Shown in pieces: positions 1-64,000 of a stretch of 64,000 bases of DNA (position 1 is the stretch's first letter; every line of letters starts with the position of its first letter). The stretch is from the NCBI GenBank assembly GCA_000146465.1, contig CP001949.1; one strand, 5' to 3'. A model generated the notes under the pieces. That model was given only the letters and a program-made list of their open reading frames with translations. It was not told where the DNA came from and made no database searches. Position numbers and translations under genes: made by a program.

Positions 1-50
1 TGGTTTTATCAATATGATCTTCAATAAATAATTTTAATGTCTAATTGGAA

Positions 51-632
51 TTAGTCGATATTTACCAGTACCCGATCCTTTAGTATAATGAATCTCTGAC
101 GATACTCGATAGTAGAAAACTTACTTTTTGGCTTAAGTGCAGATATTTTCTTTTTCAATTCGGAGTCGGGAATCTTAGAGAGAATTCTGTCTCTATTGTC
201 TAATAAAAGCTGTGGTAAATATCTGAAGAGAAAACATCCAAACTTCTCGTAATTAACTCCGCAAAGAATGGACGCAAGAAAGTAATCTATAAGAGTGGAA
301 TGTGTGGAAGCGCTATTTTTAAGATGAATTAACCTTTTTAGTACTGAATAGAACAGATCATCAACAGGATCGAAGGTTACTACTATCTCTAGTACTTTCT
401 CCAGCACAAGAAGAACATTTCTCTCCAACTCCGATTCGTCCAGGCCAATGATTTTTCTGTATCCTATTTTTCTTTTTGAGGAAACATCGAGACACCAAAA
501 TATCTTTTCTATTTCCGAGCGTTCTTTTAAATGGCTTTTTATTTCTTGAGTCTTTCTTATTTTTGGTTTTTCTTTAGACTTTTTTCTTTCGTTGGCTTTT
601 TCTATCCGGAATTTCTTGAACAGCTTCCCCAT
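51..632 (-). CDS. hypothetical protein (193 aa) with Lys-rich N-terminus
   Basis: Intact ORF that fills the slot left of the ABC gene; no recognisable motif. Confidence 0.3.
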   Translation of the reverse strand: MGKLFKKFRIEKANERKKSKEKPKIRKTQEIKSHLKERSEIEKIFWCLDVSSKRKIGYRKIIGLDESELERNVLLVLEKVLEIVVTFDPVDDLFYSVLKRLIHLKNSASTHSTLIDYFLASILCGVNYEKFGCFLFRYLPQLLLDNRDRILSKIPDSELKKKISALKPKSKFSTIEYRQRFIILKDRVLVNID

Positions 633-678
633 CGAAACAGACAGGGAGATGAGTTTAAATTATTAGCCCAAAATTTTA

Positions 679-2637
679 TTAATTAACTGTTATTTCATCT
701 AGCTTCATATCTAAACTTTTGACACTCATCGTCAACCTCACATTTGGACTAAACTTTAAAACAAAGAATAGTGTGGATAATATCAACACCGATAAAAACG
801 AAAACAGGGCCAAAATAACCAGAAATCCATCGGAAAGGTAACATCTATTAAGAAATGTGATGGTATAGTTGAGGGTATTTTTCAAAGGAATGTCTTCCTG
901 ACTTGTTTGAACTCCATTGATTTGATTCAGAAATGAAATGAAGCCTAGTGATATAGAGCTCCTTCCTCCAAGTGTAACGTAGAAAAACGCATCCAAGAGT
1001 AGAAAAGGGCAGAGAAATAGACCATAGGATACTGGATACAGATATTTCATAAAACTGTATCTGTTGCTGAGTTCTTCGAGCTCTATACTCAGATAGAGGG
1101 GTCTGAGGAAGGTTGAAAGTACAAATGCAGCCACTCTGGTGATATTCAATGGGTAACTCCCTGAGGAAAAAGCCTTAACCATTGTCATGAAGATAACCAT
1201 GCCAAGAGGCGTAAGAACAAACATTGAAATTGCCCTTCCTGTCAGAATTTCCTTGAGCTGGGTTAAGCTTAGGAGAAAACAGAAGTAGAGCGATCTGATT
1301 ATTGAGAATATACATTCATATATCAAGACCGAAATCAAAAGAGATATTGGGCTATAGTCACATCTAAATGATTCTTTCTGAAGAAGTGCTCTATGGTCTA
1401 GGAAGCTTGAGTCATTAAATATGGAAAAGCATGTAACAAACGGAATCATGTTATAAGCAAAAAAGTCTAGAACATCGCTGTACAATATGTTGAGATCTTC
1501 GTAGTTTTTTTGGAGAAAATTCCTTAGATCGTTGAGATACATTTCGCCTGCGGCTAAGTATCTAGGACACATTCTATTAATAAATAGAAAAACAGAATAT
1601 CTCATCTTATCGCATAGAAAAAAGAAAAGCACTGTTGCCACAGCCATTTTGAATAGAAATACATTCCTCATGACTCCGCTTCTGTAATCGATCTTGAACT
1701 GCCGAATAAGTAGATGCCAAATATGCTTCCAAGAAACCGCAGAGACAACAAATCTTTGGCTGTTCCTTTCAAGGAGACTTTCGTTACAGTATTTTACCTC
1801 TTGATGTTGATCGGAGGAGAGCCAAAGGCCTTGCTGTTTCCGAATATCCATCTCTAACTCAAATAAATATTCTGCAACAGAAATGTTAAACGGTCTTTGC
1901 ATTCCAATGGAAAGAAGAAAACCATCTATTCCAGAGATAGGCCCTGCATAAATTATCTTTCCCTTGTCCAAGAATATTATGTCGTCGAATAAGGTAAACA
2001 TCGAATTTCCTGGCTGGTGCACAGTCATTAAAACTATCTTGTTCTTTGTCTCTGCATATTTTTTGAGTATTCGAACAGTTTCCAATGCTAAACGCGAATC
2101 CAAGCCACTTGTTGGCTCATCAAGGAATATTATGTCAGGTTCTACAACAAGCTCAATGGCTAACATAACTCTCCTTCTCTCTCCTCCAGAGATAGATGAG
2201 ATTAGTGATCCTCTCAATCTATTCAGCCCCAGATCCCTGATTATGTCATCCACTATCGACGGAATTGTGGAGTCCTTTATCTCTCGGCCCCTAAAGATAA
2301 TTGAGTATCTTATGGACTCTTCCACCGTAAGCCCCGAAGTAAAGGTATCAAACTGTTCCAAGTAAGAAGTGCTTTCAAGCCATTTGTATACCTTTCTCTG
2401 TTCTCCGTTAAGGGTGATAATTCCAGACGTTAGCACATTACTGTTAACCTTCCCCATTAGAAGATTGAGGAAAGAGGTTTTACTGCTTCCACTTCCTCCC
2501 ATCACAGCAGTTAGCTTTCCCGATGCTACTTCTCCAGAAATCCCAGAAATGAGATCAATATACTCTCCCTTGAGATCCTTGTTGTTGTTAGGTGCTTTCA
2601 AAAATACATCCTCGAATCTTAGTATCCTCTTTTTCAT
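679..2637 (-). CDS. ABC transporter, ABCG/White-type half transporter (NBD followed by TMD)
   Basis: Walker A GGSGSSKTS, ABC signature LSGGERRRV, Walker B IIFLDEPTSGLD, then multiple hydrophobic helices. Confidence 0.85.
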   Translation of the reverse strand: MKKRILRFEDVFLKAPNNNKDLKGEYIDLISGISGEVASGKLTAVMGGSGSSKTSFLNLLMGKVNSNVLTSGIITLNGEQRKVYKWLESTSYLEQFDTFTSGLTVEESIRYSIIFRGREIKDSTIPSIVDDIIRDLGLNRLRGSLISSISGGERRRVMLAIELVVEPDIIFLDEPTSGLDSRLALETVRILKKYAETKNKIVLMTVHQPGNSMFTLFDDIIFLDKGKIIYAGPISGIDGFLLSIGMQRPFNISVAEYLFELEMDIRKQQGLWLSSDQHQEVKYCNESLLERNSQRFVVSAVSWKHIWHLLIRQFKIDYRSGVMRNVFLFKMAVATVLFFFLCDKMRYSVFLFINRMCPRYLAAGEMYLNDLRNFLQKNYEDLNILYSDVLDFFAYNMIPFVTCFSIFNDSSFLDHRALLQKESFRCDYSPISLLISVLIYECIFSIIRSLYFCFLLSLTQLKEILTGRAISMFVLTPLGMVIFMTMVKAFSSGSYPLNITRVAAFVLSTFLRPLYLSIELEELSNRYSFMKYLYPVSYGLFLCPFLLLDAFFYVTLGGRSSISLGFISFLNQINGVQTSQEDIPLKNTLNYTITFLNRCYLSDGFLVILALFSFLSVLILSTLFFVLKFSPNVRLTMSVKSLDMKLDEITVN

Positions 2638-2854
2638 ACCCTTTCATAGTCCTCTCCCTTGAAAAGATACAAGCAACCAACCACTAAGCAGGAGAACTTG
2701 TTCCTTATTATTTTGCAAGAAGAACAAATAGAGTCTCCTTCTTGTAAATATAAGATCTCCTTTACTGAAGTGCTTTAATTAGATACTTTTGGATTGAGGC
2801 TCAAAGGAGAAGACCTATGAGACCTCCATGACCAAATTCAAAAGGTAGAAGGAA

Positions 2855-4225
2855 CTACTTACTTTTCCCGTGCGAATTAACGTTGATTCCTCTTGTCTCA
2901 ACATAGAGTTGGGTGCTCTTTTCCATTCTTGGGGAATATCCTTTTCTTGTGATGTAGTTTTCCTCGTCTTTAAGAGTAAGATGGCCCTTCAATGATATTT
3001 CAGCAGGCTTAAAAACTTCTCCGGCCGTACTTTCGGTCAATGATTCCCTCTGTATTGTAACGCTCTTGAAAGTCCTAAGAAGCTGCGAAGGTTCGAGGCC
3101 AGAAGGGTATTCCCTCATCCTTTCAAGCTCTGCCAATCTGCTAAGATAAGAGATGTAATGGGTGTTTATAACCTGGAATTCCTTCTTTTCAAATGCATGC
3201 AATTCATTCATGGCATTTCTATATTCACTTTCAATTTTATCTCTCAGGCTACTAATATTGTTTTGGAAATCCTCAACATTCTTTTTGAACTCATTTATGC
3301 TTTCTTTGAGTTTTCTCTCTTCCTCGACTAGTCGGACTTCTCCTACCTTCAAAATCTCCTGGAGCCTATCACAGGCTTCTACGTAATTCAGAAGGCTATG
3401 TGATCCGTTCGGGAGTTCCGAATGGTTTCCGCTTATTTTGCATTTAGTACAGACAGGAATAAAGCATTCTTCACAGAAGTAGTCCACCATTGTATCCATG
3501 TGGCTTGCACAGTAAATAAATTTCTTCTTCCCCACTTCGTTAAAGTAATATCTCACATGTCTTTTAAGGAAATGGTCGCTGTGAACCTCCTCATCACATT
3601 CCCCGCAGAAGCTAGCTCTTTCCGCAGGACAGAAAGATATCGACTGGTTTACACGACATCTATCACACACAAAGCTTCCCTTCGATCTCATCTCCAATTC
3701 AGAATCATATTCAAAGGTTATGTCGAAAAGAGGTAGAATCCTGCTTGGATCCTTAATGGCATACCAATAGTTTTTCACGTCTGCTTGTGAATCCGACAAG
3801 AACCCCACCTGATATCCTATATCACTTGTAATGAAGGAATTGTAATGTCCTGGAGGATTCATCTGCTTGACGTACTCCTTAGATACATAGATTGATTCTC
3901 CAACAGCAACCGAGCAGAGCTTAACCTTATGGGTGATGGAGTCCCGGGAAAGCGGAACCCCAAACACAGGAAAATAGGTTACAGGACCAATCTCCATGCA
4001 GAATGCCTTGATTCTCTTTGTGTCCCCAAATTTCTTTTCAAATGCTGCAGCCTGCTGCAAGCTTGTGATGTCTTCTAGCTTTTCTATTCTCAAGGTTGTG
4101 CTATCCAGCAGATACTTCAGCAAATATTCAATGTCATGCATAAGGGGAACAAAAAACAACAAATCAAATCCGTTCCTGAAAAATAGACAAAGGACCTGGA
4201 ATCCAAACAAAGATAATTTATTCAC
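2855..4225 (-). CDS. B-box zinc-finger / coiled-coil protein (TRIM-like, no RING)
   Basis: Two Cys/His clusters that fit B-box spacing (CDRC-x8-C-x7-CGEC-x4-HSDH and C-x2-H-x8-CEEC-x4-CTKC-x5-H), followed by a heptad-rich KLKESINEFKKNVEDFQNN coiled coil. Confidence 0.5.
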   Translation of the reverse strand: MNKLSLFGFQVLCLFFRNGFDLLFFVPLMHDIEYLLKYLLDSTTLRIEKLEDITSLQQAAAFEKKFGDTKRIKAFCMEIGPVTYFPVFGVPLSRDSITHKVKLCSVAVGESIYVSKEYVKQMNPPGHYNSFITSDIGYQVGFLSDSQADVKNYWYAIKDPSRILPLFDITFEYDSELEMRSKGSFVCDRCRVNQSISFCPAERASFCGECDEEVHSDHFLKRHVRYYFNEVGKKKFIYCASHMDTMVDYFCEECFIPVCTKCKISGNHSELPNGSHSLLNYVEACDRLQEILKVGEVRLVEEERKLKESINEFKKNVEDFQNNISSLRDKIESEYRNAMNELHAFEKKEFQVINTHYISYLSRLAELERMREYPSGLEPSQLLRTFKSVTIQRESLTESTAGEVFKPAEISLKGHLTLKDEENYITRKGYSPRMEKSTQLYVETRGINVNSHGKSK

Positions 4226-4247
4226 TTTCCTCCAGTGCTTGTGGTCT

Positions 4248-4904
4248 TCATGTGTTGAGAATACTTATTTGAATTACAATGGTGAAGTTGTCTCCCAATG
4301 AGTATGCCAGTATATGCGAATCCAAAAAAGAAAAGATGACATCTCCTTTAAGCTCCTCCAGAATGCGTAGATCCCTACCCCTTACCTTTACAGTCACCGA
4401 ATCGACCGTAGACTCGGGAACGCGGAGTCCGGAATACTTTGATCTTGTTCTAACTACTCCAAAGGATTCCATCACAAAATTTCCATCTTTTCCTGCTTTT
4501 ATTTCAATCTCCTCAGAACTCAAAACCTTGAGCCCATTTATTGCAATGCTAAGTAATGGAACACCTCCGGCAATCTGATACTCTTCTTCATATCTTTTAA
4601 TTCTTCTTTCTACATTAACAAGGCTTCCTTCCATGCTTGCCTCGTAGCTATATCTTAATTCCTTCTCTTCTACTGTAAATTCCTGTGTTTGCTTCAACAT
4701 TGCTATGAAGTCCTTGACTCTGACTGTAAAGCTGCAATCACAGAACTTCGGCATTTCAACAAAAATAGATCTAGAACATATGCTTGTGTTTGTTACAGTT
4801 ATCTTGGAGGCAAACTTCCTCACAAACACAAGAATGTTGTGAAGTAGTGGCGATAAGTCAATCTTCCCCATTCTAATCGGAAGGCATGCAAAATTACTCT
4901 TCAA
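4248..4904 (-). CDS. hypothetical protein; weak resemblance to the N-terminus of the PCNA-fold checkpoint clamp Hus1
   Basis: 218-aa ORF; MGKIDLSPLLHNILVFVRKFASKI... loosely matches the Hus1 N-terminal pattern; probable start at the second Met. Confidence 0.3.
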   Translation of the reverse strand: MKSNFACLPIRMGKIDLSPLLHNILVFVRKFASKITVTNTSICSRSIFVEMPKFCDCSFTVRVKDFIAMLKQTQEFTVEEKELRYSYEASMEGSLVNVERRIKRYEEEYQIAGGVPLLSIAINGLKVLSSEEIEIKAGKDGNFVMESFGVVRTRSKYSGLRVPESTVDSVTVKVRGRDLRILEELKGDVIFSFLDSHILAYSLGDNFTIVIQISILNT

Positions 4905-4949
4905 TAAGAAATTGGTTTATTCACAGCAAAGCCCATTCTATAGAGAGAA

Positions 4950-5192
4950 TCAGATAATATCAAAACATGCAATTGTCCCTCCGTTTATTAGAACCTCACC
5001 GATGTAGGTCTCCGACTCTCCATCTATCTGAAGATAACTTTCCTTGAGATGTGTATTTACATGCATATCAAAATTCTCTAGCACCCCTCGATATGTTTTG
5101 CTGCTAAGAGTGATAATCCTGACACATTTATTTCTATTCTTCTTCAGAATCTCCAGGGCAGGCAATTCCATTCTAAGGGTCATTTCAGCCAC
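4950..5192 (-). CDS. Sm-like (LSm/Sm) small nuclear ribonucleoprotein
   Basis: 80 aa; Sm1-like GVLENFDMHVNTHL and Sm2-like IGEVLINGGTI motifs. Confidence 0.6.
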   Translation of the reverse strand: MAEMTLRMELPALEILKKNRNKCVRIITLSSKTYRGVLENFDMHVNTHLKESYLQIDGESETYIGEVLINGGTIACFDII

Positions 5193-5195
5193 AAA

Positions 5196-5879
5196 TTATC
5201 CGCTATTTTTTTGTGTCCTCTTCTTCTGTTTTATTATGACTGTTTCTCTGCCTAAGCTATCACTATTCTTTAAGACTGTTTCTCCTCTATAAACTTCCTG
5301 TTTGCTCACAGATATCCCTGTTTTATCGTAAACAAACTTCTTAAGCATTCTAACATTGTTGCAGTTGAATTCCAAACTTTCATACTCTGTTCTAATTCCT
5401 TTGTCAAAGATAACAGTTACTCTGCCCCCTTCGTCGGATTCTAGCTCCCTATTGCATGTCTTTGCTCTCAGATGGTTGTTTATCTCCTCCGAAGCAATGT
5501 TCTCGTTGCAGAAAGGGCATCTCTGGTATCTAGTGGTCTGTCCTATTTCTTTGTACCTACCATCTTCAAATAAGTAGGATCGACTGCCATCTTTCAGTAT
5601 TGCAACCACTTTGAATCTATTGAACTCTGACAAAGAATGAATTTTTCTTTTGAATCGTCTCCTTTGAGAATAAAAATCATACACTTCCCCCTTCTCTATC
5701 TGCTTCACAACTCTGGCATAGTTCCTTTTCACCATGATATAATTCTTGTAGTCCTCTGAATCTTTTGATAAAGAACTCATATCATCTTCTTCCAAATTCC
5801 CTCTGACTACAGACTTCAATGCAGCCTTCTTTATTTCTTTCCACTTTTCTCCCTCTGGATACAAAAGTGTAAAATGCAT
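5196..5879 (-). CDS. UBZ4 (Rad18-type) zinc-finger protein, DNA-damage response candidate
   Basis: CPFCNENIASEEINNHLRAKTC, i.e. C-x2-C-x11-H-x5-C, close to the RAD18 UBZ CPVCGVNIPESHINKHLDSC. Confidence 0.45.
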   Translation of the reverse strand: MHFTLLYPEGEKWKEIKKAALKSVVRGNLEEDDMSSLSKDSEDYKNYIMVKRNYARVVKQIEKGEVYDFYSQRRRFKRKIHSLSEFNRFKVVAILKDGSRSYLFEDGRYKEIGQTTRYQRCPFCNENIASEEINNHLRAKTCNRELESDEGGRVTVIFDKGIRTEYESLEFNCNNVRMLKKFVYDKTGISVSKQEVYRGETVLKNSDSLGRETVIIKQKKRTQKNSG

Positions 5880-6076
5880 GGGCTATAGTCTTAATGATTC
5901 CATTGTTTCTCAAGCCAGTCTCTTTGGCATATGGGCTTTAAGAAAGGAACTAGTTACATAGTTGGTATCGAGATAAATTCCAGCTTATGAATATAATATA
6001 GGCTTTAACAAATGCTTATTCTATATGTGCTTGGAATGCCTTATAAACAACCTTGCATAAACCCTGAATGGGGAAA

Positions 6077-6247
6077 ATGGAAAAAAATTCTTCAGACCAA
6101 GAAAAACCTAAGGTGTTTGATTCGCCTGTAACAAAGAAGAAAGTAATGACACCAATAAAATCAGCTTTGCGTAGCTCTAATGGAAAGATCGGCCAATTCC
6201 TCAAGAAAATACGAGAGTTAAGTGAAGAAAACAAGGAAAATTTATAA
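6077..6247 (+). CDS. candidate small ORF (56 aa, hydrophilic, Lys-rich) in an unusually long spacer
   Basis: ATG..TAA ORF MEKNSSDQEKPKVFDSPVTKKKVMTPIKSALRSSNGKIGQFLKKIRELSEENKENL; too short for the ORF track; no homology recognised. Confidence 0.2.
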   Translation: MEKNSSDQEKPKVFDSPVTKKKVMTPIKSALRSSNGKIGQFLKKIRELSEENKENL

Positions 6248-6315
6248 AAATAATAAGCAAAAGATTAAATTCAATCAGAATTCATTCCATTTAGAGAATT
6301 TTTCTTTGTATTGAT

Positions 6316-6705
6316 CTATTTTATATAGTATGCATACTTCATTACTTCAAATGGATCATTTTCGATACACTTGCCGTTTACTATGTAGTTGTCTAGGATT
6401 AAATGTGTTTCTTTGAAGTTGTATATAAAATGAAGCTCGCAAACCTTGGTGAAGAATCTGTCGTAGATTGACATAAGGTTGTTTATCAAGGAAAGCACAT
6501 ACATTTCGTTTTCATTCTCCACAACAAAGGCAATAAACATGTTTCCAAATTTGTTAAAGACGACAGTCTCTCTGCCGTTGGCAATGTTCCTTTCTTTCTG
6601 GGCTAGCACCATTGATCTTATTTCCTCGTCAGAAAGAGAGGGCTCGTATGTTCTTTTGAGCCTAGTTTCACCGTCTAAGCTGAATGCATAGACCTTTTTT
6701 ATCAT
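6316..6705 (-). CDS. clathrin adaptor (AP) complex sigma small subunit
   Basis: MIKKVYAFSLDG..RLKRTY N-terminus plus KVCELHFIYNFKETHLILDNYIVNG, which matches the AP sigma [25 protein letters not shown]. Confidence 0.7.
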   Translation of the reverse strand: MIKKVYAFSLDGETRLKRTYEPSLSDEEIRSMVLAQKERNIANGRETVVFNKFGNMFIAFVVENENEMYVLSLINNLMSIYDRFFTKVCELHFIYNFKETHLILDNYIVNGKCIENDPFEVMKYAYYIK

Positions 6706-6776
6706 GAAACGATAAACATCACTTTTTTTCTAGTCCATGTGAAACATTGATGACAAGGATGTTCCTTCCACCCTCA

Positions 6777-7379
6777 ATGGGATCTTTGAGTAGCACAATG
6801 CTGTGCGAGGAGGAAATAGAGGAGTTGAAGAACACTACGGTTTTTGATGAGAGAGAGATCGAACATTTATACGAAAGGTTTCAATTTCTAGACAGGGAGT
6901 CCCGGGGATATCTAACATATAATGAGTTGAACAACATCCCTGAGTTCCAGTCGAATCCCTTCAGTCATCTTATAATGAAAAGCATTGAAAAGATGACTGA
7001 CTATGAAAAAATGACATTTCCACACTTCCTCGAATTTTTGGGAATCTTTTCCGAGAAGAACAATAGAAAAAACAGGATAAGATATCTGTTCGACATCTTT
7101 GACTTAAATGGAGACGGCAAGCTATGCAGAAATGTACTTGTCAGAATTAACAAGATGATGGGCCAAGATGGAAAGATGGAGGAAGTCGAAAATCTTTTAA
7201 ACATTTACGATGAAGGGGGTAAGGGATACTTAGATACATCGGACTTTGCTAAGTTTTATGAAAGCGACCCTCTAATCGATAGGAATATGATAATCGATTT
7301 CTCGAAGAATCTGAAGCGACCCAGGCAAGTGGGGTTTATGCAAGTGTTGTGGCCATCAACCTATAAGGATGAAGAATAA
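6777..7379 (+). CDS. calcineurin B-like EF-hand protein (CNB/CHP family)
   Basis: MGSLSS N-myristoylation-type start preceded by CCC; EF-hand loop DLNGDGKLCRNV; the ORF track begins upstream at a TTG (6747). Confidence 0.65.
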   Translation: MGSLSSTMLCEEEIEELKNTTVFDEREIEHLYERFQFLDRESRGYLTYNELNNIPEFQSNPFSHLIMKSIEKMTDYEKMTFPHFLEFLGIFSEKNNRKNRIRYLFDIFDLNGDGKLCRNVLVRINKMMGQDGKMEEVENLLNIYDEGGKGYLDTSDFAKFYESDPLIDRNMIIDFSKNLKRPRQVGFMQVLWPSTYKDEE

Positions 7380-7498
7380 AAAGAGTGACGTAGCTCTAGA
7401 TTTGGAAATAAAATTCATAGTATCGCCTACATTTGGCCTGTCGACGGTAATCTAGGGACTTGTAACCATAAATAAAGAATTTGAAAGCCCACATCAAA

Positions 7499-8899
7499 AT
7501 GTTTTTCAAGAAACATGAAGAACCCAAGGCTCTTGGAGCAGGAGAGAGACTAAACCTTCTTTCCAACCGACTAACTGGGTCGATATACTATGAAGATAGA
7601 GCAGATGCACTCGAAAAGATCTTGGAAATGTCGAAGGTCTATCCAGTTGAGGTAGGTGTCCATGCACTTGAGGATGTAATCTGCTCGATGGAAAGGATGG
7701 ATGACGTGTCTATTCATTTGAAAATACTCAGTAACGTTCTTCGATGTATCCATCGACTAGAGTTTATCGACATTATTGTCAAGAACTCCGAAAGCCTGAG
7801 AATATTATGTGACTGCATTGGAAATGGAAAGAGCGGAAAAGAAGTGTATGATTTACTCTGTGTGCTAAGTGTTTCCGAATTCTTTTCTCCTAAGGCTGTA
7901 GGAATTCCAAGCATGGCTCACTACTGCGTTCAAATGGTTAAGGAAAAAAGGATGGGACTAATACCTAGGCTTGCCTTGGGAGATCTGAACTTCAGAAGGG
8001 AGCTTACGTTCATGGGCATATTTGAAAATCTTCTGAAGGAGCTTCAAGATGAATTTTCCAGAGACGCAATGTCCACACTAGCATTATTGCTTAAAGACAG
8101 CCCATTCAACCAGAATTACTTTAATGAGCTAAGGTGGGATTTTCTTCTAAAATACATAGACAAACATCCCAATGAGGTGTTTGATGTTTTATCTGCCTTG
8201 ATAGATCTTAAGAACATTGAATTCCAAAAGCTTCAGTCTTCTGTCTATAGGAGGATTGACCTTGTAGTTCTTCTTGAATTTAGAAGATGGGACTTGTTGT
8301 ATCTCATTGTAAAAGATAATCAACCATACACAGAAAAACTTCTTGAGACATCGGTATTCGACAAAATTGAGGAATGGCTTCCCAAGGAGACCCTTACAAC
8401 AAAACAGAATGAACTCTACTTGCTGGTTGATTACCTTTTGTTTTGGAGTAATCCTGACGTCTCAAAGATGAACTCGTACAAGATATATACAATGAAGAGC
8501 CTAAGAGAGCAGGACATCTCTACAAACGATCTTATGGAAGGAGCCTTCAAAATAATTGGTCAGCTCGATAGTAGAGAAGAGACTGTAGTATTTGATGCAT
8601 TGATATTTATTATTTTCAACTTCGAAAAGAGTAGGGCTGAAAAAATGATCTCTGTACTTTCAGAGATATTCTGTGATTATACTAAGCCTAAGCTCCACAG
8701 GTTTCTCTGTCTTATTATTCTCCTCATGCTGGAGACACCGGTAGACAGGGTTAACATCAACCATTATACTGCATACCATCTGTTAAGAGAGGCAAGATTC
8801 CTTTTATGTTCTATCGACCTGAATTCCCCACTCTATCTCACAAATGAAATGGTGGACATTCTTGTAAATAACATTGGAGACCTTGTCCGTATCAGATGA
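7499..8899 (+). CDS. vesicle tethering factor p115/Uso1-like (armadillo N-terminal region)
   Basis: ERLNLLSNRLTGSIYYEDRADALEKILEMSKVYPVEVGVHALEDVI resembles the p115 N-terminus (..LLDDRRNAVRALKSLSKKYRLEVGIQAMEHLI); first ATG after the CCC motif is at 7499. Confidence 0.45.
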   Translation: MFFKKHEEPKALGAGERLNLLSNRLTGSIYYEDRADALEKILEMSKVYPVEVGVHALEDVICSMERMDDVSIHLKILSNVLRCIHRLEFIDIIVKNSESLRILCDCIGNGKSGKEVYDLLCVLSVSEFFSPKAVGIPSMAHYCVQMVKEKRMGLIPRLALGDLNFRRELTFMGIFENLLKELQDEFSRDAMSTLALLLKDSPFNQNYFNELRWDFLLKYIDKHPNEVFDVLSALIDLKNIEFQKLQSSVYRRIDLVVLLEFRRWDLLYLIVKDNQPYTEKLLETSVFDKIEEWLPKETLTTKQNELYLLVDYLLFWSNPDVSKMNSYKIYTMKSLREQDISTNDLMEGAFKIIGQLDSREETVVFDALIFIIFNFEKSRAEKMISVLSEIFCDYTKPKLHRFLCLIILLMLETPVDRVNINHYTAYHLLREARFLLCSIDLNSPLYLTNEMVDILVNNIGDLVRIR

Positions 8900-8973
8900 T
8901 GAAATTTCTAGAACTAAACCACCTTAAGGAAAATAATAGAGGGCTTCCTGGAAAAACCTGTATGTTTCCTATT

Positions 8974-9774
8974 CTATTTTATTATCTCTTTGATCTCTTC
9001 GGAAAAGAACCTTAAAAACATTTCAACATCTTCAACACGTGACAGAACATGTGTCCCTTCCGGTATCTTCTCAACTCTCGAATTTCTCACCAATTTCAGT
9101 TTAGATTCAATGTTTCTTACAGAATACTCGTCCTTTCCAGATACCACAAAAAGAAGTCTTGTGCCTCCCTTGTTTAACTCCATATAAAACTTATCCTCCA
9201 GATAGCTAGAAAACATGTCTTCCTTCCCATATCTAGAAAAGATGTCCAAAATTCTTTTTGGTGTTAGGTATAAACCACTTTGATGCTTGATTGCTACGTC
9301 CTCCTTTTTCCTCTCAATTGTTTCCTTTGCCCATCTCAACAGATCTGGAAGGTTTTTGTTTTCATGTTCCTCAAACTCGACATCACTTACAGCCCCTAAA
9401 AGCACAGCAAGCTTAATCTTTCTATCTTTTGTATTATTTAAATAATAAACAATGTCTTGACATCCTGTCGAGTTTCCAACCAAAATCACATCTCCGTTCG
9501 TCTGAGACAGCAAGCATCCCAAATCTTCTATGTCATCATCTATTGTAAAGAGTCCGTACTCGGGATGGGATCTTAGCTGTGGAATTATAAATTCATAGCC
9601 ATTCTCAATACAATACTGATTTAACATAATTGTGGGAAGACAAATCGGGAAGCGAGATGTTAGGCCACCAATATATACAACTTTGGTATTACTTTCGACT
9701 CGATTGGAATATGCAACCAAATTATTTTTTGAATCGTACGTAAATATCTTTCCTTCCAACTCTTCTCCAAACAT
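8974..9774 (-). CDS. alpha/beta-hydrolase fold protein (serine hydrolase-like)
   Basis: Nucleophile-elbow-like VILVGNSTGCQD after a beta-strand KVVYIGGLT; C5 run immediately 5' of the ATG. Confidence 0.4.
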   Translation of the reverse strand: MFGEELEGKIFTYDSKNNLVAYSNRVESNTKVVYIGGLTSRFPICLPTIMLNQYCIENGYEFIIPQLRSHPEYGLFTIDDDIEDLGCLLSQTNGDVILVGNSTGCQDIVYYLNNTKDRKIKLAVLLGAVSDVEFEEHENKNLPDLLRWAKETIERKKEDVAIKHQSGLYLTPKRILDIFSRYGKEDMFSSYLEDKFYMELNKGGTRLLFVVSGKDEYSVRNIESKLKLVRNSRVEKIPEGTHVLSRVEDVEMFLRFFSEEIKEIIK

Positions 9775-9931
9775 GGGGGAGAAAAGCTCTCAGACTATAA
9801 GGGGGCCTAGTTTGGTTACTCAAGGATGTTCTTAAAATCCATCTTCATGCTCTAAATAGTGAAAAAAGATACCAATGGATGGTGAAGTTTTCCAGGAGCA
9901 CATTCAATAGCTCTCGGAAGTGATTCCTAGG

Positions 9932-11152
9932 TCATCTAAAAACCTTTGTTATTTTCATTTGATTGAAAGAAAGAGAATTGAGGTTTCTAGAATAAAACTC
10001 ATCACCTTCTTTAACATCGCACAATATATAGCATAACCCCCTGCATAATCCTTTTGTAAAACAAAATCCTCCTCTGATTACACGCCCAATCACAGTGTCA
10101 TTCTCATCGAAAATGAACGCACACCGATCGGCACGGCCCTTCTCAAGTTCAAAAGATGCAAACACGACTGGATCGCTAGTATATATGTACATCAAGTCCA
10201 TATTGAGTGCCATTTTCTTTGACCTAGGTGTTCTCTCATATTTACTTTTTATAGGCTCCGTATACGATTGTTCAAAGTCTTTGTAGAGTCTAGTCGTTGA
10301 GTAATCAAATGGATAAACCATGTAATCATTTTCGAGTGCAAGCCTCTGGAGCTCTTCAATACATATCGGAATTATTCCCACATTTACAATATCCTGCCAA
10401 AAGCTCATAACCATATTCCTTTTGAGAAGTACCTTCCCAGACTCGGCTTGCGAGAGACTTCTAACAAATATAGCCATGCTGGATCTGTCGGATAAAGCCC
10501 TATCAATTTTTCCCTTCTCCTTATGAGACAAGATCCGAGTAAGTCTTCCGGTCTCATCGTTTACCTCATCGAGAAATAATTCATCTACTTGAATCAACGA
10601 TAAGCAGCATTCTATTCTACCATATTCTTCCAGGATCATCCCAAACTCTATCTCCTCGAGATCAGAAGTAATGATTATTAGAAACCTTTCACTAACAATT
10701 GCTTCAAAAACTATATTCTTCTGTTGGATCCTTTGAACTACATCCCCAAGACTAAAATCTATTCCTGAAATCTCTACATCCGGCCTCTTATACACCACAA
10801 TGTCTTTGTAGGATTCATCAAACACAAATCCTCTTTTCTTTTGTGATTTGTAGATAAACTTACTACTCTTCATCCGTCTCCTCAAGGGAATAGATGTATT
10901 CCAAACCTTCAACATCTCAAACCTCTTCGCATACCATACATGTGTCCTTAATCCATGTCTATCCTTTTTTCTCATCCGGTTCTTCTTCCTTGTGCGTTTC
11001 TCATGGCTCCTGAGTCTCCGTCTTAGATAAAAAGGCAGCCTTTGGAACATCATCGACTTTTTTCTATTTGTTTCGATAGCTGCTTCAATGGATTGAATCT
11101 CCTTCGACCTTTCCTCTACAAAGTCAATTGGACTTATCTCCCTTTCAACCAT
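9932..11152 (-). CDS. POP1: RNase P/MRP protein subunit POP1
   Basis: Basic N-terminus plus the conserved POP1 motif RHGLRTHVWYAKRFEM (family consensus L-x-THxWHAKRF). Confidence 0.6.
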   Translation of the reverse strand: MVEREISPIDFVEERSKEIQSIEAAIETNRKKSMMFQRLPFYLRRRLRSHEKRTRKKNRMRKKDRHGLRTHVWYAKRFEMLKVWNTSIPLRRRMKSSKFIYKSQKKRGFVFDESYKDIVVYKRPDVEISGIDFSLGDVVQRIQQKNIVFEAIVSERFLIIITSDLEEIEFGMILEEYGRIECCLSLIQVDELFLDEVNDETGRLTRILSHKEKGKIDRALSDRSSMAIFVRSLSQAESGKVLLKRNMVMSFWQDIVNVGIIPICIEELQRLALENDYMVYPFDYSTTRLYKDFEQSYTEPIKSKYERTPRSKKMALNMDLMYIYTSDPVVFASFELEKGRADRCAFIFDENDTVIGRVIRGGFCFTKGLCRGLCYILCDVKEGDEFYSRNLNSLSFNQMKITKVFR

Positions 11153-11203
11153 TACTAGAGAGTTTTTCCAGGGTCTGAATTTTCAGAACAATACCCCGCA
11201 TGG

Positions 11204-11977
11204 ATGGTTATTTCTAACAAAGGACGCCATTCCAATGATAAATCCTTGTGGCCGTCCCTTCCCATGGACTGTATGATATCACCCCAAAATGCATTTACAA
11301 TCGACCGGATATTACAAGCTGTTAGAACATCCACAATCCTGATAGACACAACCAAGGAAATAACATTTCAACTGGTTTCTTCCGACAAGACTCTTGTTCT
11401 GAATCTCGATCTGAAGGAGACCTTTTTCGAAACCCTAAGCTCGAAGAACAGGCTCGCCCTGATTCCAAGGCAGAAATTCTATATAAAGAAGATGAAGCTA
11501 TTGAAAATAACTACCAAGGAATATATAATAACATTTGAATATGTATTTGACAAGTATATTTTAAGAAGAAGAGTATTCTACAATCCATCATCATTTTTTT
11601 CGGTTGGGTTTAAGACAGACTACTCTGGAGAAGTCAGTCCAAGCATTATGAGGCTGGCCCTAAAGGAGATCAGTGATCAGCTGGTTACATTGAAAATAGA
11701 TAATGGTCGTGGAGAAATCTATAATGAAGAAACTAAAATGGGATTTCCACTAGAGTTCTCTGGAGAGTTTTCTGTGGATCTTGTTGGAGGTAACCTGAGA
11801 AGTATGCTCGAAGTTTCTGACTTGTTCGCCCGAACGATCGTAAACTACGGAGCATCCAATCCATCTATTAACTTTATCTTCCTTGGGAATGAAATCAGGG
11901 CTTCTTTCTTTGCAGCTATAAACCATAATCCAATCAAAAAAGAAAACCTAAGCTCCGGAGGGGCTTTTGGACGATAG
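11204..11977 (+). CDS. hypothetical protein (257 aa)
   Basis: Intact ORF with an ATG; alternative start at MDCMISPQ (11264) also follows a CCC; no motif recognised. Confidence 0.35.
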   Translation: MVISNKGRHSNDKSLWPSLPMDCMISPQNAFTIDRILQAVRTSTILIDTTKEITFQLVSSDKTLVLNLDLKETFFETLSSKNRLALIPRQKFYIKKMKLLKITTKEYIITFEYVFDKYILRRRVFYNPSSFFSVGFKTDYSGEVSPSIMRLALKEISDQLVTLKIDNGRGEIYNEETKMGFPLEFSGEFSVDLVGGNLRSMLEVSDLFARTIVNYGASNPSINFIFLGNEIRASFFAAINHNPIKKENLSSGGAFGR

Positions 11978-12130
11978 ATTATTTCTTAGAATCCCTGTTG
12001 ATCACGTATGCATCCCAAAACTCTGGAGAATATGGCGTTCCTACTAAACTGTCTTTAGATTCAGTAGGCATTAAATTGTATCATGGTAGTCCAAACCTTT
12101 TTATGTAAAATATGTTTGGAGAACCCCTAA

Positions 12131-14986
12131 ATGAAATTCAACAAAAGATGTCTGACGGTGTTTTCCGATGAGAAGCCATTTATGGCCATGGGGACGAAGA
12201 GCAAGCTATTTGATACATCGTTTTCTCTAACATCCGAGCTGTTTTTGTATGATTATAGCCTAGGGGTTCAATATCCTCCCTTACAAACAGACAACAAGTT
12301 TTATAAGCTCAAGTGGTGTGGCTGGGGAGATGGGGAGATCCTAGCCACTGGAAACGAGGATGGGAAGGTGACGCTTTATACGCCTGCACCAGAAAAAAAT
12401 ATCTCTTTCGAGCTTCTATCCAGCTGCTGTGTTCTTGAAGGAGATGTGCTTGGACTGGACTTCAATCCGTCTAAAGGAGTTCTTGCAGCAGGGTCTTCCA
12501 ATGGAAAGATTATATTCTGGAACCTGAACAGACTTGACAGTCAATATACAAGTGACATCCCACTTACTTCAAATATAACTTGCCTTTCGTGGAACAAAAA
12601 AGTATCTAGAATATTATGTGCAGGCACGGATGATGGGAAGATACTCATCCTCGATATAAGGGCCAAGAATGTAGCCATGACCCTTGGAGGAGATGACATA
12701 ACAATGGTATCTGATGTGATGTGGCATCCCAATGGATCAACATCTATTTTGGCCGCGACCAACCAGAAGAGACTTCAATGCTTTAATCTCAGCTCCGATA
12801 GTACATCTCAAATAGGAGAGCATGAAAGTGGAATTATAAGACTATCCCTGATTGATAAAGGCTATATGGCAGCTTCTTCTAAGGAACAGGTGGATATAAT
12901 CGAAGTGAGCAGCAACAAAGTTATTGATACAATTCCAGTAGATGGAATATTCGAAGTAAGCTTTTCCAAGAGAGATCCATTGATGGCTTTATCGTATGTA
13001 GGGGGAACTACTGAGATTCTTCCTCGAGTAACTACCGATGTTCTACCCACCAATCCAGGATGCATAGTTGGATGCAATATTGTTGGAAAAGATTTATACG
13101 AAATTGAAGACAAGAAGATGAAGGATGTAGAAGAAGATGCATTTGTCGGAAAGATTAAAAAGCTCCTTTATCCCGACGGAAACTATAGCATTGACAGAAA
13201 AGGATTAGGTGAGCTTTTGCTTGGAGAAGCCATAGGAAGAAACAACAAGAAGAATCTTGAGGTGGACGAAGAGTTAAACAAAAAGGTATCTGGAATGAGT
13301 CTTGAACTGAAGCTGGATCTCGAAGATCCTTTGACCTTGGCCTTGATAAAGGGAGACCTTGAGGAAGCTTACTCGGAATCTGTGGAAAGTAACAAAACAG
13401 TTCCCTTTTCACAATTCCTTGCACTGGCCAAGGGAAGTGAATCTTTGTCCTTTGATTCCGATGATCCCCTGATTCTTCTGGCAACGGCACAAATTACAGC
13501 TAGGTTTTCAGATCTGCTTGAAAAGATATCTACCTCCCAATGGCTAGCCCTACTTTCCATAATAAGCTTTTCTCCACTATCGGATTCGGATTTCTTTTCC
13601 AATGCTTTGGAGCTAGCAAATAAGCTGGGGAATGAAGAAAAATTGCTTGTGTATGCTATAGTCAACAGATTAGATGATTACTTTGAACTAAAGGAATCTA
13701 TGTATAGAATGCCAAAAAGCATCTATGAGGTTAGAGACTTTTTCCAAAGGTACAAAGAGATAGTGTCTGATTTGGAATCGATGGGAGGCCTTTACAAAAG
13801 CCCAATGATTTCGGAATACTTTTGGTATGCATCAACACATGGAGAAACACCAACTCGAATCAAATATGAAGACTTGGGAATCAACATCTATCTCGGAAGA
13901 GCAACTAGCAGTATCTCCTCCCCTAAGTCCTCCTCTCCAAGCATCGGAGATTCATATGGAAGACAGAATGTGTTTAAGAGATCTCCATCTTTAGAACCTC
14001 AAACCCGCCAAGATTCTGGTGCTACAGTGAAATATGGAATGGCATCCATTAAACCCAATACCCCTATGACTGGTCCTTCATTGCTTTCCAGCCATAGTGG
14101 AATGAGTACTACGACTACCAGTTCCTTAGGAAGACCAATTATTCCCGGGGCAAGCATCAGTTCTGCACACAAAAACATCGTTCAATCACCACCATCTCCG
14201 GTAATTTCTCAGCAAAGAATGAAGGTACCCAGCCCCCCTCTGGGACCAAACAAATCCCCCTATTCTTCTGTTGGCCTGTCTGCAGCACAGAAGATGTATA
14301 TTCCTAGACCTGGATACAAAACTATGCCTAGCACGCCTACATATAACTCGGCATCCAAAGGAATCTCCCAGAAGACATACAGCTCCATGCCAGACATTTC
14401 TAGTCTTTCCAGTAGCTCTCAGCCGGTGTCTACATATGGGACGATGTCTCGCGGGCCTTCTTCTCAAGAACACTCATCTCAGTCAAATGTGTCGAAGCCA
14501 TACATTCCTAAGCCGGGAATTCCTTCTAGCCCTTCTCTCTCTCCCCAGAATAATCTCCAAAGGCCCAATATTCCAATCCCACAGCCTCAGGGAAGAGATC
14601 TAGAGCCATCGGCCCAAAGCCAAGCTAGTAGCCCACAGAAGTCTACAGACAATCTAAATTCCGAGGAGATACTTAAAACATTTGAAAGCATCACCGAGGG
14701 CTTAATAGAAAAGGCATCGAGCAAGGCTAACCTGATAGTTAGAAATAAGCTTAAGGAAGTTACCAAGAGACTTTCTATATACGGCAGTGTTGCAAAAGAC
14801 ACTTTCAGTCCTTTGATTCTGGGAGGGATCGATAGGATAAACAAAGAAATCAAAAACAACGAAAATACCGACACAATGAAGCAGAAAGTCAGAGAGATTA
14901 TTCTCGAATGCACCGAGTCTGGGGAAAACAGAGCAGATTTGTGGATGCCCAGTATCTACACCCTCCTTCAGATTGTCTATCACTAG
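12131..14986 (+). CDS. SEC31: COPII outer-coat subunit Sec31
   Basis: N-terminal WD40 blades (GNEDGKVTLYTPA, GSSNGKIIFWNLN), a central helical region, then a long Ser/Pro-rich segment with S-K-PY-IPKPG repeats resembling the yeast Sec31 SNPYAPP repeats, and a C-terminal helical domain. Confidence 0.6.
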   Translation: MKFNKRCLTVFSDEKPFMAMGTKSKLFDTSFSLTSELFLYDYSLGVQYPPLQTDNKFYKLKWCGWGDGEILATGNEDGKVTLYTPAPEKNISFELLSSCCVLEGDVLGLDFNPSKGVLAAGSSNGKIIFWNLNRLDSQYTSDIPLTSNITCLSWNKKVSRILCAGTDDGKILILDIRAKNVAMTLGGDDITMVSDVMWHPNGSTSILAATNQKRLQCFNLSSDSTSQIGEHESGIIRLSLIDKGYMAASSKEQVDIIEVSSNKVIDTIPVDGIFEVSFSKRDPLMALSYVGGTTEILPRVTTDVLPTNPGCIVGCNIVGKDLYEIEDKKMKDVEEDAFVGKIKKLLYPDGNYSIDRKGLGELLLGEAIGRNNKKNLEVDEELNKKVSGMSLELKLDLEDPLTLALIKGDLEEAYSESVESNKTVPFSQFLALAKGSESLSFDSDDPLILLATAQITARFSDLLEKISTSQWLALLSIISFSPLSDSDFFSNALELANKLGNEEKLLVYAIVNRLDDYFELKESMYRMPKSIYEVRDFFQRYKEIVSDLESMGGLYKSPMISEYFWYASTHGETPTRIKYEDLGINIYLGRATSSISSPKSSSPSIGDSYGRQNVFKRSPSLEPQTRQDSGATVKYGMASIKPNTPMTGPSLLSSHSGMSTTTTSSLGRPIIPGASISSAHKNIVQSPPSPVISQQRMKVPSPPLGPNKSPYSSVGLSAAQKMYIPRPGYKTMPSTPTYNSASKGISQKTYSSMPDISSLSSSSQPVSTYGTMSRGPSSQEHSSQSNVSKPYIPKPGIPSSPSLSPQNNLQRPNIPIPQPQGRDLEPSAQSQASSPQKSTDNLNSEEILKTFESITEGLIEKASSKANLIVRNKLKEVTKRLSIYGSVAKDTFSPLILGGIDRINKEIKNNENTDTMKQKVREIILECTESGENRADLWMPSIYTLLQIVYH

Positions 14987-15053
14987 TGATTAAACGAGAT
15001 TATTGGATCTATACATGTCCAAATCCATTTCATTTTTGAAACTAAAAAGCATA

Positions 15054-15125
15054 TTCCTCGTCCGGGAATCGAACCCGAGCCTGCTGCGTGAGAGGCAGCT
15101 ATCCTAACCACTGGACCAACAAGGA
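15054..15125 (-). tRNA. tRNA-Glu (anticodon CUC)
   Basis: Manual cloverleaf fold: acceptor TCCTTGT/ACGAGGA, D-stem GTCC/GGAT, anticodon stem GCTGC/GCAGC with loop CTCTCAC, T-arm TCGGG-TTCGATT-CCCGG; no intron. Confidence 0.85.
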
Positions 15126-15245
15126 TGTTGTGGATCTTGAGAAAAGCCATCACTGTTTCTTCAAAGCCGGTGCTTTTGATCAAGATTCCTGTTGTGGCCT
15201 GAAACGTCAGTGAAAACTTTCTCTATCCAAAGCCTATAAACAGAA

Positions 15246-16055
15246 ATGACAAGATACATCTTAGGCGGAATAATCGGATCGGGAACATATGGTGAGGTGT
15301 ACGAGGCAATAGACACAGAAACGAAGGAAAAGGTTGCCTTGAAGAGAATAAAGCTCAATGAGAAGGAAGGAATGCCAGGGACTGCCCTTAGGGAAATATC
15401 AATACTCAAGAAACTTAACCACAAAAACATCATAAGCTTGGTGTCTATAATACATACCGATGCACTCTTGACAATGGTGTTTCCGTTCATAGACTATGAG
15501 TTGAAAAAGTATATTGGGATGAACACAGGGAAAAACATAATGGAGCTTGTTAACCAGTTGATATGTGGAGTACACTATTTACATCAAATGAATGTAGTGC
15601 ACAGGGATCTTAAGCCTCAGAACATCCTTGTCACGAGTGATGGAGTATTGAAGATAGCCGATTTCGGACTGTCGAGAAGCCTGGAGATAAGAGTGCCACC
15701 CTATTCTAGTGAAGTTGTTACTTTGTGGTACAGGTCGCCTGAGCTTCTTATGGGGAGCACTAGTTACAGATTTTATGTGGACATATGGAGTCTAGGATGC
15801 ATAATCTACGAGATGATAACGCTAGAACCTCTCTTTCCTGGAGAGAGCAAGGAAAATCAGCTAACACTCATCCGAAGAAAGGCAGGAACAAGGAGATCTC
15901 TCAAGCATGCAATAGAGAAAAAGTTAACAGCTCCAAAGTTTGTGGTCGATATTATACTCAGATGCCTCGACTTCAACTACGATCAAAGAATAACAGCAGA
16001 CGAGATAGTGGAGATTCTTGAAAACGAGTACGGAACTCGCGGAGGGATTTCTTAG
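15246..16055 (+). CDS. cyclin-dependent kinase (CDK1/Cdc28-like)
   Basis: GSGTYGEVY glycine loop, PSTAIRE-like PGTALREISILK, HRDLKPQN, DFG, SPE motifs. Confidence 0.8.
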   Translation: MTRYILGGIIGSGTYGEVYEAIDTETKEKVALKRIKLNEKEGMPGTALREISILKKLNHKNIISLVSIIHTDALLTMVFPFIDYELKKYIGMNTGKNIMELVNQLICGVHYLHQMNVVHRDLKPQNILVTSDGVLKIADFGLSRSLEIRVPPYSSEVVTLWYRSPELLMGSTSYRFYVDIWSLGCIIYEMITLEPLFPGESKENQLTLIRRKAGTRRSLKHAIEKKLTAPKFVVDIILRCLDFNYDQRITADEIVEILENEYGTRGGIS

Positions 16056-16119
16056 AAATGGCCACAATCTCTGGAATTGCCTTAAGATACAAAGAGCCGT
16101 TTTCCAATCCCCAGAGATA

Positions 16120-17250
16120 ATGAAAACGGAATGGGGAAGACTAATTATTGAGAAAAGATTTGGAGCTAAGCCTAAGATCAAGCCAAAAGTACAAAGATGC
16201 TCAGCTACGGAGTATGGGGGGATAGAGAAGCTCTCTGAGCAGCTAACGGTAAAGAACAGAAAGATATCCGCAGGAAGGCCTGCTAATTCCGTGGAAGAAT
16301 TTGAAGAACAAAGCGAGGTGGATGTTATTGTGGAGAGGCTTTCCCAATCGTTTGAGTTTTCGAGGACAATTCCCCCACGTGTTCCATACAAGGGAATTGA
16401 AAAAGAGCTCTTTAAGGAGGTTGAAGGAAAGGTTTTTGATCGGTGGAAAGGCCTGCAAAGATGTACAGTGTTTGAGAGAAATATAGAGATATGGAGACAG
16501 CTGTGGATTACTTGCGAGAGAAGTGACGTCATAGTGCAAATAGTCGATGCAAGAAATCCGGAATTCTTTCTCAACGATGACATCCGTAAGCTTTATCCAA
16601 AGAAAGAACATGTTGTTTTAATCAACAAGTCAGACCTATCTTCGAATAGGACAGAGATCAAAGGATATAGATGTTTTCACTACTCTGCATTGGAAGGAAA
16701 AAGCCTCTTGAAGTTTGTTCTGGGGTATAAAGGAAAGATGGTTGGATTTGTGGGGTATCCAAATGTTGGGAAAAGCAGCACAATCAACTCAATAATGAAC
16801 AGTAAACGAGTCAAAGTTAGTCAAACACCCGGTAAGACTAGACACATACAGACAATATACATCGAGGACGGGCCATGCCTGCTTGACTGTCCTGGGTTGG
16901 TTTTCCCAAGACACAGGAAACTTGATCTTATACTTCATGGAATACTAAATGTTGATCAGCTACTAGATCTGAATAGTAGTGTTGATTACATTATAGAGCT
17001 CATTGGGATTGGAAAGCTCTGTAGATTTTATTCTCTAAAAGGATTTTATAATGACTCAAGATATTCTAAAGGAACTAACTACATAAACCTGATGTCAATG
17101 TCAAAGGGATGGGAGACGAGTAGGTGTTTAAAGACAATAGTCAAGGACTTTGTCTCAGGAAAAATCCCGTACGAGAAGATAGATGAAAATTGTCTGGAGG
17201 CTATGTTTGACTGGTATGAGAAGGAGATTCCTCAAAAGAGCTTTATGTAG
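16120..17250 (+). CDS. circularly permuted GTPase of the YlqF/Lsg1 family (large-subunit GTPase 1-like)
   Basis: G4 NKSDL precedes G1 GYPNVGKSS and G3 DCPG; N-terminal GRLIIEKRFG matches the Lsg1 N-terminus; the track ORF starts at an upstream TTG (16018) that overlaps the CDK gene. Confidence 0.65.
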   Translation: MKTEWGRLIIEKRFGAKPKIKPKVQRCSATEYGGIEKLSEQLTVKNRKISAGRPANSVEEFEEQSEVDVIVERLSQSFEFSRTIPPRVPYKGIEKELFKEVEGKVFDRWKGLQRCTVFERNIEIWRQLWITCERSDVIVQIVDARNPEFFLNDDIRKLYPKKEHVVLINKSDLSSNRTEIKGYRCFHYSALEGKSLLKFVLGYKGKMVGFVGYPNVGKSSTINSIMNSKRVKVSQTPGKTRHIQTIYIEDGPCLLDCPGLVFPRHRKLDLILHGILNVDQLLDLNSSVDYIIELIGIGKLCRFYSLKGFYNDSRYSKGTNYINLMSMSKGWETSRCLKTIVKDFVSGKIPYEKIDENCLEAMFDWYEKEIPQKSFM

Positions 17251-17375
17251 ATGCCTTATCAAATCTTTATCTTAAAACAAAGCATTAAAATCCTCATCTT
17301 ATATATGTTTTATTAAAATCTCCTATCGAGACCGCTCCTGGCCTAGGTTCTTTAAAGAGTAGGCTTCTTTATCCA

Positions 17376-18503
17376 TCAGCTCCACTCCGAGGATATGCAT
17401 GTATATAATGCCTGTATTGCATGGAATCTTATGTCATCGTTTTCACTGTTGATTAGGTTGAAAAGTATTTCTTTTACTTGATACTTGTTCAAGACCGTGT
17501 TGATTTCTGGGGATACCTTCACTAGCTGGAAGATGTCACTGCATGCAAGACACACCCAAGAGGGATTATTGGACTTCAGATACTTCTTAAGAACCTTAAC
17601 TATTTCAACCTTGTTTTTCATCAGCATGTCAAGATTGGTGCTCCAGAAATCCTCCTTGTGATGATACTCAGAGTCTTCAAACCTTCCAGAAAACAACTCA
17701 TTGAGGTAGTTCCGTATGCAAAACTGCTTTGTACTCTGCATTATCTTGGCTCTAACCTTTTCCAGATCTGCCATTAGCTCCTCATCACTATATCCTCCTT
17801 CCAAAAGAATCTCAGTGCATTTTGAGATGTCGTTGAGCTTCCCTGGTGAAAATATATACCCACTATCAAGGATGTTGGTAATTATTCCATAACATACCCT
17901 CAAGATCTTCTCTCGTGCTCTTTCCTTCACTATAATAACAACATCGTCGATCAAAGTGTTCATTTTGTCAATACACTCTTTGCTATAGGAGAATATAAGA
18001 ATGATCATTAGCGTATTGTATTGGATCTCCTTAACAAACACAGATGTGTGGAGTATTTCAATAAACATTTTGTTGGATGCGAGCTCCATTTTCCTCTTCT
18101 CAACGTCGAATTCCGAGTTGGATTTGCAGGATAGAAGGTCTACTAGCAAAGATAGTAGATAGTTGCTCTCTTCATAAGATGTGTTTTCCTTTAACATCTG
18201 TTTGAAGAAAGAAATGTACTCCTTTCTGTGGTTCTTGTCCCCATAGATTCTTGTCAGTATCTCTGCGCTTATGTATCTCGAATAGATATCTGGACAAAAA
18301 AGTAGGTCTATCAGGTCATCTTCCCCTAGCAATTCGGGGCAGCTCAGAAGAATCGAGGCTCCTACATTTTCTTCCCTAAGAAGCATAGACACTTCCTTTC
18401 TGTCCCCATGTTTGCTTGCCTCTCTGAATCTCTCCACACTTTCAGATACTACTTCGGGAGATAGAGAATCTCTTGTTTTGGCTTCCAACTTTTTCAAAAA
18501 CAT
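17376..18503 (-). CDS. V-type ATPase subunit H (Vma13-like)
   Basis: C-terminal LACSDIFQLVKVSPEINTVLNKYQVKEILFNLINSENDDIRFHAIQALYTC parallels the V-ATPase H [52 protein letters not shown]. Confidence 0.5.
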   Translation of the reverse strand: MFLKKLEAKTRDSLSPEVVSESVERFREASKHGDRKEVSMLLREENVGASILLSCPELLGEDDLIDLLFCPDIYSRYISAEILTRIYGDKNHRKEYISFFKQMLKENTSYEESNYLLSLLVDLLSCKSNSEFDVEKRKMELASNKMFIEILHTSVFVKEIQYNTLMIILIFSYSKECIDKMNTLIDDVVIIVKERAREKILRVCYGIITNILDSGYIFSPGKLNDISKCTEILLEGGYSDEELMADLEKVRAKIMQSTKQFCIRNYLNELFSGRFEDSEYHHKEDFWSTNLDMLMKNKVEIVKVLKKYLKSNNPSWVCLACSDIFQLVKVSPEINTVLNKYQVKEILFNLINSENDDIRFHAIQALYTCISSEWS

Positions 18504-18714
18504 TAGGCTCTGTTCGGGATTATCTTTAATTTCTTAAATCTGGTAACTAGCAAGCAGCTCGGAGTCCCGTGCTCGGAACTAATTCTTGGCTCTACCAGCT
18601 TGAGATTTGTGTTTACTTCATGGATTTTGCATTCTGTAAGAAGTCTTGCCAAATCCTCCTGCCACTAGACTTCCATCCATGTGAAATACAAAAGTGGATC
18701 CCTGGATTTTCAGG

Positions 18715-19617
18715 ATGGTGGCCTTGTTCAGGAAATCAGAGCCTCTGAGGAATGTAACAAACAAGATTGTAAAGAGAGCAGAGAAGACGCAGTTTCCGCT
18801 CAGCAAAGTGGAAGAGGTTGTTTACAGGCAGCAGAAGATTATGGATGCCTCTCAAATAGTAATGGCGGATAAATATTCGGATGACATTTTCGAATATTTC
18901 TCGGCTATTGATAAACCATTCGTGTATGTCAATGATGGAGTATCATGGAAGATGAGAAGTCTATTAGTCGACTGGATCATTGACATCCACGATAAGCTGG
19001 GGCTCTGCCATGACACCCTCTTTCTTGCAATCAATCTCGTTGACAGATTTCTTTCTATGCGATCTATTCCAAGCTCGAAGCTTCAGCTTGTTGGAATCTC
19101 TGCCTTGATGATAGCATGCAAATACGAAGAAGTTGTGTGCCCAGCTCTCCAGACATTTGTTCTTCTAACAGAGAAGACATTGACAGGAGATGACGTGAGA
19201 AAAGCAGAAAAGTACATGCTCCACACCTTAAACTACGATCTCCAATATGTCTCTCCACTAAACTTTCTCAGGAAATGCTCCAAAGCCAACAACTACGAAA
19301 TCAACAGCAGAGCAGTGGGGAAGTATTTATTAGAGCTCATGACTCTCTATGAAGAGTTCTTAAAATTTAAGGGATCTGTAAGAGCAGCGGCTGCAATGTA
19401 TCTTTCGAGAAAAATGACATCTCAGGATCAATGCAAGAACCTCTTTACCATGTATTCTGGACATACTAAAGATGACATAAAGGAATGCTTCAATGCCCTA
19501 GTCCGTGTCATAAGTGAAAGCATTCCATTTGAAAACATACAAAACAAATACAACACTCCGAAGTTTCTTCATGTGTCATCCTTTGTTAGAGAGTATGCAG
19601 AGAAAAACTTCAAGTAG
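18715..19617 (+). CDS. B-type (mitotic) cyclin
   Basis: Cyclin box MRSLLVDWIIDIHDKLGLCHDTLFLAINLVDRFLS...LQLVGISALMIACKYEE; the track start is GTG at 18694. Confidence 0.75.
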   Translation: MVALFRKSEPLRNVTNKIVKRAEKTQFPLSKVEEVVYRQQKIMDASQIVMADKYSDDIFEYFSAIDKPFVYVNDGVSWKMRSLLVDWIIDIHDKLGLCHDTLFLAINLVDRFLSMRSIPSSKLQLVGISALMIACKYEEVVCPALQTFVLLTEKTLTGDDVRKAEKYMLHTLNYDLQYVSPLNFLRKCSKANNYEINSRAVGKYLLELMTLYEEFLKFKGSVRAAAAMYLSRKMTSQDQCKNLFTMYSGHTKDDIKECFNALVRVISESIPFENIQNKYNTPKFLHVSSFVREYAEKNFK

Positions 19618-19984
19618 CTTCGCCCTTATCTGAATAAATACTTCCGTTTAATTCACCATTCTAGTGGCTACAAGCTTGCTACCACTCCCCGATTTCCATA
19701 TATTCATCATGCCAAAGGACCCTAGCATGGCTAACAAGCGAGTAACATACGGATTAAGTGTAATTTATTTCCTGGCTTTGATCAGGATCGGAATGGGCAA
19801 ATCCAACAGAGTGCTCGAATTAATCGTCCACTTTCCTCTTCTATTCCTGAATTTCATACTCATTATGCTTTTGATATCGGCTGGACAACAACTCTACCAA
19901 AAGAATCTCTAAAAGGGCTCCGAATCTATCACTGTGTAAATAAACAAGAGCAAATGATTTCACCATATGAAATCCTTTCTCAGA

Positions 19985-21166
19985 CTATAGAGAATGCTCT
20001 CCATTAAAGTTTTCTAACAATTTGAAGTCTACAATTTTAAACAGAACCAACTTCTCCAGAACTATCCGGGAAAAAGACTCAAGCCCCTCAAATGTCTTAA
20101 AGAATATAGAGAGAAACAACTTCTGCTCCTCTTCATTGAGCACGAGCTGTTCCTTGTAGATTTCCAGGTATGTAAGGAAATGAGATACACTTGGGGATCC
20201 AAGAAGACAGAAATTCCTGAAGAACGCGTTTTTGTCCTCAAAATTGGTTTTTTCAAATTCCTCTCGGCTCATCCTTGGAACTTTTTTAGCTTCTAGATTT
20301 TCTTTCTTATTCAGAAAAGCTTCCACCTTATTTGATCCAGAAATTCTCTTCATGTTTCTTACTGTGGTCTCGGTAATAAGGCGCCTAAATGGATCTATAT
20401 CCTCCGAAGTCCCAAGAGGTATATAGGAACTGCTTATATAGACGCTGTTGCTCTCATCACTAGGTCCGTAGAAGTACTCAAAAACAAGCGGCAGAAGGAT
20501 GTCCCGAAACTCTTGATCAAACAAAGGAAGGTCTTCAAGCAGGATCTTTAGAAACCCTTGCTTCTTTGCAAGTTCAAGAATCAATGCAGATAAATACAGG
20601 CTATTCTCCTCCTTATGAAGAATTCGAAGCCCATCCACCAAGGTCTTTTGCTTTGAAATATATCCTAACTGCCCAAGGCATTCATGAACAGAGAATCGAA
20701 AGCTCCTTATAATCTGCACTACGCAAAATACCTCTTCAAAGCTTTTTTCATTAGAAATCCCAAGCATTCTTTCTACTTCTTTCTTGCATCGGTCCAGAGA
20801 AGCCGGAGGCATTTCGAAGCTTGTGGATCCAAGCAAGGAATTTGTTGTAGGTATTTCTTTAACCCAAAAGAGACCCTCTGTCCCTTCTACCCCTAGTCTT
20901 TTGAAGGTAAAAGACGCAGATATCAATCCGTAAGTATCTTCGGCCATTGAGATGTCATTAGCCATGCTTACTATCTTATCTTTAAATTCGGGATTGTCTT
21001 CTGCCAGGTCGTTTATAAGATTACTTATGATGGACGACCTGTGCGGCATAAGTAGTATAACACTCTTTATTTCGGAAATAACCTTTTCTCTATCTTCAGA
21101 TAGTCTTGCCTCAGCTAGTATACGCTTGTAGTTTGTACTATTGATTCTTGGAATTGGAAGTTGCAT
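19985..21166 (-). CDS. hypothetical helical protein (393 aa)
   Basis: Intact ORF with ATG start; no motif recognised. Confidence 0.4.
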   Translation of the reverse strand: MQLPIPRINSTNYKRILAEARLSEDREKVISEIKSVILLMPHRSSIISNLINDLAEDNPEFKDKIVSMANDISMAEDTYGLISASFTFKRLGVEGTEGLFWVKEIPTTNSLLGSTSFEMPPASLDRCKKEVERMLGISNEKSFEEVFCVVQIIRSFRFSVHECLGQLGYISKQKTLVDGLRILHKEENSLYLSALILELAKKQGFLKILLEDLPLFDQEFRDILLPLVFEYFYGPSDESNSVYISSSYIPLGTSEDIDPFRRLITETTVRNMKRISGSNKVEAFLNKKENLEAKKVPRMSREEFEKTNFEDKNAFFRNFCLLGSPSVSHFLTYLEIYKEQLVLNEEEQKLFLSIFFKTFEGLESFSRIVLEKLVLFKIVDFKLLENFNGEHSL

Positions 21167-21321
21167 ATGAGGGAAAAATTTTCACTTGCTTTTAATAGCT
21201 TTCAAAAGGGAGAACCCAGTACCACCGCAGCCCTCGTGGCATATTATGCATCTCTCCATTTGTATTTATTCAGGTATACTAAGACATCCATTTGTAATTT
21301 TTGTTGTCTTTACCCTGTGAT

Positions 21322-21915
21322 ATGGACTCGTCAATAGGAATAAGAGGAAACAATTTTGTAATAGTGGCTGCCGACACAAAGATCTCTACTTCCTTTCTTG
21401 TTGTCAAAGAAGACTACGAGAAGTTCCAGACAGTCGGAAACAGAATTGTGATGTCGATGATTGGAGACCAAGGCGATGCATTCAGAACTATGCTCTATGT
21501 GTCCGAAAGTGCATATTATGAAGAGATCCAGAATGGAATAGAGCTCAGTCCAAGTGTTCTGGCACATATGATCCAAAACAAAGTTCACAAGGCTCTCCGA
21601 AAGAGGCAACTTGACATGTCATCGATAGTAGGGGGAAAGGGCCCGGAAGGATACGATCTGTGGTCTGTCGACAGATATGGAGCCATTTCTTCCGTACCCT
21701 TTTGTGCCAATGGATATGCAGCGTACTTTGTGTACGGAATTTTTGATCGAGAGTACACTGAAGATATTACTATTGATGCTGCTCTAAACATCATCCAAAA
21801 ATGTATTAATCTATTGAAGGAAAGGCTTATGATCAATCTCGAAGGATTTATGGTGAAAATAGTTACTGACGATGGAATCTCAACCAGAACCTTAACCCCG
21901 GAAATAAAAAGCTAG
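21322..21915 (+). CDS. proteasome beta-type subunit, beta3/Pup3-like (non-catalytic)
   Basis: GNNFVIVAADT lacks the Thr1 active site; C-terminal VKIVTDDGISTRTLTPE matches the beta3 VHIIEKDKITTRTL; ATG at 21322 is preceded by CCC (the track begins at a TTG). Confidence 0.7.
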   Translation: MDSSIGIRGNNFVIVAADTKISTSFLVVKEDYEKFQTVGNRIVMSMIGDQGDAFRTMLYVSESAYYEEIQNGIELSPSVLAHMIQNKVHKALRKRQLDMSSIVGGKGPEGYDLWSVDRYGAISSVPFCANGYAAYFVYGIFDREYTEDITIDAALNIIQKCINLLKERLMINLEGFMVKIVTDDGISTRTLTPEIKS

Positions 21916-21975
21916 TGGTTTTTGATGAAAAGAGTATCTTCTAGTTTGGACAATAAGTTCAAGACAGCTCTACCT

Positions 21976-24045
21976 TCAATTCAGTAGGTATATTCTTCCA
22001 TTTTCAAACAGGATTAAGTCTTTTTCTGCTAATCCCGAGAGGATGGCTTCCACTTCTGGCTCTGTAACGCTCACGTCTACTCCAAGATATTCCATAAAGT
22101 CCTTGATATCCAGCACTCTAGGGTTTTTTGGATCTGCACTATAATCATATAGTGCGTGGCTTACAAAGTCGACTTTGTCCTCATCAATCATAGCCTCTTC
22201 TAGGCGTTGTTTCAGTGTACCCTTTTCATCAACCAGGTCAAACTCATCTTGCGGCTCTGCTCCCCCAACTTTGATCCTTTTGGATGTCTTGATCACCTTC
22301 TGGAATAGAGAGTCCTTAATTAGATTCACTGCACATTCCGCATCGTCGTACTCAACTACATCGCTCAGCCTTAGCTTTGCATTTGCAGTGGCAAGACGAA
22401 TCATTGTCTCCAGCATTCTCGGAGTGATAGAAACAATCTGTTGTTTCCTATCCTTACTCTGTCTCAGCAGAGTATACTCTTCCACTATAAGTCTGGACGC
22501 CTCTCGGCTGAGAACCGGTTTTTTTCTTCTGCAGTGTTGAATATATGCTCGAAATACCTCTTGCTTGATTCCTATCCCTTCTTCCTCATATCCCTGTCCA
22601 AGCATATGCATTCTTAGCACATGTTCTGAGATCAGCTGGTCAGTGTCTGCATTGGACTTGTCAAGAGTTACAAATATGAGATCAAACCGTGTTAGGAGAC
22701 TTTCGGGAAGTCTTACGTTGTCTTGGGGAGGTCTTGATTCTTTGTATTGGCCCCAGATAGGATTTGCTGCTGCTAACACCGAGCATCTAGCATTCAACGT
22801 CGTGTGAATCCCTGCTTTTGCTATCGTAACTGTCTGCTGTTCCATTACTTCGTGAATTGCAACCCGGTCTCCATCACTCATTTTGTCAAATTCATCAATA
22901 CAGACCACTCCTCTGTCTGCTAACACCATTGCTCCGGCTTCCAACCTTTTTTCTCCTGTGTCTTTGTCCAGAACCACCGCTGCAGTCAGCCCTACCCCAC
23001 TGGATCCCTTCCCAGTAGTTGGAACGGATAGCTGCGCCGCATTGAGCACATATCTAAGAAGCTGGCTCTTTGCTGTTGAAGGATCTCCAACCAGTAGGAT
23101 ATTTATATCCCCTCTTATCTTGCTACCATTCTTCATCACAACTTCATTTCCCCCAACCAGAAGTAAGGCTATGGATTTCTTGATGATGTCATGTCCAAAT
23201 ATGCTGGGCGCAATCGAATTATGGATGTTTTTCATCTTCGATAGTACTTCAAATTCCATCTCCATCTCCGGCTCTGTTTCTCCTTCTTCTTCTTGTATTT
23301 TTTCAATGTTATTTGCGACTATAACTGTTCGAAATCTTGAGGGAAATTGCTGGTTTCCAAAGCAAAGACTCTTATAAATTCCATAGATCTTTGTTCTATC
23401 TCCAGGCTTGAGTTGGTCAACCAAGTCAAAAGACAATATCACCTCCACAGACCTGGGAAGTTGTCCAGGAGGTGCTTTCTCTGGCATCTCCTGTAAAACA
23501 ATGGTTTGGTGGTCAAAATACTCTGAAAGCCCAAACTCCGTTGTTAACAGAGTCCCGTCCATGTCTCGGGTAGGATACACTGTATTTGTAACAGGGAGTT
23601 TTGTTACCATTGTGGCATCTCTATACTCCTTGGAATAAAATACATTTTTCAATCGATTGTAGTGCACACTTCTCATGATCTTGGGCCTGCATATAGAACA
23701 AGACGTAACTATTCCCTCCACAGAGACCATCTTTCCTATATATACACTCGTCAAGGTTCTAGGATTGAGAAGATGATCTCCAAACGATCCCTTGACTCCA
23801 AGGAATATCTTTCTCCCACCCATATCGCTTAGCTCATCTTCGGCGAATGGAACTAGAGTCCCCGGTTCCTCCAGAATCCCCTTGGCGAGTGTTTTATCAA
23901 ACGCACGCATATCGTTTATATTCAAAATAATTCTCTGGTAGTCCTCGTATGGAAGCTTGGAAATCACCTCTCCAATATCCTTGTCCTGTGGTGTGCGATA
24001 AGACTCGACAAAGCCCTTGAACAGTTCAATAAACTCAGATTCCAT
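21976..24045 (-). CDS. MCM3: DNA replication licensing factor MCM3
   Basis: MCM box ILLVGDPSTAKSQLLRYV...IDEFDKMSDGDRVAIHEVMEQQTVTIAKAGIHTTLNARCSVLAAANP, arginine finger SLLTRFDL, and ISEHVLRMH, which is nearly identical to the MCM3-specific ISDHVLRMH. Confidence 0.85.
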   Translation of the reverse strand: MESEFIELFKGFVESYRTPQDKDIGEVISKLPYEDYQRIILNINDMRAFDKTLAKGILEEPGTLVPFAEDELSDMGGRKIFLGVKGSFGDHLLNPRTLTSVYIGKMVSVEGIVTSCSICRPKIMRSVHYNRLKNVFYSKEYRDATMVTKLPVTNTVYPTRDMDGTLLTTEFGLSEYFDHQTIVLQEMPEKAPPGQLPRSVEVILSFDLVDQLKPGDRTKIYGIYKSLCFGNQQFPSRFRTVIVANNIEKIQEEEGETEPEMEMEFEVLSKMKNIHNSIAPSIFGHDIIKKSIALLLVGGNEVVMKNGSKIRGDINILLVGDPSTAKSQLLRYVLNAAQLSVPTTGKGSSGVGLTAAVVLDKDTGEKRLEAGAMVLADRGVVCIDEFDKMSDGDRVAIHEVMEQQTVTIAKAGIHTTLNARCSVLAAANPIWGQYKESRPPQDNVRLPESLLTRFDLIFVTLDKSNADTDQLISEHVLRMHMLGQGYEEEGIGIKQEVFRAYIQHCRRKKPVLSREASRLIVEEYTLLRQSKDRKQQIVSITPRMLETMIRLATANAKLRLSDVVEYDDAECAVNLIKDSLFQKVIKTSKRIKVGGAEPQDEFDLVDEKGTLKQRLEEAMIDEDKVDFVSHALYDYSADPKNPRVLDIKDFMEYLGVDVSVTEPEVEAILSGLAEKDLILFENGRIYLLN

Positions 24046-24132
24046 TTCCCGTAGGGTTCAAAAATTTCTACTACATCAAGCCTTGGTATATCCATACCTT
24101 AGAAAAACCAGTATCCTTAGAATATCATTTAT

Positions 24133-24813
24133 TCAGTTTACAATGGTGAAGTCGTTGTACGACATAAAGTTTGAAAAAAGCACATAGAGATATCTGAACC
24201 ACACCATCTGGGACCTATGAAGAAGCATCATTTTGGTAGAACTCATGTACATGCTAAAAGGAATAGTACTGGAGACTCTAGAAAAGCTGATATCAATCAC
24301 ATATTTTCGGAGCAAGTCTTTGGACTTTAGAAATGCCCCTTTCACATTGTGTAACTTCAAAAATAGCCTAGCTCCCTTGTAGCATGAAATATGATTTTTG
24401 TGTCCAGATACCCCAAACTCATCAAACGTCATCAGAACGTCGAATGGTCTCGTTATGTATATCCATAAAAGTTTCAAATAAACTGCCAATGGATCCCAAT
24501 CTTCTCCGTCTGCAAAGAGTGCTGTCATAATCACTTTTGTCCCTGCATAGGACCCTACTTTCCTGAGCTCTTTTTCCCTCTCTTTCCCTTTTCCTTCTTT
24601 GTTACCATTTGACAGGCAAAGAATATCCATTCTTTCTCTCAGACTCAATAGGGATGGAGCAAAGAACATAGACTCATCATCTGGATGTGCAATCAGCAGT
24701 AGATGCCTGCCCGGGAGTAATGACGATCTCCTCAATCTCCTTACATTTCTTAGCATAATTACTATCAGTATAACCGAAAAGAATGTCTTAAACCTTGAAA
24801 ACCTTTTAAACAT
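24133..24813 (-). CDS. GlcNAc-PI de-N-acetylase (PIG-L/Gpi12, LmbE family)
   Basis: Signal-anchor N-terminus, then the LLLIAHPDDESMFFAPS motif that is diagnostic of PIG-L. Confidence 0.6.
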   Translation of the reverse strand: MFKRFSRFKTFFSVILIVIMLRNVRRLRRSSLLPGRHLLLIAHPDDESMFFAPSLLSLRERMDILCLSNGNKEGKGKEREKELRKVGSYAGTKVIMTALFADGEDWDPLAVYLKLLWIYITRPFDVLMTFDEFGVSGHKNHISCYKGARLFLKLHNVKGAFLKSKDLLRKYVIDISFSRVSSTIPFSMYMSSTKMMLLHRSQMVWFRYLYVLFSNFMSYNDFTIVN

Positions 24814-24864
24814 TTTAGGATGTAGTTTAAATGCCGGGGTGTGTTTGTAAATCCTTTATTTAAT

Positions 24865-25770
24865 TCAATCAACTTGATCTCCGAATACTTTGCACCATTG
24901 TGGAATCTCTCCTAGGTCCTCCGATATCATCTCACTTATCTCTCCATTATCAAGACCTATAAAAACGACCCCACCATCGCATGTAAGGCAGTTCATCTCG
25001 GAACTACTTAGATATTCTCCAACCATTCCAGTTCTGCTGCAGCATCGCAACGCACCTCGGTCCAAGCTGATCAGTATTTTTCCATTAAATGTAACCTTCT
25101 TGATTCTTTGGTCGTGTTTTACACTGAACAGCTCCTTTCGGGCTCTCAAGTCATGAAAGTAAACAGTCCCTTCATTTGTTCCAACTCCAAAGTCTATTCC
25201 ATTTTCCGCGAAGGTTATACTGGATGGAGACTCATTATATTCAACCGACTTTACTATCTCTTTACACCTCTGGTCAATGAACTGCACTCCTCCAGCTCCT
25301 CCAACCCCAATAAGGCCATTGCACTCATTCATTTCGATTGAATATATCTCATCTATCGTTACAGCATAACTTCTCAGAAACCTCCCTTGATCCAGATTGA
25401 ATCGATAGACAGCAGACCCCTTCCCCCCGCTCATCAACTCGGCCCGGAACTTGTTAAGACAGATATCAAAACACACTGTTGGTGTCCTTATTCCTTCGTG
25501 ATGCCCATACTTGGCATGGAACTCAATTGTTCTGTCTCCTCTCAAAATACAAATCTTTGAGGCATCTGGTACAAGAGACAACACTCTTGCCGGTTCTGAC
25601 TCTAGATGCCTCTCCACCTTTTGGGCAAGATTCTCAAAGTCATAGATCTTTACACAAGGCTTGTAAACACCCACAGATAGAAGATATCGTCTGTTTTCAG
25701 ATATTGCTAAGTCTATGGACGATGCAGGGTGCCCGAGACTCTTTATCTTGGACATCTTCTCCAACTTCAT
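24865..25770 (-). CDS. nucleolar protein NOL10/Enp2, N-terminal WD-repeat domain only
   Basis: GVYKPCVKIYDFENLAQKVERHLESE matches the NOL10 GTYKPRVRCYDTYQLSLKFERCLDSE, and the C-terminal PQWCKVF matches PRWCSFL; ATG at 25770 (the track start 25860 is a TTG that overlaps RPB6). Confidence 0.6.
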   Translation of the reverse strand: MKLEKMSKIKSLGHPASSIDLAISENRRYLLSVGVYKPCVKIYDFENLAQKVERHLESEPARVLSLVPDASKICILRGDRTIEFHAKYGHHEGIRTPTVCFDICLNKFRAELMSGGKGSAVYRFNLDQGRFLRSYAVTIDEIYSIEMNECNGLIGVGGAGGVQFIDQRCKEIVKSVEYNESPSSITFAENGIDFGVGTNEGTVYFHDLRARKELFSVKHDQRIKKVTFNGKILISLDRGALRCCSRTGMVGEYLSSSEMNCLTCDGGVVFIGLDNGEISEMISEDLGEIPQWCKVFGDQVD

Positions 25771-25832
25771 CTGAGCTTCCGACGGGTCGTTATTTCTTTG
25801 GTTTTTAGCTGCGGGCAAATAAAAGGCCCCTG

Positions 25833-26183
25833 ATGGATAGCGAGGACGTCCGGCTTTCAAGCGAATACTCTACAGAGGAAAACAACACAGAGATTGTCAG
25901 CATGTCCAATGCCGAAGTGAGAATCTCAAGTTCAGATCGTAAAACCCTTCCCAGAATGACCAAATATGAGAAGGCGCACGTAATCGGAGTACGTGCATCT
26001 CAGCTCAGTGCAGGAGCTCCTCCATTTGTAGACATAGGAAATGAAAGTAATCCACTCGCCATTGCCAACATGGAGCTAAATGAAAAAAAGATTCCATTTA
26101 TCATACGGAGAAGACTTCCAGATAACAGCTTCGAAGATTGGGCAATCGACGAGCTGATGATACCTGGAGTTGACTTTCAATAG
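25833..26183 (+). CDS. RPB6: RNA polymerase I/II/III common subunit RPB6 (RPABC2)
   Basis: TKYEKAHVIGVRASQLSAGAPPFVDIGNESNPLAIANMELNEKKIPFIIRRRLPDNSFEDWAIDEL is collinear with the Rpb6 core. Confidence 0.8.
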   Translation: MDSEDVRLSSEYSTEENNTEIVSMSNAEVRISSSDRKTLPRMTKYEKAHVIGVRASQLSAGAPPFVDIGNESNPLAIANMELNEKKIPFIIRRRLPDNSFEDWAIDELMIPGVDFQ

Positions 26184-26297
26184 CAAAATCTTACACCTGA
26201 AGAAAGGCAGAAATAAATGAAGTAAAGCACACTTTAGTTATTTAAATGCCTTCTAGACCCAAAGGGATAAACAAATCCGGCTTTTCGATTTCCTTAG

Positions 26298-26498
26298 CTA
26301 CTCCGGGCCAACAAATGGCTTTATTTGCGACATGTACACACAGGCCCATGCAATGTATCCAAATGCTAAAGCGCCGATCAGACCGATTCTCACTTCGTCC
26401 TTGTTTCTGGTGGATTTCCCTCTTGTCAACACCACTATGGCGGTAGACACCATAAGTATGAAAGCAATAGAGCACAGAAGAATAGAAGCGTCTGCCAT
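26298..26498 (-). CDS. V-type ATPase V0 subunit e (Vma9-like) small membrane protein
   Basis: 66 aa with two TM helices, ending ...QIKPFVGPE like the Vma9 ...QLHPLVAPR. Confidence 0.4.
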   Translation of the reverse strand: MADASILLCSIAFILMVSTAIVVLTRGKSTRNKDEVRIGLIGALAFGYIAWACVYMSQIKPFVGPE

Positions 26499-26816
26499 CT
26501 ATGTGTCAAGGGCTAGTTTTGAAACAATAAATGCTTTACTAGAATCACATATTGAAGTCTAAATATATCAAAGGCTTTTCTAGGCTTAAGGCCAAGAGGA
26601 TCTGTATTTCAACTCAGAGGTTTGTGGTTCTTTGGGAATTCAAATCCTAGTTGAAGTATGATGGGGAATAGGATGTTTTTCTTGGCTTGAATTCTTTTGT
26701 GAAGAACCAGAAGAAGAATATGGATGATAATTCGATGTATTCCTAGAGCTTGTTCCAAGGATATCAGACAGACAAAACTCCAGGGAAGGATAAAGTTTGA
26801 GATTATCTCCCCCGGA

Positions 26817-27752
26817 ATGGGGATTAAAAAAAAACGACAAAGTAAGAGGCTGACCACAAGGAAGAGGGAAAGCATGCTGAAGAAATCAAGGATAGATGAG
26901 AGAAAGAAAAGAAGAATGAACAGAAAGATGCAAGCGAAAATGGAGAAGGTTCCTCCATCGGTTCTTAGAACAGATGAAGAAAATATCCAATATGCAGAGA
27001 TAAAAAGAATGGAAAAGCTCAGGAAGATGGAGTATGAAGAAACCTTAAAGAACTCGGAAAAGAAAGAACCGTATCTCAATGAAATGGTGAGTCTGGTGTC
27101 TAAAAGTGATGTGGTGATTGAAGTTGTTGATGCAAGAGACCCCGATGGCAGCAGGAATGGTGAAGCTGAGAAGATAGTTTCCTTACACGGAAAAAAACTG
27201 ATTATTATTCTGAACTATACACACTACGTTCCGAGGGAAATAGTTAGTGAGTGGAAGGTGCACTTGAGAAAGAATGGGGCCAATTGTATTGAATTGGGGG
27301 AAGAAGATATAAGCTGGATAGGAGAAGAAGCAAGGATAGGGATATTTGGAAATCCAGGATCTGGGAAGAATTTTGTTCTCCAGAGTATTTCTAGGGTTCT
27401 AGGAAGGAAGCCGAAGTCGTCTATTGTCTCAGTACCTCCGAGTGGAGTTACTCCATCAAGTATTCTTAGAGGATGTAATGGACTTATTGGAATACCATTC
27501 AAAAGTTATATTGATGCAATTATTGAAAGAATCGACAAGAAAGAGGTTGCTATCCTCCATAGAATACCTGAGTTTGGCAGCTCAGAAGAACTTTTGGAGA
27601 GTATCTGCGAGGAGTACCAAATAGATGGAGATAACAAACACATTCGATATATGAAGGCTAGCGAGAAGTTTCTGGAGAGTTTCCTTCTGCATAAGATCCT
27701 TTTTTGGAGGAGGGTTGATGAAGATGGACTATCGTTTGCCTTTCCTTCGTAA
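26817..27752 (+). CDS. nucleolar GTPase-like protein (Nug1/GNL3-type, degenerate G motifs)
   Basis: Basic N-terminus KKKRQSKRLTTRKRESMLKK, DVVIEVVDARDPDGSRN, a degenerate G1 GNPGSGKNF, and a missing NKxD; ATG at 26817 follows CCC. Confidence 0.45.
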   Translation: MGIKKKRQSKRLTTRKRESMLKKSRIDERKKRRMNRKMQAKMEKVPPSVLRTDEENIQYAEIKRMEKLRKMEYEETLKNSEKKEPYLNEMVSLVSKSDVVIEVVDARDPDGSRNGEAEKIVSLHGKKLIIILNYTHYVPREIVSEWKVHLRKNGANCIELGEEDISWIGEEARIGIFGNPGSGKNFVLQSISRVLGRKPKSSIVSVPPSGVTPSSILRGCNGLIGIPFKSYIDAIIERIDKKEVAILHRIPEFGSSEELLESICEEYQIDGDNKHIRYMKASEKFLESFLLHKILFWRRVDEDGLSFAFPS

Positions 27753-27855
27753 AGGCGATGAATAAACACTTAAGAATTGGATGAAATGCTTTTGCCAAGA
27801 CACTTCGGTCTATGTTTTTGAAGGGTTGTTATGCCGGGATAATTAAGGCCCTGGA

Positions 27856-29118
27856 ATGATAATCGGATTGTTTGTTGCAAACAGCCTGACAGGGCAAATG
27901 GTGTCCAGAATGACCCGGACGATGCCTGTGTCGAAGATGGAGCACTTTGTATTTGACTTTATAAGCTCGGGGGCATCTACAAACGGGGTTTTGACTAGAA
28001 GCTTTTACAAGTATGTTTACAATGTAATTGATTCGACCTACTATGTTGCGATTACAAGCATAGGATACAACAATGTAAAGGCACAGAGGATTCTGGACCT
28101 CTTGCAGAAGAACACGGATGGCGAAGTGATTGATGTCTTGGTAACGATAGACAACATTCTTTATGGACAAACAACCTTTGACTCGAACATCACTTTGATA
28201 AAGGACATGGACAGCCAGGAGGAAAAGATCCATGAGATGATGATGAAAAACAAGAGTAAGGAGCTTATCCAGAAGCAGAAGGAGTTCCAGAAGAGGCCTG
28301 TTTCAGACATTGATCGAGAACTTGAAAGAGTAAAGAATCTCGAGATAGAGATGAGAAACGAAAGCATACAACAGCTCAAGAGTATTGTGAAGACAAACAG
28401 TAATCCTGTAAAGGAGAAGAGAAGGGCCTTGGAAACATCATTGAGCCCAGTATTCATTGTGTTCAAGGAAAGGCTTAGGATGGAGATCGACAAAGAAAAC
28501 AACATCAAAAGCGGAGAGGTTCAGGGAGATATGAGCATTACTATAAAGGAGGAGGAGTATAGAGACATAGAAATAAAGCTTGGAAATGTAGGGAAGGATG
28601 TGAAGTTTAGCCCAAATCTGAACAAGTCTATGTCTGGGGAAGGAATACTCAGATGTGAAAAGGGATTTCCTATTGAAAAGAATGTGGCTCTTGTGAAGTG
28701 GAAAAGCTCTGATGTTCGAGAAGCACCCATTACAGTCACGTTCTGGCCCAGTGAGACGGGTCTGAATGTATACCAAATAATGTTTGAATATACTGCAGAG
28801 TGCAATATGAAGGACTTAAGCATCTTCTTTTCTAAAAGCAAGGTTTCGAACGTCTCAATCAATGGACCAGCAAGAGAAAGGGATTCTCACATAGAATGGA
28901 ACATAGGGGATGTTGAGAAAGGCTCTTCGGATACCTTGGAATTTAGCTGCACATGTGCGGATCCTTCCGAAGTTTTTCCTTTGGAGATATACTTTACTTC
29001 CGACTTTGTTTTCACAAATCTGTTTGTGGAGAGAGTGGTGAGAAAGGGGGAGGAGATTGACGAGGTAGAGATCAAGAAAGTGTTTGAAGTTGATAAGTTT
29101 AGTGTAGTTGATGAGTAA
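27856..29118 (+). CDS. coatomer (COPI) delta subunit
   Basis: Longin-like N-terminus [19 protein letters not shown]; [36 protein letters not shown] matches the delta-COP IRTFTEMDSHEEKVFRAV..; C-terminal mu-homology-like beta region. Confidence 0.7.
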
Positions 29119-29177
29119 GGTTATGGTTTTGTTTCTGGGATTCGGTTGGTACATTTCCTGAAAAAAATTTACCCTCT

Positions 29178-29651
29178 ATGTCTGAGACTAATGAGATTGA
29201 GAATGTAGAAAGGGAGGACGACATTTCTAAGAAGAAGAGAACCTTCCGAAGGTACACATATAGGGGAGTTCCGGTTGAGGAGCTTGAGAAGATGGCATTT
29301 AGCGAGGTTGCAAAGCTTTTTCCATCGAGACTCCGCAGGAAGATTAGAAGAGGCCTTTCGTCGCGCGAGGTGCAGCTAATCAAGGACTGTATTGCATCAA
29401 AGGCAGCTTGTTCCTCGACACTTGAGAAGCCTGAGATGGTGCGTACACAGGCAAGGTCTGCAATTATCTGGCCAGCTATGATTGGAGCCCTGGTCGGGGT
29501 TCATGTTGGAAATGGATACCTTCCTATTGAAATCAAGCCTGAGATGATTGGATATACTTTATCTGAGTTTGCACCCACTAGGGTTATTCCAAAGCATGGT
29601 AGGCCGGGAATAGGAGCAAGCTCATCCTCCAAGTTTGTTCCGTTGAAATAA
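29178..29651 (+). CDS. RPS15: 40S ribosomal protein S15 (uS19)
   Basis: [19 protein letters not shown] ... [41 protein letters not shown] is collinear with RPS15; CCC immediately 5' of the ATG. Confidence 0.9.
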
Positions 29652-29721
29652 ACCAACTTCTTCTCTATTTTACAGACAATATCCCTAGGCTTTGAATATA
29701 TCGGGCCCTTTAGAAATCCCC

Positions 29722-30822
29722 ATGAGTAAGAAAGCTACGGGTGACGCTGATGAATCCGACTTTTCTTATGAATACACATCCTCTGATTCTTTTGAAACCG
29801 TTTCCGAGGAGATCTCTGAATACGAGAAGGAGTACTTTGGAGATATTTCTGAAGAAGCTGGAGCTGAGTCTGAAGAGAAGGCGGCCTGGGAAGATAGCGA
29901 TGACGACCCTGGAATACGAGAAGATCACAAGAAAACAGTAACATGGCTTGACGGAAAGCAATGCAAGAAGCAAATAGAAGTTCGCAAGAAAAAAGTGAGA
30001 TTTGAATACGAGAAGAATCTATTTCTCTCCAAGTGCAAAATCAAACTGGCCAAAGCTCATGGAGAGTATTTGGTTGTTGTGGATACCTACAACAATATCT
30101 ACATACTCAAGGATTTCAAGATCCATAAGACACTTTGGATTGAGTTGTTTGGGATCTCGGATTTTATATATACAGGGGAAAGGATCTTATTCTCTTCGCA
30201 TAAGCAAAGCAACCTAAAGGAAGTTACATTTGATGGAGACGTCCGAAACATAAGCATAAAGTCTGTAGAAGGCATAAAGAAGATGATTAGTATTGGAGAT
30301 TTCATATATACAATTGGAAAGAAATTAATTCTTTTGAATAGTTCCTACGAGGTGGTTGAGGTGATGGAAGGAGAGTTTATGGACATTGCAGTATCTGAGG
30401 AGGCTGTATATGCAATGGGATGTGGAGGAGATATCGTTATGCTGACACCTGATTTGCAGATTTTAAGGAAGGAGAGCTTTGAGGACAAGTTTGATTTCCA
30501 CTCGATATATTTTTTTGCAAATCAAGTCTTTATTGGAATGGGAATGGGAGTAAAGGTGCTTGACAAAGATATGAAGCCAGTCAAGGAGTTCAAAAACCTT
30601 AAAAATGGGGTTACAGGGCTTACAGGCCATAGAGAATATGTGATATACGGATCGGATTATACCAATTCCCTGAAGATAATCCTTCCAGGCCTGAAATGCT
30701 TTAACAAGTTTCCATTCAACGCCATCAGTATCCCTTCGATTAATTCTCTAGAATCTGATGGTAAGAATATTGTGGTCTGTTCTGGAAGATCTGTTAGCAT
30801 TCTTCGAATGAAAGTGGAGTGA
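29722..30822 (+). CDS. hypothetical protein with an acidic N-terminal tail and a beta-rich body (possibly nucleolar)
   Basis: Asp/Glu/Ser-rich N-terminus, then repetitive beta-strand-like segments; ATG at 29722 follows TCCCC (the track start 29692 is a TTG). Confidence 0.35.
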   Translation: MSKKATGDADESDFSYEYTSSDSFETVSEEISEYEKEYFGDISEEAGAESEEKAAWEDSDDDPGIREDHKKTVTWLDGKQCKKQIEVRKKKVRFEYEKNLFLSKCKIKLAKAHGEYLVVVDTYNNIYILKDFKIHKTLWIELFGISDFIYTGERILFSSHKQSNLKEVTFDGDVRNISIKSVEGIKKMISIGDFIYTIGKKLILLNSSYEVVEVMEGEFMDIAVSEEAVYAMGCGGDIVMLTPDLQILRKESFEDKFDFHSIYFFANQVFIGMGMGVKVLDKDMKPVKEFKNLKNGVTGLTGHREYVIYGSDYTNSLKIILPGLKCFNKFPFNAISIPSINSLESDGKNIVVCSGRSVSILRMKVE

Positions 30823-30887
30823 GGGTTTGTCTGGAAACCCTGGCGTTTTGGTAATGCAGCCTTGGTGTTGGAGATTTGTAAAAATCC

Positions 30888-31340
30888 ATGAAAAATTTTC
30901 ATCCCCAGATGAAGAACTTGAGGAGGCAGAAGACGTCCAGCAGAAGAAAACAGAGAAAGGCACACTTTGCCTGCAACATTGGAGAAAAGATAATAAGATC
31001 ATCGGCACGTCTTTCCCATGAGCTTAGAAAAGAATATGGATTCAGGACATTTCCCTTGAAAAGCGGAGACACTGTTCTCGTGAAGGGAGGTAAGTTTGAC
31101 GGGAAGGAAGGAGTAATCACAAGCATCAACTACGAGGATTACAAGGTGTATGTTGAAGGATGCTTTGTGACAAAGAATGACGGGACAAATGCATTGGTAC
31201 CTATTTACCCATCCAGGTTGACCATCACCAAGTTTTTCCTTGGAGAGGGCAGGGATCAGCAGCTAGAGAGGAAGAAGAAGGCCCGGGAATACAACATGGA
31301 GATTCTTAGAAAGAAACAGGAGGAAGTTGCTACTAATTAA
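30888..31340 (+). CDS. RPL26: 60S ribosomal protein L26 (uL24)
   Basis: KOW-type core TFPLKSGDTVLVKGGKFDGKEGVITSINYEDYKVYVEGCFVTKNDGTNALVPIYPSRLTITK; a second in-frame ATG at 30909 is the one preceded by CCCC. Confidence 0.85.
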   Translation: MKNFHPQMKNLRRQKTSSRRKQRKAHFACNIGEKIIRSSARLSHELRKEYGFRTFPLKSGDTVLVKGGKFDGKEGVITSINYEDYKVYVEGCFVTKNDGTNALVPIYPSRLTITKFFLGEGRDQQLERKKKAREYNMEILRKKQEEVATN

Positions 31341-31430
31341 ACCGTTTTGGAAATCCGGGCTTCTTAAGCTTACCTCCATCTTAAGGCCAAATGGCCGGCT
31401 CAACCTATAAAAGCGATATTATTTATTCAT

Positions 31431-32075
31431 TTATTTATCTGCCCTGGATTTCAAAACCATGGCCCTTGCTTTCTTAATTTTGTTTCTTACATCCTCTGGG
31501 AAGAAGCACAAGTCGTCCTCCGAGATGGAGCATATTCTTTCCAGGATTTGCATCTTCTGCTTGGAAAGATCGAAGGATTCCTTTAAAACCTCATCAATAG
31601 CCCCAGGATCTACCAGTTTAAGCTTGAGTATGGCATGGATGATCGCATAAACAAGACTCGAATTTTTATTCAAAAGCTCTCTTAAGTACGATGGCTGATC
31701 CAGTGCCAACTTTCTCAAATAGAAGAGAACCTCCTTCAGATTGTCCTTGTCCATATTGTCTAGCACGCTGATTAAGTTATCTATTTCTGGAACTTGATTG
31801 TCCGGCTCCTTGGCCTTGGCGGGCATGTCATTTTCGGCATAGTTTATCTTTACAGGCCTTCCGTTGAATGATATCTTCAAGTTTTGCAATGCTTTCTCCA
31901 CAATCAATGGAGATTCATACTCACAAAATCCAAACCCTCTTGACTTTCCTGTTGTCTTGTCGTAAACCATCCGGAAGCTAACAACTTTTCCTACAGCTCC
32001 GAGCTCTTCTATTATGCGTTCTTCAGGAACTTCGAAGTCTATGTTTCCAACAAAAATACTGCACCCGCTCTTCAT
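31431..32075 (-). CDS. cleavage stimulation factor 64 kDa subunit (CstF-64/Rna15-like)
   Basis: N-terminal RRM SIFVGNIDFEVPEE...GKSRGFGFCEYES, then a hinge domain NSSLVYAIIHAILKLKLVDP matching the CstF-64 hinge PQLAYALLQAQVVMRIVDP. Confidence 0.7.
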   Translation of the reverse strand: MKSGCSIFVGNIDFEVPEERIIEELGAVGKVVSFRMVYDKTTGKSRGFGFCEYESPLIVEKALQNLKISFNGRPVKINYAENDMPAKAKEPDNQVPEIDNLISVLDNMDKDNLKEVLFYLRKLALDQPSYLRELLNKNSSLVYAIIHAILKLKLVDPGAIDEVLKESFDLSKQKMQILERICSISEDDLCFFPEDVRNKIKKARAMVLKSRADK

Positions 32076-32161
32076 GGGCTTCCCAAAAATGGTTTATAAA
32101 AACACCGGAAGTTGGGCAAAAATAGAAAATGGAGGCCTGTCCAACAAATAAAATTTAATAA

Positions 32162-32557
32162 TCATTGCGATATCTTGAGTTTAGCCTCCTGAACTTCTTC
32201 TAAATACTCATTGTCGCTGATGGGCTTTGCCTCCCAAGAAATCTTCAAACGCTCACTGGAAGAAACAAACGGAATAACGTGAAAGTGTACATGCGAGACG
32301 GATTGGTGGTTTCCGTTATTTTGGAGAATATTATACTTCTCAAGCCCAAACTTTTTCACAAGATGTCCAATGACTCCAAGCACGTCGGACAATTCCTCGG
32401 GGCGGCATTGGTGAAAGTACGGGTGGTGTGCCTTTGGAATCACAAGGAAATGTCCCTTTGATAAAGGATACCTGTCCATCAGTACAAAGGATGTGTCGGT
32501 CTCATAAATGATGTTGGCGTCTTTCTGGTAAAGTGTGCAGAATATGCATTCTTCCAT
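32162..32557 (-). CDS. HIT-family (histidine triad) nucleotide hydrolase
   Basis: HVHFHVIP histidine triad; CIFC N-terminus; the ATG at 32557 is preceded by CCCC, whereas the maximal ORF (to 32725) runs antisense through the divergent neighbour. Confidence 0.7.
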
Positions 32558-32619
32558 TTGGGGAGTGTTCTCAGGAACCCAAATTATCATCATTATTTTC
32601 AAAGTAAAAAACACCCAGA
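32558..32619. promoter_or_regulatory. 62-bp bidirectional spacer between the HIT (-) and Trm4 (+) genes, carrying a C-run before each start codon
   Basis: CCCC..ATG on the minus strand (ATG at 32557) and CACCCAGA ATG on the plus strand (ATG at 32620). Confidence 0.4.
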
Positions 32620-34167
32620 ATGCCAAAAAGGGAGTATATGGAGTATTATAAAAGGACTCTGGGAATGGATGGAGGAGACTTTGACGAATTCCATAGGTTT
32701 TCTGAAAGGGATCTTGCCTATGCATTTAGAATCACAAATACACCGCTGGCCGGCATGATAAGAAGCAAGATAGAGAAGCATCCGTTTGTTCGGAAGATAA
32801 AGTATCTTGAAGATGTCTATGAGTTCCATAAAAAGAAAGAAAAAGACGATGAGTATAGGGAATTTTCAAAGTTTTTAGTTAACCAGACCAGTATAGGGCT
32901 AATTCAGAGGCAAGAGATTGTTAGTATGATTCCTGTTTCGCTAATGGAGTTGAAGAAAGACTCAAAGGTCATTGACATGTGTGCAGCCCCAGGATCGAAA
33001 ACAAAACAAATTCTTGATATTGTTACCAATGGACTTGTGATAGCAAATGACTCCAACGGAAAGAGACTGAAAGTGCTTGTAAGTGAGACTTCTAAGAAGC
33101 CCAATGGATCACTAATAATTAGTAAGCATGATGCCACCATATTTCCAAACGTATATGAAGGCGGAAAGCTAGTCAGGTTTGACCGTGTATTCTGTGATGT
33201 GGTTTGCTCTAGTGATGGAACCATAAGAAAAAGCCCCGGAATTCTTGAGGGATGGAAGCTTTCTCGGACCACAGGACTGTTTAACACTCAGTTTAGGATT
33301 CTGAAGAGAGGATGTAATCTTGTTGCAGAAGGAGGCCTGGTATCTTACTCCACATGCTCTTTGAACCCGATAGAGAATGAATGTGTAGTTCAAAAGATCC
33401 TTCTTGAAGGGGAGTTTGAACTAGTTGACTTCAGAAACGACCCAAGACTCGTACCTTTTCCTACCTGTGGAGATGGAACGAGACTTGTTTTCAGAGAGGG
33501 TCTGAGGAAGTGGGGAACCGAAGATCTGATTTTCAAGAATCCAGATTATCGGCCTTCCGATGTGGACGTGGGGCTTGAGAAATGCATTAGACTGTATCCA
33601 CATGACCAGGACACAGGAGGATTTTTCATTGCAATTCTAAGGAAGAAAAGGAATTTCGGAGAAGAGATAAATACTAAGGAGGTATCAAATGCATCCTTTC
33701 ATCATTTCATGTTTCTTTCAAAGAGCGAAAAGGAAGAAATATTCAAAACTTATTCAATATACATAGACGGAGAACTGTATAAGAAAAGAAAGAGTAGTAG
33801 TACTATAAGTACTGTATCGAGCATAGCAGCAAAGGTGCTTAGTGGAAATCCGGTACTTAATGTTATAAGTGCAGGCTACCGGATTCTTGAGAAATCGGGA
33901 TTATCCAATGCAGACTTTTATCTTAAAAACCTCTTTCATCGAGGAGAAGGACTTGAATGTAGCTTGAAGATCTCTATGGACCAGTTCAAACTTCTTCTGA
34001 ACGAGACGTTTGTTAGTAATGACCTTTTAGGTTTTGAGCATATAGGACTGGCCATCGCCCGAATTGAAGTGATAGGCATCACGCTCTGTGGATACGGAAG
34101 CCACACCTCATTTACTCTCTTTATGAACAATAATCTGAGAAGAGCATTAAAAGATCTAGTTTTGTGA
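32620..34167 (+). CDS. NOL1/NOP2/Sun-family RNA (cytosine-5)-methyltransferase, Trm4/NSUN2-like
   Basis: SAM-binding [10 protein letters not shown], catalytic [14 protein letters not shown] (the DVPCSGDGT motif) and YSTCSL (TC motif). Confidence 0.7.
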
Positions 34168-34232
34168 AGCGAACCAGTGTACAGCGTCCCCAAACCATTT
34201 ATTATTCAAGTGCTTTGCTACTAGGACAAATT

Positions 34233-34628
34233 TTATTTTCCTCGGGACTTGGCCTGGCTCTTTGAAAGAGCATTGTGAACTTCTCTTATGGCCAGCTTCC
34301 TCAACTCTCCCTTGAGCAAGATCTCAAAGGCACTTACAATGTCATCGGATCCCACGGTCTGCTTGCCAACCTTCCTTGCTAGCTCTCCTGCAAGGTCTGC
34401 AACTGTGTCAACAAAGTCAAAAGAAATCCCGCAGAGAACTTGGATTGAGTTGCTTGTCAGCATGATGTTGTTGTCCGGGCTGACCTCTCGAGAAATACGC
34501 TTGACTGCCGACTTGAACATTCCTCCAACGCACATGGAAGATGACTTCTTCTTAGACTTCTTTTTGTCGCCTCCATCCAAAGATGTTCCTGGAGCCTTAC
34601 CTGTAACATGTCTTGCGGACTTTGCCAT
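34233..34628 (-). CDS. histone H2B (divergent)
   Basis: Lys-rich tail plus fold region ending LLKGELRKLAIREVHNALSK, which matches the H2B [21 protein letters not shown]; C5 run immediately 5' of the ATG. Confidence 0.65.
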   Translation of the reverse strand: MAKSARHVTGKAPGTSLDGGDKKKSKKKSSSMCVGGMFKSAVKRISREVSPDNNIMLTSNSIQVLCGISFDFVDTVADLAGELARKVGKQTVGSDDIVSAFEILLKGELRKLAIREVHNALSKSQAKSRGK

Positions 34629-34640
34629 TGTAAGGGGGAT
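34629..34640 (-). promoter_or_regulatory. C-run (CCCCC on the coding strand) immediately 5' of the H2B ATG
   Basis: One instance of the recurring CCC-type upstream motif. Confidence 0.4.
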
Positions 34641-34776
34641 GTTTTTCTTTATTTATCCTTTTTGGCGGGTAATTGGGTGTTTTGGAGGGAAGCTGACCTA
34701 AAAGAAAGGAGACACAGATTGTTTTTGTTTATGTTTAAGGCTATGGAAAGGTTTCTTTTGAAACTTTGATGGGTAT

Positions 34777-36039
34777 ATGTTTAAACATGATTTTCATGAC
34801 CCATATAAGATGGAGGAGTATTTCCGGATATCCGATAGAACAAGGACTCTAGAGCATCAATATACAGATCTTCTTACCAGAAGACTGAGGTTTGAAACCT
34901 TGCTGGTTGAAGAGGACTACAGCAACCTTCTTGCAGCTCATGAGGAGTTTATTTCGAAGGCAAAGACCTCCGAAGACAACTATAAGGAGCAAATAGATGG
35001 CCTAAAGGCTATGGTCGACCAGCTCAACCATGATATGGCAGAAAGAGAAGACAACATAAGGAGACTTATGGAAGAAAATATTAATTTGGTAAGTATGGTT
35101 CAAAGGCTTGAGGAAAAAAGCAAGGAAGATCAAGGAGTAAGAAAGGGGCTAAACGAGCTAGTAGAAGACAGGTTGTGGGAAGCTCAAGACTTTAAAAAAA
35201 TGGATGAGATGCACAGAATTGTTAAGTCCGTCGAGGACGAGCTACGAAGCAACCTAAGCAAACTTCAGGAAGATTGTATTCGATACAGAGGGGATACAGA
35301 AAGAATGAGCTCTGAAATAGAGAAGCTGAAGCTAAAGAATGCCGAACACATAGAAAAGATGAAGGAGATCAAGGAAAGCAGGTCCGTCCTTGAAGATAAA
35401 ATGAAAAAACTAGAGGAAGAGAATAACAGACTTATGAGGGAGAACATTCATTCTGATGAGCTTCGAAGATTTATAAGTGAGAAAGATGAGATTATATCTG
35501 CATTAAAAGAAAACATGAGGCAGAAGTCAGAGGTAATTGAAATGCAGAAGAAAATGATTGCGAGTTCTCCAAAAGAGAGCAGGGTTGTTTTGAGCAATGA
35601 CGTCTACAATGTGTTTGAAGAGGACCTTAAGGCTGAGGAGAGTGACGGAGAGCTAGAACTAGGAGATGGATATGGCACTAAGGAGCAGCTTTGGAATGAC
35701 ATCTCCTCTCAGCCCAAGCCTGTAGGAAAGAGTGCTAAAAGCTTGGGATCTGGAAGAAAGAAGACGGCGGCCCCTAAAAGAGAAAAGACAAGAAAAGTTC
35801 CTCCAAAACTTACAGCAACCATAGATAGAAGTAATGCCAGAGAAAATGCAGACAATAAGATTTCTGGCAAATTACTAGACATCCAGGAAGCCCCAAAGGC
35901 TTCGGAGCCATCCAAAAAACTATTTACTCCGGGATTTTTGCTTAAGCCTGAAAACTCCTCATACTTTGCAGACTTAACATTCAACAACTCAAGTCCAATT
36001 ATAAAGAAGGACCAGCCTAATCTTCCCAAGAAGAGGTAG
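34777..36039 (+). CDS. coiled-coil protein with basic C-terminal tail
   Basis: About 250 aa of heptad-rich Glu/Lys/Leu sequence, then a Lys/Pro/Ser-rich tail; no family assigned. Confidence 0.4.
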   Translation: MFKHDFHDPYKMEEYFRISDRTRTLEHQYTDLLTRRLRFETLLVEEDYSNLLAAHEEFISKAKTSEDNYKEQIDGLKAMVDQLNHDMAEREDNIRRLMEENINLVSMVQRLEEKSKEDQGVRKGLNELVEDRLWEAQDFKKMDEMHRIVKSVEDELRSNLSKLQEDCIRYRGDTERMSSEIEKLKLKNAEHIEKMKEIKESRSVLEDKMKKLEEENNRLMRENIHSDELRRFISEKDEIISALKENMRQKSEVIEMQKKMIASSPKESRVVLSNDVYNVFEEDLKAEESDGELELGDGYGTKEQLWNDISSQPKPVGKSAKSLGSGRKKTAAPKREKTRKVPPKLTATIDRSNARENADNKISGKLLDIQEAPKASEPSKKLFTPGFLLKPENSSYFADLTFNNSSPIIKKDQPNLPKKR

Positions 36040-36133
36040 ACATATTTATCTCTATCCACTTGAATTGTGATTAAAGGAGCCTGTTTTTCAGACTCTTTTC
36101 CCTTAAGAAATGGGAAAGTTGTTCAGATTTTTA

Positions 36134-36961
36134 TTAAAAAAGTCGAGGAATGAAAATCTTGAAAAATCCACTGGCGGTATATACTGTTGCGAGTATTCCA
36201 AGCATAAATAAACTGCAGAAGATTATAGAAAGGAGATTTATGCCTTCCTTCTCTAGAGAGACTGGCTTTCCAACATAATTTTTGAGAGCTATCAAGATAG
36301 AAATTAATGCACAAGGAATATCATATAGCATAGTCTTATTTCTCCACGAAAGGAATGCCATGAAGAACATTATAGTAAGAGCTGTTGGATAAAGAAATTG
36401 ATAAATATCATCACTTTGTAAGAAAAACGACGATTTCCATGTGCATCTAAAGAGATACACCAACGAAACCATTAGGCTATAGATCCTCGCATCTCTTTTC
36501 GAGGATTCTTCTTCTTGTATGTAGAGAAGATGGGTAGTTAAAATGATCCCAAAAGCTATTTGAAATACTGATATTAAGTTCTTGAATTCAAGAAGTTTGC
36601 GAATATCAGGGTTTCTTCTGTATGAAGCATGAAGCCTTTCAACTGCTTCAATCCATGAGAAGACTATTGCAGTCATAAGAATGCAAAAGCTAAAATACTT
36701 GCTTTCCATTTTAAAGATACCCAACATTATTGATTTAAGAATCAAAATAAAACTGAAAATGATATCATAGTCGATATCAAACTTCCAGTGTATATTAACT
36801 CTGTCGCCGATTCTACAGATGAAGAAGGAAGACTTTTCCCCATCTTCGTCAAGAAGAGTCTCCCTTACCTTTACATGGAATTCCTTTATGTTTTTCTCGT
36901 TTTTTTCATGGAGCTCTTCAATGTTCTCTTGGATTTGGCGTGCCCAGTCTAGCTCTTTCAT
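36134..36961 (-). CDS. multi-pass membrane protein (hypothetical)
   Basis: About 6 predicted hydrophobic helices after a cytosolic N-terminus; no motif recognised. Confidence 0.4.
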   Translation of the reverse strand: MKELDWARQIQENIEELHEKNEKNIKEFHVKVRETLLDEDGEKSSFFICRIGDRVNIHWKFDIDYDIIFSFILILKSIMLGIFKMESKYFSFCILMTAIVFSWIEAVERLHASYRRNPDIRKLLEFKNLISVFQIAFGIILTTHLLYIQEEESSKRDARIYSLMVSLVYLFRCTWKSSFFLQSDDIYQFLYPTALTIMFFMAFLSWRNKTMLYDIPCALISILIALKNYVGKPVSLEKEGINLLSIIFCSLFMLGILATVYTASGFFKIFIPRLF

Positions 36962-37029
36962 TTCAATACCCTTCTAGCTATTTACAAATATAATTGGAAA
37001 AGCGGAAATCGTTGTACCCAAAAAGGCCC

Positions 37030-37581
37030 ATGAACAAGGAAGACGATAGAGACGTCACAGGAGTAGGGAAAAGTGATCCCGCAGAGAACAGAAGCAGGCA
37101 AAAGAGGGCCAGAGGAGGAGAAGGGCGGGGAGAAAAGAGGGATCAGAGCCCTGAGGAGATCTTGGAGTTATCGAGATCTTTGAGGAAAAGAATGCAGAGG
37201 ATCTTGAGGGAAGACAATGCAAACAATCAGAAAGGGCTTCCAGCAATTGGGAAGATGGAAAGCGTTGAGGAGATATCAGACATCTTAATGAATAAGGGGT
37301 TACAGGAAAGCCTTTTGGATGAGGGCATCCTTAACGAAATCAAAGGATGGCTGGAGCCTCTCCCCGACAAATCCATGCCCAACATAAAAGTTAAAAAGAG
37401 ACTTCTGGATGTACTCAAGAACATGAGGATTCATAAGGAACACTTGGTCACGAGTGGAGTGGGGAAGATTGTTTATTTCTACACCATAAACCCCAAGGAA
37501 GCAAAGGAGATAAAATCGATGGCAAAAACACTCGTACAGAAGTGGACCAGTGAGATCTTCAAGCCAGAGAATGACGATTGA
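37030..37581 (+). CDS. IWS1/Spn1-like transcription elongation factor (TFIIS N-terminal-type domain)
   Basis: SGVGKIVYFYTINPKE...TLVQKWTSEIF matches the IWS1 SGIGKAVMYLYKHPKE...LINEWSRPIF; ATG at 37030 follows GGCCC (the track start 36994 is a TTG lying 33 bp from the divergent neighbour). Confidence 0.55.
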   Translation: MNKEDDRDVTGVGKSDPAENRSRQKRARGGEGRGEKRDQSPEEILELSRSLRKRMQRILREDNANNQKGLPAIGKMESVEEISDILMNKGLQESLLDEGILNEIKGWLEPLPDKSMPNIKVKKRLLDVLKNMRIHKEHLVTSGVGKIVYFYTINPKEAKEIKSMAKTLVQKWTSEIFKPENDD

Positions 37582-37644
37582 GAGATTTCGAGAAGGCATC
37601 TCTTTTGTTGTATACAATCCAGACTTCTGCCTTTATGGGTCTTC

Positions 37645-38004
37645 TCAAATAAACAGAAACTCAAACAGATTACTAACGTCATTCTTCATGCAGAACTCTT
37701 CAAGATACTTTATAAATTCATATCTGTTCATGTTCATACTCTTCCGGACTGGGAGGCCATGTATCCATGCAAAGTAATAGTCAATGAGGTTATCTACTTC
37801 TTTTCGTATCAGCTTCTCATTAAGGCGGACATCCTCTTCTGAAGACGTTCTATTAGTATGGTCTACTAGAAATGCTATGCCCTTCTCTGACACAAGGAAT
37901 TTCTTTACTATTTCCTTTTCGTTGTATCTTTTCTGCCTCTCTACTCCTTCTGTTCTTTTCCTGTTCATGCTTAAGCATGGGGATATCCTTTTAAACAAAA
38001 TCAT
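37645..38004 (-). CDS. hypothetical protein; possibly the 3' part of the upstream E1-like gene
   Basis: ORF that abuts and overlaps the end of the 38027-38569 gene by 11 nt on the same strand, in a different frame. Confidence 0.3.
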   Translation of the reverse strand: MILFKRISPCLSMNRKRTEGVERQKRYNEKEIVKKFLVSEKGIAFLVDHTNRTSSEEDVRLNEKLIRKEVDNLIDYYFAWIHGLPVRKSMNMNRYEFIKYLEEFCMKNDVSNLFEFLFI

Positions 38005-38026
38005 CGGGAATATGAAGCGACCCCAT

Positions 38027-38569
38027 TTAGATCTCAAGCCTGAATTCGTCTACAAAAGATCTCTTTTGAAGTTTCTTCACCCACTCCTGCACTATTATGG
38101 CACCAAGTAAGCAGTCGTGAGCAACAGAGACACTGTCATATTCTCTACAAACGTGTTCTTGGTCAAGAGGATGGAACGCCATACATCTGGAGCAAACATA
38201 AATGCTTGGACAATTTGTTCTCATTTTCATGTCAATGAAGATGGCCTGGGTGCACCTGGCCCAGATTTCTTCATCCTTTTCTTGATCAATGGTTGTCACT
38301 TTTACCTCCTCATTTATTTTTTCAATCTTATTAGCAAATATTTTCTTGAAGGAGACAAGGACGTCTGCATTTACCGTTATCTTCCTTACTCCAAGGAGCA
38401 CCAGATTCTTGAGTATTTCTCCCCCAACATCGTTGATCCTTTTCTCTCCAGCCATGATGTACGGAGGTCCCTGCACCACTACCACGTGTGACTCTTCTAT
38501 GGACTTCTGTGTGTCCTTTCCAAAAAGCCTTATCTGGCGGTCGTAAAGCCCATACAGCTCCTTTTCCAT
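38027..38569 (-). CDS. ThiF/E1-like (ubiquitin-like modifier activating enzyme, Aos1/SAE1-like), unusually short
   Basis: LYDRQIRLFGKDTQKSI..SHVVVV....GGEILKNLVLLGVRKITV matches the E1 N-terminal YDRQIRLWG..Q..L..S.VL.VG..G.G.EI.KNL.L.GV; only 180 aa. Confidence 0.45.
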   Translation of the reverse strand: MEKELYGLYDRQIRLFGKDTQKSIEESHVVVVQGPPYIMAGEKRINDVGGEILKNLVLLGVRKITVNADVLVSFKKIFANKIEKINEEVKVTTIDQEKDEEIWARCTQAIFIDMKMRTNCPSIYVCSRCMAFHPLDQEHVCREYDSVSVAHDCLLGAIIVQEWVKKLQKRSFVDEFRLEI

Positions 38570-38625
38570 GAGGCCAGAAAAAATTTCTGCTCAAAACGTT
38601 TAATTTTCTTAAGCAACCATCCCCA

Positions 38626-39147
38626 ATGTCTGAGAAGAAGAAACAAGACGTTTACTTTGATGTGTATGCAAATGACGAGAGCCTTGGGAGAATTGTAATG
38701 AAGCTTGCCGATGATATTGTTCCAAAGACTGCCGAAAACTTCAGGGCACTTTGCGAGATGCCCGAGGGAAAGGGATACAAGAATTCCACCTTCCACAGAA
38801 TAATTCCTGGGTTTATGATTCAAGGGGGAGATTATACTGCACATAATGGAACCGGAGGAAAAAGCATCTACGAGACTGGGAAGTTCCCTGACGAGAACTT
38901 TGTCCTGAAGCATTCAAAGGCAGGGATTCTTTCAATGGCAAACTGTGGGCCTCACACAAATGGATCTCAGTTCTTTATAACCTTGGAGGAGACGCCATGG
39001 CTTAATGGAAAGCATGTTGTGTTTGGCGAGGTGGTTGAAGGAATGGACGTTGTGCACAAAATAGCCAAGTATGGATCCCAAACCGGCCAGGTCAGAAAAG
39101 GATATAAGATTGAGATAAGAGATTGCGGTGTTCTCAAGGAAAATTAA
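38626..39147 (+). CDS. cyclophilin-type peptidyl-prolyl cis-trans isomerase
   Basis: [50 protein letters not shown]. Confidence 0.9.
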
Positions 39148-39204
39148 ACATCTTATTCAAGACTTTTTACAGTTCAACTTTTCGTGTATGCAGAAACCCT
39201 AGCA

Positions 39205-39840
39205 ATGGAAAAGTTCTCTAAATACAATGATCCTCTTTCTGGAATCAATCCGTTTGTTGAAATCAAGAAAAAACCTCTCTCAATCCTTGACTATCTCAAA
39301 GCAATCCTGAAGATACCTCTTGTCCCTCTTCTTTTAGGGACGAGAATAAATGTTGTTCAACTTCTTGTCAGAATCAAGTCCAACAAAATTGAACGCCCTA
39401 AGGTCCTAGCAGCCAATGCATCTTCTCTCCTTGACATCTTTGTTCTGAAATATCTTACGGGAATCAAAAACTTCTATTATGTCACCGAGTCTGGTTTTGT
39501 AGATGCTAGGACCGGCCACTTCTGTGTGAAAACCATTGAACCTTGTGTATTATTTCCCGAGGGATGTCGGACAAACAACCGGGCTGTACTCCAATTTGCC
39601 CGAGACATTAAGGTTGACCATGTCTGTGGAATAAAGTATAGCAAGGAATGCATAGACATGTACGGAAATCCCATATGGTTTATTCTCAGACTTCTTGCAT
39701 CAGGTGGAACAGTCGACATCAACTTCAGGAAAAGTAATGACTTGAGTGATATTTGCAAACTCTCTGGACTTCCACAGGTAAAGTGGGCATCCAAAGATAA
39801 GGACAGGTTTGTAGAGGAGTTTGTTAAGAAATCAGAATAA
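39205..39840 (+). CDS. lysophospholipid acyltransferase-like (PlsC family) protein with a degenerate HX4D motif
   Basis: FPEGCRTNN matches acyltransferase motif III (FPEGTR); at the position of motif I (NHxSxxD) it has ANASSLLD, with no His; ATG at 39205 follows CCC. Confidence 0.45.
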   Translation: MEKFSKYNDPLSGINPFVEIKKKPLSILDYLKAILKIPLVPLLLGTRINVVQLLVRIKSNKIERPKVLAANASSLLDIFVLKYLTGIKNFYYVTESGFVDARTGHFCVKTIEPCVLFPEGCRTNNRAVLQFARDIKVDHVCGIKYSKECIDMYGNPIWFILRLLASGGTVDINFRKSNDLSDICKLSGLPQVKWASKDKDRFVEEFVKKSE

Positions 39841-39845
39841 AGAAT

Positions 39846-41294
39846 TTATTTCTTTCTCAGAATGGAACCTTCATTATTGTCCTCAATAATATATCCATGA
39901 TCTTTAATGCTTTCTCGTATCCAATCGCATTTTTTAAGAAAGGAAGAATAGGGTTCCTTTTGTCTTGCCATTCTTCTGATGTTTTCTCTGAAGTCTCCAA
40001 GCAACTGTGCAATCGAGTCCTCCTTGGAAGAGGTCTGGGCCTCCACTTCATTCAGCCCGAATACTTCCATGATTTCTTTGATGTAATCCTTAACAACAAG
40101 AACCGTCGATGACGATATATCTTTCATCCTTGAGTTTGTAAAGTTTATCATTTCCACAATCTTCTTCATCACTGTAGGAGTATCAATGTTATCAAGAATT
40201 GAGTTATGAATGACCTTCTGAACATTTTTAAGCTCGCCCAGAACCTCTCTGTCGGCATCCTCCAGGGTCTTGAATTCCAAAGTGTTTTTTCTCATACTTT
40301 CTGCCACAGACATAAAGTTGAATATCTTTTTCTCGATGCTTTCTGCAAACTTCAGATGTTCTCTTTCATAGTTCATATCCTTGTTCCATTGGTGGTGGAG
40401 AAACAGAATCCTTAGCTGCCGGGGAGAAATCACCTCCAAAGCTTCTTTAATTGTTGTAAAGTTCTTCAAGGATTTGGACATCTTCAGTCCATCAATGTTC
40501 AAATGCCCTGTATGAAGAAAACATTTCACCCAAGGTTCCTTCATGAAGTAGGCCTGGCACTGTGCTATTTCGTTCTCATGGTGGGGGAAGGCAAGATCAA
40601 TCCCTCCGGCATGTATGTCAAGATCTTCTCCAAGAATATCACTAGACATCACGCTGCATTCAATATGCCATCCTGGTCTTCCGTATCCCCATTTCGACTC
40701 ATACCTCGGCTCGTTTTCCTTTGACTTTTTCCATAGTACAAAGTCACATGGATTTCTTTTGTCTTTGTTTTCGTCTCCTTCGGTGTTTATCCCGTCCTTA
40801 TTCTTGAACAGTGGATAACCGTGTTTATCCTGATACTTGTTCAGGTTGAAATATACACTTCCCTCACTCTCATAAGCAAATCCATTTACCTCCAGTTTCT
40901 CGATAAATTTTATAATCTTATCAACATAAGACGTCACAAATGTAACAAACGAAGGGGGACGCACATTCAGGGCTTTCATGTCTTCAAAAAACTCCTCTGT
41001 GTATTTCCTAGTAACCTCGTCCATGGAGACCCCTGTTTCATTCGCCCTGACTATTATCTTGTCGTCGATGTCTGTTATGTTCATCACAAAATTCACATTG
41101 TATCTCAGATAATCGCTTAGGACACGCCTTATCACATCAAACATCACATAGGTTCTTGCATGTCCTATATGTGGAGAGTCGTACACCGTCGGCCCACATA
41201 TATACATCTTCACCTCATTGTCTCTTCTGGGTATAAAGACTTCGCTGGTCTTACTGATCGAATTGTAGAGCTTTAAAGTCCTATCCATGGTCAT
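39846..41294 (-). CDS. cysteinyl-tRNA synthetase
   Basis: Class I HIGH (SPHIGHARTY) and KMSKS motifs; CGPTVYD; WHIECS zinc/cysteine-binding region. Confidence 0.9.
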   Translation of the reverse strand: MTMDRTLKLYNSISKTSEVFIPRRDNEVKMYICGPTVYDSPHIGHARTYVMFDVIRRVLSDYLRYNVNFVMNITDIDDKIIVRANETGVSMDEVTRKYTEEFFEDMKALNVRPPSFVTFVTSYVDKIIKFIEKLEVNGFAYESEGSVYFNLNKYQDKHGYPLFKNKDGINTEGDENKDKRNPCDFVLWKKSKENEPRYESKWGYGRPGWHIECSVMSSDILGEDLDIHAGGIDLAFPHHENEIAQCQAYFMKEPWVKCFLHTGHLNIDGLKMSKSLKNFTTIKEALEVISPRQLRILFLHHQWNKDMNYEREHLKFAESIEKKIFNFMSVAESMRKNTLEFKTLEDADREVLGELKNVQKVIHNSILDNIDTPTVMKKIVEMINFTNSRMKDISSSTVLVVKDYIKEIMEVFGLNEVEAQTSSKEDSIAQLLGDFRENIRRMARQKEPYSSFLKKCDWIRESIKDHGYIIEDNNEGSILRKK

Positions 41295-41362
41295 CGGGGC
41301 TTGGCCTAATTTTACATTTCAAACTTTGAAGAATTTAATTGTCTCTATTTCCAGAATATTTT

Positions 41363-41518
41363 CTATGAAAGATTCCTGCTATTCTTCCAATCAACATTCC
41401 TCATTTTGTTTTCCATTTCCTCTTTCACCACACACTGTTTAATTTCCTCAGCCAGCCTCTCCTTTTCATAAGTACAAAATACTCGGAAACATTTTTTTTC
41501 CGGGTTGTTCTTTGTCAT
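41363..41518 (-). CDS. candidate small ORF (51 aa, Cys-containing)
   Basis: ATG..TAG ORF MTKNNPEKKCFRVFCTYEKERLAEEIKQCVVKEEMENKMRNVDWKNSRNLS in a 270-bp spacer; no homology recognised. Confidence 0.15.
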   Translation of the reverse strand: MTKNNPEKKCFRVFCTYEKERLAEEIKQCVVKEEMENKMRNVDWKNSRNLS

Positions 41519-41562
41519 CTTATGGGCTTCTTCAAACCCACGCTCTTTATTTTGCTCAGGAC

Positions 41563-42288
41563 TTAGCCTCTATAAACAATCTCGTCTTTACTCACAAGAT
41601 CTATAATATCTCCTGGCCTTGTAACATCAGCTGTGCTTGCCTTGGGATTCAGAACAACTCCGTTTCTAACCAAAAGGTCTCCTTCAAATCCCATCTCTCC
41701 AAGCCGTTCGAAAATTCCTTCAACCGAAAGCTCCTTAGAAACGCTGAGTTCAACTACTTTAGCGTAGTCAACATTTATTTTCAGCCTAATTCCTGCTTCT
41801 CTCGAAGTCTGCCCCTGCCTATGAATCATAATCCAATGGCTTTCGTCAAATCCTATCTCTTCTAGCGTTAGATGCCTTGATATAGGAACCGACTTGTACT
41901 TCATCTTTATTGGAGAATCTTCCCTATGGTAAACCTTATATATGTCCTCTAATGTATCTGTACTCTTTAGATGGAATATTCTCTCCAGGCCCTGGTCAAC
42001 AACCGTTACTCTGCACAGTCCTTTTCCTCTGTAGGAGTCATCCTTAAGCCTTTTTCTATCATCTTCATCATTCGGGTTTTCTTCTACAGCTCGCTTTCTT
42101 CCTTTCCTAGAAGATTCAGCTCTTCCAGATCCTTTTCTTCTCTCATTGGGCAATTTCCTGCCTTCTCTAACAATCTCCACTATGCTTACCTCATCGCTAT
42201 CATGATCCACTCTCTCGGCAAGAACTATTTCACTAGAAGAATCGTCTCCCATCGACTCGAGGATGACTGAAGATATGAAAAAAATCAT
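41563..42288 (-). CDS. protein with tandem ubiquitin/SUMO-like domains (Rad60/Esc2-like architecture)
   Basis: Disordered basic/acidic N-terminus, then two ~70-aa beta-grasp-like segments (CRVTVVDQGLERIFHLKSTDTLEDIYKVY.. and IRLKINVDYAKVVELSVSKELSVEGIFERL..); architecture-level inference only. Confidence 0.35.
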   Translation of the reverse strand: MIFFISSVILESMGDDSSSEIVLAERVDHDSDEVSIVEIVREGRKLPNERRKGSGRAESSRKGRKRAVEENPNDEDDRKRLKDDSYRGKGLCRVTVVDQGLERIFHLKSTDTLEDIYKVYHREDSPIKMKYKSVPISRHLTLEEIGFDESHWIMIHRQGQTSREAGIRLKINVDYAKVVELSVSKELSVEGIFERLGEMGFEGDLLVRNGVVLNPKASTADVTRPGDIIDLVSKDEIVYRG

Positions 42289-42646
42289 AAGCGATGTGGA
42301 AGTAAGCTCGAACCAGCCTCAGGCATGGTGCATGTTTGACTCAAACGAAGACACATGTTGGTTTTCAGGCCATGGAGGCCAACAAGACATAAACATTTAC
42401 CTTAAGCAAGCAGTATATGTGCAAAGAGTTCGAATACTCTTTCAAAGAGGATTCCATTGCACAAAGGGAAAAGGGTGTATGATTCTGAATAACTCCCGTG
42501 ATTATAAAGAAATAGAATTTCAAGACGGAGGAAGTACAGGAAGTCTGGATATTAACCAAACTGGGGACCATATCAAGATAGTTCTGGAGAGAGGTGCAGA
42601 CATGTACGGTAGATATTGTATCTATAAACTTAGCTTTGACTTGTAG
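42263..42646 (+). CDS. DOC-domain protein, APC10/Doc1-like
   Basis: AWCMFDSNEDTCWFSGHGGQQDINIYLKQAVYVQRVRI matches the APC10 core VWSLSS...[33 protein letters not shown]. Confidence 0.4.
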   Translation: MTEDMKKIISDVEVSSNQPQAWCMFDSNEDTCWFSGHGGQQDINIYLKQAVYVQRVRILFQRGFHCTKGKGCMILNNSRDYKEIEFQDGGSTGSLDINQTGDHIKIVLERGADMYGRYCIYKLSFDL

Positions 42647-42701
42647 CATTGGGATTATCTTGGGCCTGGGTATTTACATGAGAAACATCTTGCCCTTTAG
42701 A

Positions 42702-43940
42702 ATGAGAATAGTGGTTAAGAATCTTCCAGAATCCACAACTAAGGAAGAAATCGAGAAGGAGTTTTCCAAACATGGAAAGATAACGGATGTGTTTATGGTT
42801 AACAATGAACAGGGCAAGTTCCGGAGAATATGTTTTATAGGGTACATAGAGGAAAAAGATGGAATGGAGGCAATAAAGTACAGAGACGGATCCATGTTTA
42901 AGAACCACAAGATAAGATGTGAGACTACAAAAGAAGATTCCTATGAAACAAGCGAATCTGAGGAAAGAATGATTAGATATTCTAGGAAAATATTCATTAG
43001 AAACATTCCTGCAGATGCGGACGAACGGTTTATCAGTGATGTATTTAAAGAGTATGGAGAGGTTGAGGAGGTTGGATTACTGCCTCGCCATGAGGGAAAG
43101 GGAGCATATGTTAAGTTTAGTAAAGGAGAGTGTGCATTGGAGGCATACAGAAAAGTAAAGCTTATCGGAGGAGTAAAGCCAAGAATGCGCCCATGGAAAG
43201 ATAGAGGCGAAAAACGTGAGCACGAGCATTACAATACATTGTTCTTTAACTTCGAGTCGGTTGTGAAGAAGATATGCGAAAGCGAAAGGATTGGAATCAA
43301 GGATCTTGTCGATGTTAACGATAAAGATCTTGGGGCTCGGATGGCTCGTGCCGAAACACATCTGGTCCAGGAAACCAAGGAGTTTCTTGAGAACAATGGG
43401 ATCTATCTCGATCATCTTACCGGCTCTGTCGACAGGAAAAAGCTGATAGTCCGGAATATGGAACTTATGAAGTGCTTGGACCTTGTAGACAATGGTTGCA
43501 AGATTAGTATTGCACCTTCAAAGTGCCTTGCACTTCTTAAGTTTGATTCTGAGGAAGATGCCAAAAGGTGTTACAAAAAGCTGAGTCTGAGAAGGATGAG
43601 GGAGCATGTTATCTATTGCGAGTATGCACCCATATGCAATGCTCCGAGTAAAAGAGAAGAGCCACCTAAAGAACACACAGAAAAGAAGAGTAGAAAGGGC
43701 ACAAACAAGCTTCTTATCAGAAATGTTCCGTTCCAAGCCTCCAAAGAAGATGTTAGGAAGATATTTGATTCATTCCATGTGGTAAATGTCCGTATTCCTG
43801 TGAAGAGAGAAGGGACTAGCCGAGGATTTTGTTTTGTAACATTCCAGTCGCCCGAAGAAGTTTCTGCAGCCATTGAGTATTTTGGAAGCAGCACACATTT
43901 GTACGGGAGGCGTCTTGTTCTCGAAAAGGCAAAATCCTAG
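42702..43940 (+). CDS. multi-RRM RNA-binding protein, Mrd1/RBM19-like (ribosome biogenesis)
   Basis: At least three RRMs (RIVVKNLPEST.., KIFIRNIPADAD.., KLLIRNVPFQASKEDVRKIFDSFHVVNVRIP...SRGFCFVTF); the last RRM resembles the Mrd1 C-terminal RRM; ATG at 42702 follows CCC. Confidence 0.55.
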   Translation: MRIVVKNLPESTTKEEIEKEFSKHGKITDVFMVNNEQGKFRRICFIGYIEEKDGMEAIKYRDGSMFKNHKIRCETTKEDSYETSESEERMIRYSRKIFIRNIPADADERFISDVFKEYGEVEEVGLLPRHEGKGAYVKFSKGECALEAYRKVKLIGGVKPRMRPWKDRGEKREHEHYNTLFFNFESVVKKICESERIGIKDLVDVNDKDLGARMARAETHLVQETKEFLENNGIYLDHLTGSVDRKKLIVRNMELMKCLDLVDNGCKISIAPSKCLALLKFDSEEDAKRCYKKLSLRRMREHVIYCEYAPICNAPSKREEPPKEHTEKKSRKGTNKLLIRNVPFQASKEDVRKIFDSFHVVNVRIPVKREGTSRGFCFVTFQSPEEVSAAIEYFGSSTHLYGRRLVLEKAKS

Positions 43941-43959
43941 TTTTGATAGAAAATTGACT

Positions 43960-45600
43960 ATGGATCCAATAAAATTTAAACCCTTAATGAAAAGTGTAAT
44001 GAAAACAGCAAAACAAAAAATACTGTCTCTGATATCCAGTAGCTTTCTCCTATTCACAATGACTTCATTAGACCTACTTTCCTTTGGAACAAAGCTTCTA
44101 AGCACAGAGAACAGCCACAACAAGAATATTGGAAATGTAAGTGCCATGATGTTCCTCTACTCAACAATAGCTTCGCAGTTTGTGTTCGGTCTGTTTAGTA
44201 AACTGGGTGGAATCGCAGCAGGAGCCATATTTGAGGCACAAAAGGACACTCGAAGAATTCACAAGGTATGTTTCAAGATGTCATCCACCTTTGGAGAAGA
44301 AATTTCCACCACCTATGCATGCATCTTTCTTAGCACCATTCTGTTTGCTTTCTTCTCCTATGTTCTCAAGACACTCAAGATTGGAAGCAATCTTAAATAC
44401 ATCCCTATACCGGCTCTGTACGGGGTTATGGTATCCATAGGGGCAATGTCCATCGAATGTGGATTTGAGGAAGTGTATTCGATTACATGGAAGTATGTTC
44501 ATGTCTGCCTCGCCGTGACCATTGTCCTTGCACTTCTTGCAGTGGTCTTGGATATTTTGTTCCCTGAATATTTCCTGATGATTCCCATGTTCTCCTTTAG
44601 CATCTTTGCAGTGTTTTATCTAGTCTTTTTAGCTGCAGGAAAGGATATCGAATGGATGAAATCTGTGGGTCTTATTCCAAAAGCCGGAGGAATTGATCTC
44701 AACCCCCTTGAAACTCTGAAGCATCTCAAGATAGAAAATATAAAAATAGAGGCAGTTAAGGCCAACTTGATGAACATCCTTGGATTATCTTTATTCAATT
44801 TAGTTCACATAGCTGTGAATGTACCGAGTTTTGCAGAGACTTTTGGTATAAATGCAGACTTGAATAAGGAGCTAGGAGTCCAGTCGATCGGGAACATTGT
44901 ATCTGCATTCTTTGGATATCCAACCTATTTTATATGCTCTACATCCATCTACTTCAACAAATCAGGAGGAAGATCCAGAATCCACTCTTTTGTGGGCGCA
45001 ATTGCCATGTCCTCCCTTCTGGTTATCGGAGGACCCATAAGAGAAAGAATTCCTACTATTCTCTCAGGAACGATCCCTATGTTCATAGGATTTGGCTTCC
45101 TGTATTCATATCTATGGACTCCTATACTCAAACTGTCCTGGGTGGATCTACTGACGCTAGTAATGTCCAGCGTTGTGTCATGGTTCTTAACACCAATATT
45201 CGGACTCGTGTTTGGAATGCTTTTTAACTCCTTCTTTGTCCTGTGGTCTCATCTATTCACAACAAAGGTCTTCCATTCGAAGCTGGGAGAGACCATAAGG
45301 ATATCAAGAGAAACAACAGAAGAAATGTACAGAGTAGTGGACCTTGGCCCTCTAACTTCTTTTGGAAATCTAAGTGAATCTGTCAAGGCAATGAAAGTCC
45401 TTTGCAAGGAAAATGTCCTTTTCGACCTCAGGTCTTGTATGTATTTCGGAGCCAATGCAAATATGGCTCTTGAAGAGGTTGCTGGAGCAATAGAAGAAAA
45501 TGGAAACCAAGTATTGATGATCGGTAGTCCACAGAATCTTTATACCCATCTGTTCTCTAAATACATGGCCGATTTGCCTGAATCGGAACTTAGCAGGTAA
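43960..45600 (+). CDS. SLC26/SulP-family anion transporter with C-terminal STAS domain
   Basis: About 10 hydrophobic helices, then a STAS-like VVDLGPLTSFGNLSESVKAMKV...VLFDLRSCMYFGANANMALEEVAGAIEENGNQVLMIG. Confidence 0.55.
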   Translation: MDPIKFKPLMKSVMKTAKQKILSLISSSFLLFTMTSLDLLSFGTKLLSTENSHNKNIGNVSAMMFLYSTIASQFVFGLFSKLGGIAAGAIFEAQKDTRRIHKVCFKMSSTFGEEISTTYACIFLSTILFAFFSYVLKTLKIGSNLKYIPIPALYGVMVSIGAMSIECGFEEVYSITWKYVHVCLAVTIVLALLAVVLDILFPEYFLMIPMFSFSIFAVFYLVFLAAGKDIEWMKSVGLIPKAGGIDLNPLETLKHLKIENIKIEAVKANLMNILGLSLFNLVHIAVNVPSFAETFGINADLNKELGVQSIGNIVSAFFGYPTYFICSTSIYFNKSGGRSRIHSFVGAIAMSSLLVIGGPIRERIPTILSGTIPMFIGFGFLYSYLWTPILKLSWVDLLTLVMSSVVSWFLTPIFGLVFGMLFNSFFVLWSHLFTTKVFHSKLGETIRISRETTEEMYRVVDLGPLTSFGNLSESVKAMKVLCKENVLFDLRSCMYFGANANMALEEVAGAIEENGNQVLMIGSPQNLYTHLFSKYMADLPESELSR

Positions 45601-45754
45601 ATTAGCAATACTAAATATTTCTTGAATATGCGGAAATCCCTCTTTCTTAAACTTGCATAAATTTCTTATGCTGATACTCCTACCAATGAAAAGTTATCAA
45701 TTAGCTTTCTCATTGCTGTCTTTTCCATATTAGGAAGATCCACAAATATAAATA

Positions 45755-46597
45755 ATGATTTATAACAACCCTGTATCAAAAATGATGATGAAAGAGGGAA
45801 AAAATATCACAAATCTTCTTTTAGGCTTTGATTGCATTTTTGCATTCTTATCAATTATTGGATGTACACTTGGAATACTTGGGTTATTTGTGGATAGGTT
45901 AAAAACAATATCTCAACATGGATTAATAGGAATTTTTGCTTTGGCATCCCTGGGACTTCTGTGGAGCTTTGCCAATTCTTTGCACAAGAAGATCGAAAGC
46001 CCTTTCTTTGAAAAGAAAGGAGGATTCCTCAATCCGGCCATTTTATTGTCTCTTATCGAGATGGTTGTGATGCTGCTTTGTATCAAGGCTGTGCTCTTCT
46101 ATCCCTCCAGCTGTTCTTTAACGTGTGAGGACAGTAAAGTTTGCAAATTTGGGTTTCTTGGAGCAATCTTTATGCCTTATGTCTTCAATGAGTGCATAAG
46201 GCAACTGCTAGGCTCTGGCAAAAGCCGAAAGCAAGATACAGTGATCTTGGGGATTCTAATTCTGGGATGCTTGGTAATGGCAGGACTAATTGGCCTTGAC
46301 ATTAAGATGAAGAAAAACTACACTTCGATAGGAATCTTTAGTATTGGCGTGCTGTCATTACTTGTTCGCCTTGCTTTCATTGGAGAAAATGAAAACACTG
46401 AATCTTCCGATGACTCTGAAGATGAGGGGCTCAAAGAAGATCCCAAATACATCGGAATGGTTACTACACTTATGCTGGTAACACTGATATTTGCCAGGTC
46501 TCATCGTATTCTATTTAGCAAGGATGGAACCACCCTATTTGATTCCCTCAAATCTCTTAATCTCCTAGGATTGAAGGCCGGAAGCCAGGCCAGTTGA
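45755..46597 (+). CDS. multi-pass membrane protein (hypothetical)
   Basis: 6-7 hydrophobic helices and an acidic loop SSDDSEDEG; no family assigned. Confidence 0.4.
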   Translation: MIYNNPVSKMMMKEGKNITNLLLGFDCIFAFLSIIGCTLGILGLFVDRLKTISQHGLIGIFALASLGLLWSFANSLHKKIESPFFEKKGGFLNPAILLSLIEMVVMLLCIKAVLFYPSSCSLTCEDSKVCKFGFLGAIFMPYVFNECIRQLLGSGKSRKQDTVILGILILGCLVMAGLIGLDIKMKKNYTSIGIFSIGVLSLLVRLAFIGENENTESSDDSEDEGLKEDPKYIGMVTTLMLVTLIFARSHRILFSKDGTTLFDSLKSLNLLGLKAGSQAS

Positions 46598-46700
46598 ACT
46601 TGATGGGAGGAGGAGAGACATTAATGGTAAAAATGAGGATGGAAGAAAGGGGTCCTTATAATTAAAAATTTAATTGAATGTCTCTTCTTTTCTCCCGAAT

Positions 46701-46973
46701 TCACAAGTTTTGCTGGAGTTCCATTTCACCTTTCTCTGGCTTACTGAGAATTTCTATATCCATAACAAAATCTCCCCTGGCCATCACCAGCCCCAAGACT
46801 CTACGTCTAGGCTCTTTGCTACCTCTTGCATTCCGGAATTCCTCGCTGTCATCAAGAACTACATTTACATCCTCGTCAACAGATAGCATGGTTCCCTCCA
46901 TCCATCTCCCATCCTTCATTTTAACCTTTACTCTATAGTTCACGTACTTTCCCAAACTCAGACCCATGGGCAA
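46701..46973 (-). CDS. Sm core protein, SmB-like
   Basis: Sm1 YRVKVKMKDGRWMEGTMLSVDEDVNVVLDDSEEFR and Sm2 RRVLGLVMARGDFVMDIEI; compare the SmB EFRK....EKRVLGLVLLRGENLVS. Confidence 0.6.
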   Translation of the reverse strand: MPMGLSLGKYVNYRVKVKMKDGRWMEGTMLSVDEDVNVVLDDSEEFRNARGSKEPRRRVLGLVMARGDFVMDIEILSKPEKGEMELQQNL

Positions 46974-47003
46974 GAGCCTTGGCGGAGAGAAAATAGGAAG
47001 AAA

Positions 47004-48695
47004 TCACATTTTATTCAAAGGTGTAGCTCCAAGGATTTTTAGTCCGTTATGAAGAACGATCCTTGCAGAAGACAGAACAAGGAGTCGAGCTCTGGCAAGT
47101 TCCTTCTCCACACCTAGAACCTTTAGGCTATTGATTGCGACATTGACGCAGCTAGCAAGATCTTGAAGATATGTGACGATTCTCGAAGGCTCGTAGTCGT
47201 CCAGACACTTTTCAACAGCATGCTCAAACCACAGGAGCTTGTAGACAAGATTGAAAACCTCTGGAACATGAATAAGGCTAAAGTCGATCGTGTTGATATC
47301 GCTGTAGTCAACATCGCTGTTCCTGGATTCGATGCTCTTCAGTCTGCAATGAGCATACTGCAAGTACGGCCCTGTTCCAGAGGTGTTTCTTGCCCTCTTT
47401 TCAATGTCAAACTCATATCCCTTAACTCTTCTAGCAGTAAAATCCATTACTAGAAGTGTTGATATGGCAAGGACTTCGGCAGTCTGGTCAATCTCGTCCA
47501 TTGTAAACGAGTTCTTGGTACTATCCGACATCATGACCTTCTTCATGACACTTGTAGATTCTTGGATTATGTCCTCGAGGAATTGGGCCTTTCCGGCTCT
47601 TGTAGACATCCCAGCAACCAATCCGTAGCTTACATGCAAGAATTTGCTTTCGTCGTGCCCAAGAATCCCAAGAATCTTGAAGAGATCTTCAAAGTGTTTG
47701 TTCTGCTCGGTCGACACAACGTAGATGATCTTTTCAGGAGAATATTTCTCAAGTCTTTCAATTGCGGCAGCAATATCTCTTGTTATGTAGAGTGTCGTTC
47801 CATCGTTCTTCATCACAAGTACCTTTCTGTTTTTTCCAAGATCAAATACCTTGGACCCGTCCTCATCTGTCTTGACTTCCTTATACGCCTCAACTATCTC
47901 TTTCCCCTTTTTGTTGTACAGGCTTTCTCCGGAATAGACATCGAATCTCACATTCAATCTTTCATAGAGACTCTTGTATTTTTCAACACTCAGCTCCCGG
48001 AATCTTTTCCAGAGATTCATGCACCATTCGTCGTTTTCCTCCTCCATCTTCCTGAAGATCTCTCTGGCCTCCAGATCAACTTCTGGGTTTTCCTTTGCAT
48101 CGGCGCTTATCTTCACATAGACATTGAACAGATGCTTGAGAGGGTCTTTCTCCAGCTCCTCTTCACTTCCATACTTACTGTATCCAAGGAGTACAAAGCC
48201 AAATTGTTTTCCCCAATCTCCAAAGTAGTTCATACTGACTGTCTCGTATCCAGATGCCTTCAGTAAGTTTACGATAAACTGGCCTAATATTGTTGTTCTC
48301 AGATGTCCTATGTGGAAAATCTTTGCAATGTTGGGGCTACTGTATTCCACCACCATTCGTTTGCCTTTTCCAATGCTATTGTTTCCAAATGTCTCCTTGT
48401 TACTTTGGATATAACCAAGAACATCCTTGAGTATTGCCTTCTTGTTAATGTCAAAGCACACCGAAGGTCCTCTTATGGCCAGGTTTTGAATCAGCTCGAT
48501 GCTTGCCTTTTCAAGCGCTTCATGAAGCTCCTTAGCATCTTCCTGTGGAGAGGACGATATTTTAATGAGGAAAAGAGTAACATTTGGCTTCTTTGGCTGG
48601 CAGGACTTTTCCATACATCTCTCGATTTCCTCTGGACTGAACTTTGAGACATTGGATACTTGTTCCACAACTTTTTTAAAAAGCTCGTTAAACAT
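47004..48695 (-). CDS. arginyl-tRNA synthetase
   Basis: VEYSSPNIAKIFHIGHLRTT (HIGH) and a KMSKS-equivalent GMSTRAGK; C-terminal DALR anticodon-binding-like region. Confidence 0.85.
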   Translation of the reverse strand: MFNELFKKVVEQVSNVSKFSPEEIERCMEKSCQPKKPNVTLFLIKISSSPQEDAKELHEALEKASIELIQNLAIRGPSVCFDINKKAILKDVLGYIQSNKETFGNNSIGKGKRMVVEYSSPNIAKIFHIGHLRTTILGQFIVNLLKASGYETVSMNYFGDWGKQFGFVLLGYSKYGSEEELEKDPLKHLFNVYVKISADAKENPEVDLEAREIFRKMEEENDEWCMNLWKRFRELSVEKYKSLYERLNVRFDVYSGESLYNKKGKEIVEAYKEVKTDEDGSKVFDLGKNRKVLVMKNDGTTLYITRDIAAAIERLEKYSPEKIIYVVSTEQNKHFEDLFKILGILGHDESKFLHVSYGLVAGMSTRAGKAQFLEDIIQESTSVMKKVMMSDSTKNSFTMDEIDQTAEVLAISTLLVMDFTARRVKGYEFDIEKRARNTSGTGPYLQYAHCRLKSIESRNSDVDYSDINTIDFSLIHVPEVFNLVYKLLWFEHAVEKCLDDYEPSRIVTYLQDLASCVNVAINSLKVLGVEKELARARLLVLSSARIVLHNGLKILGATPLNKM

Positions 48696-48772
48696 TTTGA
48701 AGGGTATATTCCTTCTGCTGGTTTTGCAGGGATGAAAAGGCTCTCAAAGCAAAGGAAAGAAAAAAGCATTAG

Positions 48773-48780
48773 AAAAAAAA
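48773..48780 (-). terminator. oligo(T) Pol III terminator of U6 (A8 on the + strand)
   Basis: T8 run directly 3' of the U6 body on the minus strand. Confidence 0.6.
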
Positions 48781-48892
48781 GCCGAATCTACATCCGGCAA
48801 CCTCTCAAGTTATACATGTCGTCCTTACGCAGGGGCCATGCTAATCTTCTCTGTGTTGTTCCAAATCAATGGCGGTAGAAAACTACAACCCT
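48776..48892 (-). ncRNA. U6 spliceosomal snRNA
   Basis: Minus strand reads ..GAUUUGGAACAACACAGAGAAGAUUAGCAUGGCCCCUGCGUAAGGACGACAUG...GGAUGUAGAUUCGGCUUUUUUUU; contains the invariant ACAGAGA box, the AGC triad and GAUUAGCAUGGCCCCUGCG almost identical to human/yeast U6; a 5' stem-loop GUAGUUUUCUAC precedes it and U8 follows. Confidence 0.75.
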
Positions 48893-48899
48893 TCCCTGC

Positions 48900-48916
48900 G
48901 AGATTTTTTTTATCCA
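48900..48916 (-). promoter_or_regulatory. A-rich TATA-like element about 10-25 nt upstream of the U6 start (minus strand GGATAAAAAAAAATCTC)
   Basis: Position and composition only. Confidence 0.3.
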
Positions 48917-49202
48917 TTCAGTTTCCTCCCGTATTAATTAAGCGGCCATGTGTTTGGTGGATTTTTGTTCGGAGGCCGAAAGCAAAAAAAGAATTGGTAT
49001 GGAAAATAGGAGACGTGGCAAATTTCATTGGTAACTAGGTCATTAAAAGTTTCGGCCTGTCACATCACAAAGGGAGAAAGATGAAACAGGAAGCAGGCGA
49101 TTTTAGATTATGGGTTGAGAATGTTGTTTCAAGAACAGTATCCAAAGCAGGTATAAACGAGGTGTCTCTTCCAGACTCTGAATCAAAGATCTATGTGTTC
49201 CG

Positions 49203-49967
49203 ATGGACGGAAGGGTTTTATTCAATGTATCGGACCTTGCAGATATATTCAGGTGTTTTGGAACTTTTGTGAGTTCTTCTCAGATACATGAGTATATGGA
49301 GTCTGCCGGATATATAGAAAGGTTGGAGCAGCTCAAAGATTTCTTTGGAAAAGACTGTCTGGAGGTGGTATGCAGCAGTGTATTGAACAGCAAGCTTCTT
49401 GAACGTATAGAGTCTTCTGCAGATGGCGGAAAAGGATCCGGGCATCTGGATGATACAAGGATAGAATTCACCGGGTCCAAGTTCTCTTTTGGAGAATACA
49501 AGTTTGAGAGCCAGAAAGAAGATCAAGATCTTGACAGATTCCGTAATGTAAACGAACTATACCCTTTTAATTGTCAATGGACCGATAACATCATGGATGG
49601 AATACTTAAGAACATATATACAAGCGACGGAAAGAAGGCTGAAGACGGCTGCATGAAGAAAGGGTCCGACGTTGTAAGAGCAGGGAGTAGAGGAAGACAT
49701 ATGAAAGTCTCGGGAAGCCTAAAGGATCGCCCGTTTGTGTGTACATACAACGATTGTAAGAGAGCCTTCAAGAGATATGAGCATTTGAAGCGCCATAACC
49801 TGATGCATACTGGAGAAAGACCTCATAAATGCAGATTCCCCGGGTGCTCCAAAGCCTTTTCCAGATCAGACAACCTGTCCCAGCACTATAAAGTTCATAC
49901 CACAACAAGTGAGATACATGCCAAGAGCTATGAATCCTATAGATACTTGAATAAAGAGTTTAACTAG
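49203..49967 (+). CDS. C2H2 zinc-finger transcription factor (Sp/KLF-like fingers)
   Basis: FVCTYNDCKRAFKRYEHLKRHNLMHTGERPHKCRFPGCSKAFSRSDNLSQHYKVH, i.e. C2H2 fingers joined by a TGERP linker. Confidence 0.7.
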   Translation: MDGRVLFNVSDLADIFRCFGTFVSSSQIHEYMESAGYIERLEQLKDFFGKDCLEVVCSSVLNSKLLERIESSADGGKGSGHLDDTRIEFTGSKFSFGEYKFESQKEDQDLDRFRNVNELYPFNCQWTDNIMDGILKNIYTSDGKKAEDGCMKKGSDVVRAGSRGRHMKVSGSLKDRPFVCTYNDCKRAFKRYEHLKRHNLMHTGERPHKCRFPGCSKAFSRSDNLSQHYKVHTTTSEIHAKSYESYRYLNKEFN

Positions 49968-49973
49968 AGAAGA

Positions 49974-50408
49974 TTATTTTTCCAGCTTGTCTTTAGAACC
50001 AAAAGCTGAAGTCGATGAGTTGACATGGTTCGCCTGCATTCGGAGCCTATTTATTTCATCTTTCATGGCTGATTCCTTCTTTAACTTCATGGATGTATCT
50101 TCTGCTTCTTCTTGGATGCCGGGCTCCTCCTCTACTTTTACACAACCATCTTCGGTGATATACACCCCATTCTTTGGATCGGTTTTAATGCTTAATATCT
50201 TACTGCATCCAGTGCATTTTATGTGGAAGCGATGGCTTTCTACCCCCAAGTAGTCCTTTCCCAATGCTATTTCCCTTGTGGCATTGTGTCTTTTATTTTT
50301 GTATATGTAGGCACCACACGATAGACACTTGATCGTGAATGGCGTTGCCAATCTTGTGGGCAGTCCTTTTGGCTTGGAGCTTTTCTTCTTGTTTAGAGCA
50401 CTCTTCAT
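49974..50408 (-). CDS. splicing factor Yju2/Cwc16 (CCDC94-like)
   Basis: RLATPFTIKCLSCGAYIYKNKRHNATRE..HRFHIKCTGCSKILSIKTDPKNGVYITEDG is collinear with the Yju2 [54 protein letters not shown]. Confidence 0.65.
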   Translation of the reverse strand: MKSALNKKKSSKPKGLPTRLATPFTIKCLSCGAYIYKNKRHNATREIALGKDYLGVESHRFHIKCTGCSKILSIKTDPKNGVYITEDGCVKVEEEPGIQEEAEDTSMKLKKESAMKDEINRLRMQANHVNSSTSAFGSKDKLEK

Positions 50409-50479
50409 TAAGGCTATCCAGAGGCGAGATTTATCTTTCCACTCTCTTTCAGAGAAGGAAGCAATGGCAATAAGGGCCA

Positions 50480-50551
50480 GGGTTCGTAGCTCAGAGGTAG
50501 AGCAATTGATTGCAGATCAATCGGTCACAGGTTCGATTCCTGTCGGGCCCT
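50480..50551 (+). tRNA. tRNA-Cys (anticodon GCA)
   Basis: Manual cloverleaf fold: acceptor GGGTTCG/CGGGCCC (two G-U pairs), D-stem GCTC/GAGC, anticodon stem ATTGA/TCAAT with loop TTGCAGA, T-arm ACAGG-TTCGATT-CCTGT; no intron. Confidence 0.85.
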
Positions 50552-50588
50552 TTCCTTTTCTCAAAACTCTTTTTTTGCTCTTATCCAT

Positions 50589-50795
50589 ATGGATGCAGTA
50601 GAGATTCTTCAAAGATTGAAGGAAGTTGCCGAACATTCCAAAGAGCTGGACTTCAAGCTCCAGGAAACACACAAGTCTCTGGAGTCCTGCGCAGATGCCA
50701 CCATCGAAATGGAGGCAATATCCGCCAAGATTTCAAAAGTCTTTGCTCTGTACAGAGACCTTGTCGATTTGTTGAATAAATACAGCACTTCTTAA
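50589..50795 (+). CDS. small coiled-coil protein (68 aa), hypothetical
   Basis: ATG ORF with amphipathic heptads; lies in an otherwise empty spacer. Confidence 0.25.
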   Translation: MDAVEILQRLKEVAEHSKELDFKLQETHKSLESCADATIEMEAISAKISKVFALYRDLVDLLNKYSTS

Positions 50796-50801
50796 ACAGC
50801 C

Positions 50802-51341
50802 TTACTTAATGTCTTTTATTAAAAGCAGGCATATTCTTCTAAAAATCGACGGATGTCCTGTGTAGCAGACACCATTGTACCAAACTCCTTCGGAGTTTGA
50901 AATAAAGTTGATGGTTCCTGCAGGAAAGTACAGCGATCCAATAAGATACGACAGAAATATAAAGTAGAAGGGCGATTTTTCCTCGTTGTCAATGGTCTCC
51001 ACAAGGCGAATTATATATTTACTGCTCACTATCGTCTTAATCTTTGTTCCGTTGACTATCATTACAACCCGATCCCGCATGGGATTTATAAGCCTCAGTG
51101 TGAAGTAGAATCCCTCAAAGTCTTCTCTCTTTATTTTTAATTCCTCTCTCATTTCCTTGGAGGCATTGAGATACGTCCTTGTTTGGAACTCATCGTTTGG
51201 AGTCTCGATCTTGCTATTAATTTCCTTGGGCGACGGAAACATCATCATGCACATAATAATCACCATCATAATCCCTGCAATGGCCAGCAGCTTAGGAGTT
51301 AGCGAATTACTCCCAAATCTTAAGCTTTTTATTATCTTCAT
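50802..51341 (-). CDS. type II membrane (signal-anchor) protein, hypothetical
   Basis: A single N-terminal hydrophobic helix LLAIAGIMMVIIMCMMMF, then about 140 aa of hydrophilic domain. Confidence 0.35.
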   Translation of the reverse strand: MKIIKSLRFGSNSLTPKLLAIAGIMMVIIMCMMMFPSPKEINSKIETPNDEFQTRTYLNASKEMREELKIKREDFEGFYFTLRLINPMRDRVVMIVNGTKIKTIVSSKYIIRLVETIDNEEKSPFYFIFLSYLIGSLYFPAGTINFISNSEGVWYNGVCYTGHPSIFRRICLLLIKDIK

Positions 51342-51459
51342 TATACGTTTTTTAAATCAGGGTACTTCTTAGGGCTTTGTTACGTCCTGTGCATAAAGGA
51401 GATATTCAGTCTCCATGGTTCCCGATCCAAGGAGAGGGAAAACCAGTAATATCCTTCCA

Positions 51460-53214
51460 TTATTCATACAAGCCTTGGACCATTTTGGATAGTGGCCCGT
51501 CCCCTGGCTCTCTTCCTTCAAATATATCTCTAACACATCTCAAGCCCATCTCGCTCTTCCATTCCTCTCCCTCAAACACCTCCTTCAATTTCTTTACCAT
51601 CCCAACAAGTTCAAAGTACTCAGAGCTCTCTAGCCTATGCTTCAACACTATCTCTTCAAGAACAAACCCATCTATCTTCTCTTTTACACTGTGCTTTATG
51701 GCATTGTACGACAAGCACTCTTTATAATCTTCAAGACACCTTTCAACATCAACCACTAGATTCCGGAATACCATCCCTGGATCATGAAAAAACTTCCTGA
51801 TTGGCCGGAGCCTTTCAGCTGTGTCATTCATTGCCAACGACATAATCAGCTTGAGATTCTCACTATTGAAATCAGAAATCCTCTCTAGAGATCCCGTTAC
51901 AGCCTCGTGAAGCATATCTTGAGGATTTCCTCCTTCCTCCTTCACAACCATAGTCTTATTCTCTATGCTTAATCTGCTGTCAAAGACCACCTCACTCTCT
52001 TGCTCTAGCAAAAATGTCTTCAACCTTTCAAACTCACTGTACACCCAGCAAAGAACTCTTACCTCTTGCCTGTTTATGTACCTTAGGCTTTCCAAAAACA
52101 CTCTGTTGTAGTCAACAATAATCTTAATGGCATCTTCCATCCCAAACACTGGATCCAACGTCCGGAACCTGTAGATATACAGAAGACACTCTCTTGAAAG
52201 CTCTTTGTATCCTCCAAACCATTTTACATGTCTTGCCTCGTGTATCTTCACCAGTCTTTCCCGAACATATTTCTTCTGTTCTTGGCAGAGAACACTTCCT
52301 AGAGAGGGAAATTCAAGAACAATGTTGTAGCTGTGATAAACCTCGTATCTAAACTTCATAACCTGGGTTCCAAGATGCAGTGCTAGATTTCTCTTCTGTT
52401 TACTACTACTTCCAGATATCTCTTCTATCTTCTCTTTTATTAGGTTTCCGGTCCTAACCACTAAGTCTCTAAATTCCCCATTGCCTTCGCCGTCTCTTTT
52501 GTTCTTCTTGCTTAGCTCTAGATATATGTCAAGAATCCCCCTGCTTTCACGAAGCTTCAAAAGAATGAAGTCTAGAAACCATTCAGGTTTATCCAGTCTG
52601 TTTGTATCCCTGTTGCTCATAAAGTGGTACTCAAAGCCCTTCGATATCCTTTCGTAAAGAAAGTCTATCATTGTATCTTCACAAAAATATTCCTCATATT
52701 TTCTCAGAAACTTCATATTGAACACAAACTCATGCATCTTCTGTTTGTCCTGCAACTTCTTTTCCATCTGTGACAAAATATATTCCCTTAACTTCCCCTT
52801 CTCTTCTGCATAGAACCTCTCCAGACGTCTCCCAAGGTTTCTAAATACATTCCTCTTAATCAATCCCTTAATCTTTGTAAACTCCTCAAAAGCTGCGAAT
52901 GATGTCGAAGGATGAATTCTAGAGGCCTCTTCAAATATTTCTCTGTACAGAGACTCAAATTCCCCCTTTATACTTCTCAGGACATCCTTCCTGTATTTGG
53001 AAACCTTATCTTTCAGCTCCATAAATCCTTCCTTTTTCTCAAGAAGAGCTGAAACCATTCCATTTATTTCCTTTTCCAATGCTTCTATCGCCGATCTTTC
53101 TTTCTGTGCTTGCTCGAGAAGTTGATTCCTGTACTCGATCCTGTCGTTTTCCTTTTGTTTAAATTGTTCCAGTCGGTATTCCAGATGATCCTTTTTTTTT
53201 AAAAGAACATCCAT
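51460..53214 (-). CDS. large helical protein with N-terminal coiled coil; possibly a tethering factor (RINT1/Tip20-like), very uncertain
   Basis: 584-aa intact ORF; coiled coil for about 150 aa, then helical repeats; the family call rests on architecture only. Confidence 0.3.
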   Translation of the reverse strand: MDVLLKKKDHLEYRLEQFKQKENDRIEYRNQLLEQAQKERSAIEALEKEINGMVSALLEKKEGFMELKDKVSKYRKDVLRSIKGEFESLYREIFEEASRIHPSTSFAAFEEFTKIKGLIKRNVFRNLGRRLERFYAEEKGKLREYILSQMEKKLQDKQKMHEFVFNMKFLRKYEEYFCEDTMIDFLYERISKGFEYHFMSNRDTNRLDKPEWFLDFILLKLRESRGILDIYLELSKKNKRDGEGNGEFRDLVVRTGNLIKEKIEEISGSSSKQKRNLALHLGTQVMKFRYEVYHSYNIVLEFPSLGSVLCQEQKKYVRERLVKIHEARHVKWFGGYKELSRECLLYIYRFRTLDPVFGMEDAIKIIVDYNRVFLESLRYINRQEVRVLCWVYSEFERLKTFLLEQESEVVFDSRLSIENKTMVVKEEGGNPQDMLHEAVTGSLERISDFNSENLKLIMSLAMNDTAERLRPIRKFFHDPGMVFRNLVVDVERCLEDYKECLSYNAIKHSVKEKIDGFVLEEIVLKHRLESSEYFELVGMVKKLKEVFEGEEWKSEMGLRCVRDIFEGREPGDGPLSKMVQGLYE

Positions 53215-53398
53215 CGATGGGCCTGCTTGAAGAATTTACAAAACCCATGTCCATCACCAATATCCCAAGGTATCTTCATTCCAATCTCTCTATCAAGATC
53301 GAATCGGATATCTCATCCCTGCACGGGATTTGTGTTTGAAAAAATTTACCCCTATGAAGTCAGAGACCTCCAGGCCAACGATGTTCTCAAAGGTAAAC

Positions 53399-53920
53399 AT
53401 GACAAACCCTATAACAAAGGAATACAGAATCCATGGAAGTGCAATGCCTACTGAGGACTGCCCAAGACCCCAGGTATTTGTGGCAACCATCTTTACGAAG
53501 AACCATGTGTTTGCCAAGGCAAAGTTCTTCAAGATTCTTGAGAAGAAGTACAAGATCAAAGCATCCAGAGGGTTGATTATCAACTGCGAACAGATTCCCG
53601 AGCCTTCGTTCAAGGAGGTCCAGAACTACGGGGTACGATTTGTCTACCGCAGCAGAAGTGGAATCCACAACGGATATAAGGAATGCAGAGCAATAAGCAG
53701 GTGTGGGGCTGTCGACTATGTGTTAAGGGAGCTGGCGGGCAGACACAAGCTAAAGAGATCTGCAGTGGACATAATAGGTGTGGAAGTTGTTCCTGTGGAA
53801 CAGCTGAAGAGGGCAAAAACCATGGAGTTTGCCGATGAGAATGTCGAGTTTCCTGTCTTTACCAAGATTCTCAACACCAAGAGTTTACTGATTCCTGCAG
53901 AATACAATCCCTCTGAATAA
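53399..53920 (+). CDS. RPL18A: 60S ribosomal protein L18a (eL20)
   Basis: KEYRIHGSAMP..VFVATIFTKNHVFAKAKFF..GVRFVYRSRSGIHNGYKECRAISRCGAVDYVLRELAGRHK is collinear with RPL18A ([29 protein letters not shown]..); the track ORF extends upstream to 53330. Confidence 0.8.
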   Translation: MTNPITKEYRIHGSAMPTEDCPRPQVFVATIFTKNHVFAKAKFFKILEKKYKIKASRGLIINCEQIPEPSFKEVQNYGVRFVYRSRSGIHNGYKECRAISRCGAVDYVLRELAGRHKLKRSAVDIIGVEVVPVEQLKRAKTMEFADENVEFPVFTKILNTKSLLIPAEYNPSE

Positions 53921-54016
53921 TCCCAGGTGATCACTATTAAAGCTTATTTTATTCTTTTAGACTTCCTGTTCCAGCTTGGAGATTTGTTCTAATGTATGAG
54001 GGCCTTACCCTAAGTC

Positions 54017-56197
54017 ATGACTACAGCCGAGGCTTGTAACCTTGAGAGAATGCAACTTATATTCAACGAGATCCAGCAGTGCGATACAAAGAGATATTCG
54101 GAAACATTGAAGGAGATGGTGGAGATGTTAACTACACAGGAGCTTTTTGAGGAATTCTGCAAGGTCATAAACATTATCCTTGTATGCAAAAGGACGAGCA
54201 TCCCGTCTAGAATATCCAATTTCCTCCGAAGAACATTTGAAGATGTATCGGATGTTCCAAAGGGTGCCGAGTTTGTTCTCCAGGTGTTCTGCTACCTTTC
54301 CAAGCTTGCAGAGTCGAAGATCGCAAAGGTGAGAAAAAACTCCCTCTCTCTTCTCAGATTGTTAACAGAGACAGTGGGACCAGAGGCTATTGGAAATGGG
54401 TTTCTGGAAAGGATTTCAGAGAGGTTGTTTGATAAAGAAAAAGGAGTAAGGAAAGAAGCACTAAAAGTTCTTTCCAGTTACCAGGGAATGGAATTGAATC
54501 CAAAGGTGAGGATTGTAAACTTGTTCAAGGACATAGTCAGGCACGATCCAAGCGACGAAGTAAGAGCTCTTGCTTTGAGCCTGATCTCTATAGATCAATC
54601 GACCTATGGATGCATAACCGAAAGATGTATGGATGCAAATGAGTCAATAAGAAAGATGTTCTACGAGAATTGCCTTCTAGAAATTGATCTGAAGGGTCTT
54701 TCTCAGGATCGAAGGATCCTTTTGATGGAAAAGGCTATACTCGAAAGGGAGTTTGATGCAAAGGGACTGCTGATTGATGCCATACTTGCAGCATACAAGC
54801 TCCCTTCTGAACTCAAGGCTATGAATGAATCCTTCTATAGCAGATCTTCTCAGAGGTATCTGGAGACTTTGCTTAGGGGGATTTTTGAAAGAGTCGGGTG
54901 TGAGAAAGAGTTTGGATATCTCCTTTCGGAGCCTTCGGAAGAAAATACCTTTCTGTCAAGGGTTGAGCTCCTATACATAGAAGAATTCTTTGGAAGAGAT
55001 GACCTGCAGCTCCCAGACCTCGAGAGTTTTGTTACTGTGATGTATCAGTCGTGCCTTTCGGTTGTTGAGTCTCGAGACGCCCTGGAAAGAGAAGTAAGGG
55101 TTGAAGCAATGAAGAATCTGTTCAAGATTGCCCGATTCTACGATTTCTTTAATGAGACATCCAGAAAGTACATTCTTAGCGCTGTTTATAAGCTCCTTGG
55201 GAAGAATTCCGTAGAAGAAGTTGTGGAGGAGGCAATGCAGATAGCAAGTCTTGTCTGTGACGACGATCTGAATAGTTTCATAGGAAGTATCATAAAGAAA
55301 AATGCAAAGGCTTCTCCAAGGGTATGTCTGATGGTATGCAAGCAGGTCATGAAACACATTCATCCCTTTGGACAACTTCACGAAGCAATAATAGAAGAGA
55401 TTGTCTTGCCTAACTTAGGCTTGCAAGAAACAGTCGCAGAGATACTGGAGGTGGGGTTTTATTATGTCTTAAACAAGACTCACCATGCAATCACTCAGAG
55501 TCTTATTCACAACATAGAAGCAGATAACAAGGTGCTTAAGATGTGTGTGGATCTTGCACTCTCTCCCAATGGTGAAGAACTGCTAAGCCATGTCTTAAGA
55601 TACATAGAGAAGAAGTTGGAGGATGGGGAAAGTGAGGACATCATAATTCCAGGCTCTAAGATAGTATTATCCAAAACCAAAGCTCCAAAAGAGCTCCGAG
55701 AAAAGTTCATTGCGTTTGCACTTGAGAGATATTACCATACACAGGATGACCATCTCAAGCAGTATTGCAGCATACTGTTTTTCGAACTGTTTTCGGAAGA
55801 CAGTTCCCTTCTTACTTCCGTGTTCTGTGGTCTCCTCGAGGCCCTGGGATCCTCGTGCAAGGTATTTATCGACCAATCTCTCTATTGGATAGGAAACAGT
55901 AGGTATCCTAACGGATCACAGCTCCTCTTCTACAATATCTGTGTTTATCTTGCAGGTGGATATGGAAAGGATCAAACCAAAAAGACCCTTCTCAAGGTTC
56001 TGGAGAGAATAGAGGTCTTAAGATGCTGGGACCCAAGAATTACCAAGAAGATCCTGTTCTGCTGTCCTCTAATGGCAAAAAAGCTGGGAGGCAGGTTCAA
56101 TGTAAGCGAAGTAACAGGAAGGCTGAGAGAAATAGACGATGGTGTGCCTATTTCCCCAGAGGACTTGTGCGACGTAAGGAAGGATCTGGAGAATTGA
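54017..56197 (+). CDS. HEAT-repeat protein, condensin subunit CAP-G/Ycg1-like
   Basis: Serial HEAT-like units (..KEKGVRKEALKVLSSYQ.., ..DPSDEVRALALSLIS..) with spacing and an N-terminal pattern typical of CAP-G; CCC before the ATG. Confidence 0.4.
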   Translation: MTTAEACNLERMQLIFNEIQQCDTKRYSETLKEMVEMLTTQELFEEFCKVINIILVCKRTSIPSRISNFLRRTFEDVSDVPKGAEFVLQVFCYLSKLAESKIAKVRKNSLSLLRLLTETVGPEAIGNGFLERISERLFDKEKGVRKEALKVLSSYQGMELNPKVRIVNLFKDIVRHDPSDEVRALALSLISIDQSTYGCITERCMDANESIRKMFYENCLLEIDLKGLSQDRRILLMEKAILEREFDAKGLLIDAILAAYKLPSELKAMNESFYSRSSQRYLETLLRGIFERVGCEKEFGYLLSEPSEENTFLSRVELLYIEEFFGRDDLQLPDLESFVTVMYQSCLSVVESRDALEREVRVEAMKNLFKIARFYDFFNETSRKYILSAVYKLLGKNSVEEVVEEAMQIASLVCDDDLNSFIGSIIKKNAKASPRVCLMVCKQVMKHIHPFGQLHEAIIEEIVLPNLGLQETVAEILEVGFYYVLNKTHHAITQSLIHNIEADNKVLKMCVDLALSPNGEELLSHVLRYIEKKLEDGESEDIIIPGSKIVLSKTKAPKELREKFIAFALERYYHTQDDHLKQYCSILFFELFSEDSSLLTSVFCGLLEALGSSCKVFIDQSLYWIGNSRYPNGSQLLFYNICVYLAGGYGKDQTKKTLLKVLERIEVLRCWDPRITKKILFCCPLMAKKLGGRFNVSEVTGRLREIDDGVPISPEDLCDVRKDLEN

Positions 56198-56209
56198 ATG
56201 CACTTTGCC

Positions 56210-58003
56210 TTACGATTCCTGGGATTCTCTCAAGCTTTTCTTCAGAAATTCCAAGAGCTTCTTTGACAATGTCTTCTCCTTGTTCTTGGCCAGATTGTAA
56301 AAAATGAACAGGCAGTAATATCTGTCGTTTCTTACGATGGACCGGATCAGGCAGCTAGTGTCAAAGATGTGAAAATAGTCTAGGGAGATCAAGAACATTT
56401 TTGAAAGAAGCTTCTTTGAGAGACTGAATCTTACTATGCTTCCAAGCAATTGGAAGAACTCATCCATTAATCTTCTCTTGGTTTCATTAAATCTTGATAT
56501 TCCATGCAAATCCACAAGGTGGAGAATAAAATTTGATTTGGAAATCCTATTCTCATAGAACATCCCTGTGCTGTCTATGATCTTCTTAAGAAAAACAGAA
56601 ACAGCCATAAGCTCTCCCTCAGCAGGGACGATGGTTAGCTCATCCCATGCAATCGCTGCAAGTACATTTACATTGTCTTCATCCACGTCTCTTGTGTCTA
56701 CCCTCTCAAAAATGTTCTCTGGAATCGAACATGTGCATTCTACATTCCATGTTTTCTGTGATTCATTCAAATGTCTGCTGTGTTCTATGGCCTTGTCTAG
56801 TAGAGAATACTGTACAAATAACTCACCAAGCACCTCGTATTTCATACACCTGACCCTATAGTCTTCGTTATCTAAATATATCAGTCCGTCAAATATCCTC
56901 CTGAGGATTGATCTTCTTAGAAAGTTCTTTTCCACAACAACTTTCAAGAAATACAAATACAGACTCAAGTCCTTTGCATCTGAACACCTACTGACAAATT
57001 CAATTGACTGGAGAATAAAGTCCTCCAGCTTTGGCCTGAACTCGATTCCTATTAGGTTGATCAGAATCCTAGGGCTTGTTTTCAGCTTGTTGAATGCATA
57101 TTCAAGAAGTTCGTCGTAATTCTCAGACACCACTTTTCGGACATTAAGTCTCTTCCAGACATCACTCCCAAGAACCTGCTTTGGAGAATCACATAACTCT
57201 AGATACTTTCCAATCACCTCGACATGAAGAGGGACATCAGTAGCATTTCGAAGAAACATTTCGATTTTTCTCAGGTCGTTTGTGTCGAGCACTGTTCTTG
57301 TAGTCTCTTTATTTACCACACATAGCTCCGGCACTCTACAGACAACCCCACATGTTTCCTGGATTCGGAGTATTATATCCGAAACATCCTCTCCTTTTTT
57401 GTACATCTGGATAAGCTTTTCAAATATCTCTTCATTGTTCCTGTACTTTTCTCTATCTAGGAGTTTTCTGATCAGTTCCAGAGAAAATATCTCCTCAATA
57501 CCCTCGTTAATGGCATCATAGTCGCTGTCCTCCAGCGGATATCCAAGAAGAAGGAGCTCGGAGATAAAAAACACTCTTCTAGATGTCTTAAACTTCTGTG
57601 CACATATTTTATAGATCTCTTCAAACATAGGACCTCGGCGAAAGTAGAAGAATTCATGTATTCGGGCCTCTGCAACGTCATTCAGCCGAGCTGCAGATTC
57701 CAGTACATGCTTTATTGAATCGATTACCATCCTTTCTGTTCTTCTGTTGGTTTTCTGGTCCTTCAAGAGGCTGAAGTAAAAGGATAGGAGGCCCGGAACA
57801 AATCTTGTGATGAGCTCCGAGGGAATTCTGTTAAGCAGGTAGTGATGGATGGAGGGATCTTCCTTAAATACATCCATGGTCTTCCTCAAGAAATACGCCA
57901 GAATCTCAGAGGAGTCCGCCAGGACTCCCATCTTCAATATCTTCTTGATTTGTTCCTCCAAACTCCCTTCCTCCTTGATTACCTCATATATTCTGCTGCT
58001 CAT
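56210..58003 (-). CDS. hypothetical alpha-helical repeat protein (597 aa)
   Basis: Intact ORF with an ATG; no motif recognised. Confidence 0.4.
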   Translation of the reverse strand: MSSRIYEVIKEEGSLEEQIKKILKMGVLADSSEILAYFLRKTMDVFKEDPSIHHYLLNRIPSELITRFVPGLLSFYFSLLKDQKTNRRTERMVIDSIKHVLESAARLNDVAEARIHEFFYFRRGPMFEEIYKICAQKFKTSRRVFFISELLLLGYPLEDSDYDAINEGIEEIFSLELIRKLLDREKYRNNEEIFEKLIQMYKKGEDVSDIILRIQETCGVVCRVPELCVVNKETTRTVLDTNDLRKIEMFLRNATDVPLHVEVIGKYLELCDSPKQVLGSDVWKRLNVRKVVSENYDELLEYAFNKLKTSPRILINLIGIEFRPKLEDFILQSIEFVSRCSDAKDLSLYLYFLKVVVEKNFLRRSILRRIFDGLIYLDNEDYRVRCMKYEVLGELFVQYSLLDKAIEHSRHLNESQKTWNVECTCSIPENIFERVDTRDVDEDNVNVLAAIAWDELTIVPAEGELMAVSVFLKKIIDSTGMFYENRISKSNFILHLVDLHGISRFNETKRRLMDEFFQLLGSIVRFSLSKKLLSKMFLISLDYFHIFDTSCLIRSIVRNDRYYCLFIFYNLAKNKEKTLSKKLLEFLKKSLRESQES

Positions 58004-58025
58004 TCAAAGGGATCCAGAATCAAGC

Positions 58026-58877
58026 TCAAGACAAGCCCCTCCATTTCTCGGCAATACCGAGATACGGCTGAAGACGCTCAGGCGATTCTAAAACATCTCC
58101 CAACCTCGGGAAATCCTCTAGTTTGACAGAATCCAAAGAGGATGGATCAATGGGGACAGAGATGATCTCTGTGGAAGGATGTACCGAAAATGGCATCTTT
58201 ATCAGATGCTTACTCTTCTGTGTTACCTCTTTATCGATTCTTATGTACATCTTCTCAAATAACTCCGACTCCTTAAACGTCTCGTCTCCAAGAAAAAAAG
58301 AATATTCTCGCAAGATCTCTTCATATTCCTTAGAGTATACTTTCTTCTTAACCACTGTGTCATAGTATCTTACTATCTCCCCTCTCTCAATATCGTTGAG
58401 CTCTAGTGCTGCCTCATCAAACACCCAACAATGCATTCCACGTCTTCCCGAAAAGACAAAGCCTACGTTCTTGAAGCCAAACTCTTTTCTCAAAGAATAA
58501 TCAAGAATCCTAACAGCCACCTTTATCAGCACCAGACACTTGTTGCATACGAGCTTTTCAGTACAGCACTCCCTAGGGTAGTCCGTCAGATCTACATCGA
58601 AAACTAGTTCCTTCCCAGCAACTTTTGGAACATTATGCTTTACAGGCCGATCCTTATAGATGGCTCCAACATCGATTCTCTCAGGGACAATTCCTAGTAG
58701 CTTCTTCCTAAATTCTTCAGCAGTCTTGAATGTAAGAAAGCGAATATATCCTCCAGACCCTAGCCCAAAAGAAATCTCCCGGTTCTCGTCGATCCGGAGA
58801 CACTTGAAAATCAGGTCCAAGGGAAACAAAGTTCTATAATATGTCTTCATCAGCCGTTCGTCAAGCCCCATTGGCAA
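58026..58877 (-). CDS. DNA primase small (catalytic) subunit Pri1/PriS
   Basis: LVFDVDLTDYPRECCTEKLVCNKCLVLIKVAVRILDYSLRKEFGFKNVGFVFSGRRGMHCWVFD matches the primase catalytic core (LVFDIDMTDY..C..C..C..FGFKH..WVYSGRRGVHCWVCD). Confidence 0.85.
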   Translation of the reverse strand: MPMGLDERLMKTYYRTLFPLDLIFKCLRIDENREISFGLGSGGYIRFLTFKTAEEFRKKLLGIVPERIDVGAIYKDRPVKHNVPKVAGKELVFDVDLTDYPRECCTEKLVCNKCLVLIKVAVRILDYSLRKEFGFKNVGFVFSGRRGMHCWVFDEAALELNDIERGEIVRYYDTVVKKKVYSKEYEEILREYSFFLGDETFKESELFEKMYIRIDKEVTQKSKHLIKMPFSVHPSTEIISVPIDPSSLDSVKLEDFPRLGDVLESPERLQPYLGIAEKWRGLS

Positions 58878-58900
58878 GGATCAAAACAATAATTTTATTT

Positions 58901-59800
58901 CTATGATGTACATGCTTGCTCAAACGGTTGAACGCTTTCCTTCCAAAAGAAATTAAATACTTGGACGCCGATCACAGTGAAGGAAAACGCCAAGAACCGT
59001 TGTACGTCTATCTCTCTGCACAGATACAAGTCGGTGACAATTGCCGAAAAGCCTGTGATCACGTTGAGAAGCGTGGACTTCTCCACTTTGTCCAGAAACA
59101 AAGAAATCTCGGATAGCAGATATGTTGTTACTATCTCCATAAGAAGCACAAGGTATATGCCTGGAGACGAGACTATCTTGACATAGGTAGATTTCTGCGA
59201 AAGCGCCTCTTCTGTCATATAGAACAAGGAAAACAGGGTGAGAAAGAACCCATATGTTGTCATATAGCACCAGAACTTCTTAAAGTCCACAAGAGTAGGC
59301 TTTATCTTGGCTTCAAACACTGCTAGGCTGACGGCTCCAAACAACCCTGATAAAGATCCAATGAACATGTGGAGTGGAATGGAGAGAGATTCTCCCGAAG
59401 ATATCTCTATAAGAAACCCTCCTAGAACCATTAGGAGCCCAATGTATTGGGTGTATGAGTACTTTGTTCCATTCCAGATTATGGCTATGAGTGCAGTAAA
59501 AAGATATTGGAGATCAGAAGAGATCACATATGATGTCGATGATGCTTTTGAATAGTACGAAAGCACCCCCAGATAACCACCAAGAAAACTTAAACTTGCA
59601 ACAATAAATGTATACTTCATCTTGAAATCAAATGATTGCATGTTTAGATATGAAATAGCCATTTTTATGAAGCTTGAGATCAACATCAGCAACCCCCCGA
59701 CTTTGTAGTTCACAAGTATCACAACTTTCAGGACAGAGAGCATCACGGCTGCAACTATGCTCATTACTACAAATATCTCTAGTTTTTTCTTGCTCCACAT
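58901..59800 (-). CDS. multi-pass membrane protein, nucleotide-sugar/TPT-type transporter-like
   Basis: About 9-10 hydrophobic helices in 299 aa; the family call is weak. Confidence 0.35.
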   Translation of the reverse strand: MWSKKKLEIFVVMSIVAAVMLSVLKVVILVNYKVGGLLMLISSFIKMAISYLNMQSFDFKMKYTFIVASLSFLGGYLGVLSYYSKASSTSYVISSDLQYLFTALIAIIWNGTKYSYTQYIGLLMVLGGFLIEISSGESLSIPLHMFIGSLSGLFGAVSLAVFEAKIKPTLVDFKKFWCYMTTYGFFLTLFSLFYMTEEALSQKSTYVKIVSSPGIYLVLLMEIVTTYLLSEISLFLDKVEKSTLLNVITGFSAIVTDLYLCREIDVQRFLAFSFTVIGVQVFNFFWKESVQPFEQACTS

Positions 59801-59984
59801 CTGCCCCTAGGGCTTTATTATTTAGATTTAAACATATCAGTAGATTAGTTTCAAAGAGTGATGAAGTAGTGTCTATTATGATAAGTCTTGAGGGAAGAGA
59901 GAGCCAAAGCATTGGAAGAAGATAAACCCGGGATGGTTGGAGATTGTAAGTTATTTCGGCTGGAGGGCTTCCCCCTCTATTTGG

Positions 59985-60518
59985 ATGTTCTACAGTGCAA
60001 AGATCGAGGACAAAATTAAAATTTCCCTAAACAGCAATGTGGAGAAAAAAAGAGAAGTCTTTGAGGAGCTTAAGAAAAAGTATGTTGGAAGAACACTAGA
60101 AAACACTAGCATGTGTGTTCTTATAGAAAGGGTTATAGATGTCTATGAATATAAAGTATATGACGAATTCCTAGTTGCCGAGGTTGAGTTTGAGGCACTT
60201 TTCTTTAGATTTTTCAAGGATGAAGTGGGATGTGGAACAATACTGGAACAGAATGAGAAGGGCATAAGGATCGGAGTATCCTTTTTCCACAATCTCTGGG
60301 CTAAGAAGGACTTCCTGCCGTCTGTGAGCGAAAAGGCATATGTGAGCGATTGTGGAGAAAAGCAATTGGCCTGGGTGTGGATTTACCGAGAGAACAAATT
60401 GTATTTTAGAAGGAAGTCCTGTATAAGATTCCGAGTTTTGCATCCCGAGGAGAAGTCTTCCCTTGTTCTCTGTGGTCTCAACGAGGCGGGATTGGGGCCA
60501 TTAGAATGGTGGGTGTAG
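59985..60518 (+). CDS. RNA polymerase Rpb7-family subunit (Rpb7/Rpc25/Rpa43-like)
   Basis: MFYSAKIEDKIKISLNS..VEGTL..CVLIERVIDV..GRI..GSAEF.V.F.A.FFRFFKDEVGCGTI follows the Rpb7 N-domain pattern (MFF...[41 protein letters not shown]); ATG at 59985 follows CCCCC. Confidence 0.5.
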   Translation: MFYSAKIEDKIKISLNSNVEKKREVFEELKKKYVGRTLENTSMCVLIERVIDVYEYKVYDEFLVAEVEFEALFFRFFKDEVGCGTILEQNEKGIRIGVSFFHNLWAKKDFLPSVSEKAYVSDCGEKQLAWVWIYRENKLYFRRKSCIRFRVLHPEEKSSLVLCGLNEAGLGPLEWWV

Positions 60519-60563
60519 GAAGTACAGGGCTTGGATGGTGTAAACAGGGTTTGTGTGGCCCCT

Positions 60564-60704
60564 ATGGAGAAAATGGGTTGCGAGGAGGAAAGGTTAGATA
60601 TGATTATAAGAAGCTTACGTGAAATGTCCGCAGATCTGGACCATCTCCTCCTTCTTGGATCAGATGTTAAGGACTTGAGCCGAAATCTTGATAAGTTTCT
60701 GTGA
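60564..60704 (+). CDS. candidate small ORF (46 aa)
   Basis: ATG..TGA ORF MEKMGCEEERLDMIIRSLREMSADLDHLLLLGSDVKDLSRNLDKFL in a 235-bp spacer; no homology recognised. Confidence 0.15.
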   Translation: MEKMGCEEERLDMIIRSLREMSADLDHLLLLGSDVKDLSRNLDKFL

Positions 60705-60776
60705 TGTTTCTTTTCTGGATGCTGTTTCCGAGAATAAAGAGTTTTCCTAAAATTGTCTAAATCCCTTGAATCTACC

Positions 60777-61646
60777 ATGAAAGTACAAAAAATTATAGAG
60801 TTGATCAAGCGGTCCTATGACCAGCCAATATTGTTCCATAGGCTCCACTGTCACTTGGCCTACATTCTGGAAAAAGGCAATCTGTTGTATGAAATATCTG
60901 ATGAGTGGTCAAGAATACTAGTTCTCAGTGCAACCCAGAGCAAGGACCCGAACCAAGGCCTCGAAAGAAAGATTCTGTCGTTTCTAAAGGAAATAAGACC
61001 TCCAGTGAGTAGCAAGGAATCAAGATTGAAGCTGTGGATAATTTTGTACTATCTTAGCAGCAGATCTCCAACCCAGGTGAATCATTTGGTGCTTTTTGAA
61101 CTTGTTTCCAACTTCATAGGTACCTCGCCTTTTGTGGATGGGCTCATCTTGTCAATATTCAGCAGAGCTGTTACCTGCACCAGCTTTGGCCTTGAAAGTA
61201 ACAAGAAGTTGGGAAATGAGAGTATTGGGCATCTGCTTGAAATAATAAAGAAGAAGTCCTTAGGAGTTCTGTGCAGGGCCTTGGCTCTTCCATGTTATAT
61301 AAATCACAAGGTCGAGCCGCCATCCCTCCTAGACCTAGTTGTTGAAAACGATGCACAGACCCTCATAGTTCTGGAAAGAGTATTCTTCTATGCGAAGTAT
61401 TCCAAGCATGTTGAGTTTGTGAAAAAAATAGTTCCAGACGATGCAGTCTTTGTTAGTAGCTTGAAAGAGTTTATCTCTAAGTCCTTTCGTGTAAGTACCA
61501 AAGATGGTGGGGGATGTCAGGTTGCAGATAGTGTTGTTGATAATCTCGGCATATTGAACGAAATAAAGAGGGCATATGAAGAGGCACGGGACAAAAAAAG
61601 ATTTGTATCGAGGATCACAGAGTTTGTGATGGAGTTGGATAAGTAG
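60777..61646 (+). CDS. hypothetical helical protein
   Basis: Intact ORF; ATG at 60777 follows TCCC (the maximal ORF starts at 60753). Confidence 0.4.
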   Translation: MKVQKIIELIKRSYDQPILFHRLHCHLAYILEKGNLLYEISDEWSRILVLSATQSKDPNQGLERKILSFLKEIRPPVSSKESRLKLWIILYYLSSRSPTQVNHLVLFELVSNFIGTSPFVDGLILSIFSRAVTCTSFGLESNKKLGNESIGHLLEIIKKKSLGVLCRALALPCYINHKVEPPSLLDLVVENDAQTLIVLERVFFYAKYSKHVEFVKKIVPDDAVFVSSLKEFISKSFRVSTKDGGGCQVADSVVDNLGILNEIKRAYEEARDKKRFVSRITEFVMELDK

Positions 61647-61674
61647 TTATGAGTCCGGAACAGGAAAAGAGCAA

Positions 61675-61747
61675 CACCCTGAGCGGGACTCGAACCCGCA
61701 ATCTTCTGCTTAGAAGGCAGACGCGTTAGCCATTACGCCATCAGGGC
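61675..61747 (-). tRNA. tRNA-Arg (anticodon UCU)
   Basis: Manual cloverleaf fold: acceptor GCCCTGA/TCAGGGT, D-stem GCGT/ACGC, anticodon stem TCTGC/GCAGA with loop CTTCTAA, T-arm GCGGG-TTCGAGT-CCCGC; no intron. Confidence 0.85.
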
Positions 61748-61817
61748 TCGATCCCACGCCTACCAATCCCCAATACCTCTGGAATCCAAACAACTTGCGA
61801 AACCTTGCGAAGCCCTC

Positions 61818-63122
61818 ATGCGTGAAGTGATAACACTACAGGTTGGTCAGTGCGGAAATCAAATGGGTGCCGAGTTCTGGAAGACATTGTGCAAGGAACA
61901 CGGAATATCCAACTGTGGGACTTTACAAGACAACAGAGACCTTGGAGACAGGAAAGATGTCTTCTTTTACCAATCAGACGATAATGTGTTTGTTCCCAGA
62001 GCAATGCTTGTGGATTTGGAGCCCCGGGTTATATCCCAAGCACCATCATTTTTCAATCAGGAGAATATTTTTCTATCCAACGAAGGAGGTGGAGCAGGAA
62101 ATAACTGGGGACATGGATACTATATGGGCAAGACCATGGGAGACGACGTGGTAGAAGTGATCCAAAGGGAAGCAGAGGGCTGCGATTCTCTCGAGACCTT
62201 CTTCTTGCTCCACTCCATAGCAGGAGGAACAGGATCAGGATTTGGGTCTTTACTTTTGGAAAGAATAAGAGAGGAGTTTCCCAAGAAGATTGTCCAGACA
62301 TACTCTATATTCCCTAACAACGATGAATCCAGCGACGTTGTTGTCCAGCCATACAACTCCATGCTGACGCTTCAAAGACTCATAGAAAACTCGGACTGCA
62401 TTGTCGTGATGGACAACTCATCGCTTGGAAGATATACCTTGGACTCTCTGAGGATCGGCACCCCAACATTCGACCATATAAATCACCTTATATCAACAGT
62501 GATGGCTGCATCCACATCTACAATTAGATTTCCGGGATATATGTATTGCACACATCAGTCCATAAATAGCTGTCTTATTCCTGTTGATCCACTCAAATTC
62601 GTTGCACCATCATACACTCCTTTTGCATGCGATGAAATGTCTAGGATCGTCAGGAAGACAACATGTTCCGACGTCATGAGAAGACTTCTCCTACCAAAGA
62701 CCAGGCTTGCAAGCTATGAGCAAACGAAGGTCCAGTCTGTAGTGTCGATGCTGAATATCTTGCACGGTATCGAAGATCCCGGAGAGGTGTCCAGGACAGT
62801 TATGCGGTTTCTTGACAAGGGAATAGTCAACTTTGTCCCCTGGATGCCTCCCTCATTCAATGTTGCATTGGGAAAGAACATTGCCAACAACATAATGCCA
62901 AGCAGGATTTCCGGTCTAAGCCTCACTAACTCGACAGGAATCTCTTCGGTCCTGTCGAAGATATCTGGACAGTTTGACAAACTCAAGAAGCAGCGTGCAT
63001 TCCTGGATATTTACAAGAGATTTGGGGTTGAACCTGAAATGTTTGACCATGCAAAAGAGATTGTCCAGAAGACTCTTGAGGAATACCGCATGGCCGAAAT
63101 GTCGACATATTTAAGCCACTAG
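61818..63122 (+). CDS. TUBG: gamma-tubulin
   Basis: [62 protein letters not shown], all collinear with gamma-tubulin ([18 protein letters not shown]). Confidence 0.9.
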
Positions 63123-63157
63123 GCATGCTAACCGAAGTAAACTCAACCATGTCCACC

Positions 63158-63658
63158 TTATTTATTGTTATTTCCTATGTTAAGAGATCGAGACGCCCTA
63201 TGGAGAAAGGAAGCAAATCCTTTTGGAACCTTTATTCCGTCCACTCCCTCGAAGTTCCTCTTTGGTAGCTTACTAAGCATCTCGTCACTCTTCCCAAGCA
63301 TAATAACACCCTCGTAGAGAAATCCCGCTACAAGCAGGACAATCTGGTCGTATTTTTTCCATACTCTTTCTTGTGTTGGTGTCTTGACAACATCGACAAA
63401 TGCAGCTGCGAATTCATCAAAGGCCTGCCCTACAAATGCCTCATTCACCTCCATCGGCGAATATATGATCAAAAGTATCTCGTCCAGCCTCTTACACATG
63501 ACAATTCTGTCACGGAACACTGCTATACTCTCTCTATCTCTTACAGTCTTTTCCACAATCTTCTCCACAACTCCCTCATCCTTTGTAAAGACTTTCTTAT
63601 AGAGAATCTCCCCTTGGCTACTTGCCACAACCAACCCTTCAACATCAAAGAGGCTCAT
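63158..63658 (-). CDS. longin-fold small subunit, zeta-COP-like (alternatively an AP sigma or TRAPP-like)
   Basis: 166 aa; N-terminal LFDVEGLVVASSQGEILYKKVF and ..IVLLVAGFLYEGVIM match the longin/sigma-zeta adaptin-fold pattern. Confidence 0.35.
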   Translation of the reverse strand: MSLFDVEGLVVASSQGEILYKKVFTKDEGVVEKIVEKTVRDRESIAVFRDRIVMCKRLDEILLIIYSPMEVNEAFVGQAFDEFAAAFVDVVKTPTQERVWKKYDQIVLLVAGFLYEGVIMLGKSDEMLSKLPKRNFEGVDGIKVPKGFASFLHRASRSLNIGNNNK

Positions 63659-63720
63659 CCAGGGTTCGTCCTGCTAGTCATTTTGGCCTTTGTTTATCTA
63701 TCTCCACATCCCTTGAGATG

Positions 63721-64000
63721 ATGCATGAATTGAACTGTGTCCCACAAGAGACAATAACAAGTGTTTCATACAACAAGGATATACTTATTTCCCTGTGGAG
63801 TGGAGAGCTTATGCTGTATTCTGGAGTCACCTTTGGATGTAAGGGATCGGTAGAAGCGGAGATTCCTGTTACCAGGGCTATTCTTACGTCGGACGTGGTG
63901 GCTGGAGATATAGAGGGAAGTGTTCGGATATATGACATGTCTTTGAACGAAAAGGCAAAGATCTCAAGCGGGGTTGGTGGAATACAACTCCTGCATGAGT
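63721..64000 (+). CDS. 5' fragment of a WD-repeat-like protein (runs off the window end)
   Basis: ATG at 63721, open to the end of the window; contains GSVRIYDMS, typical of a WD blade. Confidence 0.3.
   Translation, partial: MHELNCVPQETITSVSYNKDILISLWSGELMLYSGVTFGCKGSVEAEIPVTRAILTSDVVAGDIEGSVRIYDMSLNEKAKISSGVGGIQLLHE

Follow-up and report, generated by a model that had tools for sequence, protein, structure and literature searches.

The splicing system of Encephalitozoon has been described as among the simplest that are complete. In E. cuniculi, 37 introns remain, along with about 35 proteins of the spliceosome (PMC4829280), and a working U6 spliceosomal snRNA is therefore expected. In the same species the U6-specific factor Prp24/SART3 is missing and the LSm set is reduced (PMC4829280, Table 1). 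U6 is known to pair with U4 and to be released by Brr2; its internal stem-loop (ISL) and the U2/U6 helices form thereafter. The ACAGAGA box binds the 5' splice site by pairing, and the catalytic metals are coordinated by the AGC triad together with the ISL bulge (PMC5855946). The non-coding RNAs (ncRNAs) of the genus were catalogued by Belkorchia et al. in 2017 (DNA Res 24:251, PMC5499648). That study counts 18 ncRNAs, U6 included, in E. cuniculi, E. intestinalis, E. hellem and E. romaleae, with RACE validation of the E. cuniculi ones, and indicates that Rfam 12 already listed U6 for one or more of these genomes. It describes a TATA-like signal at all Encephalitozoon ncRNA genes and a CCC/GGG motif at the start of all E. 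cuniculi transcripts. These signals are common to the Pol II (mRNA) genes of Encephalitozoon, from which shared factors were suggested. It further reports that A and B boxes are absent in E. cuniculi, and that an 'unexpected additional stem' lies near the 3' end of Encephalitozoon U4 and U6. The U6 gene of E. intestinalis, its promoter signals and its extra 3' stem are thus already known for the genus. The annotation pipeline applied to E. intestinalis (Prodigal, RNAmmer and tRNAscan-SE) predicts proteins, rRNA and tRNA only (PMC12697097), which makes it plausible that U6 is unannotated in GenBank records, as an earlier sequence-only reading of this DNA had proposed; the gene is probably missing from the public E. 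intestinalis records.

The window, i.e. the whole 64-kb stretch of DNA that was analysed, has a GC content of about 41%. An Rfam scan of it returned a single U6 match, in the spacer between the arginyl-tRNA synthetase (ArgRS) and zinc-finger genes. The U6 model RF00026 aligned to positions 48775-48890 of the minus strand with 66.5 bits (gathering score 44, E 1.4e-14), and the match covers model positions 1-105 of 105, i.e. the full length. The sequence-only reading had placed here a minus-strand U6 core, preceded by a 5' hairpin and followed by eight U residues, and had called for a covariance-model search, which bears it out. The 27-nt core ACAGAGAAGATTAGCATGGCCCCTGCG is present exactly and only once in the window (48828-48854, minus strand), the hairpin precedes it at 48871-48890, and the gene closes with a T8 run. 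Such a score together with an exact 27-nt core rules out a chance origin of the match. Around it, the minus strand reads ...GGATAAAAAAAATCTCGCAGGGAAG and, directly after, GGTTGTAGTTTTCTACCGCCATTGATTTGGAACAACACAGAGAAGATTAGCATGGCCCCTGCGTAAGGACGACATGTATAACTTGAGAGGTTGCCGGATGTAGATTCGGCTTTTTTTTCT... Each of the three flanking proteins matches an entry of Encephalitozoon intestinalis ATCC 50506 exactly. The locus is almost certainly the U6 snRNA gene of this strain, on the minus strand. Its ends are placed by the model alignment and the T-run, the 5' end at about 48890 and the 3' end in the T8 run (48773-48780). None of the catalytic sequence elements of U6 is missing: the 5' stem-loop, the ACAGAGA box, the AGC triad and the ISL are all present, and ACAGAGA and AGC are at their canonical spacing. 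The coordinates of all features are collected in the table.

Features of the U6 locus and other genes of the window. Coordinates are positions in the window; promoter positions are relative to the presumed start.
Feature	Position	Strand	Remarks
tRNA-Glu(CTC)	15054-15125	-	
Sm/LSm-fold ORF	46701-46973	-	just downstream of ArgRS
ArgRS (arginyl-tRNA synthetase), ADM11984.1	47004-48695	-	ATG at 48695
Spacer between U6 terminator and ArgRS ATG	48696-48772	-	77 nt; T6 at 48760-48765; CCC about 10 nt before ATG
U6 snRNA gene	48773-48890	-	5' stem to end of T8 run, 118 nt
T8 run	48773-48780	-	predicted Pol III terminator and source of oligo-U tail; directly after 3' hairpin
Lineage-specific 3' hairpin	48781-48798	-	GCCGGA-UGUAGA-UUCGGC; inserted between helix II and U tail
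Likely U2/U6 helix II segment	48801-48809	-	CUUGAGAGG; UUGAGAG invariant in 11/11 species
Internal stem-loop (ISL), GCGUA pentaloop	48815-48839	-	asymmetric bulge; 3' of AGC triad
AGC catalytic triad	48840-48842	-	invariant in alignment; aligned to Rfam consensus
ACAGAGA box, pairs with 5' splice site	48848-48854	-	read directly; identical in 10/11 aligned species
5' stem-loop	48871-48890	-	GGUUGUAG-UUUU-CUACCGCC; 7 pairs, one U.C mismatch; in minimum-free-energy fold
GGG motif at presumed transcription start	48889-48891	-	2/3 G invariant in 11 species
TATA-like box	48904-48913	-	ATAAAAAAAA; -23 to -14, +1 = 48890
True 5' part of zinc-finger CDS	49081-49202	+	translation gives first 40 residues of UTX45771.1, then frame shifts
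C2H2 zinc-finger protein, ADM11985.1	49203-49967	+	annotated CDS 254 aa
YJU2 (splicing factor), ADM11986.1	49974-50408	-	exact protein match
tRNA-Cys(GCA)	50479-50552	+	
tRNA-Arg(TCT)	61675-61747	-	

The U6 of E. cuniculi, a member of RF00026 (PMC5499648), is likewise flanked by the zinc-finger and ArgRS genes (L001 2812-2916, 66.1 bits). Its sequence between the 5' stem and the end of the helix II segment is identical to that of E. intestinalis, and the two genes share the 3' hairpin, the TATA-like box, the GGG motif and a C in the ISL bulge. A few substitutions are found in the 3' hairpin, which reads GCUGGA...UCCGGC in E. cuniculi versus GCCGGA...UUCGGC in E. intestinalis. The T-run is T4 in the former versus T8 in the latter, and the flanking spacers have diverged. 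Compared with yeast U6, the E. intestinalis gene has the same 5' stem-loop, ACAGAGA, AGC, ISL with a pentaloop and oligo-U end, as well as an upstream TATA and a T-run terminator. It differs from yeast in its extra 3' hairpin, in the C that replaces U80 at the bulge and in a TATA that is nearer to the start.

To compare the locus with its relatives, ArgRS-locus DNA was collected from E. cuniculi, E. hellem, E. romaleae, Ordospora colligata, O. pajunii, three Logan relatives, Nosema granulosis, Vairimorpha bombi and Vittaforma corneae (11 relatives). The V. corneae contig was uninformative, as it ends 98 nt upstream of ArgRS. U6 was found upstream of ArgRS and on the same strand in all ten relatives with a readable region (RF00026, 52.5-66.1 bits). 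The distance from the start of the match to the ArgRS ATG is about 190 nt in Encephalitozoon, Ordospora and two Logan relatives and about 150 nt in the third (L009). The match is more distant from ArgRS in Nosema and Vairimorpha, yet still between the zinc-finger and ArgRS genes. The order zinc finger-U6-ArgRS is kept from Encephalitozoon and Ordospora to N. granulosis and V. bombi. The alignments showed a nearly invariant U6 body with both flanks diverging fast, at a locus where the ArgRS proteins are just 50-86% identical. Conservation of the body amid diverging flanks indicates purifying selection on an RNA gene and not a decaying pseudogene.

Several other features of the neighbourhood were noticed. 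One Logan relative (L008) has kept U6-ArgRS and has a different, unannotated gene upstream. YJU2 adjoins the zinc-finger gene or is one gene beyond it in all ten relatives except L008. Downstream of ArgRS, a gene of the Sm/LSm fold is present in Encephalitozoon, Ordospora and the Logan relatives; it was not called in the Nosema and Vairimorpha loci. The clustering of these splicing-related genes (U6, YJU2, Sm/LSm fold) is probably a coincidence of strong synteny in a compact genome. N. granulosis and V. bombi have a tRNA-Val(TAC) gene on the U6 strand, 199 nt upstream of U6 in the former (L010 1869-1941) and 59 nt upstream in the latter (L012 1512-1584). Its A and B boxes may aid U6 transcription in these two species, an arrangement that is absent in Encephalitozoon.

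The structure of the RNA was examined in an alignment of 11 species. Over the 5' stem-loop, the ISL and the 3' hairpin, 96.8% of cells were paired and 7 pairs vary on both sides, values that none of 500 shuffles reached; all slid registers of the same structure scored far worse, with 28-52% of cells paired. In the 5' stem-loop, 90.8% of cells were paired and 2 pairs vary on both sides, and the ISL, in which all 7 Watson-Crick pairs are invariant, was 100% paired. The single-sequence fold of U6 was no more stable than shuffles (z = -0.79), as is usual for U6. As this z-score is uninformative, the structural argument rests on covariation. In the V. bombi-like metagenome contig (L012 1672-1678), ACUGAGA replaces the otherwise invariant ACAGAGA.

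The bulged nucleotide of the ISL, U80 in yeast, helps to hold a catalytic metal ion. In E. intestinalis its equivalent is a C (48821, minus strand), and the same C was found in 11/11 aligned U6 sequences. A non-consensus bulge region has already been shown for E. cuniculi U6 (PMC4829280, Fig. 5). Since yeast U80C is viable and grows without an obvious defect (PMC5855946), the C is a tolerated lineage variant. Downstream of the ISL, CUUGAGAGG is likely the U2/U6 helix II segment, as judged from its position and its resemblance to the yeast AAAGAGA.

The 3' hairpin, which is the additional stem described in 2017 (PMC5499648), was 100% paired: of its 6 pairs, 5 show compensatory changes on both sides, and the GUAG core of the loop is invariant in the 11 species. 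This alignment indicates that the hairpin is clade-specific and has been kept by compensatory substitutions, which points to selection on RNA structure. The loop UGUAGA repeats the UGUAGU of the 5' arm of the 5' stem-loop. It could alternatively pair with UCUAC at 48875-48879, a pairing that is not kept in V. bombi.

Upstream of the gene, only one element is common to all 11 species, the G.A(T/C)AAA core of the TATA-like box (T in 10/11), which is at a fixed distance from the start; the sequence around the box is not conserved. The TATA of yeast SNR6 and of human U6 is at about -30, and the box of the window, at -23, is nearer to the start. A regular-expression scan of the 11 microsporidian loci for an A block (TRGYNNANNNG) and a B block (GWTCRANNC) found neither in U6 nor up to 600 nt downstream of it, unlike in yeast, and the sole B-box matches were in an upstream tRNA gene or at non-conserved positions. 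Human and plant type 3 Pol III U6 promoters likewise have all their recognisable signals upstream, with TATA as the key conserved element. They differ in having a proximal or upstream sequence element (PSE/USE), for which no equivalent is conserved across the microsporidian clade; upstream of U6 in the aligned loci, no proximal sequence element conserved beyond the genus Encephalitozoon was found. At the level of sequence, the present data reproduce the promoter picture given for E. cuniculi by Belkorchia et al. (PMC5499648) and extend it to more species.

The divergent zinc-finger/U6 spacer also contains a CCACCAAA block at 48953-48960 (-70 to -63) and two CCAAT boxes at 48993-48997 and 49027-49031 (ATTGG on the plus strand), i.e. 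2 in a 190-nt spacer as against 2.2 per kb window-wide. The block and the boxes are kept in 5/5 Encephalitozoon-type sequences and not clearly in Ordospora. They may act for the divergent zinc-finger gene just as well as for U6. The idea of another ncRNA within the 190 nt that precede U6 was rejected: there was no Rfam match, and an inverted repeat TTCGG...CCGAA at about 48966-48980 is not conserved in relatives.

At the other end of the gene, the 3' hairpin runs straight into a T-run in 11/11 species, with three invariant T columns, and in E. intestinalis a T6 backup run lies 8 nt beyond T8. A run of eight is specific to E. intestinalis; the relatives mostly have T4, the Logan relative L009 has T5, O. 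pajunii T3 and V. bombi six. Runs of T3-T5 are weak terminators by yeast standards. From the T-run and the TATA box, we infer that E. intestinalis U6 is transcribed by Pol III. The TATA-like box would bind TBP/TFIIIB and recruit Pol III without A and B boxes, i.e. without TFIIIC. Transcription would begin at the GGG motif and end in the T-run, leaving the oligo-U tail that is needed for La and LSm binding. Given that the TATA-like box is conserved and A and B boxes are absent, the most likely mechanism is that TATA recruits TFIIIB and Pol III directly.

A genuine U6 might instead be made by Pol II or by a simplified shared machinery, and the T-run would then not be a terminator. The TATA-like and GGG/CCC signals are the same as those of Encephalitozoon mRNA genes (PMC5499648), A and B boxes are absent in 11/11 loci, several relatives have no more than T3-T4, and yeast U6 made by Pol II is described as functional (PMC9670810). 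Against this, the T-run is placed directly after the 3' hairpin in every one of the 11 species, and in the window the T6 run adds a second one 8 nt beyond. Yeast TFIIIB recruits Pol III to a TATA without TFIIIC in vitro. Moreover, every eukaryote examined makes U6 by Pol III, and a TATA can specify Pol III for snRNA genes (PMC5855946). It is because T8 is peculiar to E. intestinalis, and TATA and GGG are common with Pol II genes, that transcription by Pol II or shared factors stays as a minor rival; we consider it unlikely, and Pol III transcription remains the preferred reading.

The nature of the gene itself leaves even less room for other explanations. One 64-kb window leaves space for further copies elsewhere in the genome, and the match could be a pseudogene or relic of a working U6 located there. 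However, it covers the full-length model without decay, it is at an orthologous locus where the RNA body is almost invariant against scrambled flanks and an ArgRS of 50-86% identity, the compensatory changes of the 3' hairpin show selection on RNA structure, and the promoter box is conserved. In addition, U6 is one of only 18 ncRNAs in the genus catalogue (PMC5499648). A pseudogene is thus very improbable. The U6atac RNA of the minor spliceosome belongs to the same Rfam clan (CL00009), and a U6atac or a chance match were the remaining candidates. At this site U6 was the best-scoring family of the clan (two lower-scoring, overlapping matches to the same clan somewhere in the window were dropped), and U6atac is without the 5' stem-loop (PMC5855946) that is present here. 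With RF00026 best in its clan, E 1.4e-14 and an exact 27-nt core, both were refuted, and their probability is negligible. The locus is hence best taken as an intact U6 gene.

By analogy with the described spliceosomes, E. intestinalis U6 would pair with U4, be released, and then pair with U2 and the 5' splice site, forming the metal-binding active site that would remove the few dozen introns of the reduced genome. Beyond this, we tentatively put forward a more speculative and rather doubtful idea, that microsporidian U6 is a minimal Pol III unit, in which TATA alone would recruit TFIIIB and Pol III with neither TFIIIC nor SNAPc, combined with a 3' hairpin whose GUAG loop would be a lineage module for protein binding or 3'-end protection, possibly compensating for the missing Prp24/SART3 and the reduced LSm set. 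Both parts of this idea were partly anticipated in the 2017 study, where the TATA-only promoter and the 3' hairpin were both pointed out (PMC5499648). Because the splicing system is so simple, this promoter and the covarying hairpin are reasonable targets for studies of minimal Pol III transcription and of the minimal spliceosome. Otherwise, the significance of the gene is little beyond annotation hygiene: it accounts for an apparent spacer that is among the longest of a very compact chromosome, and its analysis also exposes a zinc-finger frameshift in the ATCC 50506 assembly.

Partners of U6 and other small RNAs were searched for as well. Neither U4 nor U2 had an Rfam match in the 64-kb window at gathering score or at E <= 1, and the permissive scan (E <= 1) added no other ncRNA near U6. 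A search of metagenome contigs for the U4 partner with the predicted U4 5' end GTCCTTACGCANGGG gave at least 120 matches, mostly GC-rich and due to chance. The most U4-like of them, L073 included, had no Rfam match. The window contains three tRNA genes, so U6 is not its sole Pol III gene, and the sequence-only reading was mistaken in calling it the only clear Pol III small-RNA gene.

The annotated gap between ArgRS and the zinc-finger gene (48696-49202) is 507 nt long, about 5.5 times the median spacer of 92 nt on a crude ORF map. This agrees with the gap of roughly 500 bp, about 5-fold longer than usual, described from the sequence alone; the true spacer, however, is shorter. At about 49201/49202 the window reads 'ttccgatgg' where ttcCAGatgg is expected, a 1-nt frameshift because of which the zinc-finger model starts at the internal ATG at 49203. 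Newer E. intestinalis assemblies encode a zinc-finger protein of 295 aa (UTX45771.1), and relatives encode 279-299 aa. With the zinc-finger ATG at 49081, the spacer between the two genes is 385 nt and not 507. Subtracting the 118 nt of U6 leaves 77 + 190 nt, which is unremarkable for tandem and divergent promoters here. Of the 77 nt, only the CC just before the ArgRS ATG is conserved, and it is invariant. The annotated gap, described from the sequence alone as the largest spacer of the window, is among the three largest on the crude ORF map, on which two gaps appear larger, one of them an artefact of ORF filtering. The latter (32076-32619) was rejected as a true gap, as it holds a 187-aa ORF that the greedy ORF filter had dropped. 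The other (26184-26723, about 540 nt on the same map) has no Rfam match and contains small ORFs only, for example a hydrophobic one of 66 aa (26298-26498, minus strand). The frameshift near 49201/49202 is probably an assembly error or a strain indel in the ATCC 50506 record.
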